Shown: piece after piece, positions 1 to 64,000 of the stretch | How positions within the stretch are numbered: the stretch's first letter is position 1 | Layout: each line of letters opens with the position of its first letter | Assembly (NCBI GenBank): GCA_023515795.1 | Contig: JALGPX010000041.1 | Span: 1 to 64,000, forward strand | Length of the DNA: 64,000 nucleotides | DNA from: Amoeboaphelidium occidentale | Taxonomy: Eukaryota | Direction of reading: 5' to 3' | Made by a program: the position numbers and the translations under genes | Notes under the pieces: generated by a model | The model's input: the letters and a program-made list of their open reading frames with translations, nothing else | What the model was told of the DNA's origin: nothing | Database searches by the model: none

Positions 1-1219
1 GTTCTGCGTTTAAAGAGAGTTGTTCCTAAAAATCGGTCTTTCAGCTATTCAATAAGTACTGATGGCATCTCGCTACATTTGAACTTGAAAAAACAGACTT
101 CAAAATCAGAATCTACCATTGATGAATTCGGATACAAAACAGATGGCTCCAAGGAATACTCTCCGGTGGATTTAAAATATAGGACTGTAGTTGGTATTGA
201 TCCAAACAGAAAGGACTTATTCATGGCTTATGATGGTAAACACAAATTTCAAGTTACGGGCAAAGAATGGAGACAAATGGCGGGTATTACAGCAGCAAAG
301 AAGAAACGAGAGAATTGGTTGAAGAAACGAAATGACATTGTGAATGCAAATTCCAATGTACCTACATCAAAGGTATCCCATGTTNTCTACTATAGATGAG
401 TTTGGATACAAAACAGATGACTCCAAGGAATACGTTCCAGTGGATTTAAAGGATAGGACTGTAGTTGGTATTGATCCAAACAGAAAGGACTTGTTTATGG
501 CTTATGATGGTAAACAGAAGTTTCAGGTTACTGGTAAAGAATGGAGACATATGTCGGGTATTACAGCAGCAAAGAAGAAACGAGAGAATTGGTTGAAGAA
601 ACGAAATGACATTGTGAATGCAAATTCCAATGTACCTACATCAAAGGTATCCCATGTTTCGGATCTACATAATCATTTCTTTTATCTCTTTGCTCATTTG
701 AATTTATGGTTTGACTTTTATGGTTCCAGGCAATGGAGGCAGTTGCGAAAGAGATCAAGTATCAAACGACAACAAGCTCTTGATTTAATAGTGAATCGGA
801 TTATTGGAAAGGCTGAGAGGAAATGGTATCTTGGTCACAAAGGAGTTAATGCTAAGCATAGCCGGTCATACAATAATGTGTTTGTTGCTTTTGGTGGTAG
901 TCAGTTTAGTAGTACTTCTCGTGGACATCATCCGATTCCTAGGCGTTCATTGATCAATGCATTGAAACAGAGAAAGATTCCCATGAGACTTGTTGATGAG
1001 TTCAGAACAAGCATGCTTTGTTGTAAATGCAAGGAACCGTTACCAAAGAGGGGAATGTGGCACGTGAAACGATATGATAACTGCAACATCTTTTGGAACA
1101 GAGATGTCAATGCTGCAGTGAACATCAGAGAAGTTTTCATCTCAGTGAATGCATCCAAGGGAGTCAGGCCAGGAAAATTCTCAAGATCATACAAATTTTG
1201 TAGCTCAACCAAAGCTTAA
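1..1219 (+). mobile_element. Fanzor (eukaryotic TnpB-like RNA-guided endonuclease), 5'-truncated by the window edge; internal duplication and frame break at the N at 385
   Basis: Frame 1 is open from base 1 (VLRLKRVVPKNRSFSYSISTDGISLHL, Fanzor1-type TDG motif). RuvC-I VVGIDP (D 473-475), VAFGGSQF, RuvC-II VDEFRTSMLCCKC (E 998-1000), RuvC-III WNRDVNAAVNI (D 1103-1105); stop 1217-1219. Confidence 0.9.
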
Positions 1220-1356
1220 TTGCGGAGGGTCTTACGGAGTACATTGCTATTTTATAGCGTTTGTTACATATACCGAGTTGAGTAGTTGGAATTCCGCGTA
1301 TTTCAGTCTAGTGCTGAATAACGTAGCACAAAAGTGCTGACTACTTAAACTCTCAA
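1200..1356 (+). ncRNA. candidate Fanzor omegaRNA scaffold / element right end
   Basis: Lies directly 3' of the Fanzor ORF. Stems: 1275-1287 with 1339-1352, 1299-1306 with 1314-1320, AGCAC-AAAA-GTGCT 1325-1338, GCTAT-TTT-ATAGC 1246-1258. Possible pseudoknot GCGGA 1222-1226 with TCCGC 1293-1297. Ends at TCAA 1353-1356. Confidence 0.6.
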
Positions 1357-1428
1357 GTCAAAGTTATCGCAAGCAAGAACACAAAAAACATCTTAAGCAA
1401 GCTACAATGACAAAATGTCTATTCAGTG

Positions 1429-2229
1429 TTAGTCTTGGAAGAAACGTCCATGCATTTCTGTAGACAAAACATTAACGAGAACCTCAACCGGAGCATTACT
1501 AAAACACGTCGACGGATACACGTTTGTCCCCCACTTTGGATGTTTCAGCATAGAACAACATCCGGTTTGATGGAATTCATACATTAACAAACGCTGCGAA
1601 GCATGAACATCAGGATAATAGGAAGAGCCTCGATTCCCAATGAATGGATACCCAGATGCCGGATCTGTAAAATCTGCCCAATATCCCAATGACCGCAGTC
1701 TGTGACAAAGAGTAAGAGCAAATAGAAAGAACTTCTGCAGCAGCAAATCCTTCTCATGCTCGATTTCTGGGCCAGTACCAACCAGATCATACTTGGACTT
1801 CTGGAATACAGGGATTACGTTTACAGGTAAATCTCTCTTGAATTCATCATTCCCATTTGTAGCTGGAGCGTAAAACTCTGGAAATATTTCCTTTAGTTCT
1901 GACTTAAACCTGCCGGGCGGAGGCCTGTGGACCGAAAATTCAACAGAGACTTCAACTACGTCACCACAACTTAATTCTCTTGTGAGAGCTTTGCGTATCT
2001 CTGTAATCGATTTAATGTACTTGTAAAGTTCCAGCGGTACCATTTCAGTGGTAGCTGTGCCTTGTTCTTGCTCTTCTTGGGTCATGCTCTCAGGATCTTG
2101 CCTAAGTAGTGAACGCTTAATCTTGTTGGTCTCCTCCAACTCAGAAGACGTATAAGAAAGCAGGAACTTGAAACGCTTCCGTAAAGGCGGCTGTAGAATG
2201 GACTTGTTTCGGTTGTTATCGGTCATCAT
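1429..2229 (-). CDS. MMADHC: MMADHC/CblD cobalamin trafficking protein homolog
   Basis: GYWADFTDPASGYPF and GCCSMLKHPKWGTNVYPSTCFSNAP motifs; first ATG at 2229. Confidence 0.85.
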   Translation of the reverse strand: MMTDNNRNKSILQPPLRKRFKFLLSYTSSELEETNKIKRSLLRQDPESMTQEEQEQGTATTEMVPLELYKYIKSITEIRKALTRELSCGDVVEVSVEFSVHRPPPGRFKSELKEIFPEFYAPATNGNDEFKRDLPVNVIPVFQKSKYDLVGTGPEIEHEKDLLLQKFFLFALTLCHRLRSLGYWADFTDPASGYPFIGNRGSSYYPDVHASQRLLMYEFHQTGCCSMLKHPKWGTNVYPSTCFSNAPVEVLVNVLSTEMHGRFFQD

Positions 2230-2684
2230 TGTGAATATGTCTCGAGAGGTCAAAGTTAGAAAACAAGAACCTTGTACAATCGATCTTGGATCTTATTTAA
2301 GCGCGGAAATCTTTAAGAGCAAGTAAAACAATATATTATATGAGCTATAAAAATTGATCTATTTCAGGATCTTTGAATATGATACTCTGTTTAGTCGTTG
2401 TGTTCATACAGAGATGCAAAACAATTAGTCGAAGTAAAGAGATCATGACCTTGTCATCATTTTAACCAGCCCACTCACTTCGGCTCTAATCCGTTCGTCT
2501 AAATATGGCGCTGTCGCAAACCCTTTTGACATCTCCGCCCGCTACATTTCTCTGCATCCGATCACCAGAACCTTAGCGCCGTAAAGGACTTCCCCTTCTT
2601 TTCCTTGAAACACGCATATTTTAATCCGGAATTAAAATTACCGTAAGTTCCGGTGATATTCTTGACTCATCATGTGTAGCACGC

Positions 2685-4056
2685 ATGTTTCGTTTTAAAG
2701 ATAACCCAGCGCCAGAGAGCCAAAGACAGCGCTCGAATACATTACAACCTTCCTCAGTTTATGCTTACAGTATGCCTTACACTCCTCCATTAACACCCAT
2801 TAAAACTTCATTTGGGGGTCAGTCGATGGTGTTTAATGATTCTTCACAATTGGGAGTGGCTGGCGCAACAAACGGTGGCTTTGAGCAAGTGGCTTCCGAT
2901 GGTTTCCTGTTTAGAGGTAGTGGTGGCGCAATTGGTCATTCATCAGGTGGCAACACTACGGCTGACTCGATAAGTAATCTTCCAAGTTTAGAAGATTTAC
3001 TGGGTATACCATCGGTTGGTGGCTCAGCTGATTGTGGCAATGACGAGAACATGGCGCCTAATTGTATGAATGGCATGTCATTGGATGTTGCTAATAATGG
3101 TGCCTCTGCTAATAACATCTCTGTCTGTGGTAGAGATGATTTGTTGCAAGACAATTTTGATTTTGCTGTTAATAGTTCTAACATGTCTGAGTCGTTACTG
3201 TTGAGCGGTAACGAGCAGTTCATTAATAATGGCTTAACCAATGCGCTGGAAAATTCGGATGGTATCAAACAGATGGCGGCCAAAATGCGTAAATATGGTG
3301 TCCCTAGAAGGAGGCATTCTATGTTGGAAACTTTGGCTCCATCGCCTGAGCTGTTAGCTACACATTACATGGCCATGCTTTCTAGTCCAAGAAGATCAAG
3401 TAGTTTGCAGAATGCTACGGGTAGTATGCGTGGTAATGGGGCTTATGATGACGCTGGAACGTTGTTGGGCCATGAACAAAGAAACGCTGATGATGAGAAT
3501 GGCTTTCCTCAGTTTCATGGGATTTTTAATGATTATCATAGTTTTAATGGCAGTAATTTAGATGGGATTTACTTGAACGAGTTTCAAGGGGTCAATGAGT
3601 GCAGTTTTGATTCTGGTTCTCAAACTGTAATCAGTGACGAATGTTCTGTCATGCAAGGATTCGATGGCAGGGATAAAAGCCTGTTTTCTGGTAAAACAAA
3701 AAGAAAGAAGCTTGAAAAAGATGAAGTAATTTTCAAATGTGAGTACCCTGGATGTGGAAAGACTTTTGACAAGTTGCAGAGTTTCAAGTCTCATGAAACT
3801 TCTCACTCATCCGATCGTCCTTTTGCCTGTTCTCAATGTGATTTAAGGTTCAGAAGGAACCACGATCTGAAAAGGTTTTGTTTTTACAATTGCACAACTA
3901 ATGTTTAGACACGAGCGCATTCATGCTGGATACAAGCCGTATATCTGTGTTGTTTGTAACAAGTCGTTTTTGCGTTTAGATGCGTTGAACCGACACATGA
4001 AAGTCAATAACGGACAAGGTTGTAAGAAAGGTGCTCCAAAGAGATCAAGCAAGTGA
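2685..4056 (+). CDS. C2H2 zinc-finger transcription factor (3 fingers, Crz1-like C-terminus)
   Basis: CEYPGC..H..H and CSQC..RNHDLKR|HERIH across the 34-nt intron 3875-3908, then CVVCNKSFLRLDALNRH; stop 4054-4056. Confidence 0.85.
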
Positions 4057-4131
4057 TAATAGGGGAATTAATGATTTAAATTTTCTCGTTTTGAAGAAAG
4101 GCAGTTAAGTGCTATTTTTAAACTTTTGATC

Positions 4132-5675
4132 ATGGAAAGTCGAGGACCTGTTGGATGTTGTCCGTTAGTGCGGAATATCAAGAAGGTTTCAAGTGGTGTT
4201 TAGGATGCTTATTGTTAGAACAAGGTGGCTCCTGCTCCCATACCCGCAGATCAGAGGATACAAAGAACAAACACATTAACTGATGTGGCCAAAACTCCTG
4301 AGCAGTATCGAAGTGCTAATAGTCTATCATGGAAATCGCGTCCTGGGACTGCCGCAAGTATGATCGCAGCTGTCAGAGATACCCTAGCGAAAGTGGTGAC
4401 CTTCAAACAACCAGAAGATTCATGGAAAACAAGAAGTATCAAAGCTGGCGAACTTAGAGTCTGGATAGGAACGTGGAATATGCACGGGAAACCACCTCCT
4501 GAAACTTTGGAACCATTCATAATGAAACCGAAGTCCTTGGATGAAGATCCTGATGTTTCCTACCATATTATGGCGATTGGAACACAAGAGTGTGAACGAA
4601 GCATCGAGAAGTCCGTGATATATCCCAGCAAAGGATTATGGGAACAGAAGCTGAAACAATATCTTGGAGATAGATACACTATGATAGATAGCGAAACGAT
4701 GGCTGCTATTCACTTGTGTGTATTTGTTCTTACACCTATGGTTCCTTTCATATCTAATTTGGAATCTGCAGTTGTCGCTACGGGGATCGGAAATGTTGTA
4801 GGCAATAAGGGCGGTGTCGGTATAGGGTTCAAGCTTAATCAAAGTGCATCATTCCTTTTCGTTACAAGCCATTTCTCAGGTAAAATTATCCGAAAGGAGC
4901 GGTTTTCTAATTTATAGCTCATCAAAAGAACGTGAACGAGCGCAATAATGACTTTGCACGGATCTGCAAAGAGTTGAAACTGAAAGGAAACACTTCGCGG
5001 AGCCATACTGGCGAGACAGATGTAACACGTAGATTTGATTACACTTTTTGGTTTGGTGACTTGAATTATCGAGTGAATGGAACTAGAAAAATGGTCGATG
5101 AACTCCTCGGTGACAACATGTTAGAAACGCTCTTAGCTAATGATCAATTGAGGCTTGAAATGGAAAAGGGCGCAGTGTTCAAAGGCTTCAAAGAACCAGA
5201 GATTACTTTCTTACCAACTTACAAATTTGACTTACCAAAGAAAGTTAAACGAGCATTCAGCATAAGCCAGAGAAAGCGTTCATCGTCTGGTGCATCAGTT
5301 GTAAATCAGGATTCAGATTCAGATTATGTCGCAGTTAGTCCTATTCAAGAAGAGGAATTATCTCGAGACAAAGCACATGAGTCTCTACATTCGCCAACCA
5401 AGACTAATCTGATACCAAAACGCTCAAACAGTGTTTACGATTCTTCAAAAAAGCAACGAATACCCAGCTGGACAGATAGAATATTGTTTAAAGAGGAAAG
5501 TATTTCAAGCCAAATCTGTGCCACAAAATACGATGCTTGTATGGATATGATGCATTCTGACCACAAACCAGTCTATGCAATCTTTAACATGGCTTTTGAC
5601 TGGAGAAAGGTTTTTGAGAACGAGGATTCCAAGAGAGCTCTTACTTCTCAAAAGAATCGCTGCGTTATACTTTGA
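4132..5675 (+). CDS. inositol polyphosphate 5-phosphatase, INPP5E-like, C-terminal CaaX (CVIL)
   Basis: GTWNM, GTQE, GNKGGV, FWFGDLNYR, PTYKF, PSWTDRIL, SDHKPV motifs; introns ~4186-4218 and ~4880-4917. Confidence 0.85.
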
Positions 5676-5700
5676 ATATTTCTGAATTTTTATTATCGCA

Positions 5701-8502
5701 TTAATAGAACCTTTTTGGCTCTTTCCATTGGTTGAACTCGATAAAGATAACTGATACGTTATCGGTACTTCCAAGTCTAAGGGCTTCATTAACCAGAGCC
5801 TCACTGAGACCTTGAGTTTTTCTGCCATTCTTAGCCAAGTACTTGTTGATGAACTTTCTCAAGCTATCATTGTCCATTACATCCCACAAACCATCACAAG
5901 CAAGAACAATGTATTCTTCATCACCTTGCAATGTGAACTCCTTGAAATCAGCTTCTGGGATAATCACCTTGTGACGGAAGTTTCCGAAGGCACGTGAAAC
6001 TGCAACAATACCATTAACACGCATAACTCCACCTTCTTCACTAACGAAGCCGCCCAACTTCTCGATTCTTTTCTTTTCACTCTAAAAATTAGTGTCAATA
6101 AGATTAAATCTTACATCATCTCCAGGCTTGTGTGGATCTACCAACTTGACATCTCTCTTCTTGCAGAACATTGAAGCCATTGAGTCACCGACCCATCCAA
6201 CAAGCAGTTTCTTGCCTTTGAAGACAATAACAACACCTGTACTACCAGCAGTATTAGACTGGTATAAACGGTCAGAATGTTCCTTCAACTCGTTGTTTGT
6301 GAACATGAAAGACTCAGCTAAAGCCTTCTTAGGATCAGTTTCAAGATCAGGATGCTTCATAAAGTTGACGTGCATATGTCTTTCAACATAATCAGCAACT
6401 GATACACCACCATGTCCATCATAAACAGCATAGTATGAGATTGGGTCGTCCTTTTTGTTTCGGCCAACCATCAGATCAATATAAGGCATGTGAACGTGAC
6501 GATCTTCCATAGTTGGTCTGATACCTTGTTTTGCACAATATTCGTATCTGGTGTGAACTGGAGGGGCGTCAACCTGTGGATTTTCATCAAATTGTTTGAC
6601 ATCTTTCAATAGATTTGCCTCGACTAAACGAGCTGCCTCCTTCTTGATTTTATCCATGTCATATAGCTCTGCTTGAGAAACGTGTTCAGGAACTCTTATG
6701 TCTTGTGGTCTTGACATAATATCTCTTGCCAGTTTCTTGGTTTCGGTTACAGCAAAGTAATCCCACAATGAAACATTCGGAAAGTTCCTTTGACTCTTGA
6801 AAACTGTTGTGACATAATGAGGATCAGAATAGATTTCATGTAAGACAACAGCATCAACAGTCTTCTCTAAGTCCTTCAAGAAAACATTCTCTGGCAAGGT
6901 GAAGGATGATGGCATGCCACCTGCAGGAGCATTGTGGTTCTCAGTAATGGCTGCAACAGCTGTTTTCCAAGTATTCCTGATCTCATTGATCCAGCTCTCT
7001 GTAGAAGATTTTTCTTGAACTTCAAAAATGTAATTCTTTTCCTTGTCAAAGTTGAAGCGAGTCTTAATCAGAATGCGGTTATCACCTTGCGGCAAAATGT
7101 CAAAGATTTCTTTGAATTTGAGTTCTCCGTCGATTTCTTGCCCGTTTGCGGTAGTGCTCCAAGCAATTCGAGATGGCTGGATGATGACATGTCTCTTTTG
7201 AGGTCTGCCTCCTTCTACTTGAACAACCAATACTCCTTCTTTCGATGCTTTGTTTGCAGCTCTATCGGAGACTGCTTGTGGAGAATTCAATTGAAGACTA
7301 GCACGAACTCTCTTCAAAATAAGAGGAGCCCACTCAACAATGTTCCTGTTGTTCTGATACTTTTTCAAGATATTATTCAGTGGCTCTTCTAGGCCAAAAC
7401 GTAATACTGCACGAATAGTATTGATGTCAAAGGTCACATTGTAAAAGAACCAGCAAGCAGCTTCAATTACAGGTTCCTTTGAATTGTGAACCATAATGGA
7501 GTTCTTTGCAGCTGGGAAAGCTCCAACGGCTGCAAATAACAACGAGTTGTCATCAGCAAGTGCCAAGTTACCCAATGTCCAACAGCTAGTTTCTGCTAGA
7601 CTTGCATCTTGAGTGTGAGAATTCATAGAGTTGACAATCAAGAATCCCATTTTCTCCATGATAGCTTTTCTTAAAGGTTCAGTAACAGTAAGATTTCTTA
7701 ATACCCAAATGACTTGTGTCTGGAATGACGCATCTTGCATATGACTACTTAGCTGTGATAAAAGAATATCAAGACCACCCTTGTCAGAAATCAACTGAGC
7801 ATTCACTTCAGCATAATTGATCAGAGCTCTAATTGCATCTTTAGCAGCAGGGGACAACGGATTCTCTTTCAAGAAACTCAAAATATGTTCTACGCGTGGC
7901 TCTTCTCCCTTGTTTGGGCCTTTTGAACGAGAATTACGGCTCAGAATAACCAAAAGTGAGAACAACTTGTCAATGCCAATATGTTTTTGATCTTTAACCA
8001 GATCGAACACCAAATCGATTAGTTCAGCATTGTACTTCAATGCAGTATTAGATTCAGACATTGCAATATTTCCGTAGAATAAGCAAAAGTCATGAATATG
8101 CTGACGATACTTGTCTCTCTGTTCAAGACCTAACGTCTTGTAGCTTGTCTTCAAAATCTTGGTCAATTCCGCGACATGAGCTGCCTTCTGCTCAGGAGCA
8201 AACTTAGCCGGAGTCAATGCTGGGTTTATCTGAGTAGGTAGAGCGTAGTTGATGTCAATAATGGCCGGAGTACGATCATTATCATTCATGCTCATATTGG
8301 TTGAGATCTTCTTCATATCCAGAGGATCATCAGATATTCCGTTTTTACTGTTGTCAGTAGTTTCGATGTCAGATTTATCAGATAAGCTTTGTGTTAATGA
8401 ACCATTGAATGATGTAGACGCTTTGGTATCAACACTGTTGCGATCATCTTGAACTAGCAACTTGTCCTTACTTGCGTTCGCTTTAGCTCCGTCCACTATC
8501 AC
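5701..8502 (-). CDS. PP2C/PPM phosphatase with N-terminal armadillo-like repeats and PH-like domain (5' end uncertain)
   Basis: RPTMEDRH, VYDGHGG, GSTG, WVGDS, HKP|..EKKRIE (intron 6082-6114), AVSRAFG, LACDGLWD, GSTDNVSV; ARM-like CWTLGNLA and WVLRNL; PH-like KEGVL...WINEI. Confidence 0.85.
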
Positions 8503-8747
8503 AGATCAGAATGCGTCTCGGTAGAATGCTTACTTTTCTTGTCAAAGCAGTTATATTCTTAAGATTAGAGTGAACATTGATACCAGAATGATTCTGATTG
8601 CTATAAATAGCACCAACAGAATGTTTCAGTTAGAGAAAAGGCATAACGCTCTCATAAACTTGCTGTAACAAAATCGCAGTGCACGTAGACGCTTGAGCTG
8701 GAGCTCTGCGAGATAAAATATACTAAATCTATATTGAAAGACAGAAT

Positions 8748-9539
8748 TTAGATATTGGTGGGCATCATGTGTTTGCTATTGTATACATGAGCGTACGCCA
8801 CGGACCAATACAAAAAGCCAAATACTGCACCAAGAGCTTTTTCTCCAGTAGTATGGAAATACATACATGTTACAATAAGCATCCAAACCCACAGAAATAA
8901 GATCACAGACACCAAACCAAGCAAAAGCATTTCAACCAAATCAATGGTCTGAGCTCTAGAGAATGCAGACGGAAAATTCAAAGTAATTCTGGACAGCCGT
9001 ATTTCTTCCAAGAGTATGAGTGATGAATGTATTAGCAAAAAGCAGTGACCAGAAATATCAAAATGGAACCACTGAAGATTATTTGTCAAGCAAACTTCCT
9101 TTTCAAGTATCGCAGGATCTCCACAGCGACCAAACGGCAAATGGGACGACAGGATATTCAGCAAAGAAGGACCAGAACTTAAAACGAACCAGTAAACGGA
9201 AGCTAGACCAATTCTCACAAGGGCATTTATCAAACGCTGTGATACTCTTAAATTGCCACTTATGGAAGATACAGAAAGTTTATAATGACCATAGCTCAGG
9301 TACAATACCAAAACAAATAAAGTCCATGCCCAACCGATTTTAACAAAGTACACATTCAATATATTCCGCTTGTTACCAAAGTAAGAATGAGGCTGTTCAT
9401 TCGAATATGAAAATATCGTAAATACCACAACAACTGCCAAATAGAAAAGGAACATAACCCTTTGATAGTTTCGGCTGTATGCGTTGCTGGTCTGTTGGAA
9501 TCGCTGCCAGATTTCGTCTGAAGCTTTTGGTTTCGCCAT
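8748..9539 (-). CDS. FIT family (FITM2/Scs3/Yft2) acyl-CoA diphosphatase, lipid-droplet biogenesis
   Basis: KRNILNVYFVKIGWAWT, FDISGHCFLL, TCMYFHT motifs. Confidence 0.9.
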   Translation of the reverse strand: MAKPKASDEIWQRFQQTSNAYSRNYQRVMFLFYLAVVVVFTIFSYSNEQPHSYFGNKRNILNVYFVKIGWAWTLFVLVLYLSYGHYKLSVSSISGNLRVSQRLINALVRIGLASVYWFVLSSGPSLLNILSSHLPFGRCGDPAILEKEVCLTNNLQWFHFDISGHCFLLIHSSLILLEEIRLSRITLNFPSAFSRAQTIDLVEMLLLGLVSVILFLWVWMLIVTCMYFHTTGEKALGAVFGFLYWSVAYAHVYNSKHMMPTNI

Positions 9540-9652
9540 GATCGTTGAACAGAGACAAAAAGCTTTCCGTTATAATTCACCATATAATACGACTTTAGAG
9601 TTCCGGAATCAAAATTCTATTTCGCTTTTAGCTTGAAACTTGCTCTGGAGCG

Positions 9653-9981
9653 TTAATAGTAACGTTCTTTCATTGCGCGATACTTCTACAAGAATGATCA
9701 TGTTTTGATTATGCGATCACTTACCCGTAACATGTACAGAGCTTCGATTTCCTTCTGGACATACTTTGCTCGATCTATTGCTTTCCTGATATCTTCTTCC
9801 TTGGTAAGATCTTTCTGCTTCTTGAATGCATTTGAGCATTTGGATCGAAAGTAATCATATCCCAAAGGATACTCTTTTCCCATGTGCAATAGCTACAAAA
9901 GAAAGAGTTTATTTAAATCCAATTCATAAGTATGGATGCCTCTTTATAAATCTTCAGAACTTCCCTACGGTACAGTGACAT
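9653..9981 (-). CDS. ETFRF1: LYR-motif protein LYRM5/ETFRF1
   Basis: Spliced product MSLYRREVLKIYKE|LLHMGKEYPLGYDYFR...KEIEALYMLR|KYRAMKERYY; first intron (9893-9939) has a GC donor. Confidence 0.85.
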
Positions 9982-10023
9982 TTCCGGAACAAAAATAGTT
10001 CTATTGAATGCGCTTAGTCGAGA

Positions 10024-10302
10024 CTACCGTTGCTGCGTGCCATCATCATCGATAATGCTGAGCTTCTTTGCTTCTTCTTCAGGGATTTCCGGTTCTTCGA
10101 GGTCCTTCTCTTTCTCTTCTTTCGATACGATCATGTCGTCGCCAAGCAGTCTTGTCAGTTCAGCATTGATTTGATTCTTGAACTTTATCAGTTCTGTCTT
10201 GAATGTATTCACAGAGCGCATATCTTCAACAGAGAGGGTCTTATCAGAAGATACGCGATATTCCTGTTCATTTATTTCGATAATGCCATTCAATTGCGCC
10301 AT
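10024..10302 (-). CDS. small acidic protein, possibly Gon7-like (KEOPS)
   Basis: About 92 aa; FKNQINAELTRLL followed by an acidic tail loosely resembles Gon7. Confidence 0.35.
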   Translation of the reverse strand: MAQLNGIIEINEQEYRVSSDKTLSVEDMRSVNTFKTELIKFKNQINAELTRLLGDDMIVSKEEKEKDLEEPEIPEEEAKKLSIIDDDGTQQR

Positions 10303-10325
10303 GATCTTTTCGTCTGAAAGAAATC

Positions 10326-11298
10326 TCACGAATTTGTAAATTTTGGATTCCTTTTCTCTCCAAAGGCCTTCATTCCCTCCTTCTGATCATTCAATGCGAA
10401 AGTGGACTGGAAGAGTCTCCTTTCAAAGTGTAAACCCTGTTTCAAACTGACTTCGTATGCTACAATCATTAGATTCTCTAGTAATAATGAACTTACAAGT
10501 GTTAACAGCTTCCTTACACATTTGCACGACAGGAAGCGAGTAAGAAGCAATCAATTCTGCAGTCTTTACTGCCTCATCGACAACCTTCTCTACAGGGAAT
10601 ACCTTTGAAACAAGCCCAGCCTTCTCAGCTTCTTGTGCAGAAATTTGTTCACCAGTCAAAACCATTTCCATAGCTTTGCTTTTACCAACAGCGTGTGTCA
10701 ATCTCTGACTTCCACCTGCTCCCGGAATGGTTCCCTTTAAACAAAATTAGTAAACAGAGAGTAAACATACCAACTTAATCTCTGGTTGCCCAAACTTTGC
10801 CTTCTCACCAGCATAAATGATATCACACATCATTGCAAGTTCACAGCCTCCGCCCAAAGCGTAACCATTAACAGCAGCAATAATTGGCTTGCGGAAAGAA
10901 GCAACACGAGTCCAGTGCCCAAGGAAATCATACTTGTAATTATTAGAGTACACAGTCTCACTCATTTCCTTAATATCAGCACCAGCTAAACAGTAACACA
11001 ACCGATTATCAGGATTCTATGTGTGAAACAGATTACCAGCAAATGCGCGCTCTGAACCAGTCAAAACAACAGACGCAACTTCATCATCATTCTCAAACTC
11101 ATCCAAAACAGAGCCGAGTTCTGTCATGAGTCCATTTGAAAGCGCATTAAAAGCTTTTGGTCTGTTCAATTGAATAATGAAAACTTTTCCCTGTTGGCTC
11201 AACTTTAGAAATTCATAATTCTTTGCCAAAGCATTTTTCCCAGTCTGAAGGGCTGAACTGAAACTGAAATTTCTACGGAACGTCAACAAATTCATCAT
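10326..11298 (-). CDS. ECHS1: mitochondrial short-chain enoyl-CoA hydratase (4 exons)
   Basis: [67 protein letters not shown]. Confidence 0.92.
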
Positions 11299-11660
11299 CG
11301 TAATCGTAATCGTAAACGCAGTCGCACTTTCCGGAATGAAACTGAAATTTGCGACCGAAAGTGACCGACGGCTGATCGGCGCGCTTTTCGAAAAAAAACT
11401 TTTTTCCTTTCAAGACACACTTTTAAAAAAGGTACGTAAATTGCTCCTTCCTTTTTTAAATGGTCATTATAAAGCGCGTGGTTTTTTGTGGCTAATCATG
11501 ATGGCCTGCATAGCTGACTCTGCCATACTTTGCTGCTAGTGCTAGTGCTGCTGTTGCTGCTGCTTGTCATGTTGCACATCAATCCATAGTGAAAATGATG
11601 ACCTCATACTTCCTATGGCAGAAACTAATTGTTTTATTAGTATTTCTAACAGCAGCAAAA

Positions 11661-12053
11661 ATGGTTCGTATCAGCGTATTAAGTGATTGCTTGAAGTCTA
11701 TTGTCAATGCAGAAAAGAAGGGAAAGCGTCAGGTTCTTATCCGTCCATCTTCAAAGGTTGTCGTTAAGTTCTTGTCTGTCATGCAGAAACACGGTTACAT
11801 TGGCGAATTCGAAATTGTTGATGATCACAGAAGCGGTAAGATTGTTGTGCAATTGAACGGAAGACTCAACAAGGCTGGTGTTATCTCTCCTCGCTTCAAC
11901 ATCAAGGTTGGTGAAATTGAAAAGTGGGTCAATAACTTGTTGCCTTCCCGTCAGTTTGGTTTCATTGTCTTTACCACTTCTGCTGGTATCATGGACCACG
12001 AAGAAGCACGTAGAAAGAACACTGGTGGTAAAGTTCTAGGATACTTCTACTAA
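11661..12053 (+). CDS. RPS15A: 40S ribosomal protein uS8 (S15a/S22)
   Basis: [29 protein letters not shown]...[10 protein letters not shown]; probable 5'UTR intron 11432-11652. Confidence 0.97.
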
Positions 12054-12156
12054 ATTCCCTTCAATAAAGCTATATCGTAGTGCACCGTTGTTTATTTTTA
12101 TGGTTGGTAGTTTCATGCGATACCAAGTTATCGGAGTTTTTGGACTCCTCAAACGA

Positions 12157-13149
12157 CTATCTCATGACTTTGCGCTTTCGATACCACACGGCTTGACAGA
12201 TTATCATAATGTCGAATATCAAAGTGCCAAAACTTCCTAAAAGATATGGTAGTGTGCTTCTAAAGAACTTTTCATCCAATGTGGGTTGTCTCAATATGAT
12301 TTGCAAGCCATATGATATTGTTGAAGACAAAGTCAGTATGAACAACCCAATAGAAATTCCTTCAACGTCTTTTAAGATGTGATTAGTTCTAACTTGACCA
12401 ATTCGACTGCCAAAGTAGAATAATCCGGAACACCATGCAAGAACTTCGCCAATTATTCTCGCATAATCCTCTACTTCAGCTTCCGCATTGCATAATGGCC
12501 TTTTTGATAGTTCTGAAAGCTTTGACGTTGCAACAGGAATGCATAAACTCAAAGTTGTAATGACTGCAATCTGTATCACACTGTTTCTTCCTTTAAACCA
12601 TGGTGACCCTGAAGCACCATTACGCTGATCCTTTAAAAGTGGTGTTTCTTCAGTGCTTCTTGTAATTCTTTCGTCATAGAGTAGTTGATTTTGTGTATCA
12701 TTAGGAGTTGAGCACGATCCATCATAGTCTTCATCATCCTCATCGTTCTGCTTAACGTATAAATACTCGTTCACACCAGCCATTCTTCTATAAAAACGAG
12801 TGTAGTAAAAATACTGAAGAATAACAATCAGCTCTGTGATCACAAAGCACAGGCCCGTGTACTTTACTGTAGGGTACTGATTAGTCAAGAAAGCACCAAG
12901 AACATTTGATATATCGCCTAATAAGCATACAAACAGAAACTGTAGACTCAAACCATCAACAGATTTTCGTTTAAAATTCTTGTACAGCTGTGGAAAGAAC
13001 GCAACAAGAAAGCATATCACAGACATCATACCAAAGCAGAAGGCTGATATTTCTAGCGGAGTATAAACGCAATCTCTAAAGTATAATCCTATCCATTCCA
13101 CGTATCGTTTGCCGTCTTTGAATTCTGGGTCACACACACATTCCATCAC
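12157..13149 (-). CDS. PQ-loop vacuolar/lysosomal cationic amino-acid transporter (Ypq/PQLC2-like), paralog 2
   Basis: FFPQLYKNFKRKSVDGLS; second loop SRIGQ; LPYLLGS. Confidence 0.88.
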   Translation of the reverse strand: MMECVCDPEFKDGKRYVEWIGLYFRDCVYTPLEISAFCFGMMSVICFLVAFFPQLYKNFKRKSVDGLSLQFLFVCLLGDISNVLGAFLTNQYPTVKYTGLCFVITELIVILQYFYYTRFYRRMAGVNEYLYVKQNDEDDEDYDGSCSTPNDTQNQLLYDERITRSTEETPLLKDQRNGASGSPWFKGRNSVIQIAVITTLSLCIPVATSKLSELSKRPLCNAEAEVEDYARIIGEVLAWCSGLFYFGSRIGQVRTNHILKDVEGISIGLFILTLSSTISYGLQIILRQPTLDEKFFRSTLPYLLGSFGTLIFDIMIICQAVWYRKRKVMR

Positions 13150-13225
13150 GATTAGAGAAAATAAGAAACAGAGATTATCAGTTGCACAAAGCTTGTCAGA
13201 TCATTCTAAGGCATCTATTGCTCTA

Positions 13226-14362
13226 TTAAAATTCTTCATATGGTGGCACTGAAGGCAATCTTACGTGATCACGCTTCATTATTAACTTTCTGAACTTGCT
13301 GATAAATGAATTATCCTTGTGGTTTCCATACATTACAGCCTGAGTGATTATGATCATGTCAAAAATCAGAGTGCCAATACTACCCAACAGGTAAGGAAAA
13401 GTGCTTCTAAAGAATTTCTCATCAATTGCTGGCTGTCTAATAAGAATCTGAAGACCATAAGTAACATTTGAGGAAATTGTCAGAACAAACAGAGCAATGG
13501 ATAATCCTTCCACGTCCTTCAATTTGTAATTAGTGATAATCTGAGGAATACGACTGAAAAAATACAATAGACCAGAAGACCATGCCAAAACTTCACCAAT
13601 AATCTGCGCGAATTCTTCCAAATCATCTTCAGCATTACAGAGAGGCAATTCAGACATTTGCATAACTTTGGATGATACAGCTGGAATGCAAATCGCTACA
13701 GCTGTTATGATCGCAATGTGTGTAAGTGTGCTGCTTCCTGCAGCGGAATACGGCCGATTAGCTGTTTTTGTGTGCAGATAAGATTCTCCATGCAATACTT
13801 TAAAATCAGAACTTCCCATTGATGCATCCTGAGGCTTCAACAGTGGAGTATGTTCTCCTGTAGTGGAACCATTCATATGTAAACTGACATGCGATCCACT
13901 CAGAAAGCTTTGATTGTCTTTTGGTGTTGAAGAAGAACCATCAAAATCGTCTTCCTCTTCTTCTTTTGACGTATTGAAGGGCAATGGCGTGCCTTTTGGT
14001 CCTTTATACACGTAAGCATAGTAAAAGTACTGCAATAGACTCAGAGCATCGCTGATCACAAAGTATAATCCCGTGTATTTGACTGTAGGGTACTGATTAG
14101 TGAGGAATGCACCAAACATGTTTGAGATATCCCCGAGTAACCAAGTGAGCAGAAATCCAAAGCTGAGGCCTTCCACTGTTTTACGCTGATAGTTCTTATA
14201 CAACTGAGGGAACAATGCAACAATGAACAGGAGAACAGAGATGATACCAAAGAAGAATCCGGATATCTCCAGCGGCGTATACACGCAATCCTTAAAGTAC
14301 ATTCCGATCCATTCCACGTAATGATGGCCATCTTTGTACACGGGGTCACACGTACAATCCAT
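13226..14362 (-). CDS. PQ-loop transporter (Ypq/PQLC2-like), paralog 1
   Basis: LFPQLYKNYQRKTVEGLS, SRIPQIITNY, FPYLLGS. Confidence 0.9.
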   Translation of the reverse strand: MDCTCDPVYKDGHHYVEWIGMYFKDCVYTPLEISGFFFGIISVLLFIVALFPQLYKNYQRKTVEGLSFGFLLTWLLGDISNMFGAFLTNQYPTVKYTGLYFVISDALSLLQYFYYAYVYKGPKGTPLPFNTSKEEEEDDFDGSSSTPKDNQSFLSGSHVSLHMNGSTTGEHTPLLKPQDASMGSSDFKVLHGESYLHTKTANRPYSAAGSSTLTHIAIITAVAICIPAVSSKVMQMSELPLCNAEDDLEEFAQIIGEVLAWSSGLLYFFSRIPQIITNYKLKDVEGLSIALFVLTISSNVTYGLQILIRQPAIDEKFFRSTFPYLLGSIGTLIFDMIIITQAVMYGNHKDNSFISKFRKLIMKRDHVRLPSVPPYEEF

Positions 14363-15171
14363 TGAAAAGCAGAAGGAAAATTTTTGAAAGTCGCTGATTG
14401 GGGATACTCGCAGATTTCAAAACTGCGATTAGGACAAGCAAAGGAAGTCAAACTGTGCAAGATCCCTGAATATCCAAGTAGCTGCTCTTAGCTTATTATG
14501 GGGGCTTTCACTACGTGCTATCAGATTCTATAGAAAAATCTTTGTTTTATCTCGACATCTGTGTTCGACTGCGCTACTTTAGACTTTGACAATAAGCAAC
14601 ATCAGTATCTTAGCATGTAACATTAAATAGCTCTCAGAACTCGCTCAATATTCGTGCAACCAGTGAAGCATGTCAAAAGAGACTATGATCACACGACACC
14701 GAAAGATCTCGCCAATATAATCCCTGCAAATAGGTGAACAGAGAGACAAGCTATGTGATCACAATATTCGAAGAAATAATCATAAGAACTCCTATAGGTC
14801 CTTAAGTGTCACGATCTTGTGGTATCTCTGCTGAAACCATGCCAGTTCATCAAGTTTTCGATGACANNNNNNNNNNNNNNNNNCATGTCAAAAGAGACCA
14901 TGATCACACGACACCGAAAGATCTCGCCAATATAATCCCTGCAAATAGGTGAACAAAGAGACAAGCTATGTGATCACAATATTCGAAGAAATAATCATAA
15001 GAGCTCCTATAGGTCCTTAAGTGTCACGATCTTGTGGTATCTCTGCTGAAACCATGCCAGTTCATCAAGTTTTCGATGACATTCTCCACGAATCAGAAAG
15101 CATCGTTGACCCCTTAGTTTGCGACTGCGCAATTTTTTCGTAATTCAAAAACCACTCAGCAGACAACGGTA

Positions 15172-16514
15172 ATGGTCAAGGAAACGAAATATTACGATTT
15201 ACTCGGCGTACAGCCAAATGCTACGGATGCTGAAATGAAGAAGGCATATCGAAAACGTAAGCCTTTGGAACCGAAAACGACGCAGCTAATCATTAATAGT
15301 CGCATTACAATTGCATCCAGACAAGAATCCAGACGCCGGCGATAAATTTAAGGAAGTTTCTCATGCATACGAAATTCTAAGTGACCCTCAAAAGAGAGAA
15401 GTTTACGATCGTTTCGGTGAGGAAGGACTTAAAGGAGGAGGTATTTCTTAGCGCATTACAATGACTCATGATGTTTGTCTCTGTAGGCATGGGCGAAGGG
15501 CTTAACCCTGAAGACTTGTTCTCGTCCTTATTCGGATTTGGTGGCGGCATGGGCGGCAGAGCTAGGAACTCAGGACCAAGACGCGGCAAGGATGTCGTGC
15601 ATGAATTGAAAGTATCTTTGGAAGATCTTTACAAGGGAAAACTTTCAAAGTTGTCACTCAATAAGACTATCGTTTGCGGAAAATGTGAAGGTCGTGGTGG
15701 TAAGGAAGGCGCAGTCCAGACGTGTTCTTCTTGTGGTGGTCACGGTGTTAAGATTACAATGAGGCAAATGGGTCCAATGGTGCAGCAGATTCAGCAAACA
15801 TGTTCAGAGTGCAGAGGTGAAGGAAATATCATCAGAGAAAAGGATCGTTGCAAGACTTGTCACGGAAAGAAAGTCGTTAACGAGAAGAAGATTTTAGAAG
15901 TTCAAATCGAAAAGGGAATGCGCAGTGGCCAAAAGATCACTTTTCAGGGTGACGGCGACCAGCTGCCTGGCATCATTCCGGGAGACGTAATTATCGTGTT
16001 GGATGAGAAGCCACACAGCAATTTCAACAGAGTCAATGATGATTTGATTTATAAAGCAAAGATTGACCTATTGACTGCACTTGCAGGTGGTCCATTCAAT
16101 GTTCCTCATTTGGACGGAAGAATATTATCAGTTAATATTGCGCCTGGTCAAGTTATCAAGCCAGGAGAGAAGAAGATGATCAGCGGAGAAGGTAAATTCT
16201 CTTTGGCAATTTGTTTTTAACTATTAGGTATGCCTATCTATAAGAGAAGTCACGAGAATGGTGATCTTTACGTTGAGTTTGAAGTTGAGTTTCCTCCAAC
16301 CAACTGGGCTTCGCTTGATAAGATAAAACAATTGGAAAATATTCTACCGCCAAGACCAACACCAATGGTTCTCGATGATAAAGTGGTTGATGAATATGAC
16401 CTAGAGAATTATGATCAACACAAATTCAACAGAAATAATCAACGCTCTCGCCACGCACATGATGATGATGACGACGAACACGAAGGCCCTGGCGTACAAT
16501 GTGCTCAACAATAA
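15172..16514 (+). CDS. YDJ1: type I Hsp40 co-chaperone (Ydj1/DNAJA), 4 exons
   Basis: [19 protein letters not shown], four CxxCxGxG repeats, C-terminal CAQQ CaaX. Confidence 0.95.
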
Positions 16515-16612
16515 AAGCATTTCAAAACTTTGTAGCTTCGAGCATATTGTTACAGAGTCTTAGAGATCAGTTTGATTTTCTGCAAACATTCAGACTTGTC
16601 TCAGCTTTCGCT

Positions 16613-18709
16613 ATGGTAAACCCTGATATCTGACAAAAACTAGAACTAAATATGATAGTCATTTTTGTTTCCATTCTCTTTTGCGTCTAAAGCTAAAGAA
16701 GCTGAAGAGCACATCCCTGAAGACCGTTTTGCTGCAGTTGAAAACCACGAGGGATTTAACAAGCAGGATCATGATGAGGCCAAGGAAGATAGCGAACAAG
16801 AAAGAGCAGCTGTTAAGCAGAGAGGCCATCAGGACTCAAGAAGTGACGCTGATCACTCAACTTCGTTTCAATTCGCTCACATGCTCTGTGTTTTGTGCAA
16901 GCAGCTAATGAAACAGGACAGAATGCCGAGGAAGTTGAGCTGTAATCATTCAATGTGCGATGAATGTGTACGCCAATTGCCTATTTACGAAAGGAGCGTC
17001 CCTGTTCCGGAAAAACAGCCCACTGAATTAGGCAAGAAAAAGCCATTCTCATTGTTGTTCATGTTGGGCAGAAGCAGCCATGATTCTGGTATTGATGCCG
17101 CTTCTGTAACTGATGATATCAAAGAAAATGGTTCAAGTATTGAAGAAGCTAAGAATGATCGTGATACTGAAACTCCTGATGGCCGCAGAAAGAAGTATGG
17201 TTATATCAGTTGTTTAGAATGTTCATCATCAACAATTTTGGGTTTGAATGCTTTTGATGATTTAAGTATCAACTATGAACTGCAAGAACAAGCAGAAGAA
17301 TTGGTAGAAAGAATGTCAAAGTGTGCTGATTGCAAAACCAATATGAGTGCCAAGTTCTGCTACAATTGTGAAATGTTTTTGTGTGATAGTTGTTCTGCAA
17401 GAATACACTGTGGCGTAGTCACTTCAAAACATAGGCAAGTCGACCGTGAGACTCTTGCACCTCATTATGTTGGCACAAAGGTATTTACCTGTTATCCAGT
17501 GAATACTTATCTCTAGAGATGTGATCAGCACAATATCGAATGCGGGCTTTACTGCATCACATGTGAAGCTTTGGCTTGCTCCTCTTGTCAATGGGGAAAG
17601 CATAGAAATCATGATTTGAGATTAGTAGAAGATGTTTGGAGTATTAGAAATATTGAGTTAAATCAACATTTAAGATCGCTTAAGCAGAATGAAGAGGAAT
17701 TTATAAGAGCAATCGACAATTTGAACTTGGAAATCAGATTGCTAGAAGAGAGGCGTGTTGCCGCATCTGCTTTTGTTGGAAGACATTTTGCAGATTTAAG
17801 GAAAGAATTGGATGAGTTCGAGCAAGATTACTTGGAGCAAATTAAAGATGACGCAAAAGACAAATGTGAGTTTAAAAATTATTGAGCTAATTTGTAGCTA
17901 AAAAATTAACGAAGCAACTTCAGTTTTGGAATGCTAAGCACCAAGACTTATGTTTACGCACAAAAGTCACCCAATCGTTGTTGGATGAAGAGAACAGATG
18001 TGAAGTAATTGACAAATGTATTCAACATCAAAAAGCCCTGAAATGCGCTCTAGCGGCTCTACCTGAACTGAAGCAATGTGCTCCTTCCACCATTCCAGTT
18101 ACCCTGAGAGGTTTGGGCGTCGAGTTGACCAGAATGGCTAGTAAAGTCAAAGAAGAAACTTTTCCTAGAAGTAGCAGGAATTCGATTGTAATTTCTGAAA
18201 AAGTCATGAAGAATGCAAAGAAAAGAATGCAAGAGAGTGAGGATGAGACAGATGATACTGAGTCTAGCAAAGAATACGAAGAACTGAAAAAAATCGAAGT
18301 GTCTCCTCCGCTTCGCAATACTGCCGCTTCTAAAGTTCATGCTGAGCTTTCAAAGAAGTTAGAAAAGAAGGTTTCTACCAAAGTAGCTCAAGAGAAGCCA
18401 ATATTTAATAAGGGGCCTAGCAAGACACAAAGCAAGCCTGTATCACGCAAACCAGCAAAAGAAGAAAAAGACTGTGAGATCATTGAGTTAAGTGATCAAG
18501 ACGATCCAAAAGAAAACCAAAAATTTCAACAGAAGTCGAGATTGAAGTCTGTTAAAAGAGCGCAAACCGTTGAAACTGCTTACTCAGAATCAAAGAGTAC
18601 TTCGGAAGATGAATTTTTGCCTTCACCAGCACAATTAGGTTTTGGAAGAAAAGAAAAAGCGCAAACTCAACCAACAAGAATGAACAAATTCTATGTTGCC
18701 GACAAATGA
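16613..18709 (+). CDS. RING-Bbox-Bbox-coiled-coil (TRIM/RBCC-like) protein
   Basis: RING CVLC..LSCNHSMCDEC...CLEC; B-box1 CADC..FCYNCEMFLCDSC..IH..H; B-box2 CDQH..YCITCEALACSSC..H..H after intron 17481-17516; then coiled coil; probable ATG-only first exon. Confidence 0.75.
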
Positions 18710-18728
18710 ATAAATACTTAAGTGAAAA

Positions 18729-21511
18729 TTAAGACGAAAGCAACTCTTTCATTCTACTTTCCAGCAGCTGAATAACCTGATCCTGCGGCGAGTAAACACC
18801 ACTTGAAAGTAGAATCTTCTTTTCTCTTTGAAGTCGTTCACGTTCTAGATTTCTGAAGTCTCTTTTAGGAGACTTTTTCGCATGCTGTTCATCTTTCAGT
18901 GTAGGCGACTGCAGTTCCTCTTCTTGCAAATCCATAAACCTGACCTTCAATTTTTCAGTTTCATAGATGCTCTCCAAAAGTTGCTTTTCTTGTTCTGAAG
19001 ATTTCTGCATTTTCTTGACCAGTAACTCTTTCATGCTGTTTTTCCATGCAACCTTGTAATGATTTTTTGTTTTTTCAAAGTTAGCAATTCTATCTGTCAG
19101 TTCTGCCTTCTCTCGTTTCAAGTCATTCATTTCTGCTTCCATTTCCATTTTTTCTTGAATCTTTTTCTGTTCCTTTAACGTATTTAACCCAGTGTTCGAT
19201 AATCGTTCTTGCTGCAAATTGCGTTGAGCGGCTTTCAGTTCCTCAAGATGCTCTTTCAGTGAGGCGTTTTCATTTTTCAGTGAACTGAGCTCTGAACTGA
19301 ATTCGTCTAAAAGTACTCTTTGCCTTTCAAGTTTAGATTCATACTCGTCTTTTAAATGTCTTGAACTGTCGTTGACCTCCACCAATCGTTTTTGATATTC
19401 TGACTCCATTGACTTTGTTGTAGCTTCAAAAGCACTCTCTTTCTCTAAAATATCCTTTTCTTTTCCCTCCAGCTTCTTCAACATTAGACTGATTTGCTGC
19501 TCGTAATGACGAAGTTGTTCTAGCTTCGTCTGCAATACTGAATTGCTTTGGCTCACAGTCTTTTGTACATGCTCCTTTAAATGAGATAATAAAACCTTTT
19601 CCGATCCCTCCAAGTTCTTTTTAAAATCATTCCACTCTTTCAATTTCCATTCTTCTAATTTCACAGCAGCAGAATACTCTTTTGTTTTTCTGATGCTCCC
19701 GCTCTTTTTGGAAACGGTGCCTGGATCTTGCTTATCTGATTTAGGAAAAGGAAATTGAGATCTTTTGCTGGTGCTTGATTTGAATAGTTCTGTTAAGACA
19801 CGATCACTCTCTTGAATAGCGTCTGCTGCCTTTTCCTTCTTGTTTTCGATATCTCCCACTTCTCCGAAATCTTCCAGTATCACGAAGTATTTCAATTGGC
19901 AGAGTGGCCTAGATTCTTTTTGACAATCATAAAAAGATGCGTTTCCTTCAACCCTTTGCTGGTAAGGTTTGAAAGCTTTTGAAATCAGATTATCTCCTTC
20001 GATCTCTTCAGCATTAGACAATCCCACTATTTGGTCTTTAACAGCGCTTCTGAGCGAATTCATCAAAATTTCTGTTCTAGCAAAAGGTTCATTGTTTCCT
20101 GTGCTCAAAGAGCAAAACAAGTCAATCTTTAAGGCAACACTTTCCAAGTAATTATAGAAAACATACAAATCCATACAGAACTCAAAAGAATGCATCGAAT
20201 GAGGAAGAAAATTATCTGTGTTTTCGTATGCAAAGATGGGAGGATATGTCTGAACATAATCGCCGTCTGCCATGGCAATTCCGATTAAAGGCTCATACTT
20301 GAATCTCAAATAGACTCCCTCTAGTTGCTGAGTCAAATCAGAGAGCTGTTTCAAATCAATAGAAAAACGCAATTTGTGCCAATGAGGTAATATCTTGGAT
20401 TTCTGTACAGCCATTGATGAAGCGAGCGCTGCAGCTTCGTTCTCTTGTTCCGTCGAGCCACAAAGCTTAACTTCAGTCCCTACTGTAACTCTGGCAAGAA
20501 CTGCATCGATTCCCAGTAGCTCATAATTAGTCCAAGTTTCTTTTTTGTGTACATGAATACGTAAGCGACTTAATATTTCAGTTTCGCGAGACAAGAATAA
20601 TTCGAAAGGACATGCTTCAAGTAGATCTTTTAGGTCTTTTTGAGTTCCATGAAGTATTATCGTAAAACTTATTTGAGCAAAATCATTCAAGTTATAGAAA
20701 GTGTCTGAGACAATCGAATTGTGACTTTTGTTGTTTTCCGATAGAACAGGAGTTTTCAAGTAAAAGAAGTATCCCACAGAAGATACAAATCCAACTCTTT
20801 CGGCTCCATTATTAGTAAAGGATGCTGGTTTGATAGTAATATGTACTGCGTAAGTTTCAGAAGGCGAGGAATCGTGTTCTGCATCATTCTTCCTGACGAT
20901 ATCAAAAGTGTTTGGTGCTCCGGATGCCACCAGATAAATCGGATCTTCTTTCGTATGGGAATAACCGGGGTATAATCCAAAATTGGGATATGGATTCTTT
21001 ACAGTCTTCAGAGGCGATGAAGATTGCTTATCATGATCCTCAACAGAGAACGACAGTTTCAACTCCGGTCTACCCATAGCGTTTCCTTTAAGAACAATTA
21101 AAGGATGCCTAGCAACTATAAGTTTGACCAGCGTTCATGATATTACCATTTTTCCTTGAAGTTAACCCTGAGATCAACCATCACATAACCTATCAAGTGT
21201 CTCTTCATATTCAAAGCATCAAATGTGCTCCCATCCGAACTTATCCCAAAGACTTGGACTTTCATCATTTCCCTTTGGGATCTGTAATACTTCAATGTCT
21301 TCTCGGACATCTCAAAAGCTAGCTCTGTGTCAAAGATTGCACCATGTTGCTGATCGGGTGTTACAGGATCTGTGACTAGAATTTCATTATTAAACTTGCA
21401 CTGAGCAAAGATCCTATTGTGTTCCTCTGATATTGAGAAATTTCGGCCTAAAATGTGAGTAATGTAACTGTTTATGTTGCCTTCGAAAATCGTCAACAGA
21501 ACTGTTACCAT
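18729..21511 (-). CDS. CEP120: centrosomal protein CEP120 homolog
   Basis: N-terminal C2 (CKFNNEILVTDPV, FDTELAFE, IGYVMVDLR), third C2, EYSAAVKLEEWK coiled coil, C-terminal LLSSGVYSPQDQVI. Confidence 0.8.
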
Positions 21512-21567
21512 CGAGAAAACATTGAAACAGGATCATTATTTCAAATTTCTGCGCTTTTATTGATCAT

Positions 21568-24231
21568 TTACTTTGAAGCCTGATGTGGTTTAATCTTCCA
21601 GATTTGTTCAGCATACTCGGTGACGCAACGGTCAGAGCTGAACTTGCCCATTCCTGCAGTGCACATGATACTCTTCTTCAACCACTTTTGCTTGTCCTTG
21701 AACGCCTCATCGACTTTCTTCTGTGCTTCCAAATACAAAGGAAAGTCAACAGTGAGCAAGTAATGATCTCCTCCAACAGTAATTGTATCCAACAAAGGCT
21801 GGATCACTTTAGCATTAACAAAGACACCCTTCTGAAGTTGTTGGAAAACAGCTTCAAATTGAGGGTTCATTGCAAGCTTGCGATAACGGATAGCATGACG
21901 ATAATCTTCGACTTCATTTGCTTTAACCCCAAACACGAAGATATTGTCATCGCCAATTTCTTCCTTGATTTCAATATTGGCACCATCAAGAGTTCCCAAA
22001 ATCAAACCACCATTCAAAACAAATTTCATGTTAGAAGTTCCACTGGCTTCAGTTCCGGCAGTGGAGATGTGCTGTGAAATATCACTAGCAGGAATGATGA
22101 TCTCGGCCAAAGAGACATTGTAATCAGCCAAGAACACCACCTTCAACAAATCACCAACAGCAGGATCATTATTGACAACTTCTGCAACACTATTGATCAA
22201 CTTGATGACCAACTTTGCAATGTAATAACCAGGAGCGGCTTTACCTCCAAAAATAACAACTCTTGGAACAAACTTCTTCTTTTCTTCAGCAGAAGCAGCT
22301 TTGATGCTGTTATAACGATGAATGACACTCAAAATGTTCATGAACTGACGCTTGTACTCGTGAATTCTCTTGACTTGAACATCGAACAATGCATGAGGAT
22401 CAACTTTGATTCCGTTATTGACTTCTATATACTTTGCCAAACGTTGCTTGTTCTCCAATTTGATTCTGGCCCATTCCTTCTGGAAAGCGGCATCATCAAC
22501 ATATTTCTTCAGGTTCTTCAACTGGGACAAGTTTGTTAACCAATCGTCATTTCCAAGCTTAGAGGTGATCAAATCGGCCAAAAGCTTATTGGACTGATTT
22601 AACCAACGTCTAGGAGTAATTCCGTTCGTCTTATTCTGGAATTTGGCAACACCATAGAATTCAACAAAATCTTTGAAAACTGTCTGTCTGATCAAACCAG
22701 AGTGGATTTCAGCGACACCATTCACAGTATGACTTCCAACAACAGCCAAGTGTGCCATACGAACATGTTGTGGAACAGATTCTTCAATTATTGACATTCT
22801 TGCCAATCTTTCTCTGTCATCAGGGTACATCTTCTCGACTTTCTGCAAGAAGAACAAGTTGATATCGTAGATGATCTCCATATGACGAGGCAACAATTGG
22901 CTCAATAATGGGACAGGCCACTTTTCCATAGCTTCAGGCAAAACAGTATGGTTAGTAAATGAGAATGTTTTGGTGACAATTTCCCATGCTTGATCCCAGT
23001 GCAATCCTTCAATATCAACCAGTCTTCTCATCAACTCAACAATTCCAAGAGTAGGATGAGTATCATTCAATTGCATAGCAACTTTGTTTGGGAACTCAGA
23101 CCAAGAATGATTCTTCTTCTTGAATCTTCTAATAACATCTTGCAAAGTGGCACAAACAAAGAAGTATTGCTGTTTCAAACGCAATTCTTTTCCAGCCATG
23201 GTATTGTCATTTGGATACAATACAGCAGTAATATTCTCAGCAACCATGTTCTCTTCAACACTCTTCTGGTAATTACCTTCATTGAAACTTGCCAAATCAA
23301 ATCTCTTCTTTGGCAGAGATCTCCACAATCTGATACTGATGGTATTCTTGGTCTTATACCCAGGAACAGGAACATCGTAAGCAACTGCCTCAACAACTTG
23401 ACCACCATCCCAAACTTTCTTGCCCTTATCGCCTTCACCAGGAACTGCGTGAACATTTCCATAGAAACGAACATCATAAGACACATCGTGACGAGGCAAC
23501 TCCCATGGATTATCATAAGTCAACCAGTAATCAGGTGTTTCAATTTGGTAACCATCAACAATACGCTGCTGGAAAATACCATAGTTGTAACGCAATCCGT
23601 AACCCTAAAAATTCATCAACACAAACAATGAATTACATCACACTTACCCATGCAGGATAGTTCAAACTAGCCAAACTATCAAGAATACATGCACCCAATC
23701 TTCCCAAGCCACCATTGCCAAGAGCAGCATCAACTTCTTCTTCGATAATCTCCTCCAAATTGAAGCCCAAACTCCTAGCTGCTTCCTTAAAACAATCCTT
23801 CACATTCAAATTCAGCATGGCATTATCCAGAGACCTGCCAACCAAGAACTCCATTGACAGATAATAAACTCTTTTAGGGTCAGCCAGAGTATGAGACTGC
23901 TGTGACCAATTCCAGCTGTGAATCAAACGATCTCTAATGGAATGCGCCACAGCTTGGTAAACAGCCAAAGTGTCCAAATTCCATGGACTAAACAGGTAAA
24001 AATGAAGCGCAACTTTGAAATTAATTACGTTCTTGCTAGAGTCTTGAATGCGTGTCTAGCAATCGCATTCTGAGCAGACTCAACTGAAACACTTTCTTCC
24101 GGAGCGGACTTTAGCCACAAATTATACTGCTCTTGAGACAAATGAGTAGCATGAGAGGTAGGCGACACAATTCCGGAAGCATCCGTAGGTTTAATCGATA
24201 ACTTTTCCATTTCAGGTAAAGTGGTTGGCAT
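21568..24231 (-). CDS. GPH1: glycogen phosphorylase (3 exons)
   Basis: [51 protein letters not shown] (PLP lysine). Confidence 0.97.
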
Positions 24232-24312
24232 ATGTGTGGTGAAGTTATGATCACTACAAATCGATCACCAAACTCGAATAAAATTTTTGTTTCGCTCGTG
24301 TCTCAAGAGGAA

Positions 24313-24921
24313 ATGTTTAAAAGCAGCGGTGCGACAGCTCTGAAGCGACTAATGACGGAATATCGACAAATTACAAAAGACCCTCCAGAAGGTAAATCCA
24401 CAGCGTTTCAGCGATAAAAGGAAAATACTAATTTACTGTAATAGGAATTCTGGCTGGACCAAAAGATGAGAATGATTTCTTTACTTGGGAAGCAGTCATA
24501 GCGTAACATTTATCTCTTACGACGCTGACCTGTTTGCATTCTTAGCGGACCTACTTCGACACCTTATGAACACGGAGTATTTCAAGCAATTATAAAATTC
24601 CCTCTGGATTATCCTCTGTCACCTCCGTCACTTCAATTCACCACTGGCATTTATCATCCAAATGTTTATCCTGACGGTAAAGTTTGTATATCGATTCTGC
24701 ATCCCCCAGGAGAAGATCCAAACATGTACGAATCATCATCAGAACGATGGTCGCCTGTTCAGTCTGTAGAAAAGATTTTATTATCCATTGTCAGTATGCT
24801 AGCGGAACCAAATGATGAATCCCCAGCAAATGTCGACGCTGCAAAAGTATACAGGGAAGATCGTTCAAAGTTCACACAATTGGTAAAGGAAAGTGTAAGA
24901 AGGAGTCTGGGCTTATCTTAA
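24313..24921 (+). CDS. UBC7: ubiquitin-conjugating enzyme Ubc7/UBE2G2 (3 exons)
   Basis: [53 protein letters not shown]. Confidence 0.95.
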
Positions 24922-24940
24922 AACGATTAGATAGAAAATT

Positions 24941-25708
24941 TTACTTTTGCTTTGATGTTCCGAAACCACTGAATCCCATCAATTGAGCCATTTCAGCTTC
25001 CTCTTGAGAAATCGCAGTTTCTTCTTCTGGTGGTGGCGCAGTTTCTTTTAATTTGGCCGCTTTCTGTTCCTTCCGTCTTTTGCGCTTCTCCTCGCGCTCC
25101 GTTTCTTCTTGTGCCATTCGTTGTTTTACAGCTTCTTGGAAATCATACTCCTGCGCTTCTGCTAAAGATTGATTCTCTTTGGATTTCTGCTCTGTAAGCT
25201 TTTCATGTGTCTCAATAACTTCCACGATATCTTCCTGTTTCTGCTGCTTATGATAATCATTAGTCAATTGCTGTTCTCTTTGTCTGTGTGCTTTTGATTT
25301 CAAATGATCCAAATACGCCAAATTGTCCTTGTAAACAGTTGAGCAGATGTTGCAATGGAATCCTGGTTCCCTTTTCTTTTTATCAAATGTCACAGACAAT
25401 ACAGAGGATGCCTGGTGGTGTAGCGTCTTCTTATTCACGAGCGCATCAAAGTCAATCTCATCCGCTTTTACAATCTTTCCTTTACTTGCACCAATACCGT
25501 CTTCCTTCAATAGATCATCGTCGTTATTGTTGGTGTATTGTTTCTTTCGTAAGCCTGAAGGTTCCTGTCTTCGTTTAAAAGAAGTATCAGACTCTGTAAT
25601 ATCGTAAGCGTTTCTCTTCATCAATTCACTTTGCAAAAACGGTCTGTGATTTGAAGTTTCATCGCGATTATGGTTGGTTTCGTGTGCTGAGTGATTTGGC
25701 TTTAGCAT
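24941..25708 (-). CDS. SNU23: U1-type zinc finger spliceosomal protein ZMAT2/Snu23
   Basis: GFHCNICSTVYKDNLAYLDHLKSKAH; C-terminal MAQLMGFSGFG. Confidence 0.85.
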   Translation of the reverse strand: MLKPNHSAHETNHNRDETSNHRPFLQSELMKRNAYDITESDTSFKRRQEPSGLRKKQYTNNNDDDLLKEDGIGASKGKIVKADEIDFDALVNKKTLHHQASSVLSVTFDKKKREPGFHCNICSTVYKDNLAYLDHLKSKAHRQREQQLTNDYHKQQKQEDIVEVIETHEKLTEQKSKENQSLAEAQEYDFQEAVKQRMAQEETEREEKRKRRKEQKAAKLKETAPPPEEETAISQEEAEMAQLMGFSGFGTSKQK

Positions 25709-25824
25709 GGACACTTTGTCGCAGTTGTTTGCTGTTCCATTTGGTTCTCTCGCTGGCTTGTTTGTTTGTTTCAGCTTTTTTACACCAGTCTGGTAATCCT
25801 AACGCTCTCGCTTTCAAGCAGAAG

Positions 25825-27678
25825 ATGAACAACGAAAATACACCTGCAAATTTCATTGGGACTCTTAATAGACGCTCTTCTGTTGGTAACGGCAGCGGTG
25901 GCGGTGGCGGTGCCCCTTCAAAGAAGAATTCATTTAGCTTTGAATCTACAGCAGCAGTTAATAACAACTCTCCGAGTGAGTCTAATGAAGAAAAGCTAAA
26001 GTTAACGTACAATGCACAGATTCCGTTTACGAAGAATGGCGCAGAAGGAAGAATTAAATCTTTCAGTTTGGCTGATGCTTTTATTCGTGCTTGTTGGAAA
26101 TTATTAACTTTGAGTGGTTGGTTGTTGTACTTGAGTGTTTTATACTTTTTGGCAAGAACATTTTGGATTCACGCCACAGATGTCGAATGTGTTCCAAGTA
26201 AATTGAGCCTGGATGGNNNNNNNNTGAGTGGTTGGTTGTTGTACTGGAGTGTTTTATACTTTTTGGCAAGAACATTTTGGATTCACGCCACAGATGTCGA
26301 ATGTGTTCCAAGTAAATTGAGCCTGGATGGTGCAACGATGAATGTCATTTGTCAGCCAAAGAGTTTAAATCCTGGTTATGTTTATGGTTTGGATCAAGCG
26401 TCTGTGATTCTAATGTCAAGTTACCAGAATCCTTACTTGTTTTCTAGAAGCTCTGATGAAAGTCCGCCTGGTTTGTACGCATTCTCTGCTGATCAGAGGA
26501 AGACAAGGCGTATTTGGCCCCATGCGTCAGCTGGTCAAGTTCCGGAAGAATTGTATGGCAGTCAAGATTGTTCTTCTCCGCCTTATCCATACTTTAATCC
26601 TACGGCTATTCATTCACTGAAATTTAACTCTACTTCTTATGCTGTTGTTACTACTGCTTATTCTCGTCCTATGCAGTACGACGCTTCTTGGTTTGATTTG
26701 TCTTCTAGACGAGCAGTTGAGATTTTTATTCTGACTTTTCCTGAAGATGCTCATGGTGATATTGACAGAATGACGACTACGTGGGTTGGATGTGCACCGC
26801 TAAATCATATTGGATTTGTGCCGACTGCTGTTCAATTGGTTTCAAGGAATGAAACATATTCTGATCTTATTGTTGGGTTTCAAGGAAAGATTGCTAATGG
26901 TAAAGGATCTTTGTCTACTTTTGAAAAGGCATGGCTACATGGAGGTGAAGAGTTGTATGATGACGAGGGTAAGACAGCAAGCCCATTTGCAGAGAAAGCT
27001 TTTGGAGATCCAGAGAAGCACAAGTTTCAGTTAACTCTCTCTAAAATTGTTGACGCTTTTGAGGGTTCTTTGACTCCTGTGTACAAATTACTTGCATTTT
27101 GGCTTGGTTCTAATGAAGGTTTTCTCGTCGATTTCATCCCAAATCAAGATGCTGTTGATTATGAGCCTCGTGTATTTGGTTCCGCTGCGTTTGATATTTC
27201 TGGAATTTATGCTACAAAGAAGCGTTTGTATTTCACAAAGCATATGAATTCAGAGTTCTGTTCAGCAAGCTTTGCAGATCCAGAAGAGATTAAATGCGTC
27301 TATATTAATGATGAAGGAAAGGCAAAAAAGGGAATGTTTGATACTGGCTCTTTAGAATCTCTCACTTTCTGGAAACGTGAGAATAAGTTTATTCTTTTGA
27401 AATCCGACTCTTATACCAAGTCTGAACTTTGTGCTGCTTCAGGTTTAGCACATTGTTCTATTGGTTGGAAACTATATTCTATTGATCCACGCACAATGGA
27501 ATACAGCAAGATCTTTGAACATGATGGTTCTGCATTTGGTGCAGCTTCATCCATTTCCATGTACAAGAGTAAGTTATTTTCATTTGCAATAACAAACTAA
27601 TTATGTTTAGATAAGGTGATCATTGGCTCAAAGAATTCTGATAGGTTTGCGCATGTTTCAATTAAGCAGATTAAATAA
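25825..27678 (+). CDS. membrane-anchored, divergent paraoxonase/arylesterase-like beta-propeller protein
   Basis: One TM helix; FNPTAIH and AVEIF; C-terminus DGSAFGAASSISMYK|NKVIIGS resembles the PON C-terminus; includes an N-gap duplication. Confidence 0.45.
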
Positions 27679-27810
27679 TCATCTTTATTCTTCATGTCGT
27701 TGTTTTTAGCTAAGTTTTGCCCTGGTGACCTAATCGAAAGCTCATTGGCCGATTCGATCGAATCACATTCGATAATGATTAAGGGCCTCCACTGAAACAT
27801 TTTGTCCAGA

Positions 27811-28314
27811 ATGATCATCACAAAATTGATACTGATCTTCATTATACACTTCACATACTCGCTCAATGTTCCATTAGAAAAGCATTCCGCACAAGATCCA
27901 AGAGATTACATCAGAGTTGATTTGCTGTCACCAACAATGCCAATAACAGCAGAATTAAACGATCCGCTGATATTCATGTTTCGAGCAGATTTAGAGGGAA
28001 AGGTTTATGATACTGTCAAGATATACCTCGCGAAAGGAGAAAAACCTTACTTGAACTCAACTGCGGCAGAGAGTAACAGCATTACAAAGCTCAAACAACT
28101 AAGCAACTTGAAAGTACATCAAGGCGTTTCTAATTACATGGTAATATGGACACCTAAACTCGAAGACATTCCGCAAGAAGGCGGGGATGATTTCTTCCTT
28201 ATTGTTGTAAAACCATCATGGTGGGGCTGGGTGGAAAGGCCATTGTTTGAGAGCGAATACTTTACTGTGGCGGGACTAGAGAGCTTCACTGATGGCAGAA
28301 TACTCTTTCAATAA
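27811..28314 (+). CDS. hypothetical secreted protein
   Basis: Signal-peptide-like N-terminus, ~167 aa ORF. Confidence 0.6.
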   Translation: MIITKLILIFIIHFTYSLNVPLEKHSAQDPRDYIRVDLLSPTMPITAELNDPLIFMFRADLEGKVYDTVKIYLAKGEKPYLNSTAAESNSITKLKQLSNLKVHQGVSNYMVIWTPKLEDIPQEGGDDFFLIVVKPSWWGWVERPLFESEYFTVAGLESFTDGRILFQ

Positions 28315-28403
28315 TAAATAATCTTTCTGTTAAACTTTGAAACCGCGATTTCGGTCCAGGAATGTTTGCCAAACAAATCCCTTTGATTTAGCGCCGTCAA
28401 ATA

Positions 28404-29312
28404 ATGAACAAACAAGAAAAGATTCTTTCAGTATTCGGCTTTGTCTCTAACGCTTTGAAAGTCGCATCGTTGGTGAGCTTTTTGGTGACCTTGACGCCCT
28501 TCGTTGGCATTACGGTGTTTGGCTTTAAGGATTTGGTTTTCGTTGGCACAGTCAGTTTCTATGCTGCAACGCTATTCGGCTTACTGATGATGCAGAAGCC
28601 TTCGTTCCTTTCTGAAGAAACCGAATGGGTAATTCCGCGTGGTCTTCGTAATTTCATTTCTTAGGCAAATTTCCTGTTCTACCTCGGCTGCTATTTTGGC
28701 TTGTTCACAGTTACCTTTCCTTACACTCAAATCGATTCATTCTATTACTTCTGGGCAGTCATTCTTCTGCATGTTGTGTATTCGCTTTTAACTTCTGGAA
28801 GCTTAAAGGCGTGTTGGAATGCTGAATTCATGACGCTGCCTGTCGTGGACATGAAGAGCAGCAGAACCGAACCTCAGGAGCCAATGAAGAATGAGATGTA
28901 TTACAAGTTCAATTTGGCCGTGTCTTGGATTGTTCGCATTTCTTTTGCAATTTTCTTCTTTTGGTTTAACTTTCAAAAGGATATTCCAATGCCGGATGTT
29001 AGTCCAGCTTTAATTGCAACAGGTTTCCTTGTTGGTGAATTTACAGCGACTTTGGGTAAGAGTTTAGCATTGAACATTGATCAGCCTCTCAAATGGGCTA
29101 TCCATTTACTACTAATGGGTGCATATACAGCATATCCACTGTGTTCCATTGTTGTTACAGAACTTTTGAGAACTGATGATGAACCTCCTGTTGGTTCAAA
29201 CATGTCTTTGTTGCATGGATTAGTTGGAGCATTCTTGTACACGCTTGTCACGGTTAATATCGCTTTTGCATTTACTACTCTCAACATACACCAGAGCTCT
29301 CCACGTGCCTGA
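28404..29312 (+). CDS. hypothetical multi-pass membrane protein (weakly ZIP-transporter-like C-terminus)
   Basis: Two hydrophobic ORFs joined by an intron at ~28629-28664. Confidence 0.55.
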
Positions 29313-29381
29313 CGTTGTTAGGAGTGACGAATAGAACAATCTCCATGTGATACCCCTTAAATTTTGTTTTGATCTTAAAAG

Positions 29382-29966
29382 ATGCATTATCTGACTCTTC
29401 TGTTAGCATACGCTTCTCTCGCTAGTGCAAAATACTTTATTACGAGTCCTCTAGGTAACACAACTTGGTCTGTTGGTGGTTCCGCGACCGTAACGTGGAA
29501 TATCAAACAAGAAGGACCAAAAGCAAACAAACTTACCGTTGACTTGGTAGCAGGACCGGAAAGCAGATCCCAGTGGGTTGCTACAATTTGCGAGAATCTG
29601 GAACCATCTGCCATGACATGCTTTTGGCCAATGATCCCATCATTCATCACAACTCTTCCAAGCGGTTACTCTGTCAGAATCGGTTATGGTTTGGAACCTG
29701 AAGTATACGACTACAGTCCAAAGTTCAAAATCTTTGGCTCCAAGATGGGTTCGGATGATGATTTACCGCGTCAACCTGCACCTGAAGCGTGTATTTCAAA
29801 CTGTGGCACAGATTACATCATTAGGAATCCTGGTGATAATGCAAACCCTACTTACAACAGAAGGAACGATCCTCGTTACAATGGCACAAATGAAGCAGCT
29901 CCTAAGTTCAGTGTTCAGTATGGCCTTCTTTTTATCTCTCTTTTGGTTGGTTTATTCGGCCTATAG
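29382..29966 (+). CDS. secreted, probably GPI-anchored protein with Kre9/Knh1-like N-terminal Ig-fold
   Basis: Signal peptide, ITSP..TTW..G..VTW, YSVRI..YSPKFKI, hydrophobic C-terminal tail. Confidence 0.7.
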   Translation: MHYLTLLLAYASLASAKYFITSPLGNTTWSVGGSATVTWNIKQEGPKANKLTVDLVAGPESRSQWVATICENLEPSAMTCFWPMIPSFITTLPSGYSVRIGYGLEPEVYDYSPKFKIFGSKMGSDDDLPRQPAPEACISNCGTDYIIRNPGDNANPTYNRRNDPRYNGTNEAAPKFSVQYGLLFISLLVGLFGL

Positions 29967-30072
29967 ATTTCTCGCTGCATGAAACTCATTGGATTGGTTA
30001 ATGGCGCGTAATTCACTCCAATAAAGCATCACTTCTTTAAGAAATTCCCATGTTCATTTTATAAATCAATTA

Positions 30073-30676
30073 ATGTCTGCTCAACCAGCTGCTCAAACTG
30101 CTCAACCTCCAGCTCAAGGACCAATGACGGTCGAACAAAGAGTTGTCGCAACTCACGACTTTTTAAGTAAGTTACTGAAGGGTGACGGAAAATCATCACC
30201 AGAAGAATTATGTCAAGAACGATGGGATAACTGGTCTTCAGTGGTCCGTGTCGACTTTCTGAATCGTAGCAAGAAGGCCGTTATCGCTTTGGTGCAACGT
30301 GATTTACCAAAGAAACAATGGGCTCAATGGGAAATCACCGTCAAATTCTGCATTGATGATATTATCAACAAGGCTATTCAAACAAAAGACAAGAAATGGG
30401 CTGATAATGCAGCTGTTGGTTCTCTGATCAAGACCATTGCTGATCGAAAGGAAAATGAAATTGATCCTGAAGGTTTCAAAGCAAAGATTGATAAGATGAT
30501 TGCTGACATAAAGGTATCTTTTGCGAGTCGGCAATACTCTAATTACTTTTTAGGATCAAAATGTTCAAGGTGTTGATTTTAATGATCCTGCTCACGCAAA
30601 TGCATTGAAGAATATTCGCTCCATCTATGCAGCAGAGTGGGCAATCTACATGGTTCAAAGATTGTCACAGTCTTAA
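30073..30676 (+). CDS. hypothetical protein (2 exons)
   Basis: ORF plus intron 30514-30553; exon 2 is open to TAA 30674-30676. Confidence 0.65.
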
Positions 30677-31003
30677 ATAAAGCCGTCTTTAAAGTGACAT
30701 GATTTTGTTCGATGTATATCTCGAGAACCTGAAGATGAAAAGAAAATTCACGTTACCATTGTTTTTTTTCGTATTAATTTACATGAGGCAAGTGATGTTC
30801 AGTCCGTACCAACTGAATTGTTCGTGATTACAACTACTGCTCTGATGCCTCCACAATCTGAACTCGCGATAAAACTTGCCAAGTGACGTGTATATGTCTT
30901 CTGGCGACGCTTTGTAGCGTGTTGAATGTTCAACCACAAAATCCTTTTAAAAGCGCGCAACACTCCCCTACACTCTCACAGTAAATGCCCCTTTATTAAC
31001 CGC

Positions 31004-31656
31004 TTATGCAACTTCCATTTTGCCCTTTCCGGTAGCAGTCTTGCTTCTATCCTTTCTGTCTAACAAGTTCTTTCTGTCCTTGTCCAACTTCAATTTAGTA
31101 ACGACGCAGTTCGATGGGTGAATGCCAATAGGAACAGATGAACCGTTAGACTTCTCCTTAACAACACGTTCGATATGAATAACCCACTTCTTTCTGTACA
31201 CTTGGACAACCTTTCCTTCTCTGCCCTTCAAAGAACCTCTGACAACTTGGACTTCATCGTCCTTTCTTACAGGAATGCTTCTGGTGTGATACTTTTCCCT
31301 GAGTTCCTTCGAAAGAGTAGCAGACATGAGCTTTCTGCGCACAGAAGATGGAGCAGTGAAATAAGCCTTTCTGGATTTGCGTCTAGAAGAAGAAACGTCT
31401 ATACAAGTTAATCTCAGCTCTTAGACACGGATCTGAAGAAGACATGGCTTTCTGGGTTGAGTATGGCATTTGGGTAATATCATGCTCTTGTACATTCCCC
31501 AAGCTTTTTTCTAGCTTTAGATTTTCCACGCGGGCATTATGCGACTCTTTTAAGAAGAATTCCTGTTATCGAATGTTCTGATTATACCTCCCCCATTCAA
31601 CCACAGACGCGCCATATGTCTTCCTTCATCGTTAATTTACCTGCGCTTTGCTTCAT
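31004..31656 (-). CDS. RPL26: 60S ribosomal protein uL24 (L26)
   Basis: [24 protein letters not shown]...[19 protein letters not shown]; 242-nt intron 31399-31640. Confidence 0.96.
31410..31635 (-). ncRNA. unidentified structured intronic RNA with C/D-box-like termini
   Basis: ACGATGA near the 5' end, CTGA at 31414-31417, and long nested complementary stems (see findings). Confidence 0.55.
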
Positions 31657-31768
31657 TTTTAATCTAACTTGTCGTAAAAAAATTTTCTTGAATCAAAAAA
31701 TCCTTGTCGATCTTCGGTTCAAGTTTCAGTTCAAAAGTGTTACAGACTATACGAGCTTCTTTATTAAT

Positions 31769-33802
31769 TCATTTTTCTTTGTCTCTGCAACCTTCAAAGC
31801 ATTGTCTTACTAGCCAAATAGATGTGAACATTCGCAGTAATTGAAATACCCAATACAATACGCCAAAAGTAACTCCGAATACATAGTTCAAAAAGAAATT
31901 GACTGTGACTAAAGCTTCCATCAACTTTTGCTGATTCTGTGGGTCTGAGAAAAGTGTAGATCCAGAAGTTAACCCACTTGTAAAAGTAGTTGCGACCTGA
32001 TTGTAGTCCAAGTTATAAATCTTGTACAAGATATAAACCAATGCACCAGTAGAAAATATCGCATATGTGCCAAAAATAGAAAATATAAATGGATGAAAAG
32101 TCTTTGCTGCAGCAGCTCTTAAAACTCGTATCACTGAAACAGATTCTCCTCGTCGACCATCGTGTAGAATTTTCCCTCTCAAGCTCATTCTTATGTGAGT
32201 GTAATGAAGTGGAAGATTAACCAGCACATTGGTAGACAGCGTTACCATCAAAGAACCAGCAAATATAGCAAGAACCAAGTTTACAAAAACGTTCAACTCG
32301 AACAGATACTGTTGTTGGAACACTAGGACAGAGTACAACAACAATGAATTTGTCGCCAAGTCAAACAACAACAATAATACTTTAACCCATACAATAAATG
32401 TAAGAGTTAATGCAGACTTTGATATAAGGGTTATTGATAATCTTAGTGTATGAAGAATCACAGTAATCAACAATGTAACACAGAAGATGATCAATATTGT
32501 GAGATTAATTGTTCTCTGGTCCATTATTATGCCAAGTAAGCCAACTTCATTATTAACAACCAGTTGCCCCATTCTGTAACCGTAAATTTTCAGAATAACG
32601 TTTGCAATAAGTGGACTAACATCCAAAATCATTTCATGATCTGCAACAAGATTCCAAATGGAGAAGGTTCTTTCAAATGGGTCCCAAGTTGAAACATCCC
32701 AACATAGCCACAGAACATTAGGAAAAGCTTTCACAATAGTTATCAACAAGTCAAGACACGCGAAAGCCAGAACACTATAAAAGAAATTCTTGGCACCGAG
32801 ATCCAAGTACTGAGGATTATTCCAAATGTTCACAATAGACAGAATACTGTAAACACTAGTAAGTAAAGATCGAAGAAAGTTCAGAATCCTGAAAAGCTTT
32901 GCCCACCACTTGCTCGCTTTGTTTCCTTTCGTCTTTGCAATCGGAGCCATATCACGTCTTGCGGCCTGCGCAAACTGTGTTATAATAGGATCTCCCTTAA
33001 CTTTTCTCTGTCTTGGGTTAGAATATGAGTAAATATCTTCATTTAGAATTTGCTCTGCGGAGAAAGAACTCTGTGCAAGTGATGGCACATCAGACGACAA
33101 GAGTTTCTCAGAGATCTCTTGTCTCAGATCTTTAGGATCAAATTTTGCAGGAGGAACGTACAAATTAGCATTATGCCTATTGCCAATATCATGTTTCTGC
33201 CTGACATTATTATGCCTCTGATCATGTACTTCATAACGAGGATCAATTGTTATGCTATCTTGTCTCAAACTGTCTTGTTCTTTCAAAATCGGTGAGATTG
33301 ATGTGTTCAAACCGACTGGGCTTGAATTATTGCCATCGTAAAAGCTGTCCATGTTATCAGAAAAGCTCTCCAGAAGTTCAATAGGTTCTTCAGCAAAAGA
33401 GTACGATGTCCCTGGAACAAACACAACGTCGCCATTCTTCATGTAGTGAAACGGAGAAATTTGTCTTTGACACCTTTCTCTTCTTTGAAAACGAGGATTG
33501 TAATTACTCGCAATAGGGTCTTCCACGTTAAAACTGGCCCGTCGTTTCTCATATTCCAGGTATTCTTCTAGAGGCGCGCCTGTGACTAAAGTATGACCAG
33601 CATTCCTTGACATGGTCTTTGGAACCTTCTCTTGCACTACGGGACCTTGACCAAGGCACCACGTCTTACTTTTATCTGCATTAGATAGTGGAACTGGCTT
33701 TCGATGTATAAACTTCTTTTTACCGCTGTGCTGCTGCTGCTTCCTTAATTTTGCAGATGTCTCGGCATTTGAAACAATTTCATTGAGTAATTCACTAACC
33801 AT
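31769..33802 (-). CDS. hypothetical multi-pass membrane protein with long disordered N-terminus (5' end uncertain, may extend to ~34.1 kb)
   Basis: 677-aa ORF with about 8 hydrophobic segments in the C-terminal half. Confidence 0.7.
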   Translation of the reverse strand: MVSELLNEIVSNAETSAKLRKQQQHSGKKKFIHRKPVPLSNADKSKTWCLGQGPVVQEKVPKTMSRNAGHTLVTGAPLEEYLEYEKRRASFNVEDPIASNYNPRFQRRERCQRQISPFHYMKNGDVVFVPGTSYSFAEEPIELLESFSDNMDSFYDGNNSSPVGLNTSISPILKEQDSLRQDSITIDPRYEVHDQRHNNVRQKHDIGNRHNANLYVPPAKFDPKDLRQEISEKLLSSDVPSLAQSSFSAEQILNEDIYSYSNPRQRKVKGDPIITQFAQAARRDMAPIAKTKGNKASKWWAKLFRILNFLRSLLTSVYSILSIVNIWNNPQYLDLGAKNFFYSVLAFACLDLLITIVKAFPNVLWLCWDVSTWDPFERTFSIWNLVADHEMILDVSPLIANVILKIYGYRMGQLVVNNEVGLLGIIMDQRTINLTILIIFCVTLLITVILHTLRLSITLISKSALTLTFIVWVKVLLLLFDLATNSLLLYSVLVFQQQYLFELNVFVNLVLAIFAGSLMVTLSTNVLVNLPLHYTHIRMSLRGKILHDGRRGESVSVIRVLRAAAAKTFHPFIFSIFGTYAIFSTGALVYILYKIYNLDYNQVATTFTSGLTSGSTLFSDPQNQQKLMEALVTVNFFLNYVFGVTFGVLYWVFQLLRMFTSIWLVRQCFEGCRDKEK

Positions 33803-34322
33803 TTGCTCATGATCAACAGTTTCACCCGTTTCTTGATCATCCTCATAATATCTTCTAGCAGCAAGTTGAGGTACTTTCGGTAATCCTTCAGAGTTTAAGA
33901 TCTTAATTCTAGGAGGGATGTACCTTTTTCTTTTGAATGGCGATGGTTTGAAGTGAGCATAAGGANNNNNNNNNNNNNCAAGTTGAGGTACTTTCGGTAA
34001 TTCTTCAGAGTTTAAGATCTTAATTCTAGGAGGGATGTACCTTTTTCTTTTGAATGGCGATGGTTTGAAGTGAGCATAAGGAAACTAGAGGTCTTGGCAA
34101 GTGCAAACAAACCTGCCGTTTCAAGCGAGGACTTTCATGGCGCAAAACTTTCCGGTTCAAAATGCGATACACCAGCGAAAGATGCCCCTGCAGTCAAACC
34201 ATACGCACATAGACCGACTTTTTCAACTCGATGTTCGATGGCACGCTTGCGATTGGCGGACTCTTTCGTGGCACACCTCTGTAACGTGCCAGAGTTTTCG
34301 TTTGAGTAATCTAATTATTCGC

Positions 34323-35786
34323 ATGGGCATCAAAGACCTAGTAACGTCTTATCGGACTCGTCAGAAATCTGCCGATGAGGTATCATCTGTTCCTAAAACG
34401 TCTCATCCACGAGCAGGTTCTCAAGATGACAGTTTGACTCCGATAAGAGGAAAGTTGTTGAGGAAATACAGCGTTAGCTCTACACCAAACCTACCATTCA
34501 AACAAGCTGGACAAGCTGCATCATCCGCTTCATCTCTGGAATCTTTCACAGAATTTCAAGAGTCTGGGGCTGATGAAACACGTAAATATCGTGAGAAAGG
34601 AATGGAAAGAAGAGCACTTTCTCCCATTATTACCAAGAATGCACCGTATCTTCAACCACGTAATGGAAGCATGTCTGTTCCTTGTACACCAACAGATATA
34701 TCTCCAATAGCATCAAACGTGCACGAATTATTGGCTTATCAAACAAAAGGTTCAAGGACTCCAAGTGCAAAAGTTGCTAGTCCTCCAACTACGCGGCTTC
34801 AATTTAGAGCTGGAAGCACTTCTGATTTTGAGAGAACAGACAGTATATCACCTGTGCTTCGTGCACCATCTCCTGATCCTTGTGATATTGCTGAATTATG
34901 TGCATGCGATATCATGGTTCATTTCGAAGATCCAGAACTTATTGAACATCCGGAAAGTTCAGGTGGATTGCGCAGGAGATCTTCAGATGCTACCACAAGA
35001 GAGACACAAGAATTGGTTTCAATAGGACTGAATACAAAATCAAGCGACGTGGTTCTGGGACTTCTCCACAAACGATATGGCGATGAATGGTTTTCCAGTC
35101 AAGATACTGAACAGCTATTGGAGCAATTTGGTTTGTATGAAGCCGAGTTCGTTAGGGACGATGAAGATGAGTATTCGATGGGATTATTTTCTGCAGCATC
35201 CTCAGAAGTCACACCATCTGTTGAAAACAAATCTCTCTTTGGCATATCAAGCCTTCTAACTCCAATATCCGAAGACCAAGAATCTTCAGCTAACAAAGAG
35301 AAAGGAGCAGATAAGCCTTCAAGACATAACGCAAAGAGTTTATCGCACAGAGTTATTTCGAGAGCACTTCGTGTGGATGAGTCGCCTTTATTTGTGTACC
35401 ATAATTGGAAGTTTGCAAGCCCGCGGCCTTTGCTTGGACGGAAGAAGTCAAGTCCTTCTCCTGATCATTCTGGTGGGTCTGCAAGACATCTTGAGCCAAG
35501 AGAGTTCCATTTTTTGGTAAAACGAATGGAGTTCAAAGACTTACAGCTTGTGAAGGACAGGCCATCAAGCGAAAGTAACGTCAAGCATCAAAATTCGTTG
35601 GAACACACAAGTGAAATTATTAGGGCACAGCAGTACAAGAATTGGAGTATTGAAAGACTCCAGCGGAGACTAAGAAACGTAAGCGAAGAGGAAGAACGTA
35701 GAATTCTTGAAATCGAGGAGAAATACAAAAGGCAAGCAAACTGGATAAGAAGTTCCTTTGATAACGGGAATCTTTCGAGAAGTTAG
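34323..35786 (+). CDS. RASSF-like protein: Ras-association domain plus C-terminal SARAH coiled coil
   Basis: RA-like SSDVVLGLLHKRY..QFGLYE..RALRVDESPL..FHFLVKR; SARAH-like YKNWSIERLQRRLRNVSEEEERRILEIEEKY. Confidence 0.65.
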   Translation: MGIKDLVTSYRTRQKSADEVSSVPKTSHPRAGSQDDSLTPIRGKLLRKYSVSSTPNLPFKQAGQAASSASSLESFTEFQESGADETRKYREKGMERRALSPIITKNAPYLQPRNGSMSVPCTPTDISPIASNVHELLAYQTKGSRTPSAKVASPPTTRLQFRAGSTSDFERTDSISPVLRAPSPDPCDIAELCACDIMVHFEDPELIEHPESSGGLRRRSSDATTRETQELVSIGLNTKSSDVVLGLLHKRYGDEWFSSQDTEQLLEQFGLYEAEFVRDDEDEYSMGLFSAASSEVTPSVENKSLFGISSLLTPISEDQESSANKEKGADKPSRHNAKSLSHRVISRALRVDESPLFVYHNWKFASPRPLLGRKKSSPSPDHSGGSARHLEPREFHFLVKRMEFKDLQLVKDRPSSESNVKHQNSLEHTSEIIRAQQYKNWSIERLQRRLRNVSEEEERRILEIEEKYKRQANWIRSSFDNGNLSRS

Positions 35787-35855
35787 ACGTTTCAAATCAG
35801 TAAAGTCAAAGCATTTTTATCTGTATCAATGATCTATTGATGAGTTAACGAATAA

Positions 35856-38800
35856 TCACATCTGGCGTGATGCTGAAGATATTCTGTTTAAGTAACTGAG
35901 ACTTTCGATAATGTTTGAATCGTGCTTTTGCAGCGTCTTCTCCACTTGTGCGTATGTGAAACCTGATTTTCCTTCAGCAGCATCTTTTCCTTCGATAATA
36001 TTTGAATCCATTCTTTCCATGACCCACCGAACAACAGCATCCCAAGAAATATCTCGTTTTCTTTTNNNNNNNNNNNNNNNNNNNNGTGCTTTTGCAGCGT
36101 CTTCTCCACTTGTGCGTATGTGAAACCTGATTTTCCTTCAGCAGCATCTTTTGCTTCGATAATATTTGAATCCATTCTTTCCATGACCCACCGAACAACA
36201 GCATCCCAAGAAATATCTCGTTTTCTTTTCTCCCATGAAGCTTCCACTTGCTGTTTTATGTTATCGTACTCATCATTTTTTACCTTCTTAACGGAAACTT
36301 TGAAAAGCGCTCCAATTGGTCTATGATCTGAAAGATTGCATTCGAATCTTCTGTATTGAAGAAGCTGAATGCGAGGCTTAGAAACTGGAGAGAATCCTGA
36401 TGCAAAAGGATTTTCAATATTTTTAGCTTCAGCATTTGGTTCGCCGTCTTCCTTCGGATCCAGCAATGAAGGCATGAACACAGGACTATTAATTGGAAAA
36501 ACTACCTGATATGGAACCCGATAAGCAGCGTCCAGATAGGAGGCTTGACAATGCAGAAAAGTATCTCGAAACAGAATTCTGTCGCAGTATGCAGGAACTC
36601 TTTTCTTCTCGCTCGTGTCGTAGTTGTCAGTTCTTCGATCATATTTGTAAGTAGGCGCAAATCTTAACGGTGCTTCTTCAAACATCCTTAAAAGACAAGT
36701 GGAGCCATATTGTTGTCTTTGCTTTATAAGCTGGTCACAAGCCCAAAGAGCGCCCCAATTCTTCTCTTTGATAAGTTTCAAGCACTTTTCTCGTTCCAAG
36801 TCAATCCTGTAATTTAAATCTCCCGAGAAAAATACATTCTCGTGATCTAAAATGTGACTTCCATCTCCGCCTCTCATAAATGCTAATCTTGTTTTCGCGT
36901 CATCTGAGACCGGAGGAAGACCAGATGTTCTCAAGATTGTAAACGCATCTAAATTTCTTTTCCCCACCTTTTCTTGGTGCGCCGGCAAATGTGAAGTTAT
37001 GAAACAGAATGATGTGTTATCCAAAATAAATCGTGTAATAATGGCACCCTTGTTCCCATAAGTTCCACCCATACCCGTTGAAACGTGAAACGAATCGATG
37101 TTGGAAATCCTGTTCGATCGAAGAAAATCCTCACGAACTAAAATAGCAATAAGTAGTCCAACCATATTTCTAGCTTCTATAAGGACGAAAGGCTGCTTGT
37201 AATTGTCTTTCATAGATTTAACCAGTCTATCTTTCCAAGCTTTAGTCTTACTTTGATAATCTGCCTCATTTTGCTGCTGTGAGTTTTGACTGCTAGAAAG
37301 AATCTTCAAAAATCCTTTCGCGGCATTCTTGTTCGACTCCAAATTTACAATTTCTTGTAAGCCGAAGACTAAAATGTCTGGTACCTCCCTTTGAGAAGAA
37401 TCTAGTTCGACCAACTTACTAGATTTACCGACAGACTGGTCAAAGGTGACCCATTTATCCAGAAAGTATTGATCTTCTGGCCTTCCGCCTTCTGAAACAC
37501 TCAATTGTTCAGGCTTTGTGGAGTCCACATTCCAAGATCCAACAAGAAGGGTCACTTGGCTGTTTGAAGTATAAGTAGTATCTCGCCTGCGAAGTTCCAT
37601 ATCTCGAAAGTCTCGTGGAAACAAAGAATCAAATATTCTAACTTTGCCTTGTTTTGAAGCGGACACCACCACAAGCTGACCAGAATTTAGAACAGATTCT
37701 GGATCTAATGTTAGTGTCTCAACAGAATCGTCAACTTCGGCCTGCCAGGATTTGATAACGACGGGTGGTTCAACGTTCGACGAATCTATACCATACGGAA
37801 TATCAAGAACAGATATTCTCCCAGTCCCTATTGCTACCCATAACCATCTGTCACTCAAACCTAATAAAGAAGATATCCTGTAGGAACCTGTGTCTATCAC
37901 GCGAGTATTGGTGAAAGTGGAAGCATCCCATTCTAATATTTTGCCGTCCATATGGCCTGAGTACACAAAGCTTCGAGATTCGTTAACCACTGTATGATTA
38001 ACCGGTGTTATCGATGGAATGCAACTTTTTGAAGATATTGAGGCTAACGCCGTAATTGCACCGAAAGTCTGAGGTACTTCAATGTGTTTCTTGAAGAATG
38101 AATCTTCATCACATGGATCAACGACTTCAATAGTTTTATCCCTACTGGTCCAAAGCGTCCCATTCAAATAGCAAACGTACAGTTGCTTAGATGCCATACG
38201 AATAGTCTTTGGTTTATCTTCTATGGATGCAATACCTTGCATTCTTTCACTGTTCAAATCAGTTTTAGAGTTGCTGAACTGCTGGCCCGCTGAGAATAAA
38301 GAGTTCTCACTGGTACGATCTCCATAAAACGAACTCCATAATTGCAGCACTCCATTATCATCAATAGTCCACATTTGCCTCCGATGTCGAATTATAGCAG
38401 TAATCGTGTATGAATGAACAGATACACGACGATGTAATATTTCCAACGTGGCACCGTGAACACACCATAACTCGCCATCTGAAAATCCAACCCATGCGTA
38501 AACACCATCATTAGATCGTAAAGTGCTCACTAAAAATGCTACAGCTGTGACTTTTACATCATTCTGTCGGACTTGTGTTGCAAGTAAATCCCCAGTTTGT
38601 AAGTCGTATGCTCTTAAAGCATTTTGTGTACCAATTAAGCAAACATTCCTCGAAACAGCCATGCATTGCACACCACTTTTGAGAGTCTGAGTAATTTCCG
38701 TATTGAACGGCGGTTTCGGGAATTGATTAGATGACATTCGAACAGGATAAGGATACGGAACAGATCGATTTGATGATGATGTCTCCAGAAATATGAAGGG

Positions 38801-39487
38801 CGATTTATCAGTTATCAGTGACCTGTGTGACGATGTCCTCAATGTGACCGATGAAGTTCCAGCAGATAGTAATTGAATAGAACTTGAGACATTAGATAAC
38901 GAAACTGAGCTAGCAGGCGTCGACGGAGAATTCTGTGTGATATTCAGTTGTGATCTTTCAGGCAACGCAGGTGCTTTCCTGACTGGTGATGAAGTTGCAA
39001 TCGGGGAAGTTGTTGCAATAGGCGGAGATAGTAAAGGCCTTGGTGGAAGTTCAGGCTTCTTAACAACGATAGCAGCCTTATGAGTAGATATATCAATAGC
39101 TCCGGGTGGCTTTGATACTGGTGCAACTACGATCGAAGGAATTTCATCGAGGAAAGGATTCTCTGGCTCTGCGGTGAATGATTTAATCAAGCTCGACGTA
39201 CTTCCCTCTCTTCGTCTGTTGATATTGTTGAGATATTCTTCACTCCGCCTTGAGTCTGGTGTAGATCTTCGACTACTGTTGTTCGATCCATAGCGGAGAC
39301 TTTTGCTGCTCTGGCTGTTACTCCTGCTGATGGATGCTGATGATACATTTGAATTATCCTGGCTTTCAATCTCCAACTTTTTAAAGTGCAATTTGGCCCT
39401 CTCAAATGCAGTCATTCCAGCCTCGCTATCATCATCCTTGTTGTTGTTGCTGTTGAAGGATCCTTGCTGCTGTTGCTCCGACGACAT
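35856..39487 (-). CDS. inositol polyphosphate 5-phosphatase with N-terminal WD40-like propeller
   Basis: GSWNV, FGLQEIV, GNKGAI, FSGDLNYRI, FAPTYKYD, PAYCDRIL, SDHRPI; true stop probably 35856 once the N-gap duplicate is removed. Confidence 0.9.
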
Positions 39488-39536
39488 GACTTTCGATTCC
39501 TGTCGAGGATTAAAAAAATTCTATTGCGATTTGGTT

Positions 39537-42500
39537 TCAAACAACTACTACAGCAGCAGCATTGCCATTGTTCTCCTTCTGCTCATTAATTAAAGCTTCC
39601 TGTTCCTGTTTCTCAAACAAATACTCTGCCATCTGATCACCAGAACTTATCAACAGATTCTTCTTGGAAGTCCGAACAACATCGCCAGAAACACTAATGA
39701 TACCGTAAGCTTGATTCTTTACGGATTCTCTCAAAGAAAAATCTTCCAGCTTGAATGAAACTAATGCATTGCCTCCCATCGCTGTGACATGCGCTTTCAG
39801 TACTGCATCAATAGTTGTCTTGAACATATTTATGAATCGACCATAATCATCGTCCTCTGAGTATTCTACAAAATGCGAGCCCAGCTGATGATGCATACTC
39901 AGATCTTCCTTGATAAAATGTAAAGAAATTCTTCCTAGATTATCCACAATCTCAGTTGCAGTGCATGGCAGATATGAATTTGGTGTAATAACAATAGGAG
40001 AAGGATTATGCAAGATAGTCCCAGAAGCAGACAACCCTTTGTCTTTCACGCCAGTAACTTCTTCTTCTTTAAACTGTCCCAGTACTGCTGCTGTGAGTGT
40101 TATCGTTATCAAATCTTCTTTTTGCATTTCAATTCTTACTCGAATAGAATGTACCAAGCAACGCAAATAATGCCCACTGCTATTTTTTGATGAATACAGC
40201 AAATGTCCCTTCAATTCCTCATACAATTCCTTAAATACCAATGCCAATTCTCTGTTTGGATGCCGAACATTTGGATTTAATTCTGCTTGTTTCACGAGAA
40301 CAACAGTTTCTGTACAGAACTGTGCATGATTTCCATTATACGTTCCTAGTTGAATCTGCAGAAAATCATCTCCATACTTGGAATCTTTACGGCTATGATA
40401 ATGCTGTGGCAAATACTCTGTAGTACACAACTGAAATCGATTGAAATCCTGTTTTGCTTCTTCACTATCATTCTGATAATCATCATCGTCAACATATACT
40501 GCCATTAAATCTTCATCAAAATCTTCATCGTTGTTGTTGTTGTTTGTGGTATGATAATCATCGTCAATATGCACAACGATCGAAGTTGTATTCGCAGCCA
40601 TCCTGAAATTAGAAATATTATTCATTTCAGAATCTGCTCCAGATTCTTCGTTACTAATAACAGCTTCCTGTTCTTCTTTACTACTCTTCAGCTTTGCCAT
40701 TTCCTTGTATTTTATATCATGCTCTCTTGCCAAAGATTCTAATCTATCAATTCTATCAGAGCATTTCTGTGCCAGCGGTTCCATTCTATTCTTTCCCCCA
40801 AATCCCGTTCTAAAAGTGTTTGTATTGCTGGACGAAAAGATTTTTCTTGGCAGGGTCAATTCATACAGACAACATCCTGTGCCGTATGCATATGCCAGTA
40901 CTAGACAATCCTTTCCAGAACCTGAAGAATCAATATTCTCTGCTGCTGCTACAATCTTGTACTCAACTCTATACCCAAACAATGCATTATATCCTTTCAG
41001 CCTCATCTGGAACAATAGCTGCCTATAAAGCTCATAATCTATAAAAGGCAACATGTCTGATAATTGCTGAGCAGTTGAATATTCTTGATTACTACTGTTA
41101 TTATTAGCAGTGTTGCTACTAGTATGATAATTAGCACCAGAACTGGAAGCAGTAGTGTTGTTAGTACCAGCATTAACAGCACTAGCGCCACCAACTCCTC
41201 CTACACCACCGTTACCACTCATTAAGCTTGCATTGTGGTGATGGTGATGATAATGATGTCCACCATAATAATTATTACTACTTCTCAGCAAATACTTTCT
41301 AGTCTTGTAACAATAAGCCTGCACCAGAGAACTTTCTAAACCACTGCTCTGACTACTCAATACAGTCATTCCATTCGCAATCGCATCATTGCTTGGAAAC
41401 TCCGTACTCACAATCAAAACTTCCGGAACCGAATTCGATGAAGATTCTGTATTCTGCGTCTTAAAATGACTACACTTCCTGCATTTAGTATTAAACTGCA
41501 TAGGAAAAGGTGTATTGTTATTAAAAGAATAAGATGAAGAAGCATTAGAGGTAGCATAAGGAACATGCAACACACAATCACAACCATTATCATTACTACT
41601 ACTACTACTACTACTACCACTCTTCAAACTCGATGCAATCTTGACTGCCGTGCCTTGTACACACAGCAACATTAAATCATCATCTATACTCACTGTTTCT
41701 GTATAACCTAGAACACAATTACAATTCAATACTCTACAATGCTGTCTCAATTCATCCCTCAGTTCATCCAACCATTGTTCCAAAACAGAATCAGAAGTAT
41801 TAGCAGCAGCAGCAGCCGCCGCAACCGCTGCAGCAATCGGAGCAGGATTATTAGTAGTTGTGGCATTTGCGTCATCATCTCCTACTCCAGCACCAGCAGC
41901 AGTCGATACAATATTAGCAGTCTGTTTCTGCAATTGCATCTGTAACTGCTGCTGTTCCTGTACCAGTTTAACACTCTTTGCAGCAATTAAACCACCATAA
42001 TGAGAAACTGAGTGGTGCGAAGAAGTAGAAAGCAGTGGAATAAAATCAGCAGCAGAATTACTATTTCCAGAAGTACCAACAGCAGCAGCAGAAGATGAGT
42101 TAAAGCATGTACCTCTCAATCTCCCTGTAATCATTCCTTGCTTCTTATCAAAATCATATGATTGTTCAATACCATAAACTGAATCACATCCTTTTGCTAA
42201 ACATTCTATAGAGAGAATCTGTTGTAATTCCGATGATATTTGATACAACAATAATTGTCTTTGATAATTAGAAAGTTTAGGAGATCTGAAACTATCCTTC
42301 CAATTATATTCTGGATCATCAACTTCCACGAGCGCTTCAATCAGACTTGTATTTGAATTTATACCATTTACGGAAGGAGTACTTAAAGAATTATACAATC
42401 TCACCAGAGGGATGTCTTCACTGAAATATTCTACTCTTAATTGTACTAATAATTCTCCTCTCAGAATATCCGTAGTTAGTGAATCATACCAAACCAAATA

Positions 42501-42947
42501 ACCACAAAACTCACCAAAATACTTTCCTGCTGCGCCACCACCAATCACAGAATTACTACTGCTACTGCTACTGCTACTTCCACTTAAAATCTGTAGTAAA
42601 TCTAAGAGAATAAATCCTCTGAATTCACCCGTTGTTGACGTCACAGTTGTACATTCATATAATTTCATCTCCATCAACATTCCACCCAATCCATCCTGAA
42701 TAAATTCATACTTAAAATCTTCCTGGTATTGTGGCTGTACTCCTCTTTTTGTTTGTGTTTTGTTTACAGTGTCATTTAATTTAACTTCAATAAAGGATGC
42801 AACACTGGAAGTATAATTATTAATGACTGCAATAGTATTCTGTTGATTAGTTGTAGTTGTAGTTGTAGTAACTGCGTCTGTGTTTGTGTTGGAATCTATA
42901 AATAGATTTCTTCCTTCGATTATTTTTAGTTTTATAATGTATGGCAT
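39537..42947 (-). CDS. C2CD5: C2 domain-containing protein 5 (C2CD5/CDP138) homolog, rich in homopolymer insertions
   Basis: N-terminal C2 (KLKIIEGRNL), IEALVEVDDPEYNWKDSFRSP..SN.QRQ, WLDELRDE, GYTE, VPEV, LPFIDYELYRQL, HVTAMGGNAL..QAYGIISVSGD. Confidence 0.85.
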   Translation of the reverse strand: MPYIIKLKIIEGRNLFIDSNTNTDAVTTTTTTTNQQNTIAVINNYTSSVASFIEVKLNDTVNKTQTKRGVQPQYQEDFKYEFIQDGLGGMLMEMKLYECTTVTSTTGEFRGFILLDLLQILSGSSSSSSSSNSVIGGGAAGKYFGEFCGYLVWYDSLTTDILRGELLVQLRVEYFSEDIPLVRLYNSLSTPSVNGINSNTSLIEALVEVDDPEYNWKDSFRSPKLSNYQRQLLLYQISSELQQILSIECLAKGCDSVYGIEQSYDFDKKQGMITGRLRGTCFNSSSAAAVGTSGNSNSAADFIPLLSTSSHHSVSHYGGLIAAKSVKLVQEQQQLQMQLQKQTANIVSTAAGAGVGDDDANATTTNNPAPIAAAVAAAAAAANTSDSVLEQWLDELRDELRQHCRVLNCNCVLGYTETVSIDDDLMLLCVQGTAVKIASSLKSGSSSSSSSNDNGCDCVLHVPYATSNASSSYSFNNNTPFPMQFNTKCRKCSHFKTQNTESSSNSVPEVLIVSTEFPSNDAIANGMTVLSSQSSGLESSLVQAYCYKTRKYLLRSSNNYYGGHHYHHHHHNASLMSGNGGVGGVGGASAVNAGTNNTTASSSGANYHTSSNTANNNSSNQEYSTAQQLSDMLPFIDYELYRQLLFQMRLKGYNALFGYRVEYKIVAAAENIDSSGSGKDCLVLAYAYGTGCCLYELTLPRKIFSSSNTNTFRTGFGGKNRMEPLAQKCSDRIDRLESLAREHDIKYKEMAKLKSSKEEQEAVISNEESGADSEMNNISNFRMAANTTSIVVHIDDDYHTTNNNNNDEDFDEDLMAVYVDDDDYQNDSEEAKQDFNRFQLCTTEYLPQHYHSRKDSKYGDDFLQIQLGTYNGNHAQFCTETVVLVKQAELNPNVRHPNRELALVFKELYEELKGHLLYSSKNSSGHYLRCLVHSIRVRIEMQKEDLITITLTAAVLGQFKEEEVTGVKDKGLSASGTILHNPSPIVITPNSYLPCTATEIVDNLGRISLHFIKEDLSMHHQLGSHFVEYSEDDDYGRFINMFKTTIDAVLKAHVTAMGGNALVSFKLEDFSLRESVKNQAYGIISVSGDVVRTSKKNLLISSGDQMAEYLFEKQEQEALINEQKENNGNAAAVVVV

Positions 42948-43049
42948 TGCTTCTCTTTTGTAAAAATTGTTGTTGGATCGCTTTGAGAAAATTGTTCTTG
43001 TTCACGAATCATGATTGAGTGAAACAGGAAACGGAGAGTCTATTAACTA

Positions 43050-46000
43050 TGAAGCAAGTAAAGAAAACCCACAATAAATGGCTGATAATCAGCAGTAAGC
43101 GTAACAAGAGAGACAGCTGTAAATTAAAATAAAGCCAAAAGAAACAAAACCACGATGTTTGATTCTGGGGGGAAAGAAAAAGAAAAACCACAATACTCTT
43201 GTATAGTTCCACCTATAAATCCAATAGAACCAGAACCACAATGAGCAACATAAGTTTTTTTTACAAAACCCACTTAATAATTAAATTTTTGTTCCACGTT
43301 GTAGACTTGAGAAGGTTTTCTATAAAGCCAAAAGAACCAAAACCACAATAAATGGATAAGAAGATATAGAAAAAGGAAACCAAATGTTTGTCCCCCGAGT
43401 TATACCACATGGTAGATGGCATAACTACATGTTTCCACATCCAAAAGAAACAAACCATAATGACAGGTTTTTCATTCTAAAACCCCCCGCATTCAGCAAC
43501 AGCACTTGATTTACAGAGCCCTGATAATCAAACCACGTAAAATCAAACTTTAACAATATCCAAGACGTATTGAGCAAGAAGGGTTTGAAGGAAAACCACC
43601 TTTCTCTTTCAATAATTTTAACAATTATCAATTCATCGCTAGAGAAATGCCATAATTAAGGTGATCATATTCACAACAACAACCACCACCATGTATCTAA
43701 GAGTCAATGAACCGACCATGAACAAAATAATAAATAAACCACAAGCAGAATCCATTTCTTTGGGTAAAAGAGCCACACAGAAAAACGACGTGGGAGGAAC
43801 GAGAATCATCATACCAAATAATCTTGGAACAACAAGACACAAAAGGCTTTTGAAAGAAACAACAAAGCACAACCATGAACACGTAAAAGATTTAAATCCA
43901 CACACGAAAAGTTCACATTGACTCTCGTGTAATCGAAAACCACAATTCTATAGGCTCAATCATCAATCTAGAGATCAAGACGTTTTCAGCGCAGAAACAT
44001 GAACAGATTAAAACAAAAGACGAAACCATAACGGAACAAGAACACCACATAAAGCACTATCCTTGTTGGCCACAATGCTTCCTTTAAGATTTTAAAACAC
44101 AAAACCAAAAAGCCACCTTTGTAAAAGAACAATCAAACCACCATGTCGGAGGGACTTCATTGTTTTTTAACCAACACACGAAACAACCACATTTTTCTTG
44201 ATTTAGTAATGAAACAAAACCATAAACATATCAATAATAAAAACCCACAATGTAAATTGGGTTATACCAAACTTTTTAAAGAACCAAAAGAGAAATACCA
44301 CATTTCAAAACCACAAACGCGGAACCACCACCGTCTGGTGGGCCTGAACGCCACAAGCACATCCGCATAGGAAGGAAGGAAAAAACCCACATTGGTTTCA
44401 ATGATATAATACCCACGCTCAAAAACGAAGAACACCACATATCATTGTTAAACCAACCAACCACGATTCATCCGCATACCCATCAAAACAATTACAAATA
44501 AACGAATAATAAAAACGACAATAATCCTGAAGAACAATTAAAAACCATACTATCCACAACAGGAAAACTAAAAGCAAATCTATACTCTAAATCATCTGAT
44601 AGTATAAAAATTCTCGGTGTGCCACAATTCTCTCGTTCAGACTGCGCCACCCCTTGAAACAACTTGAACTTCGAACAGAAAGAGTCTGATTGTTGCATAC
44701 AGAAGATGTTACTCAAAAAAGATTCCGCTGTAATGATGTCTGTCTCAGATATCGAAGGAGGCACTGTGTAGACGAAACAGAAACAAGAATTTATTAACAC
44801 AAGGAAGAACTACAAAAACCACGAATAATGATTATAAGTAGGCAGTTAGAAACATTATGATAAAAACAAGAATAAAGCCAAAAGAAACAGAACCACATAA
44901 CATAGTTCGTTGTATTACAAGAAAAGAAAACCTCATTCAGTTCGGTGGACCACAACCGATTTGGAAAGCCAAAAGAAAGAGAACCACATGCCACCAGGTG
45001 GTCTTACTAGAACCAGCACCACTTTCAGGCATGCCCCGATTGCAACAATAATCACGCTATCGATTAATTCTTCAACCGAAAAGAGAAAAACCACATAACT
45101 TTTGTTTTGTGCAAAGAAATCAAATCAAAAATGTTGACATTGATGCCAAGAGCAGCATCACAACCACACTTGGATTTCAACTAGGCAAAACCATTCTTTT
45201 AAGTGAAGGCAAGACTGTACACCGGAACCACCACATAGACCTGGTTTTGGTTGTCAAGCAAAATCCCATAATTAACCCTTGGAGTTCGAGGAAGCCCACA
45301 TTTTTTTTGAAGATTTTTAACTGGAAATAAAACAAAAAACCACAATATGCCTTATTTGACGCAGGCCATAAATAACCAAACAAGCACATGCTGTGTCTCA
45401 AGAGCATCAACGAGTCGATCACGAACGACACAAAGGCAACCACCATCAAAAACTCTAACTGCACATACCAAAATCGATCTCCTGCTCCCAGCAACCACGA
45501 TTTTCCATGTTCGAGTTACTTATCTGACTCGAGCTGAAACCAAAGGAACCACATGGGGTTTAAAACATTTACAGAAGTCATTACTTTAAACCATACAGGT
45601 AAACAAAGAAGAACCCCAACCACGATGTATACTTTCACTGACTGTACCAGTAGATTATACAAGAAAAAAGTGCAAGAAGCCCCAAATCAACTGGGTACAG
45701 AACTAATAAAACCACAATAATCTACATGTTGCGTAGGAGTTTGAACACAATATTGTTCGGCAATATATATATACAAAAGAAACAGAACCACATGTTTTGG
45801 ACTTCGGACAAGACGAACCCCAATTATTTCATTGTTTGATGCCTTACAAGACCCCAGTTAGATGGAGGAAAGTAGACAAAGCAGGATCACATGTACGGCT
45901 TTAAAGAGAGAGAACAACCAAATTCCCAAAACCTCATCATCATTCTGACTTACAAGAAGAAGAACCACATTTCGATCTACAGACATCATAGAATCGAAAT

Positions 46001-47480
46001 CGCCGTATCATATTGAAGATCCATTTCGACAGAAATGCCGATGAGCTCAAGCTAGTCTGAAACGCAGGACAGGACATAATAGGCAATAGAAGAAAGCAGA
46101 ACACCCACATATCAGCCAATAATCATCATGAAACCATTACTCTTTCGCGATTTAGGCAAGCGACCAAATCAATTGGATACGGATAAAGCAAACCACAATG
46201 ACACAACATGTTATTTCCATTTAATAAAACCAAAAGAGAAACAACCACATGTCGCAATTCAGCCAACCAGCCACGATGCATCCGCTGACAGTGCATTGAA
46301 TTACAAGAAAACGAATAATACAAACCACAATGGGAACTCAAAGTGAGATCCATTAAAACTAAAAGAGAAAAAACCACATGTATACATGTGACCAATGTGA
46401 AACCACCACATAGCCTTGTCGATGCTCACTCATTCAACATCAATAAACAACCAGAAAACAGCAAGGAAGAACCACGTGGATCTAAACCGATTATTTCATC
46501 TCAGAATAGACTCACAACAACCAACCACGATTTGTTGTGTTTTCTTCTTCAAGGATAAATCATTCTCTTGAAACATTGAAAGAATTAAAAAAACCCCAAA
46601 CGAAAAAACCACATTGCTGCATGATGAACTCTACCATATATGCCTATACTATTGAAGAACCAAATCATACCATTAAGATATTAAAAAACCACAATTTTGT
46701 TTTCTCTTGGCCAAACAGCAACAACCACCTTCACGTTCTGCACGTTAAGAACACAAAAATATAATAAAAGCAACAGATGAAACCACATGTTTCAAGCTTT
46801 GTTGAAGCATAAAAAGCAACAACAGAAGACGAACACCACATGTCCTTGCTTCTACCTCCGCCACAGTATTTTATAACCCAACATACCACCACCATTGTTA
46901 TAAGATCACTTAACCACAAGAATGGAATCTTTCGTGAAGCAAAATCATAGAGATACAACTGATATAAAAACCACCATGCAACTATGGTAAGATAACTTTA
47001 AAGAAGCAAAAAAGAGAAACACCACATGACATAACAGACGAGACATAGAACAACCACCATGGAGGTTGGTACTTTGCAACTCCACATTTATGAGTACAAT
47101 GGTCGAACAAAAAAACCACAATGACATGGTAGTTATGAGCAAATTTCAAAGAAACCAAAAAAGAGAAACACCACCACCACCACCACCACCATCATCATCA
47201 CCATCACCATCACCACCACGTTTGATCCAGATGAGTAAAACCCCACCATAAGTCTTGTTAAAAATAACGCAAAACCAATAAACATTAAAGCAACAATATA
47301 AAACCACATCGTTTGATATGGCGCAAGTACCACAATTATACATATTCGACCAAGAAAACCACCATACTGTTGTCTCTCAGGTTGCCAACCACCATCCCAT
47401 TGTAACAAAAAATAAATAAAACCATTAAAGACACAAATAATATAAACCACAATATTCTCTATATAAACGACTCAACCAAC
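43050..47480 (+). repeat. gene-free array of degenerate, strand-polarised A-tract+ACCAC(A/G)(A/T) motifs with unique spacers (candidate centromere or small-RNA locus)
   Basis: Dozens of AACCAC/ACCAC on the + strand and almost no GTGGT; longer unit (T)AAAGCCAAAAGARA.A.AACCACAT at 43130, 43323, 44873, 44965, 46225, 46354; no credible ORF. Confidence 0.8.
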
Positions 47481-47601
47481 CATAAATTCTATAATAAAAA
47501 CACTTCTAATTCACTAATATCATGAAAAAAAAGTTGTGGTATAGAATGTGCCACAATGCTTTCTATCATGCTGCGCCACCGCATGAAACAGCAACCAGAA
47601 C

Positions 47602-47758
47602 CTCCACTCCACTCCACTCCACTCCACTCGAGCGAGCGAGCGAGCGAGCAAGGAACAACCATACTCAGTTACATCATAATAAACCTTCCATTATTCAATC
47701 TATTCTAATTTCAAACTCCTTTTTATCTTTTTTAATTATAATAATAATAATAATAATA
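47602..47758. repeat. microsatellite cluster (CTCCA)n, (GAGC)n, (ATA)n at the right border of the island
   Basis: Directly visible tandem repeats. Confidence 0.9.
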
Positions 47759-47762
47759 GTAG

Positions 47763-48113
47763 ATGATTGAAAAGAACATTCTACAAAACACCCACCAAAA
47801 CACCCAACTGTAATTCTTTTTTAATCTTTTTTAATAACTTATAACTAACTTCTTCTTCTTCTTCTTTTTCGGTGTGTACAGGAGAACTGCTTATAGTCTG
47901 TTGATGGGAGTTGCTGCCGGTGTTTTAGGTTTAGAAGGATTACAAGGAATTCTATTCTATTTACTAGCATCAGTGTATCTATCAGCTATACTCTACTTCT
48001 TCCAGACCTCTACTACCACAAAAACTGCTATCTTCACAGACGGATTAGTTTCAGCTGCACAATCATATGTTCTATTCTGGACGCTATTTTACGGCATTGT
48101 TCACATTTATTGA
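47763..48113 (+). CDS. EMC6: ER membrane complex subunit 6 (Rab5ip family)
   Basis: GVAAGVLGLEGLQGILFY...SYVLFWTLFYGIVHIY; intron ~47810-47881; start uncertain. Confidence 0.88.
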
Positions 48114-48158
48114 TTAATAACAACAATAATAGTAACAATAGTAGTAATAAACAACTAA

Positions 48159-48748
48159 TTACTTTGAAATCAACTCAAATTTAAATGTGACTTGAGGCAT
48201 TGATCCAGTCTCTGCTAGAACTGTTACAGGACATCCCATCAATACATCCAAACACCCTCTCAAGACACCACAATGCAAAGCCATACTCTTTAGCGACGAA
48301 CCATTGTTATTATTAGTAGTACTATGTTTAAACTGATTATCCTGTACAACATACATTCCCTTATGATTAGTACGTAGATTATCAACCTGTTTATCATAAA
48401 GAAATGAGTAAACATCCTTACAAAGGAATTTCATTCTGTCCAGATTATCTACAAAGAGAAGGGATTTATCTTTAGTGAGTCTAAATAAATTAATAAATAA
48501 ATAAAAGAGAGATATCAGTCAGTCAGTCAGTATAATTAATTAATAAAATACTTTTGAATTAGTTTAGTTCCAACCCTGTAGCCAATTGCTTCCAATCTAT
48601 CAAATGATGATGAATCTCCATTGGAATAGGAATAGAATCTCATGATTTCAATCAAGAGTAATTCATACAGAGTTTTGTCAGTGTAATGTTGAGTGTAAAG
48701 GGAAGAGTTTTGATTCTTTAGAGTTGATTCAATTGAGTTTGAAATCAT
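48159..48748 (-). CDS. TRS33: TRAPP complex subunit Trs33/TRAPPC6
   Basis: LEAIGYRVG, MKFLCKD, KQVDNLRTNHKGMYVVQD, CGVLRG. Confidence 0.88.
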
Positions 48749-48937
48749 CTTATTATTATTATTATTGAAAAGAAAGAAAAAGAGTTTTAAGGGGAATTTA
48801 AAGTAAAAATAAATCTATTTATAGATTATATATTCCTTCTAAATACAACTTAAATTAATTATAAGAAATCCCATCCCTTTTGAAGAACGCCACAATTTCC
48901 ATCTACTCTACTCCAATCAGTTTCTTCTTTTAATAAA

Positions 48938-50334
48938 ATGATTCTTTTGGAACCAACAAATAAAATCTTAACTGAACTTTTACAGAGTAAATTTGAAAGG
49001 TAATTAGTCTCTCTCTCTCTCTCTCTCTCTCTTTGTGTCTCTCTGTGTGTATAAAAACCCATTCTAACTTCTTTAGCCCTCAGGATAGGATTCAAACTAC
49101 TTTGGCTGATTATGATGGTGTCACTTATACTGTTTCTACTCCACAACAACAACAACAACAACAACAACAAGAAGGTGCTACTCAAAGAAGTTCTATTATT
49201 AGGATTGCAATGCATATGAAGTGTTTTAATTCTGAANCTTTTGGAACCAACAAATAAAATCTTAACTGAACTTTTACAGAGTAAATTTGAAAGGTAATTA
49301 GTCTCTCTCTCTCTCTCTCTTTGTGTCTCTCTGTGTTTATAAAAACCCATTCTAACTTCTTTAGCCCTCAGGATAGGATTCAAACTACTTTGGCTGATTA
49401 TGATGGTGTCACTTATACTGTTTCTACTCCACAACAACAACAACAACAAGAAGGTGCTACTCAAAGAAGTTCTATTATTAGGATTGCAATGCATATGAAG
49501 TGTTTTAATTCTGAATTGGTAAAGTATGGGGCTTCTTCATTGTTACAGAAGGAGTATGGTTCTTATTTAAAACAACAGGAACAGGATGAAGGCGGTGGTG
49601 GTGGTGGTGGTGGTGGTAGTGGTGATGTTGTGTTGGAGATTGATGTTGAATCAGTTCATAAGGATGCTAGAGAAGATTTGATTAGAAAAGTTTCTCTATT
49701 GAAGACTAATGCAATGAGTGCAGTTTTTGAGAAGGCATTTAATGATCAATTATCTGGTAGTGGTAGTGGTAGTGGTAGTGGTAGTGGTAATGAATTCATG
49801 GTGGTTCATTATAGGGATGAAGAATCCATCTTTGTCAAGGCGTCTTCTGATAGGGTTACTGTAATCTTTTCTACTGTGTTTAGGGATGAGACTGATGGAG
49901 TATTTGCAAAGGTGTTTTTGCAGGAGTTTGTGGATTGTAGGAAGCAGACTAGTTTGCAGAATGCGCCACAAGTACTTTATACTAATAAGGAAGCGCCTAT
50001 GGAGTTGAGGGGTAGGAAGGATTTGAAGGAGGGAGAGAATGTAGGCTATGTAACATTTGGTAAGTCTGCATTGAGTTTAATTTATTAATGTTGTATAGTC
50101 CTCTTCCCGAGACACTACGAGAAGCCTCAGCAACGCACTGCGACCGTTCAGTTGGTGCAGTACTTTAGGGATTATTTGCACTATCACATCAAGTGTTCAA
50201 AGGCGTATATGCACTGCAGGATGAGGGCAAAGGTTGAGAGTTGGTTGAAAGTGTTGAATCGTGCAAAGCCAGAGTTTGATGCAAAGGATAAGGAGAAGAA
50301 GACTGCTAGTGGAAAGACGTTTACAAGAAAGTGA
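48938..50334 (+). CDS. ARPC2: Arp2/3 complex subunit ARPC2 (Arc35), with polyQ/polyG/GS insertions and an N-gap duplicate
   Basis: [58 protein letters not shown]. Confidence 0.95.
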
Positions 50335-50982
50335 AAACAGAATAAAATAAGGATGTGAGAACGAGCAGGAGCGGGAGTAAGATAGTGAGATAATGTCGTT
50401 GTTGTTGTTGTTACTAATGTTCATGGTCATGGATCATCTGTTTAATCATAAGATTGGTGGCTTTTGATTGTAGCAGTGTGAATTTAGCNTTACAAGAAAG
50501 TGAAAACAGAATAAAATAAGGATGTGAGAACGAGCAGGAGCGGGAGTGAGATAGTGAGATAATGTCGTTGTTGTTGTTGTTGTTGTTGTTACTAATGTTC
50601 ATGGTCATGGATCATCTGTTTAATCATAAGATTGGTGGCTTTTGATTGTAGCAGTGTGAATTTAGCATCACAGGTTGCAGCTATAAAAGCACATTCTGCT
50701 CCGATTTCTTTATTTAACCACGATACAGATGCACAGTACCAAGGTTTTCAGACAAGTTTCTATTACTGTTTCAAGGAAAATATCCAAATCATCGCCACTA
50801 GCATTCGCGCCAAAGGGTGACCATAACACGAAAATAAGTCCAGTGTGGAAGGAAAGGACTCTAGAAGTTCTGGATCTAGTTAATGAAAAGAATGCAGAAG
50901 TTCTAAAGAAGCGTATAATGGTAGAGAAAAGGTTCAATTATGAATAGAGAAATTTATAATCAACCTTGTTTCAACCTTGTCT

Positions 50983-52003
50983 ATGAATCCCATCAGTGCA
51001 AATATTGCAACTACAATTGCTTCGCCTACTTCATCTGCATCATCTCCAAATGTGGCTGCTGGAGCTGCTGCTGCTACCGGAGCTGGTGCTAATTTGAAAT
51101 TGGCTTTGCCTTCTACTTGGGAATCAATCACATCACTAGCAATGAAGAGAATCAAGATGATCACATATCTAAAGAACATTTACATGTCAAAGTCACTGTA
51201 CTTTAATACAGTGATCATACAACGAGATAATATAAAGAATCATCTGGAGTCTCCGTTAATCAAGCGAAGGTAAGGTTCGACTTGGTGCGCAATAATCATC
51301 ATAATCTTTGCTTGAAGGAGTTCCAATTTGTTCAATTTGGGTTTGTCACTGGCTCAATTACTGCAGATCAATACACCATCAAAGTTTGTAAAGAATATGT
51401 TGCTTTTGCTGACGGATTTTGAGTATGAGACACCTGATGCTCAAGTCAAGAAGTTGGTAAGATTCTTTTGAATGTCATGAAGGAATTAACGATGATGTTT
51501 AGACTTCAATGCTGAAGAAAAAGAAGACTGGAAATTCTAAAGATGATCAGGAGAATTATTTCACTAGTGGGACTGATGGTGGTTTATGTTCAGTGCTGTT
51601 GACACCAAATTTGCCATTTGATTTGGATTACTTTGAAGTATTTCAGTCTTTAATGGAGATTCTAGTGGAAGTATACGCTAAACTGATGGAATGGAAACCT
51701 CGAACTTCTTCTTCAGCTGCCCTAGGAACAGATCGTTCCTTGTCCAGAGAAGATATCACACCATCAGGTCAAGCAGATTCTGCATTCAGAGATGGTATCA
51801 ATCGTATAGATTCGAAAATTATGAAGCTTATTTCTCTGTTGATGAAAGAATTGGATGATATCGCAATTAAAGTCACTAATGATTGCCTAGCTCAAATTGA
51901 TCCATTGATATTCCTAAAGAAGGAAGTTGAAGAGAAGGCAGACGATGATGATAACGCCACAGAGATTGGAAGTTCTGCTGTGATCTCGACTGTTTATGAA
52001 TAG
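50983..52003 (+). CDS. conserved hypothetical protein (3 exons)
   Basis: KRIKMITYLK..YFNT and LLTPNLPFDLDYFEVFQSLMEILVEVYAKL resemble an uncharacterised fungal family. Confidence 0.65.
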
Positions 52004-52536
52004 AAAGAATTTAAAGCTGATCAATTTCTCGGAAACTGGTTTGAAACCGCGACATGCGAAAATTTCGGGGATATAAAAAGGGCAAGCCAGCAGCTATATT
52101 TTCCGGTTGACATAGCAAGATGTATACCCCGAAGAGCAAGAGATGTTCCAAAACAGTTTGCACCTCCTTCCAACCAATGCCGAGAGTGATACCGTCAACA
52201 ACAGCAGGCTGATGGCCTTGAATGCCCTTGTTGCCTTTCTTACCGCTGACAATACAAGTGGCGCAAGATGGTTAAGCAGCGATAATTTTCGTGGGCTGCT
52301 AAATAAGGTTTATGACTGTGTTGATTGCCTAGCCTGACTGCTGAAAATTTGGAACGTCTTGGTATGTCTTTGGGGCTCTGTGAAGCTGTTCTGGCTATCT
52401 TGAAAAAATAAATGCAACATCAATGATCTTAACCAAACGCTCTGAATTTTGCGTGTTTCAACCTTGAACTTGCCGTCATTGATCGACGGGAACTTTGTAA
52501 TAATCACGTGGAAATTTACAGCCGTTTTAACGCATC

Positions 52537-54063
52537 ATGGAACGCTGCATTCTGGTCATAAAAGGAAAGGAATACGACGTTACTGGCTTTTTAGATAGCC
52601 ATCCTGGTGGTCGTGATACATTGCTGGAATACAGTGGTCAGGATGCTACAGAAGGTTTTGAAGACGCGGGACATTCTAATGCTGCTTTGAAGGAAATGGA
52701 ATCTTACTACACGGGCAAGAGTGTGGCGATTCAAGATAAGAAAGATTCTGTCGAGCAGATACCGATTTATGATTTTAAATTTCCGGAATGGATGGGAATG
52801 CATTTTTGGATTTTCTTGAGTTCTGCTCTCGCTGTTACCTGTGCTTTGGTTGCTGGCACTCCTATTAATCAAAGTTTGGGTGATGCAATGAAAAATCAAC
52901 ATCCTTCTGAGGGCGCTTTGGGTTTGGGTCGTTTCACGATTATTGGCTACATGGGTGGTTTTGAATATCCTTTCAGACTGAAAGAATCAAAGATTGCTGC
53001 GTTCTGGTCTGCGTGGGTTCTCTATGTTTTGCATCAAACTGGGCAATGGTATCTCTTGTTTGCTGCTACAAGAGCGCGTGAAGGTGCTGACGGTTCTTCT
53101 AACTCTAAAGATCGTTTAAAATGGAGCTCTAACGGAATTGGAAACGGTTACGCTTGGGCAATGTTAATTTTGAATATCACCTTCTTTGGCTTGCACTTCA
53201 TTCAAACTCATTTGTTTTACGATGGTCTTGCTGCTTCTGTTCCTGAGACAACTGCATTAGGCTCTGTTGTTGCTATGTTGGCAGTAATTTATCTTGTAGA
53301 AATTCCCCGCAGAGGAATGTTCTTTGGTTACTTCCCAGGAAAGCATACTGACACAATGAAAGATTTTGCTTTGATTATGAAAAAGTATCATGGATATGTT
53401 GCTTCTTTTGGTATTGTTTACGACTTCTGGTATCATCCCATGGAGATTACAGCTGGTCATTACACAGGCTTTTTCTATCAAGTTCTCTTGTTATGGCAAT
53501 CTTCTCTACTGTACCAGACTGAACACAAGAACAGATATTGGACTTTGTTCTTGGAATACTTTGTTGCCATTCATGGTTTGGTCACTGCCATAAATCAAGG
53601 TGGAACCATGTTTTTGATGATGCTCTTTGGGTTTTCTGGAGTATTTTTCATTACACAAATTTTTGGTATTCCCGAAGTTCTGCATTATATCAACAAACCA
53701 ACAGATGAAAAGTCGAGAAAGAGACGACACATGTTTGTGTCTATTTTCAGTATTGTTCTCTGGATAGGTATCAGTGCAATTGTGTATGGAGCTTTAGGAG
53801 AATTGAAAAAATTGCCTCTCATCGCCACAATACCTTTCTTGATGTATGCTGCTGCTTTGGTCTTTGTTTTCGGATTCCTAATTGCAAGAGGCATGGAGTA
53901 TTTGTTGGTTCAGAAATACAATTTCCTTGAAAAGAAGAGTTCCGCATGGTGGACCTTAGCCATTTCGTGGTCTGTAATTGTGTCAGCCATATCGATTTGC
54001 ACATACGCAGTTTTGACGGGTAATGGCTTCTCATTCCCGATGACAGAATACCCAAAACAATAA
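52537..54063 (+). CDS. cytochrome b5 domain fused to a His-containing multi-pass membrane domain
   Basis: YDVTGFLDSHPGG..GQDATEGFEDAGHS; then many TM segments with LHQ, HFIQTH, YHGY, WYHPME, GHY, EH, IHG. Confidence 0.8.
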   Translation: MERCILVIKGKEYDVTGFLDSHPGGRDTLLEYSGQDATEGFEDAGHSNAALKEMESYYTGKSVAIQDKKDSVEQIPIYDFKFPEWMGMHFWIFLSSALAVTCALVAGTPINQSLGDAMKNQHPSEGALGLGRFTIIGYMGGFEYPFRLKESKIAAFWSAWVLYVLHQTGQWYLLFAATRAREGADGSSNSKDRLKWSSNGIGNGYAWAMLILNITFFGLHFIQTHLFYDGLAASVPETTALGSVVAMLAVIYLVEIPRRGMFFGYFPGKHTDTMKDFALIMKKYHGYVASFGIVYDFWYHPMEITAGHYTGFFYQVLLLWQSSLLYQTEHKNRYWTLFLEYFVAIHGLVTAINQGGTMFLMMLFGFSGVFFITQIFGIPEVLHYINKPTDEKSRKRRHMFVSIFSIVLWIGISAIVYGALGELKKLPLIATIPFLMYAAALVFVFGFLIARGMEYLLVQKYNFLEKKSSAWWTLAISWSVIVSAISICTYAVLTGNGFSFPMTEYPKQ

Positions 54064-54068
54064 AATAG

Positions 54069-54464
54069 ATGAACAATCTCAAGATTTTGAATCTTGTTTG
54101 CAACAAGATCATGTTGTCAGAACAGTTTGTTACCAAGCTTAGAGACCAAGACATTCTTAAAGTTGGCCAAATACGCAAAGATGATTTTTTCAGCCCAAAG
54201 CTAAGTGAAATTCAATACTTTCAAAACATTATGAAACCTAAACAGCTTTCCGTAAGCGAATTGGAAAAGGCTGAGAAGGGCTATGAACAAGAAAAGGCCA
54301 AAATATGCAGTTACACACCAAAGAATATCCCAATAGGCCTGCATAAAAGACAAAACCCTGTCGGTAATGACACTCAAAATCATCGCTCCATATTCTCTAG
54401 ACGGAACGCTATTGATCTCACAGCGTCAAGACCAACATCATCAGAAGAAGACATACTTGGATAG
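54069..54464 (+). CDS. hypothetical small protein
   Basis: ORF filling the gap between neighbouring genes; no motif recognised. Confidence 0.35.
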   Translation: MNNLKILNLVCNKIMLSEQFVTKLRDQDILKVGQIRKDDFFSPKLSEIQYFQNIMKPKQLSVSELEKAEKGYEQEKAKICSYTPKNIPIGLHKRQNPVGNDTQNHRSIFSRRNAIDLTASRPTSSEEDILG

Positions 54465-54518
54465 TCACGCTGATATTTTGAACAGATTTTTATTAATAAA
54501 TGATTTACACTTTTCGCC

Positions 54519-55319
54519 TCAACGTACAACTTGGCCCTCTGCGCCTTGCTGCTGGTGGCTAATGACAGCCAATGCTTCGGAATGTGGTTTGTATTCCATC
54601 ACAACGTCCTTTGGTAACTTCAAAACAACTCTCATAGTTTCGCGTATCTTGTTCAAATATTTGCTGTCTGCATTCGCATTCCAAATGCTTATGATATCTT
54701 CAGACGTTCTCAGAGACAAGACAGCTCCGCATATTTCATCGCCAACTCTGAACTGATCTCCAATTAGAGCAAGAAGCTAAAGACATGTAAGTCACAATTA
54801 CTCCGGAACGTACTAAATTCTCCCACATTCTGTCACTTAAGCCCTTCTTCAATCGAATAATCCATTTGCCTCCTTTGCAATTGCTTTCGTCTTCCCAAGC
54901 AGGCTTGATTCCTTCCTTGAACAAATGATAGTCGCTAATCACAGGAACACTTGAAGGCCTCTTTATGTGCTGATAAGTGCGCCAAAAATCATCAACCTAA
55001 ATGACAGTAGAGATTAGAAACTGTTCTGGAAATGATTCTGGCTCAGGGCATTGTAATAAGTCTCTTCAATAGAAAATTCAGAAACACGGACCAATGCAGG
55101 ACATCATTGCCATAGAAATGCTGTAAGAGAAGGGAACTATACCGTTGAAAATGTTGCCACAGTCTTCATCTGATCCAAATAATTTGAGCTCGGCTTTTGT
55201 CCTGGTGGCCTGTGCGTGTACCAAAATACCCACGAGCACTGTAGCTTGGAGCCTCTAAATGTGATGGAATGTTTAGAAATTCTGGAAGCGCAGTTAATTT
55301 ACGTGTTTTCTTCGGTCAT
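54519..55319 (-). CDS. EIF4E2: class II eIF4E (4EHP/eIF4E2-like), 4 exons
   Basis: LQCSWVFWY, SNY (Tyr at the first cap-stacking position), TFST|VDDFW, DYHLFKEGIKPAWED..KGGKW, EDIISIWN, MEYKPH. Confidence 0.85.
55040..55111 (-). ncRNA. U18: box C/D snoRNA U18 (SNORD18/snR18) in an eIF4E2 intron
   Basis: GGC..ATGATGT (box C) ..CATTGGTCCGTGTTT-CTGA (D', guide complementary to LSU rRNA AAACACGGACCAA) ..TTGAAGA (C') ..CTGA (D) GCC terminal stem. Confidence 0.9.
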
Positions 55320-55407
55320 TATAATTCGGTGAGCACCGAGAGGTTTTCAAAAGGAAAAAGTTAGCCCTAAGGATCGGCAAAGTGAACAGAAACTCAAACG
55401 AAACGTC

Positions 55408-57526
55408 TCATCTATTCCCACTATGATACTGCTCTGAATGAAAACAATTTCCGCAGTTCTTCTTATTAAATCGATGTATGGTAAAGTCTTCGCACTCGCA
55501 TTTGGCGAAACTGCAAGGGTTCTTCTTCTTTTTGACTTTTTGCTTTGGTGTTCCATACTTTCTCATGTCAATTCCAGGAATACCATCTAGCTCACTCACT
55601 GTCAGAGGAACTAGCGGTTTGCTAGTTGATGAAAACATGGTCTTATTTACATGTTCGCCATTGTCAATCATTTGACCTTTCTTAATTGATATCAAGTTAA
55701 ATAGAGACTCATTTGGTGTTCCGTAAGCGTTTGAATCGTTATGTTCAATTTTCTCATATGATTGTCTCTTCTTATTTCCAATAGGGCTGATTCTTTCATT
55801 ACTATGCTTGTTCCTCAGTCTTGGTAAACTTGTTGCAGCGTGATGCAGATTGTTGTGTACAAGTTGATCATTCCCCCTTGTTCCAGTCTACATAATTGTA
55901 AGCATTATGATGAAACAAACTTACCAATTTAAGTCTGGCCTCTTGCCTTCTTATCACAGTCTTCATCAATTCCGGATCAGACTCGATTAGATGCCTGCTT
56001 CTTGCATTTCTCAAAGACATTACCCATTCTTTTAAAGAATCCATATCTTCTGTACAGAAGCATTGTATCCTGGAAGCACCTGGTTTCTGGGATCTAAGTG
56101 CGAAACAGAAACTTGTTTGTGTTCTGCATCGTTCTTCGATGAACTGGTAAGCATCAAACTCTTCCACTGAGAAAACAGCTTCATCGGGTGCATCATTCTT
56201 GGACTTGGAATTCTTTATGCGAAACACACCATCTTTAAGTTCTGCATATCTTCGCTTCCACGTTCCATCAGACTTCTCATACCACAACAATCCGCTCCTC
56301 TCGTATTCTCCACTCAAAGCGCCTTCGATTGAATAAAAGTTCCAAAAACTATGTTGCCGTATCAATAATGAATTGAACGTCTCCTTGTTCCACGTCTTAA
56401 CTACATTTATCATTAATTCAAATTGTCGAACAGGGCGGCCTAAAGGTTAAGCGAAGAACAATCTCAGAGTCTTACATATATCAACATCATCATCCCTGTA
56501 TAATTCAAATAGTGTCCACTGTTCGCTCTGAGGTAATTTTACGTTGTTCAGCACGTGTTTCACAATGTTCTCAGCCTTTGACAGAGAGTTTAGTGTCATG
56601 GAAGTGCTTCCACAAAACTCATAAGGATTGCTGTGGTTTAAATTGTAATGAACCGGCTGTGACCATTTTTCCAGATCTGTATTTAAAAGTTTCTTTGCCA
56701 AGTCTCCTATTCTTTCATCATCATCGCTGCTAGATGAAGGCGTCTCTGGAGATGGGGAAGTACTTGTTACAACAGCGACAACTTTTGTATTTTTAGGTGT
56801 CTTGGATTTACGTGTTGGTATTATTGGGACATCTTCTTCATGTCGTTCCGCTGATATTACTTTCCGAGTCTTTCTAACCACCGACGAGGTATCTTCGGAG
56901 GTGACTTCTTTCGCTTGTCTCTTTGGTGATGTTACTTGAGTTTCTACCTTATCGACTTCTTCCAACTGCTTTAGTAATGCTTCTAAGTCCGCACTCTTTT
57001 CATAGTTTATCCTTTCAAACGTCATGATCTGTGAGCTCCTCGCCAACTTCTTTCGTCTTGCTTCACGCTCCTTCTGTTCACGTTCATCACTTTTGCCATA
57101 ACTTACTTCATCTTCATCATCTTTCAAGGCTATAGCTCTTATCCTTGGTAGAGGTGGAGGTGCAGCAGAGAAGGACGCCTTTCTCGGGGTTGAAACCGGT
57201 TGGCTGGGAGGTTGTGGCAAAGGTGAAGGAGATCCATAAAACGATAGATAGTCATCATCATAAGAATAAGCCATGGACACTTCCTCCTCGGCAACTTTTT
57301 CGATCGTTATGGGTTTTGGAGGTGGAGGTGTTTTAAACAGCATCGTTGTTGGAGATGTTTCATATTCCACTCGTTCCATTGGTGTCGCGTTCTTATGATC
57401 ATGATGATGTTGTGACTCTTTCGGCTTCCTTCTCGGTGGTATCGGGCTAACAGTATCATTCACCTCCATAAGTAATCGGTCTATCTCTTGGAGTTGGTCG
57501 TCCAACGTTCGTTCGTTGTGTGCCAT
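55408..57526 (-). CDS. RA-PH (MRL/Grb7-like module) adaptor with Pro-rich N-terminus and Cys/His-rich C-terminus
   Basis: RA-like WTLFE..|.RP; PH domain SGLLWYEKSDGTWKRRYAEL..FCFALR..EWVMSLRNAR; C-terminal CSFAKCECEDF...CGNCFH. Confidence 0.65.
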
Positions 57527-57582
57527 GTTGAATCAAATTATAAATAGCAAGACAAGAGTCGTAGACTTCAAAATCAAAGATT

Positions 57583-60500
57583 CTATTGTGAATTCAGCCC
57601 TTGTACGTAAATAATGTCGTTTACAACTCTGTTAAGTTGCTCTGAGAAGGAAGGAAAATCTCCTGCTTTGTTCAATCCAGACAGAATCTTGATCTTTGCT
57701 GCCGGAGTCTGAACTGTTTTGTCCAAATACTCTACCAAGAGCTGATCGTAAAATGCCTGAGTTCTACTGTGAAATATTTGAAACAATGCTCTTATCAATT
57801 CATCTCGCAAAAGATCAAAATTCTGTTGAACCAAATTGTCTAGAAGAACTTGACAAAAACCTTCATAGAATACTCCAAAGTACTTTGTAAATACGAGATG
57901 TTTCGCATTCAGATCTTCCAAGCAGTATAAAGCTTTCTGAAACAGCTCCAATTGGTTTGCGGAAAAGCATTGAGCATAAATTGAAAGAATTCTGACGAGC
58001 TTCACTGAAGGCACACCTTCTTGAGCACCAGCATTAATCAATTTGAACTTCGAAATCACTATTGAATGCAAAGTGTCAAGCAATGAAACTCTTAAAGAAT
58101 CTAGACTATTGTGTTTGAATGCAATATCAAGGCCCCAGAATAAGACGGTCAACATAGAATCAGCATTATTGTTGTCAACAAGTGTTTTGAGAAGTAAAAA
58201 GTATTTCGAAAGAAGCTCTACTGTAAACTTCTGGTCCGATTGAAGTAAAGTACTCACATTATTTTGCAAGTATGTGAAGAGATTCTGAACGAGTTCCTTG
58301 ACAGAGTTATCTTTGCTTGCGTTGAGATTAGATCTGAAGCATTCGACATAACTCAACGTAAAATCCAGAAGACATAGAATCAAATGGCTGTTTTGCAACA
58401 ACACATTGCAATTTGTTGACAATAAAATGCGATAAACTTCCATAATTTTAGCGTCAGTCGAGTGTATCATTGAATAAGTGTTGTTTCTAATAGCCAAGCG
58501 TTCTTGCTGCACGACTCCGATAACGCTTGATAGTACCAGCAGAACGTGAATAAGACGAGGTTGGAGAGAGACCAAATTCAATTCTGATATTGCAACTTGT
58601 GAAAAAGGAACACTAAGACCACTCAAGAAAGATTCCAGCTGTTTCTGGATTGCTTCATTATTGCCAGGGGTACATTTAAGAATGCCACAGNNNNNNNNNN
58701 NNNNNNNCTGATATTGCAACTTGTGAAAAAGGAACAATAAGACCACTCAAGAAAGATTCCAGCTGTTTCTGGATTGCTTCATTATTGCCAGGGGTACATT
58801 TAAGAATGCCACAGGAAACAGCTCGATAGCAAATCTTCTTGAACTCATCCGAATCTGAATTAACGGTAAGCTCGTGAACATTATTGAAGAAATCAGCAAC
58901 TCTGTTGTACTCGAACAATCTTTCAGGTTTGATGGACTCACATACTGACATAAAGACTCTAGCGGCAACCAGTTTCGCATAAGTTTCAGTAGATGATGTC
59001 ATCAAATGGATCAGCATAGGAAGCAATCCATTCATAAATTCGTGAAACTCGCTAGATTGTTTGATTTTGACCAGGAATCCGCTGAAACTTCCAATAACCA
59101 TGACATTCTCTTTGATTAGTCCTTCGATGGTTGCCGTTAGAACTTTTGCATTTCCGGCTCGAATATTTATCAATGATCCTGTTAAGCTAGCCAACGATTG
59201 CAATAATCCAAAACACTGCTNNNNNNNNNNNNNNNNNNNNNTCTTTGATTAGTCCTTCGATGGTTGCCGTTAGAACGTTTGCATTTCCGGCTCGAATATT
59301 TATCAATGATCCTGTTAAGCTAGCCAACGATTGCAATAATCCAAAACACTGCTCATCAAATCCAGACAGAAGTTCATTGATTTTACCGAATATTCCAACG
59401 ATAGTCGTCAAGTCCAACATTAAACTGTTCACTTGAGCCAATCCGTCCATTGAGAGAGATTTAAGAGATGTTCCGCTCAATTTATCAATATCTGCCTTCT
59501 TTGCCATAAAAGCATTAGATAGCTCGCCGAGAAAATCATCTGGGAAATATTCAATAATTCTCACGACAATCTGTAAAACTCTTCGAGTTATTGATGATTC
59601 ACTTCCTTCGAAACCTTCTTCGCCTGCAAATTCATCATCGTCGTCTGCAATGATTCTGCTAAGCTCGCTGCCATTGCTTTCATATAATGATTTCTTAAGC
59701 AAATCCTTCCCCAAAACTACAAGACCATTTTTCATGTGGATAATTTGCAAAACTTTCTGTGAGTTCACTGGTTGTCCCGATAATGCAGATCTTACATCGA
59801 CATAATTAACTTCGCCATAGTATTCAAGCAAGAATTCATGCCAAAGTTCAATCATGTCTCCAAGCCAGAAAATATCGTTAGAATTGAACGTGAACCTGTA
59901 TATCAACTCAAAGAGTGGTTCGACAAACTCCGATGCAAGCGAATAGCAGTTCCTTATGTAGACCTTCATGAAATCAACCAGTTTCAGTCTGTAATCTTCA
60001 TCAAGATCGTTGGAAAGGAATAATGTGTTAGTGCTTATATCGAACACTCTGGTGAGACCTTGTAGTAACTGCAGCAAGTGCTTCGATATAACACCAACAA
60101 ACTCATTCTTATTAGAAAATCTGATATTCTTCTTCTCTACAATCTCTGTGATAACATTTAGAGCAGACACACCAAGTCGAATGTTTTGAGCATCATTTAA
60201 TCGAGAATAGACCATCAGAATCTCCAAAAGATCAGATGAGACGTAATCCTGTTGAGGTATTTTGCTCCAATAGTTGTTAATGTGCGTAACAGTCAGCTGG
60301 ATTACTTCCATGGCTATTACAGCTCCGTCTGCTTGCGACTGATCGAACAACTTTGTATCAGGCACTACTGGTGTATTAAGTGATAGCGTGAGAGCATTAA
60401 CGCTGCTGCTCACATTGTTGGACTGGAAATTGTATGATTTGCTTGTTAAAGATCTAGCGTGCGTTCCACCAGTAGAAACTTGATTACTGCCATCGTTAGC

Positions 60501-61114
60501 ATCATGATACATACCTTCCAAGATCTGCTTCATCAGCAACAGAATACTTGGAAGGAACTCATTGAAACTCATCAGTAATGACTGTCTTCTATCGGAATCC
60601 ATATCTTTCTTCTGAGTTGCAGTGAACTCTTCAACCATCGTTCTCAGCAGCATCAGCCCAACATTCTTGGTATCCTTTGTAAGAATCAAAGTATGAATGA
60701 TCTGCAGCAAGTCTGGAAAATCCTGAGGCCATAAATGCTTTCCGATGTCCACAATGATCTTGATCAACTTGTTAATTGACCTTGGCGTTAAAGTGGCTTG
60801 TCCAGAATTAAGCGATTGCTGTAACAAGTACAACATCTGATCCTTCACTCTCAATTGCTCATCCTTAGGCACTAATGCATAATGCTTCCTAATGAACTCT
60901 TCATACACCGACAATGAGAAGAATATGACATTATCATTAGGAGCTCTGAGCAAAAGTTCTTCGCACTTCTTGTAAGCCAGAGGTTGCTGCTTAAATAGAG
61001 TCAACTGCTTATCTACTAATTACAAGATCACATAGAATGGTTACCAATTTCATGGATATCATGAGGCTGAAGGTGTTCGGTGTAGAACTTATTAAGTAGA
61101 TTCTCCAAGTCCAT
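57583..61114 (-). CDS. XPO6: exportin-6 homolog (interrupted by two N-gap duplicates)
   Basis: FFSLSVYE, INKLIKIIVDIGKHLWP, GLMLLRTMVEEF, C-terminal DLLRDEL..DFPSFSEQLNRVVND. Confidence 0.8.
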
Positions 61115-61879
61115 TCGCTGTGCTTCAAATCGTGGCGCTAAAAACCGAACAGCATTTTGAAACGGACTTAGAATTTGGTTTCAGCCCTTTTAACAGGAGT
61201 TACTTAAGCTAAACTGGACGTAGTTTACCTGTCACACATCAAAGTTTTGGCTGTAACGCAAAATCGCGGTTTCAGAGAAATCTTGCATGAAACAGAGCAC
61301 AAGACTATTCTTACTTAACAACTGCATGGAGCACTTGTTCCTTAGTAATCTGAGGAGTATTCAGAGGATGATGGCATTCATTGCGTTAAGGGTATATGGT
61401 TTTATGACTGGGTGGAATGATCACGGACTATTTGGCATGCTTTATTCATCTGGTACAACGCCACCATCAAATAGAAAAGACTCAAATAAGAACCCTTTTG
61501 AATGAAATTTCTTCAAATAAATTCTAATTCGACAGCGTTTGTGTGTATTTGGCAAAGCTTAACTGTTTGCGTCCATGAAACAGCGACTTAAAAACGGAAG
61601 CATTTTCACGTTTCACATTTTCAACTTGGAAAATGTCAGTTGGAATACCACAAGACATTCAAAAGGATATTTTTGAGCAACAGAGACTAGTAGCAAGAAA
61701 TTACAGATTGATGGGATATCAAACCAAGTCAGAGCATAGAGAGGTTCTTCGGTTGCTTGATATTGTCTGATCCTTAGAGCCCTGAAGAAGAACATGATGA
61801 TGATGATCACAATAATGAAAATGATTTAAATGGTCAGAACGATAAACAGAAGCAGCAGAAAAGCTTAGCAGAAGGCTAT

Positions 61880-62776
61880 ATGGGCGGGAGACAAACCGAG
61901 CATTCAAAGACCAAACAGGTTTGTTTCAAATACCGCGAATTTGATGAGATCTTAGAAGAAGCAAGAGGATTCTGAAGAAGGAATCGTTACGGAATGTTTC
62001 ACTGTACCTGTTACGTTAATGCACCCTGTTGGTCAGACTGCGAACTTGTCTAAAGAAGGGCTGGAGAATCCTGGTTTGCCCCGTTTTCATGCTGCTGCCA
62101 CAAAGGAACACCCACAAGGAACAGAAGGACATCCGACTACACGTTCAGTTTTGCAACAACATGTTGATTTCTTTGATCGTGATAAGGATGGTATCATCAC
62201 TGTAAGCATCGCTTCAAAGTCTTTGCTTGACTTAGTTTGTAGATGTCAGAGACTTTTGCTGGTTTCAGGGCATTGGGCTTTAATGTTCTGTTCTCCTTGT
62301 TGGCAGTTTTTGTAATTCATTCAGGATTTGCTTTGGTCGCAGGTTTCAAGCCGTGGTATTCGCCATTGTTTGATCCATTCTTTCGTTTGCAAATATCCAA
62401 AATTCACAGGGGAAAGCACGGAAGCGATACAGGAGTATTTGATACTGAAGGTCGTTTTGTCCCGCAGAGATTTGAAGAGTTGTGGTACAAATGGAAGAGA
62501 TCAGCTGGTAAAGAAGGTCAAGTACATAAAGATGATCATGATTACCTGACATTGAGAGAAGTCTATGATATGACCCAGGGAATGTGGAATGCTTTAGATT
62601 TTTATGGTTGGTATGCAGCAAAGTTTGAATGGTTTACCACTTGGTTGTTGTGCGCGGATGAGAAGGGAAGATTGCGCAAGGAAAGTGTACGCGGTGTTTA
62701 CGACGGTAGTTTGTTCTACAAGATGGAAGAGCAGCAGAAGCAGCGTAGAAGATACAAAGCAGGAAAGAATAACTAA
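61880..62776 (+). CDS. caleosin/peroxygenase (3 exons)
   Basis: SVLQQHVDFFDRDKDGII (EF hand), ETFAGFRALGF, IHRGKHGSDTGVFDTEGRFVP, VRGVYDGSLF. Confidence 0.92.
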
Positions 62777-62852
62777 ATATATCACAGCTTTTGAAATAAA
62801 ACAGGAAATTCTTTTAAATCGTTTCATTTTGTCGCGTTGTTTCAAGGATAAG

Positions 62853-63838
62853 ATGAAGCTCAAGGCTGACTTTGCGAACTTGCCGCTGCTTCATAAAACC
62901 ATTTTATGCTGCGACAAGTGGATTCCTAAAAAGGCGGACGTTCAAATTGCTTTTATGCCTGGAAAAGTGAAAATCTTCACTTCGAGCCAGGATGGCCTTT
63001 ACGCTTGCGCTGAATTGAACGCTGAGCATATTCTAGAAAATTACATTATTCAATCGAAGAACAATGACACTATTTGGATGGAACTCCAACTGCAACCGTT
63101 CCTGGCATGTCTGAAGACGCTTAGCTCCTGTTCGAACATTCAAATCCAACTGATTAAGAAAGACAGAGCACCGTATCTTCAGTTTCAAAGCAAAAAGCGC
63201 ATAAATTTTGTTGCGTCTAATACGGCCAATAATGCGGGCGCTGGCAGGGCAATGGGATTAGCCGAGAGTCCTTCGTCCCGGTTAATGCAGTCCGAAACTC
63301 AAGTTGATTTGGTTCACGACGTTGCATGCAAGCTTTTGAGCAAAGCAGAGTCTGATTACTTGGTACTTCCTGAGCTGCCAGAATTCAAGATTCTCATAAT
63401 GTTACCTTCAGTTTCTACACTTAAAACGATCATAGATCGCATGAAGAAGTTGTCTGATACAATTGATCTGTCTGTGAATTATCGTGGACAGCTGAATATT
63501 TCCATTTCAAACATTCACTTCAACGTTTCAACTTACTTTAGGAATCTAATTCATCCCCGTGTTGGTAAGAAAACTTAGTTTCATGTTTATAACTTTGTTT
63601 AGTTGGTTCTAATAGGAACAATGATCAAAGGACAAGGCCTGATGAGTTTGTAACGACTAGAGTTCAATCGTTTGCTCTACAGCAATTCCTTCAATGTGAT
63701 ATGTTGCAGCCACCTCAAGTTGTTTGTTGCAGCTATGGAGAGAAAGGCGTATTGATGAACGTGTATCTGTCATCTTTGGAAGATCAAAATAAGGTTGGCG
63801 TGTTGACCTTTCTAATACCAGGAATGCTGATAGATTAA
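62853..63838 (+). CDS. HUS1: 9-1-1 checkpoint clamp subunit Hus1/Mec3
   Basis: MKLKA, YIIQSKNNDTIWMEL, LIKKDRAPYL, LVHDV, LPSVSTLKTIIDRMKKLSD; intron ~63565-63602. Confidence 0.85.
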
Positions 63839-64000
63839 GATCTCAAAAATATATATTATACTAAATGTACTGTTTTAAGTGCTAGCTGTGATGTTTACTT
63901 CAAACCATTATTGATTCGCTCGAATTTGCGACAGATCTTGTTCATCGCCATCCTCTGCTAAACCAAGTGGTCTGTATTCGGGGCCCCTGTTGAGAAGAGC

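Follow-up and report, generated by a model that had tools for sequence, protein, structure and literature searches.

A probable 3' segment of a multi-copy Fanzor1 transposon in the aphelid Amoeboaphelidium occidentale

Fanzor1 nucleases are an established class of TnpB homologues. For SpuFz1 of Spizellomyces punctatus, Saito et al. (2023, Nature, PMC10432273) identify the residues that bind Mg as D383, N385, E541, and D606. The omegaRNA of SpuFz1 is made up of a 75-nt scaffold, located in the interval from the stop codon to the right-end repeat, and a 14- to 15-nt guide taken from the flank. Further marks are listed by Yoon et al. (2023): a RuvC-I motif that is usually DPG in Fanzors, a Glu in an alternative position six residues ahead of the first CxxC (classical TnpB has its RuvC-II Glu ~50 residues ahead of the zinc finger), and, as a characteristic of Fanzor1, the TDG motif of the WED domain. 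SpuFz1 itself has DPN, not DPG. The motif of Bao and Jurka (2013) reads D-X(125,275)-[TS][TS]-X-X-C4-X(5,50)-RD.

Supplementary Table 1 of Saito et al. contains 38 Amoeboaphelidium rows (A. occidentale and A. protococcarum); in an excerpt comprising 23 of these 38 rows, 18 are labeled FZ1. The table classifies KAI3660383.1 (P0001 below), a paralog of the gene described here, as FZ1 (node357) and gives the same label to P0007 and P0009, two more divergent A. occidentale Fanzors. The accession number of our gene is absent from this table of representatives, two supplement files of Jiang et al. (2023) contain no Amoeboaphelidium entry, and our literature search found no paper naming Fanzor and Amoeboaphelidium together in the main text. 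Because paralog KAI3660383.1 was labeled FZ1 in the 2023 catalogue, the aphelid family is already known: it has been catalogued, neither discussed nor tested, and it is of the ordinary Fanzor1 kind. The class being established and its aphelid members having been catalogued in 2023, the significance of the present locus lies mainly in annotation. A preliminary description of the locus had overlooked the existing catalogue rows.

We analyzed a 64-kb stretch of DNA (the window), the first 1,352 bases of which very probably come from a multi-copy Fanzor1 transposon of A. occidentale and make up the 3' 1.35 kb of a single copy; the encoded protein is predicted to be an omegaRNA-guided DNA endonuclease (Table 1). 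The relatives of the gene carry the name A. occidentale, an aphelid, and aphelids are a sister lineage of fungi, in line with the poorly sampled fungal-branch lineage proposed in the preliminary description. The encoded part of the protein comprises the end of the WED domain, RuvC-I, RuvC-II, and RuvC-III, and the TNB zinc ribbon, that is, the last ~314 of ~726 to 758 residues. The 5' part of the copy would be unassembled at this locus.

Table 1. Coordinates of features at the start of the window (candidate and putative features are predictions).
Feature	Position	Strand	Remarks
Contig piece A	1..384	+	Open in frame 1; continues beyond the window start; encodes the end of WED (FSYSISTDG) and RuvC-I
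TDG (WED domain)	58-66	+	Frame 1; within SISTDG
GIDPN	193-207, repeated at 467-481	+	Frame 1 (193-207) and frame 2 (467-481); RuvC-I Asp, with Asn two residues on
Single N, scaffold joint	385	.	112-384 and 386-658 are one segment, 93% identity
Contig piece B	386..1219	+	Frame 2, 277 codons and TAA stop (1217-1219), no intron; encodes RuvC-I through the C-terminus, including the TNB zinc ribbon
AFGG	887-898	+	Probably the strand that bears the RuvC-II Glu in classical TnpB; no Glu here, the Fanzor arrangement
DEFRTS	995-1012	+	Alternative RuvC-II Glu, separated by six residues from the opening Cys of the first CxxC
TNB zinc finger	CCKC 1019-1030 ... YDNC 1073-1084	+	Third ligand Tyr (TAT, 1073-1075)
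NRDVNAA	1097-1117	+	RuvC-III Asp
3' non-coding tail	1220..1352	+	Extends to the putative right end (...CTTAAACTC)
Structured terminal segment, candidate omegaRNA scaffold	1275..1352	+	78 nt; fold prediction
Putative omegaRNA guide flank	1353..1367	+	By analogy with SpuFz1, if the RNA continues ~15 nt beyond the right end
MMADHC, single-copy host gene	1429..2253	-	PF10229, E value of 1.1e-28; X1 depth flat at 107.9

Positions 1 to 1219 had previously been presented as one gene. They consist of two pieces in different reading frames, separated by a single N, and 273 nt are present in duplicate, once on each side of this N (93.0% identity); the preliminary description had overlooked both the joint and the duplicated segment. 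The 99 Ns of the window, which occur in several short runs, indicate that it comes from a scaffolded assembly. Piece A aligns with columns 445 to 572 of a family alignment (A1; 758 columns, 32 of which are an insertion peculiar to P0004), and the 277 amino acids of piece B align without gaps to paralogs P0001, P0159, and P0160 at 93 to 96% identity. A real tandem duplication of 273 nt inside the gene, with a shifted frame and a broken gene as its result, is improbable. The repeat is present in the sequence as given, and the deposited gene model (P0158, matching positions 16 to 381 and 398 to 1216) spans the joint and contains the repeated peptide. However, the lone N is located exactly at the junction, and the overlap of the pieces runs end to end, as would that of two contig ends. 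One contig from run X1 joins position 105 directly to position 386, with 5 other letters between them and without the duplication. None of the 8 listed X1 pieces, part of a longer list over four runs, bridges 384/386, and none of the other family proteins spanning the segment in A1 contains the repeat. From the unduplicated contig, the lack of a bridge among the listed X1 pieces, and the lack of a repeat in the relatives, the duplication is read as two overlapping contig ends joined with one N. These joined ends likely stem from two different repeat copies, and bases 1 to 384 and 386 to 1219 may belong to different copies of the element. The repeated peptide of the deposited model is accordingly read as spurious.

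GenBank describes the product of the gene as a hypothetical protein, flagged as partial, that begins 15 nt into the window. The assembly thus likely breaks at the window start, and the upstream sequence of the locus is probably not simply retrievable. Full-length paralogs in A1 are ~726 to 758 amino acids long, and the window covers columns 445 to 758. The protein had been called compact; this term does not apply, because the family proteins of ~726 to 758 residues are longer than SpuFz1 (~638 amino acids) and only the last ~314 residues are encoded in the window. The N-terminal ~200 residues of the full-length paralogs include a basic stretch as well as a C-x2-C-x4-H-x8-C motif, and this CCHC-type knuckle motif also occurs at the start of several other aphelid FZ1 catalogue rows. 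An entry deposited as "hypothetical protein, partial" can now receive a name.

The motifs reported earlier (TDG, GIDP, DEFRTS, NRDVNAA, and a CxxC) were all recovered. GIDPN aligned to VIDPN of SpuFz1 (D383 and N385), DEFRTS to DEYKTS (with its Glu at E541), and NRDVNAA to NRD (with its Asp at D606), with the SpuFz1 numbering corrected for the tag of chain 8gkh_P (offset, 394). The window protein therefore retains each of the residues that bind Mg in SpuFz1 (D, N, E, and D, four in all), and the RuvC triad is intact, as had been proposed. AFGG probably marks the canonical position of the RuvC-II Glu. The "AFG..F" motif of the preliminary description exists, but its actual form is AFGGSQF, in which three residues separate G from F. 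The spacing between the D and TS elements is 177, inside the 125 to 275 of Bao and Jurka, and their motif is matched once the third zinc ligand is left free. Thus, apart from the zinc finger, the Fanzor marks of both Yoon et al. and Bao and Jurka are all present. The TDG motif and the rest of the gene are located on opposite sides of the scaffold joint. A strict regular expression of the Yoon type matched 35 of 153 collected proteins, many of which are fragments or have other spacing, and it was not used as a family test.

The family assignment was evaluated using sequence profiles and fold comparisons. The protein encoded at 386 to 1216 matched Pfam domain PF07282 (Cas12f1-like TNB) with an E value of 1.7e-9 and 38.1 bits (cutoff, 26.3 bits), which makes the motif match more than a chance resemblance. 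Against PDB sequences, the 277 residues alone matched PpFz1 (3e-4) and SpuFz1 (1.3e-3). A phmmer search with P0001 as the query against 1.84 billion representatives yielded 949 matches at an E value of ≤1e-3, 214 of which were at ≤1e-10. We then used an alignment of 73 sequences (A2) that included 67 proteins from 165 collected and the two pieces of the window; 65 of the proteins were a non-exhaustive pick, of ~350 amino acids or more, from 153 members of the phmmer list, and P0002 was added. The only invariant column of A2 was the D of GIDPN (D311 of P0001). Conservation of at least 90% was found for the P of DP, the T and G of TDG, the G of AFGG, and the E of DEFRTS, all of which are nearly invariant (the last two are G451 and E486 of P0001). 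The A2 profile matched SpuFz1 with an E value of 3.1e-59 over profile positions 24 to 646 of 696.

An AlphaFold2 model built with A2 had a pLDDT of 89.8 and a pTM of 0.84; the modeled protein was paralog P0001, which is 93% identical to the product of 386 to 1216, so that the fold, like the catalogue label, is that of the paralog and not of the window's own protein. In a Foldseek search of this model against the PDB, ranks 1 to 7 were all Fanzor1 structures (E values of 5e-15 to 4e-10; TM scores of 0.52 to 0.63), followed by ISDra2 TnpB (E value of 8e-6; TM score of 0.26). It is extremely improbable that the protein is instead a Fanzor2, or a prokaryotic TnpB present through contamination or recent transfer. 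A TNB domain and the alternative Glu also occur in Fanzor2 and in some TnpBs, according to Yoon et al. However, the A2 profile matched mimivirus Fanzor2 (9B0L) only at positions 571 to 630 and TnpB/Cas12f proteins only over the last ~60 positions (1e-8 to 1e-3), with E values of 1e-13 or weaker in comparison with the full-length match to Fanzor1; the Fanzor1-specific TDG motif is present; and the flank contains ordinary eukaryotic genes. Membership in the Fanzor2/IS607-type TnpB group was rejected for the match being confined to the TNB part and for a TM score of 0.22. By sequence profile, fold, and published catalogue label, the family is Fanzor1, and the window protein is a Fanzor1-type TnpB homologue. 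The earlier proposal of a Fanzor nuclease with Fanzor1-typical motifs thus stands, the A2 profile and the Foldseek ranking both favoring Fanzor1 over a protein that groups outside the Fanzors or lacks a RuvC/WED fold.

The element is multi-copy. There are 11 distinct A. occidentale gene models in the family (P0001 to P0004, P0160, P0156, P0158, P0159, P0165, P0167, and P0089). In run X1, the summed contig depth was ~870 (481 to 880), compared with a flat 107.9 in the flank (1361 to 2400), although such summed depths are not a copy number. Neither blastn nor tblastn detected further copies within the 64-kb window, and two scans of metagenome contigs for the DNA of other copies gave 47 and 351 pattern matches, none of which was confirmed by tblastn. 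The two overlapping pieces differ at 19 sites, 14 of them at codon position 3 (12 synonymous versus 6 non-synonymous codons). Similarly, among the 27 variants listed for other copies in frame 2, 22 fall on the third base of the codon (17 synonymous versus 10 not for all 27). The predominance of third-position, synonymous differences indicates that the copies diverged under protein-level constraint.

The copy in the window has Cys at three of the four zinc-finger ligand positions. The CxxC noted earlier is present as CCKC, but the second pair reads YDNC and is not a CxxC, a Cys-to-Tyr change that the preliminary description had overlooked. Among the eight family proteins that cover the third ligand, five have Cys and three have Tyr (the window's own model, P0001, and P0159), and position 1074 is G, giving Cys, in every aligned contig from four runs. 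Two further changes are private to the window copy: a Trp where nine of nine other family proteins have Cys, and a Ser where eight of eight have Gly. The replacement of Cys by Tyr may have impaired this copy.

These changes bear on whether the locus is a dead relic, that is, a 5'-truncated or broken Fanzor1 copy whose nuclease does not work and which is mere repeat DNA. Such a reading fits the family assignment and competes only with a claim of activity at this locus; we regard it as a serious possibility, if somewhat less probable than its opposite. In addition to the zinc-ligand change and the two private substitutions, the partial GenBank model, with ~430 upstream codons outside the window, is consistent with a relic, and several paralog models (e.g., P0003) are fragments or fusions to unrelated sequence. 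On the other hand, the 277 codons are open, with neither frameshift nor stop, all four catalytic residues are retained, the differences among copies are mainly synonymous, and the truncation may reflect an assembly edge rather than biology. The Tyr variant, being shared by three of eight copies, is not a private mark of decay. Two 151-nt contigs from RNA run X19 (oligo-dT; a biofilm metagenome, not a host culture) correspond to positions 772 to 922 and 953 to 1103, with 8 and 3 other letters, respectively. They were not counted as evidence of expression, because such a match does not show transcription and the source was not a culture of the host.

The left end of the element is outside the window; its right end was placed using contig boundaries. 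A single-copy contig from run X1 (7,397 nt, 1 other letter) starts at position 1323, and with 31-letter words, a unique contig can extend 30 nt into a repeat. Contigs from other copies part from the window sequence at 1327 and 1355 (X1), 1329 and 1343 (X3), and 1352 (X2). Combining the contig start, the 30-nt reach, and the divergence points, we infer that the last shared base, and thus the right end of the element, is at ~1352, which leaves a 133-nt tail after the stop codon. Positions 1361 to 1600 were uncovered in runs X2 and X3. As previously proposed, the insertion is just past the 3' end of MMADHC: the two genes are convergent, and the MMADHC stop codon is 76 nt from the inferred right end. 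In the 15 open reading frames of at least 300 amino acids downstream of a zinc-finger open reading frame (2685 to 3908), no Pfam match to a transposase was found, and the matches that were found correspond to ordinary eukaryotic genes.

The end of the tail is predicted to be structured. The fold of 1270 to 1352 had an energy of -28.3 kcal/mol and a z score of -4.55, and none of 200 shuffled sequences did as well; the predicted structure is a three-way junction closed by the last 16 nt of the element. Longer segments folded like shuffled sequences (z scores of -1.68 for 1180 to 1356 and -0.92 for 1060 to 1356), which leaves the last ~80 nt as the one stretch that differs from shuffles. An X3 contig covering 944 to 1326 had 8 differing sites and one deletion in 1213 to 1271 and at most 1 differing site in 1272 to 1326. 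An Rfam search of 900 to 1500 gave no match at E values of up to 1. By analogy with the SpuFz1 omegaRNA, we predict that the structured terminal segment is an omegaRNA scaffold and that the adjoining flank (~1353 to 1367) is the guide.

If this prediction holds, the last ~78 nt of the element would act as the scaffold and the ~15 nt of flank beyond it as the guide, and the ribonucleoprotein would cut a TAM-flanked site that matches the flank, such as an empty site. Cutting may help the element to persist, as has been shown for TnpB. Only with considerable doubt can we propose that the aphelid family represents a Fanzor1 element active at present, combining a ~78-nt right-end omegaRNA scaffold with an N-terminal extension of the CCHC knuckle type. 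If it did, the spread of Tyr copies would mean that a CC-x-C site is tolerated by the finger or, alternatively, that a copy can multiply without needing a nuclease of its own. For a test of an aphelid Fanzor, the family provides a proposed right end and a short candidate omegaRNA.

Among the known systems, paralog KAI3660383.1 of the same species is the nearest. Its identity to the product of 386 to 1216 is 92.8% over all 277 residues, without gaps, and it shares the motifs, down to the zinc-finger Tyr. It differs in that it represents another locus and another copy, with a single-exon model of 558 amino acids compared with the last ~314 residues in the window, and in that the private Trp and Ser are found only in the window copy. 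SpuFz1 (8GKH and 9CEU to 9CEZ) gave the best profile match and the best structural match (E value of 5e-15; TM score of 0.63). Its F..SI.TDG, DPN, DE[FY][RK]TS, and NRD motifs align with those of the aphelid protein, and its omegaRNA scaffold resembles the predicted 78-nt structured end of the aphelid element. However, identity in the structural alignment is only 18 to 20%, the aphelid proteins are ~90 to 120 amino acids longer (the SpuFz1 length having been inferred via the tag offset), and the N-terminal extension with the C-x2-C-x4-H-x8-C motif is found in the aphelid family and not in SpuFz1. GtFz1 (Guillardia theta, 9CER) and PpFz1 (Parasitella parasitica, 9CF0) were also matched over their full lengths by the profile (3.5e-50 and 7.4e-45, respectively) and were among the Foldseek matches (E values of 1.3e-12 and 1.7e-11), with lower TM scores (0.53 to 0.57) and other insertions and lengths. 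ISDra2 TnpB (8EXA and 8H1J) and mimivirus Fanzor2 share the RuvC and TNB core and the zinc ribbon with the aphelid protein, and the same principle, in which an RNA from the right end guides DNA cleavage, would be expected to apply. Their profile matches (~6e-4 and 1.2e-13, respectively) were nevertheless restricted to the last ~60 positions, and their TM scores were 0.22 to 0.26.

Several Fz1 lineages exist within A. occidentale. Two of its proteins, P0007 (1366 aa) and P0009 (588 aa), share 32% and 37% identity, respectively, with P0001 (KAI3660383.1), a paralog of the window's Fanzor1, and represent much more divergent Fanzor1 families. Both carry the FZ1 label in the 2023 table (Saito et al., PMC10432273). 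Inside the Fanzor1 gene of the window, a stretch of 44 nt (positions 881 to 924, encoding FVAFGGSQFSSTSRG) reached a depth of about 3400 in sequencing run X1, far above the rest, this figure being a sum of contig depths and not a copy number. Contigs of X1 and of a second run, X2, have unrelated sequence on either side of this stretch, which is likely common to other Fanzor1 families of the same genome. In run X19, a biofilm metagenome whose RNA was sequenced from an oligo-dT library, two 151-nt contigs matched window positions 772 to 922 and 953 to 1103 at about 95 to 98% identity, faintly hinting at transcription of some related copy somewhere in nature.

The window contains a total of 99 N (position 385 included), in short runs (see the table). 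Those elsewhere in the window are additional scaffold joints, where gene models may be no more reliable than the one spanning position 385. Between positions 42001 and 50000, the G+C content is low (0.34 to 0.38) and skews are strong, with GC skew falling to -0.29 and AT skew rising to 0.30 at 44 to 48 kb; the ORF scan of the window found no ORFs of at least 300 aa between positions 42947 and 52537. Two PQ-loop repeat ORFs lie adjacent to each other in tandem and represent either a tandem gene pair or a single gene split by an intron.

Locations of N runs, PQ-loop repeat ORFs, and N-terminal motif regions
Feature	Location	Strand	E value
Short N run	14867-14883		
Short N run	26217-26224		
Short N run	33966-33978		
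Short N run	36066 onward		
PQ-loop repeat ORF	12157-13149	minus	1e-26
PQ-loop repeat ORF	13226-14362	minus	8e-36
N-terminal C-x2-C-x4-H-x8-C motif region	P0004 residues ~68-86		
N-terminal C-x2-C-x4-H-x8-C motif region	P0002 residues ~38-55		
N-terminal C-x2-C-x4-H-x8-C motif region	P0165		

Full-length A. occidentale paralogs begin, outside the window, with a basic stretch and a knuckle-like C-x2-C-x4-H-x8-C motif, both upstream of the segment that can be aligned to the solved Fanzor1. The sole Pfam match to this motif region was weak and NZF-like. Similar C-x2-C...H...C arrangements occur near the N termini of several other aphelid FZ1 entries of the 2023 table (Saito et al. 2023, PMC10432273).

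Follow-up and report, generated by a model that had tools for sequence, protein, structure and literature searches.

Fanzor1 nucleases with guide RNAs encoded at the right end of their elements have been known since 2023, and SpuFz1 of Spizellomyces punctatus is the nearest solved relative of the protein family studied here. As described by Saito et al. (2023; PMC10432273), the SpuFz1 omegaRNA consists of a scaffold of ~75 nt in the interval from the stop codon to the right end, followed by a guide of 14-15 nt derived from the flank; in the scaffold, a 6-nt linker connects stem-loop 1 to a long stem 2, the base of which abuts the guide while its distal part is dispensable. Yoon et al. (2023; 10.1101/2023.08.09.552727) presented Fanzor1 guide RNAs as three-stem shapes with a stem-loop adjoining the guide, and placed the target-site duplication of insect-virus Fanzor1 elements in the last stem-loop. 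Xu et al. (2024) described a conserved first stem-loop of 7 bp, the remainder of the RNA being variable, and the word 'pseudoknot' is absent from their paper. Regarding prototypes with a defined right-end tetranucleotide, the TCAA cleavage site of IS608 is part of the element and is required for the transpososome, according to He et al. (2011; PMC3201880).

Aphelid proteins are present in the published catalogue of these enzymes. Among the 38 Amoeboaphelidium entries of Supplementary Table 1 in Saito et al. (2023; PMC10432273) is P0001, a protein 93% identical to the Fanzor1 of the present locus, which the table labels 'FZ1', Eukaryota; the protein family is therefore already catalogued. The genus is not mentioned in the eight other text supplementary files of that study (the search left a picture PDF aside), nor in two supplements of Jiang et al. 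(2023), and our literature search returned no paper whose main text mentions 'Fanzor' together with 'Amoeboaphelidium'. Likewise, no description of a guide RNA for a P0001-type Fanzor1 was found in a search that stopped short of the supplements of Yoon et al. (2023), which possibly include aphelid loci.

In this work, we analysed the right end of a Fanzor1 element located at the start of a 64-kb stretch of Amoeboaphelidium occidentale DNA, referred to as the window. With moderate confidence, our results indicate that a Fanzor1 transposon present in multiple copies has its right part at positions 1-1352, and that the three-way junction formed by positions 1272-1352 is likely its omegaRNA scaffold. 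The features discussed below are collected in Table 1.

Table 1. Features at the right end of the Fanzor1 element and in its flank (window coordinates; MFE, minimum free energy).
Feature	Position	Strand	Basis or remark
Fanzor1 gene, C-terminal part	1..1219	+	window begins within gene; PF07282, profile, model of relative
TAA stop codon of Fanzor1 ORF	1217..1219	+	
Variable linker	1220..1271	+	contains upstream arm of proposed pseudoknot and candidate first stem-loop
Candidate first stem-loop	1241-1264	+	6+3 bp; core hairpin 1246-1258, 5 bp
Three-way-junction core, predicted omegaRNA scaffold	1272..1352	+	folding, window scan, variant copy
Closing stem	1275-1287 with 1339-1352	+	13 bp, A1347 bulged
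Mini-hairpin, 2 bp	1288-1295	+	inside core
Hairpin A	1296-1324 (MFE register), 1299-1320 (register of the sequence-only reading)	+	
Hairpin B, AGCAC-AAAA-GTGCT	1325-1338	+	
Most likely right-end boundary of repeated element	1352..1353	.	contig loose ends
TCAA	1353..1356	+	flank or possible target-site duplication, not conserved element end
Predicted guide segment	1353..1372	+	length taken from published 14-21-nt Fanzor guides
MMADHC-like host gene (PF10229), convergent, single-copy	1429..2229	-	marks unique flank

The gene upstream of the fold is a Fanzor1. Its open reading frame (ORF) carries the Pfam TNB domain (Cas12f1-like; PF07282, E 1.6e-9), and the catalytic motifs RuvC-I (GIDPN), RuvC-II (VDEFRTS) and RuvC-III (NRDVNAA) are found in the window copy as well as in its relatives, the closest of which are four A. 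occidentale proteins with 72-95% identity. A search with P0001 as query (E up to 0.001) yielded 949 representatives, 47 of which, mostly long, were picked to construct a family profile. This profile matched the Fanzor1 structures 8gkh, 9cer and 9cf0 (SpuFz1, GtFz1 and PpFz1) with E values of 1.8e-53, 3.1e-47 and 2e-42, over their full length of ~600 positions; the matches to mimivirus Fanzor2 (9b0l) and to TnpBs comprised the TNB / zinc-ribbon part only. As the window holds only the C-terminal part of the protein, P0001 was modelled in its place with AlphaFold2 (pLDDT 85.8, pTM 0.80). The structure nearest to the model was SpuFz1 (TM 0.62-0.64, with 18-19% identity in the structural alignment), the top seven Foldseek hits were all Fanzor1 (TM 0.51-0.64), and TnpB, Cas12f and Fanzor2 reached a TM of at most 0.29. 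Assignment to Fanzor2 was considered by means of the regular expression of Yoon et al. and rejected: the protein has DPN instead of DPG, and 172 residues, not 120-160, precede the RuvC-II Glu, features that place it in Fanzor1 rather than Fanzor2. The TNB domain, the profile matches, the P0001 model and the FZ1 listing of P0001 all bear out what an earlier, sequence-only reading of this DNA had proposed, namely that a Fanzor gene lies upstream.

The zinc ribbon CxxC...CxxC of this protein is not intact, its third Cys being replaced by Tyr (YDNC in the window copy and in P0001, CDNC in P0002). In addition, positions 112-384 and 386-658 constitute a 273-bp duplicate (93%) on either side of a single N at 385, an arrangement suggestive of two copies having been joined in the assembly. 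Because of the Tyr at the third Cys of the zinc ribbon and the interruption of the gene at N 385, the activity of this particular copy appears doubtful.

Downstream of the stop codon, the three-way junction was obtained as the minimum-free-energy fold in contexts of 81, 181 and 276 nt, the arms of its closing stem, as read from the window, being GAGTTGAGTAGTT (1275-1287) and GACTACTTAAACTC (1339-1352). This junction had been proposed from the letters alone, and the pairings, hairpins and motif coordinates then listed were all exact. At -28.3 kcal/mol, the core (1272-1352) is considerably more stable than its 200 shuffles, which average -15.3 kcal/mol (z -4.53) and none of which was as good. 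Since the 81-nt limits of the core were picked once the fold was known, the whole 64-kb window was scanned as well, on both strands and in steps of 5, giving 25,240 windows of 81 nt. The scan window starting at 1271 ranked 79 of 25,240 (top 0.3%), and only 14 of the sampled windows, from ~8 loci, fell below -28.3 kcal/mol; these loci with more stable folds displayed no kinship to one another or to the Fanzor1 element. The full interval 1200-1380 was of ordinary stability (z -0.84, 46 of 200 shuffles as good), and an Rfam search of positions 1-3000, with E up to 1, returned no match.

A chance fold in the 3' untranslated region, matching the repeat boundary by coincidence, would be compatible with the ordinary stability of the interval as a whole, with the ~8 other loci that fold at least as stably, and with core limits set after the structure was seen. 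We consider this explanation decidedly improbable, in view of the shuffles, none of which matched the core, the last base of the stem, which is also the final base that the copies share, and a variant copy with no listed differences in the core versus 7 in the 52 nt of the linker (both described below).

The minus strand of the core also folds, at -23.5 kcal/mol (z -3.2), leaving the plus strand better by 4.8 kcal/mol, and 4 of the 30 pairs of the core fold are G.U; the weaker minus-strand fold and these four pairs favour an RNA of the plus strand. The terminal 80 nt might instead represent a transposon end acting at the DNA level only, either as a terminal inverted repeat (TIR) with an internal complement or as a transposase hairpin, and giving rise to no functional RNA. 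The closing stem does consist of the terminal 14 nt of the element paired with an internal complement, which transposase-binding ends can resemble, and the good fold of the minus strand points in the same direction. We hold this to be rather improbable, considering the G.U pairs and the Fanzor1 gene directly upstream of the fold, as well as the fact that in every characterised Fanzor1, as far as the available parts of the two 2023 reports describe them (PMC10432273; 10.1101/2023.08.09.552727), the right-end repeat forms part of the guide-RNA scaffold. Given that location of the repeat, a role as DNA end and a role in the RNA are not exclusive.

The right boundary of the element was delimited with Logan contigs of four public runs (X1-X4), aligned to positions 400-2600 at 80% likeness. 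Contig depth was not taken as copy number, and the uncovered stretches (1155-1269 in X1, 1362-1435 in X3 and X4) are holes rather than findings. The Fanzor1 ORF region is multi-copy, being matched by many short contigs with 85-99% likeness. Eight 'behind' loose-end rows were found at 1327-1356, and those at 1343 in X3 and X2 correspond to one junction, leaving seven distinct sequences. Six of these seven extend at least to ...AAACTC (1352), and each is then followed by a different flank: those from X1 (1327) and X3 (1329) part from the window inside hairpin B and rejoin it at ...TTAAACTC or ...TAAAACTC before entering flanks that begin with TTGAT and CAATAAA; for one of X4 and one of X2 the departure is at 1352, into AAAAAT and AAGAAA, respectively; and the remaining two depart at 1355 (X1) and 1356 (X3). 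The seventh leaves at 1343, within the closing stem. Further, X1 record 8, a single-copy contig of the window's own locus (7,397 nt, 1 difference), begins at 1323; this start, 30 bases before 1353, fits a branching after 1352 of the Logan assembly graph, the k of which we take to be 31.

Sequence shared by the copies extends to 1352, and divergence sets in 0-4 bases later. The last base of the closing stem is the last base common to the copies, the end of the stem lying 0-4 nt from the divergence point, and a structured non-coding core is found between the Fanzor1 stop codon and the divergence of the copies (1352-1356). It had been predicted that conservation would end abruptly near 1356, and the copies do leave into unrelated flanks at 1352-1356; they neither diverge at the stop codon nor continue far past 1356.

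One contig contains the flank and lacks the element. X2 record 15 (5,186 nt) matches the window at 1353-2337 only (its own positions 4124-5108), so that the 4,123 letters preceding its junction are not the Fanzor1 element, and we regard this contig as a candidate for an empty site. The named relatives of the MMADHC-like gene in the flank are from chytrid fungi, and a 98% identical protein of this gene (P0006) is encoded on a Logan contig that is likewise 5,186 nt long, which we infer to be the same contig as record 15. Within the 64-kb window, no further copies of the element were detected besides the 273-bp duplicate, and the terminal 14-mer occurs once. No relative was found by protein scan and 20-mer scan of metagenome contigs, no match by protein scan of genome contigs or by the search for relatives among viral contigs, and none when a spurious 63-aa ORF lying across the scaffold was used as query for other copies via called proteins. 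A bacterial MAG contig (L001) recovered by the 20-mer scan of genome contigs was discarded, as it matches those 20 bases only, and by our own estimate ~1 chance hit is expected.

The sequence-only reading had placed the end of the element at TCAA, as in IS200/IS605 elements, and the beginning of the guide at about 1357. The four bases after ...AAACTC at seven right ends (that of the window included) are TCAA, TCAA, TCAC, TTGA, CAAT, AAAA and AAGA; TCAA thus follows the shared end in two of the seven, and TCA in three. TCAA is a common tetranucleotide (0.008 per position), and the candidate empty site has it together with the flank and without the element upstream. A recurrence of TCA at three of seven ends exceeds chance, with a probability of ~0.004, by a rough estimate, for two further ends sharing three bases; it may reflect the end of a subfamily, or a target-site preference or duplication. 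As regards other types of end, Helitrons terminate in CTRR and are followed by T. A Helitron-type end was rejected here as unsupported: the right end lacks CTRR, and T opens the flank at only four of the seven ends.

An IS200/IS605-type right end, in which TCAA at 1353-1356 would be the element's own cleavage tetranucleotide as in IS608, with the guide running from 1357, was weighed against these data. At its right end IS608 is cleaved at TCAA, which stays with the element and is found 10 nt beyond the right palindrome's foot on the 3' side, as reported in PMC3201880; in our locus TCAA begins 14 nt past the foot of hairpin B (1338), and TCA recurs as stated. We nevertheless find such an end scarcely credible. 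The other five ends read differently, and in X2 record 15 TCAA is kept together with the flank. Besides, Yoon et al. (2023; 10.1101/2023.08.09.552727) traced Fanzors to IS607, not IS605, TnpBs, and placed Fanzor1 in eukaryotic transposons with TIRs and target-site duplications, and the present element, whose left part lies outside the window, has no known Y1 transposase. An IS605-like terminus is therefore not supported, since TCAA follows the shared end in only two of seven cases, and 1353 is the more likely start of the guide, 1357 being its start only if TCAA is a target-site duplication.

In one variant copy, X3 record 23, the listed differences are distributed unevenly. This record covers 919-1326 and has 14 substitutions and one gap relative to the window, the gap and 13 of the substitutions being listed: 7 of these differences fall in 301 nt of the ORF and 7 in the 52 nt of the linker (1220-1271), whereas the 55 nt of the core (1272-1326) have none. 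The comparison of linker and core gives a Fisher p of 0.005 for the listed differences, the one unlisted substitution being free to fall anywhere, core included. The candidate first stem-loop lies in this linker and has 6+3 bp, where the first stem-loop of Xu et al. (2024) has 7; the same record carries 1256 A>T and lacks 1263, and hairpin 1246-1258 is weakened by these two changes.

In the remainder of the core, both variant 3' halves keep the closing-stem arm. The stem changes seen among the variant ends are one-sided only: C1341>T, in two ends, turns a G-C pair into G.U, and T1346>A, in one, enlarges the existing bulge. Hairpin B is less uniform; one variant 3' half keeps 4 of its 5 pairs with 3 of 4 loop bases changed, and the X1 copy leaving at 1327 keeps only 2 of the 5 in-register pairs. 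Two further contigs show 6 differences to the core in 83 positions and 9 in 70, respectively.

The pseudoknot that had been suggested between TCCGC (1293-1297) and GCGGA (1222-1226) fared less well than the junction itself. In 4,098 of 20,000 shuffles, the 12-mer of the junction had a perfect complement of 5 bp in the 52 nt upstream, which is within chance, and the proposed pairing competes with helices of the minimum-free-energy fold, where 1294-1297 are already paired. In X3 record 23, GCGGA carries the substitutions 1223 C>T and 1226 A>C, and 1293-1297 are unchanged among the 13 of 14 substitutions listed; with two of five upstream bases changed and none listed at the partner, the pseudoknot is weakened in this copy.

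Compared with the described systems, the region would map onto the SpuFz1 plan as a stem-loop (1241-1264), a 10-nt linker, a guide-adjacent stem and the flank. Judged by the SpuFz1 report (PMC10432273), the two share a terminal repeat that forms the 3' strand of the guide-adjacent stem, a guide taken from the flank (predicted in our locus) and a core of similar size (75 nt in SpuFz1 versus 81 nt here); they differ in that SpuFz1 has one long hairpin, whereas here the guide-adjacent stem encloses two hairpins in a three-way junction. With the Fanzor1 guide RNA of SfAV, our locus, as predicted, has in common a three-stem scaffold (~120 nt in SfAV), a stem-loop beside the guide, the end of the element within a stem and a non-autonomous element encoding Fanzor alone; in SfAV, however, a TTAN target-site duplication lies inside the last stem-loop, while TCAA lies outside the stem here. 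IS608 and ISDra2 resemble the locus in the right-end scaffold and the flank-derived guide (both predicted here), the hairpin shortly before the end and, for the window copy, TCAA; unlike them, the aphelid copies carry TCAA in only 2 of 7 cases, and the protein is a full-length Fanzor1, not an IS605 TnpB, to judge by the TM values given above. It is plausible but unproven that 1272-1352 is the omegaRNA scaffold of the catalogued Fanzor1 family, at an ordinary Fanzor1 right end.

By analogy with SpuFz1 and other Fanzor1/TnpB systems, transcripts would read through the 3' untranslated region and beyond the end of the element, and the Fanzor1 protein would bind the scaffold, probably via the closing stem beside the guide and the hairpin upstream of it (1241-1264). 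A guide would be provided by the following 14-20 nt of flank, beginning at 1353, or at 1357 should TCAA be a target-site duplication. Unoccupied copies of the site would then be cut beside a TAM by the ribonucleoprotein, and repair would re-copy the element.

A further reading, to which we accord a minor though appreciable chance, is that of a still-mobile aphelid Fanzor1 whose guide stem has grown into a three-way junction, whose TCA(A) target is duplicated on insertion and also acts as TAM, and whose site is unoccupied in a close relative (the 5,186-nt X2 contig). If this were true, the unoccupied site of X2 would be the exact substrate for a homing guide starting at 1357.

Returning to the reading that we favour, a scaffold at an ordinary Fanzor1 right end, what is new from this locus is a concrete scaffold prediction for an uncharacterised Fanzor1 family, which puts the core at 1272-1352 and starts the guide at 1353. 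The pair of occupied and unoccupied sites hinted at by the contigs would offer natural material for testing the homing model in a eukaryote.

The sequence TCA directly follows the shared right end of the multi-copy Fanzor1 element (...AAACTC, ending at 1352) in three of seven junctions, a set that comprises the window's own (1353-1356) and the copy ends, and the flanks past TCA are unrelated. Its recurrence could reflect a preference for particular target sites, a duplication of the target site or the end sequence of a subfamily. The end of the element is separated by 76 nt from the stop codon of the neighboring gene, which is MMADHC-like; the nearest protein to this gene's product, 98% identical, is encoded on a Logan contig of 5,186 nt, the next-nearest relatives are chytrid proteins with 42-44% identity, and no Amoeboaphelidium occidentale protein was found among the matches listed. 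A scan of the whole window for 81-nt folds placed the most stable ones, at -30 to -35 kcal/mol, at six loci, which displayed no relatedness when compared with one another.

Features of the window outside the Fanzor1 element
Feature	Position	Strand	Remark
MMADHC-like gene (PF10229)	1429-2229	-	convergent to element
Stable 81-nt fold	8171-8256	+	window scan
Stable 81-nt fold	13651-13731	+	window scan
Stable 81-nt fold	36361-36441	+	window scan
Stable 81-nt fold	41876-41971	-	window scan
Stable 81-nt fold	47566-47651	-	window scan; within simple-repeat sequence
Stable 81-nt fold	54356-54441	-	window scan

Within the Fanzor1 gene, a single N at 385 lies between two direct duplicates of 273 bp (112-384 and 386-658; 93% identity) that differ in reading frame, the first being similar to the relative P0001 (EWRQMAG) and the second to the relatives P0003 and P0004 (EWRHMSG). 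The assembly seems to have joined two distinct copies of Fanzor1 here, and the window gene as assembled is therefore interrupted or chimeric.

In three runs, short contig pieces matched the window only at 881-924 and 1082-1128 (44-47 nt), with other sequence on either side of the match. Since both stretches encode the most conserved motifs, namely GG.QFS..SRGH and NRDVNAAVNI, these pieces probably derive from other Fanzor1 families present in the same organisms. Separately, P0003, an annotated Amoeboaphelidium occidentale protein encoded outside the window, is a gene-model fusion in which a Fanzor1 that breaks off within its zinc ribbon is followed by or preceded by a PIG-X/PBN1-like protein (PF08320) in one chain.

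The third zinc-ribbon Cys is replaced by Tyr in both the window copy (motif RYDNC, approximately 1066-1080) and P0001; in the relative P0002 this position is Cys. Judging from this substitution, the window copy and P0001 may be inactive nucleases.
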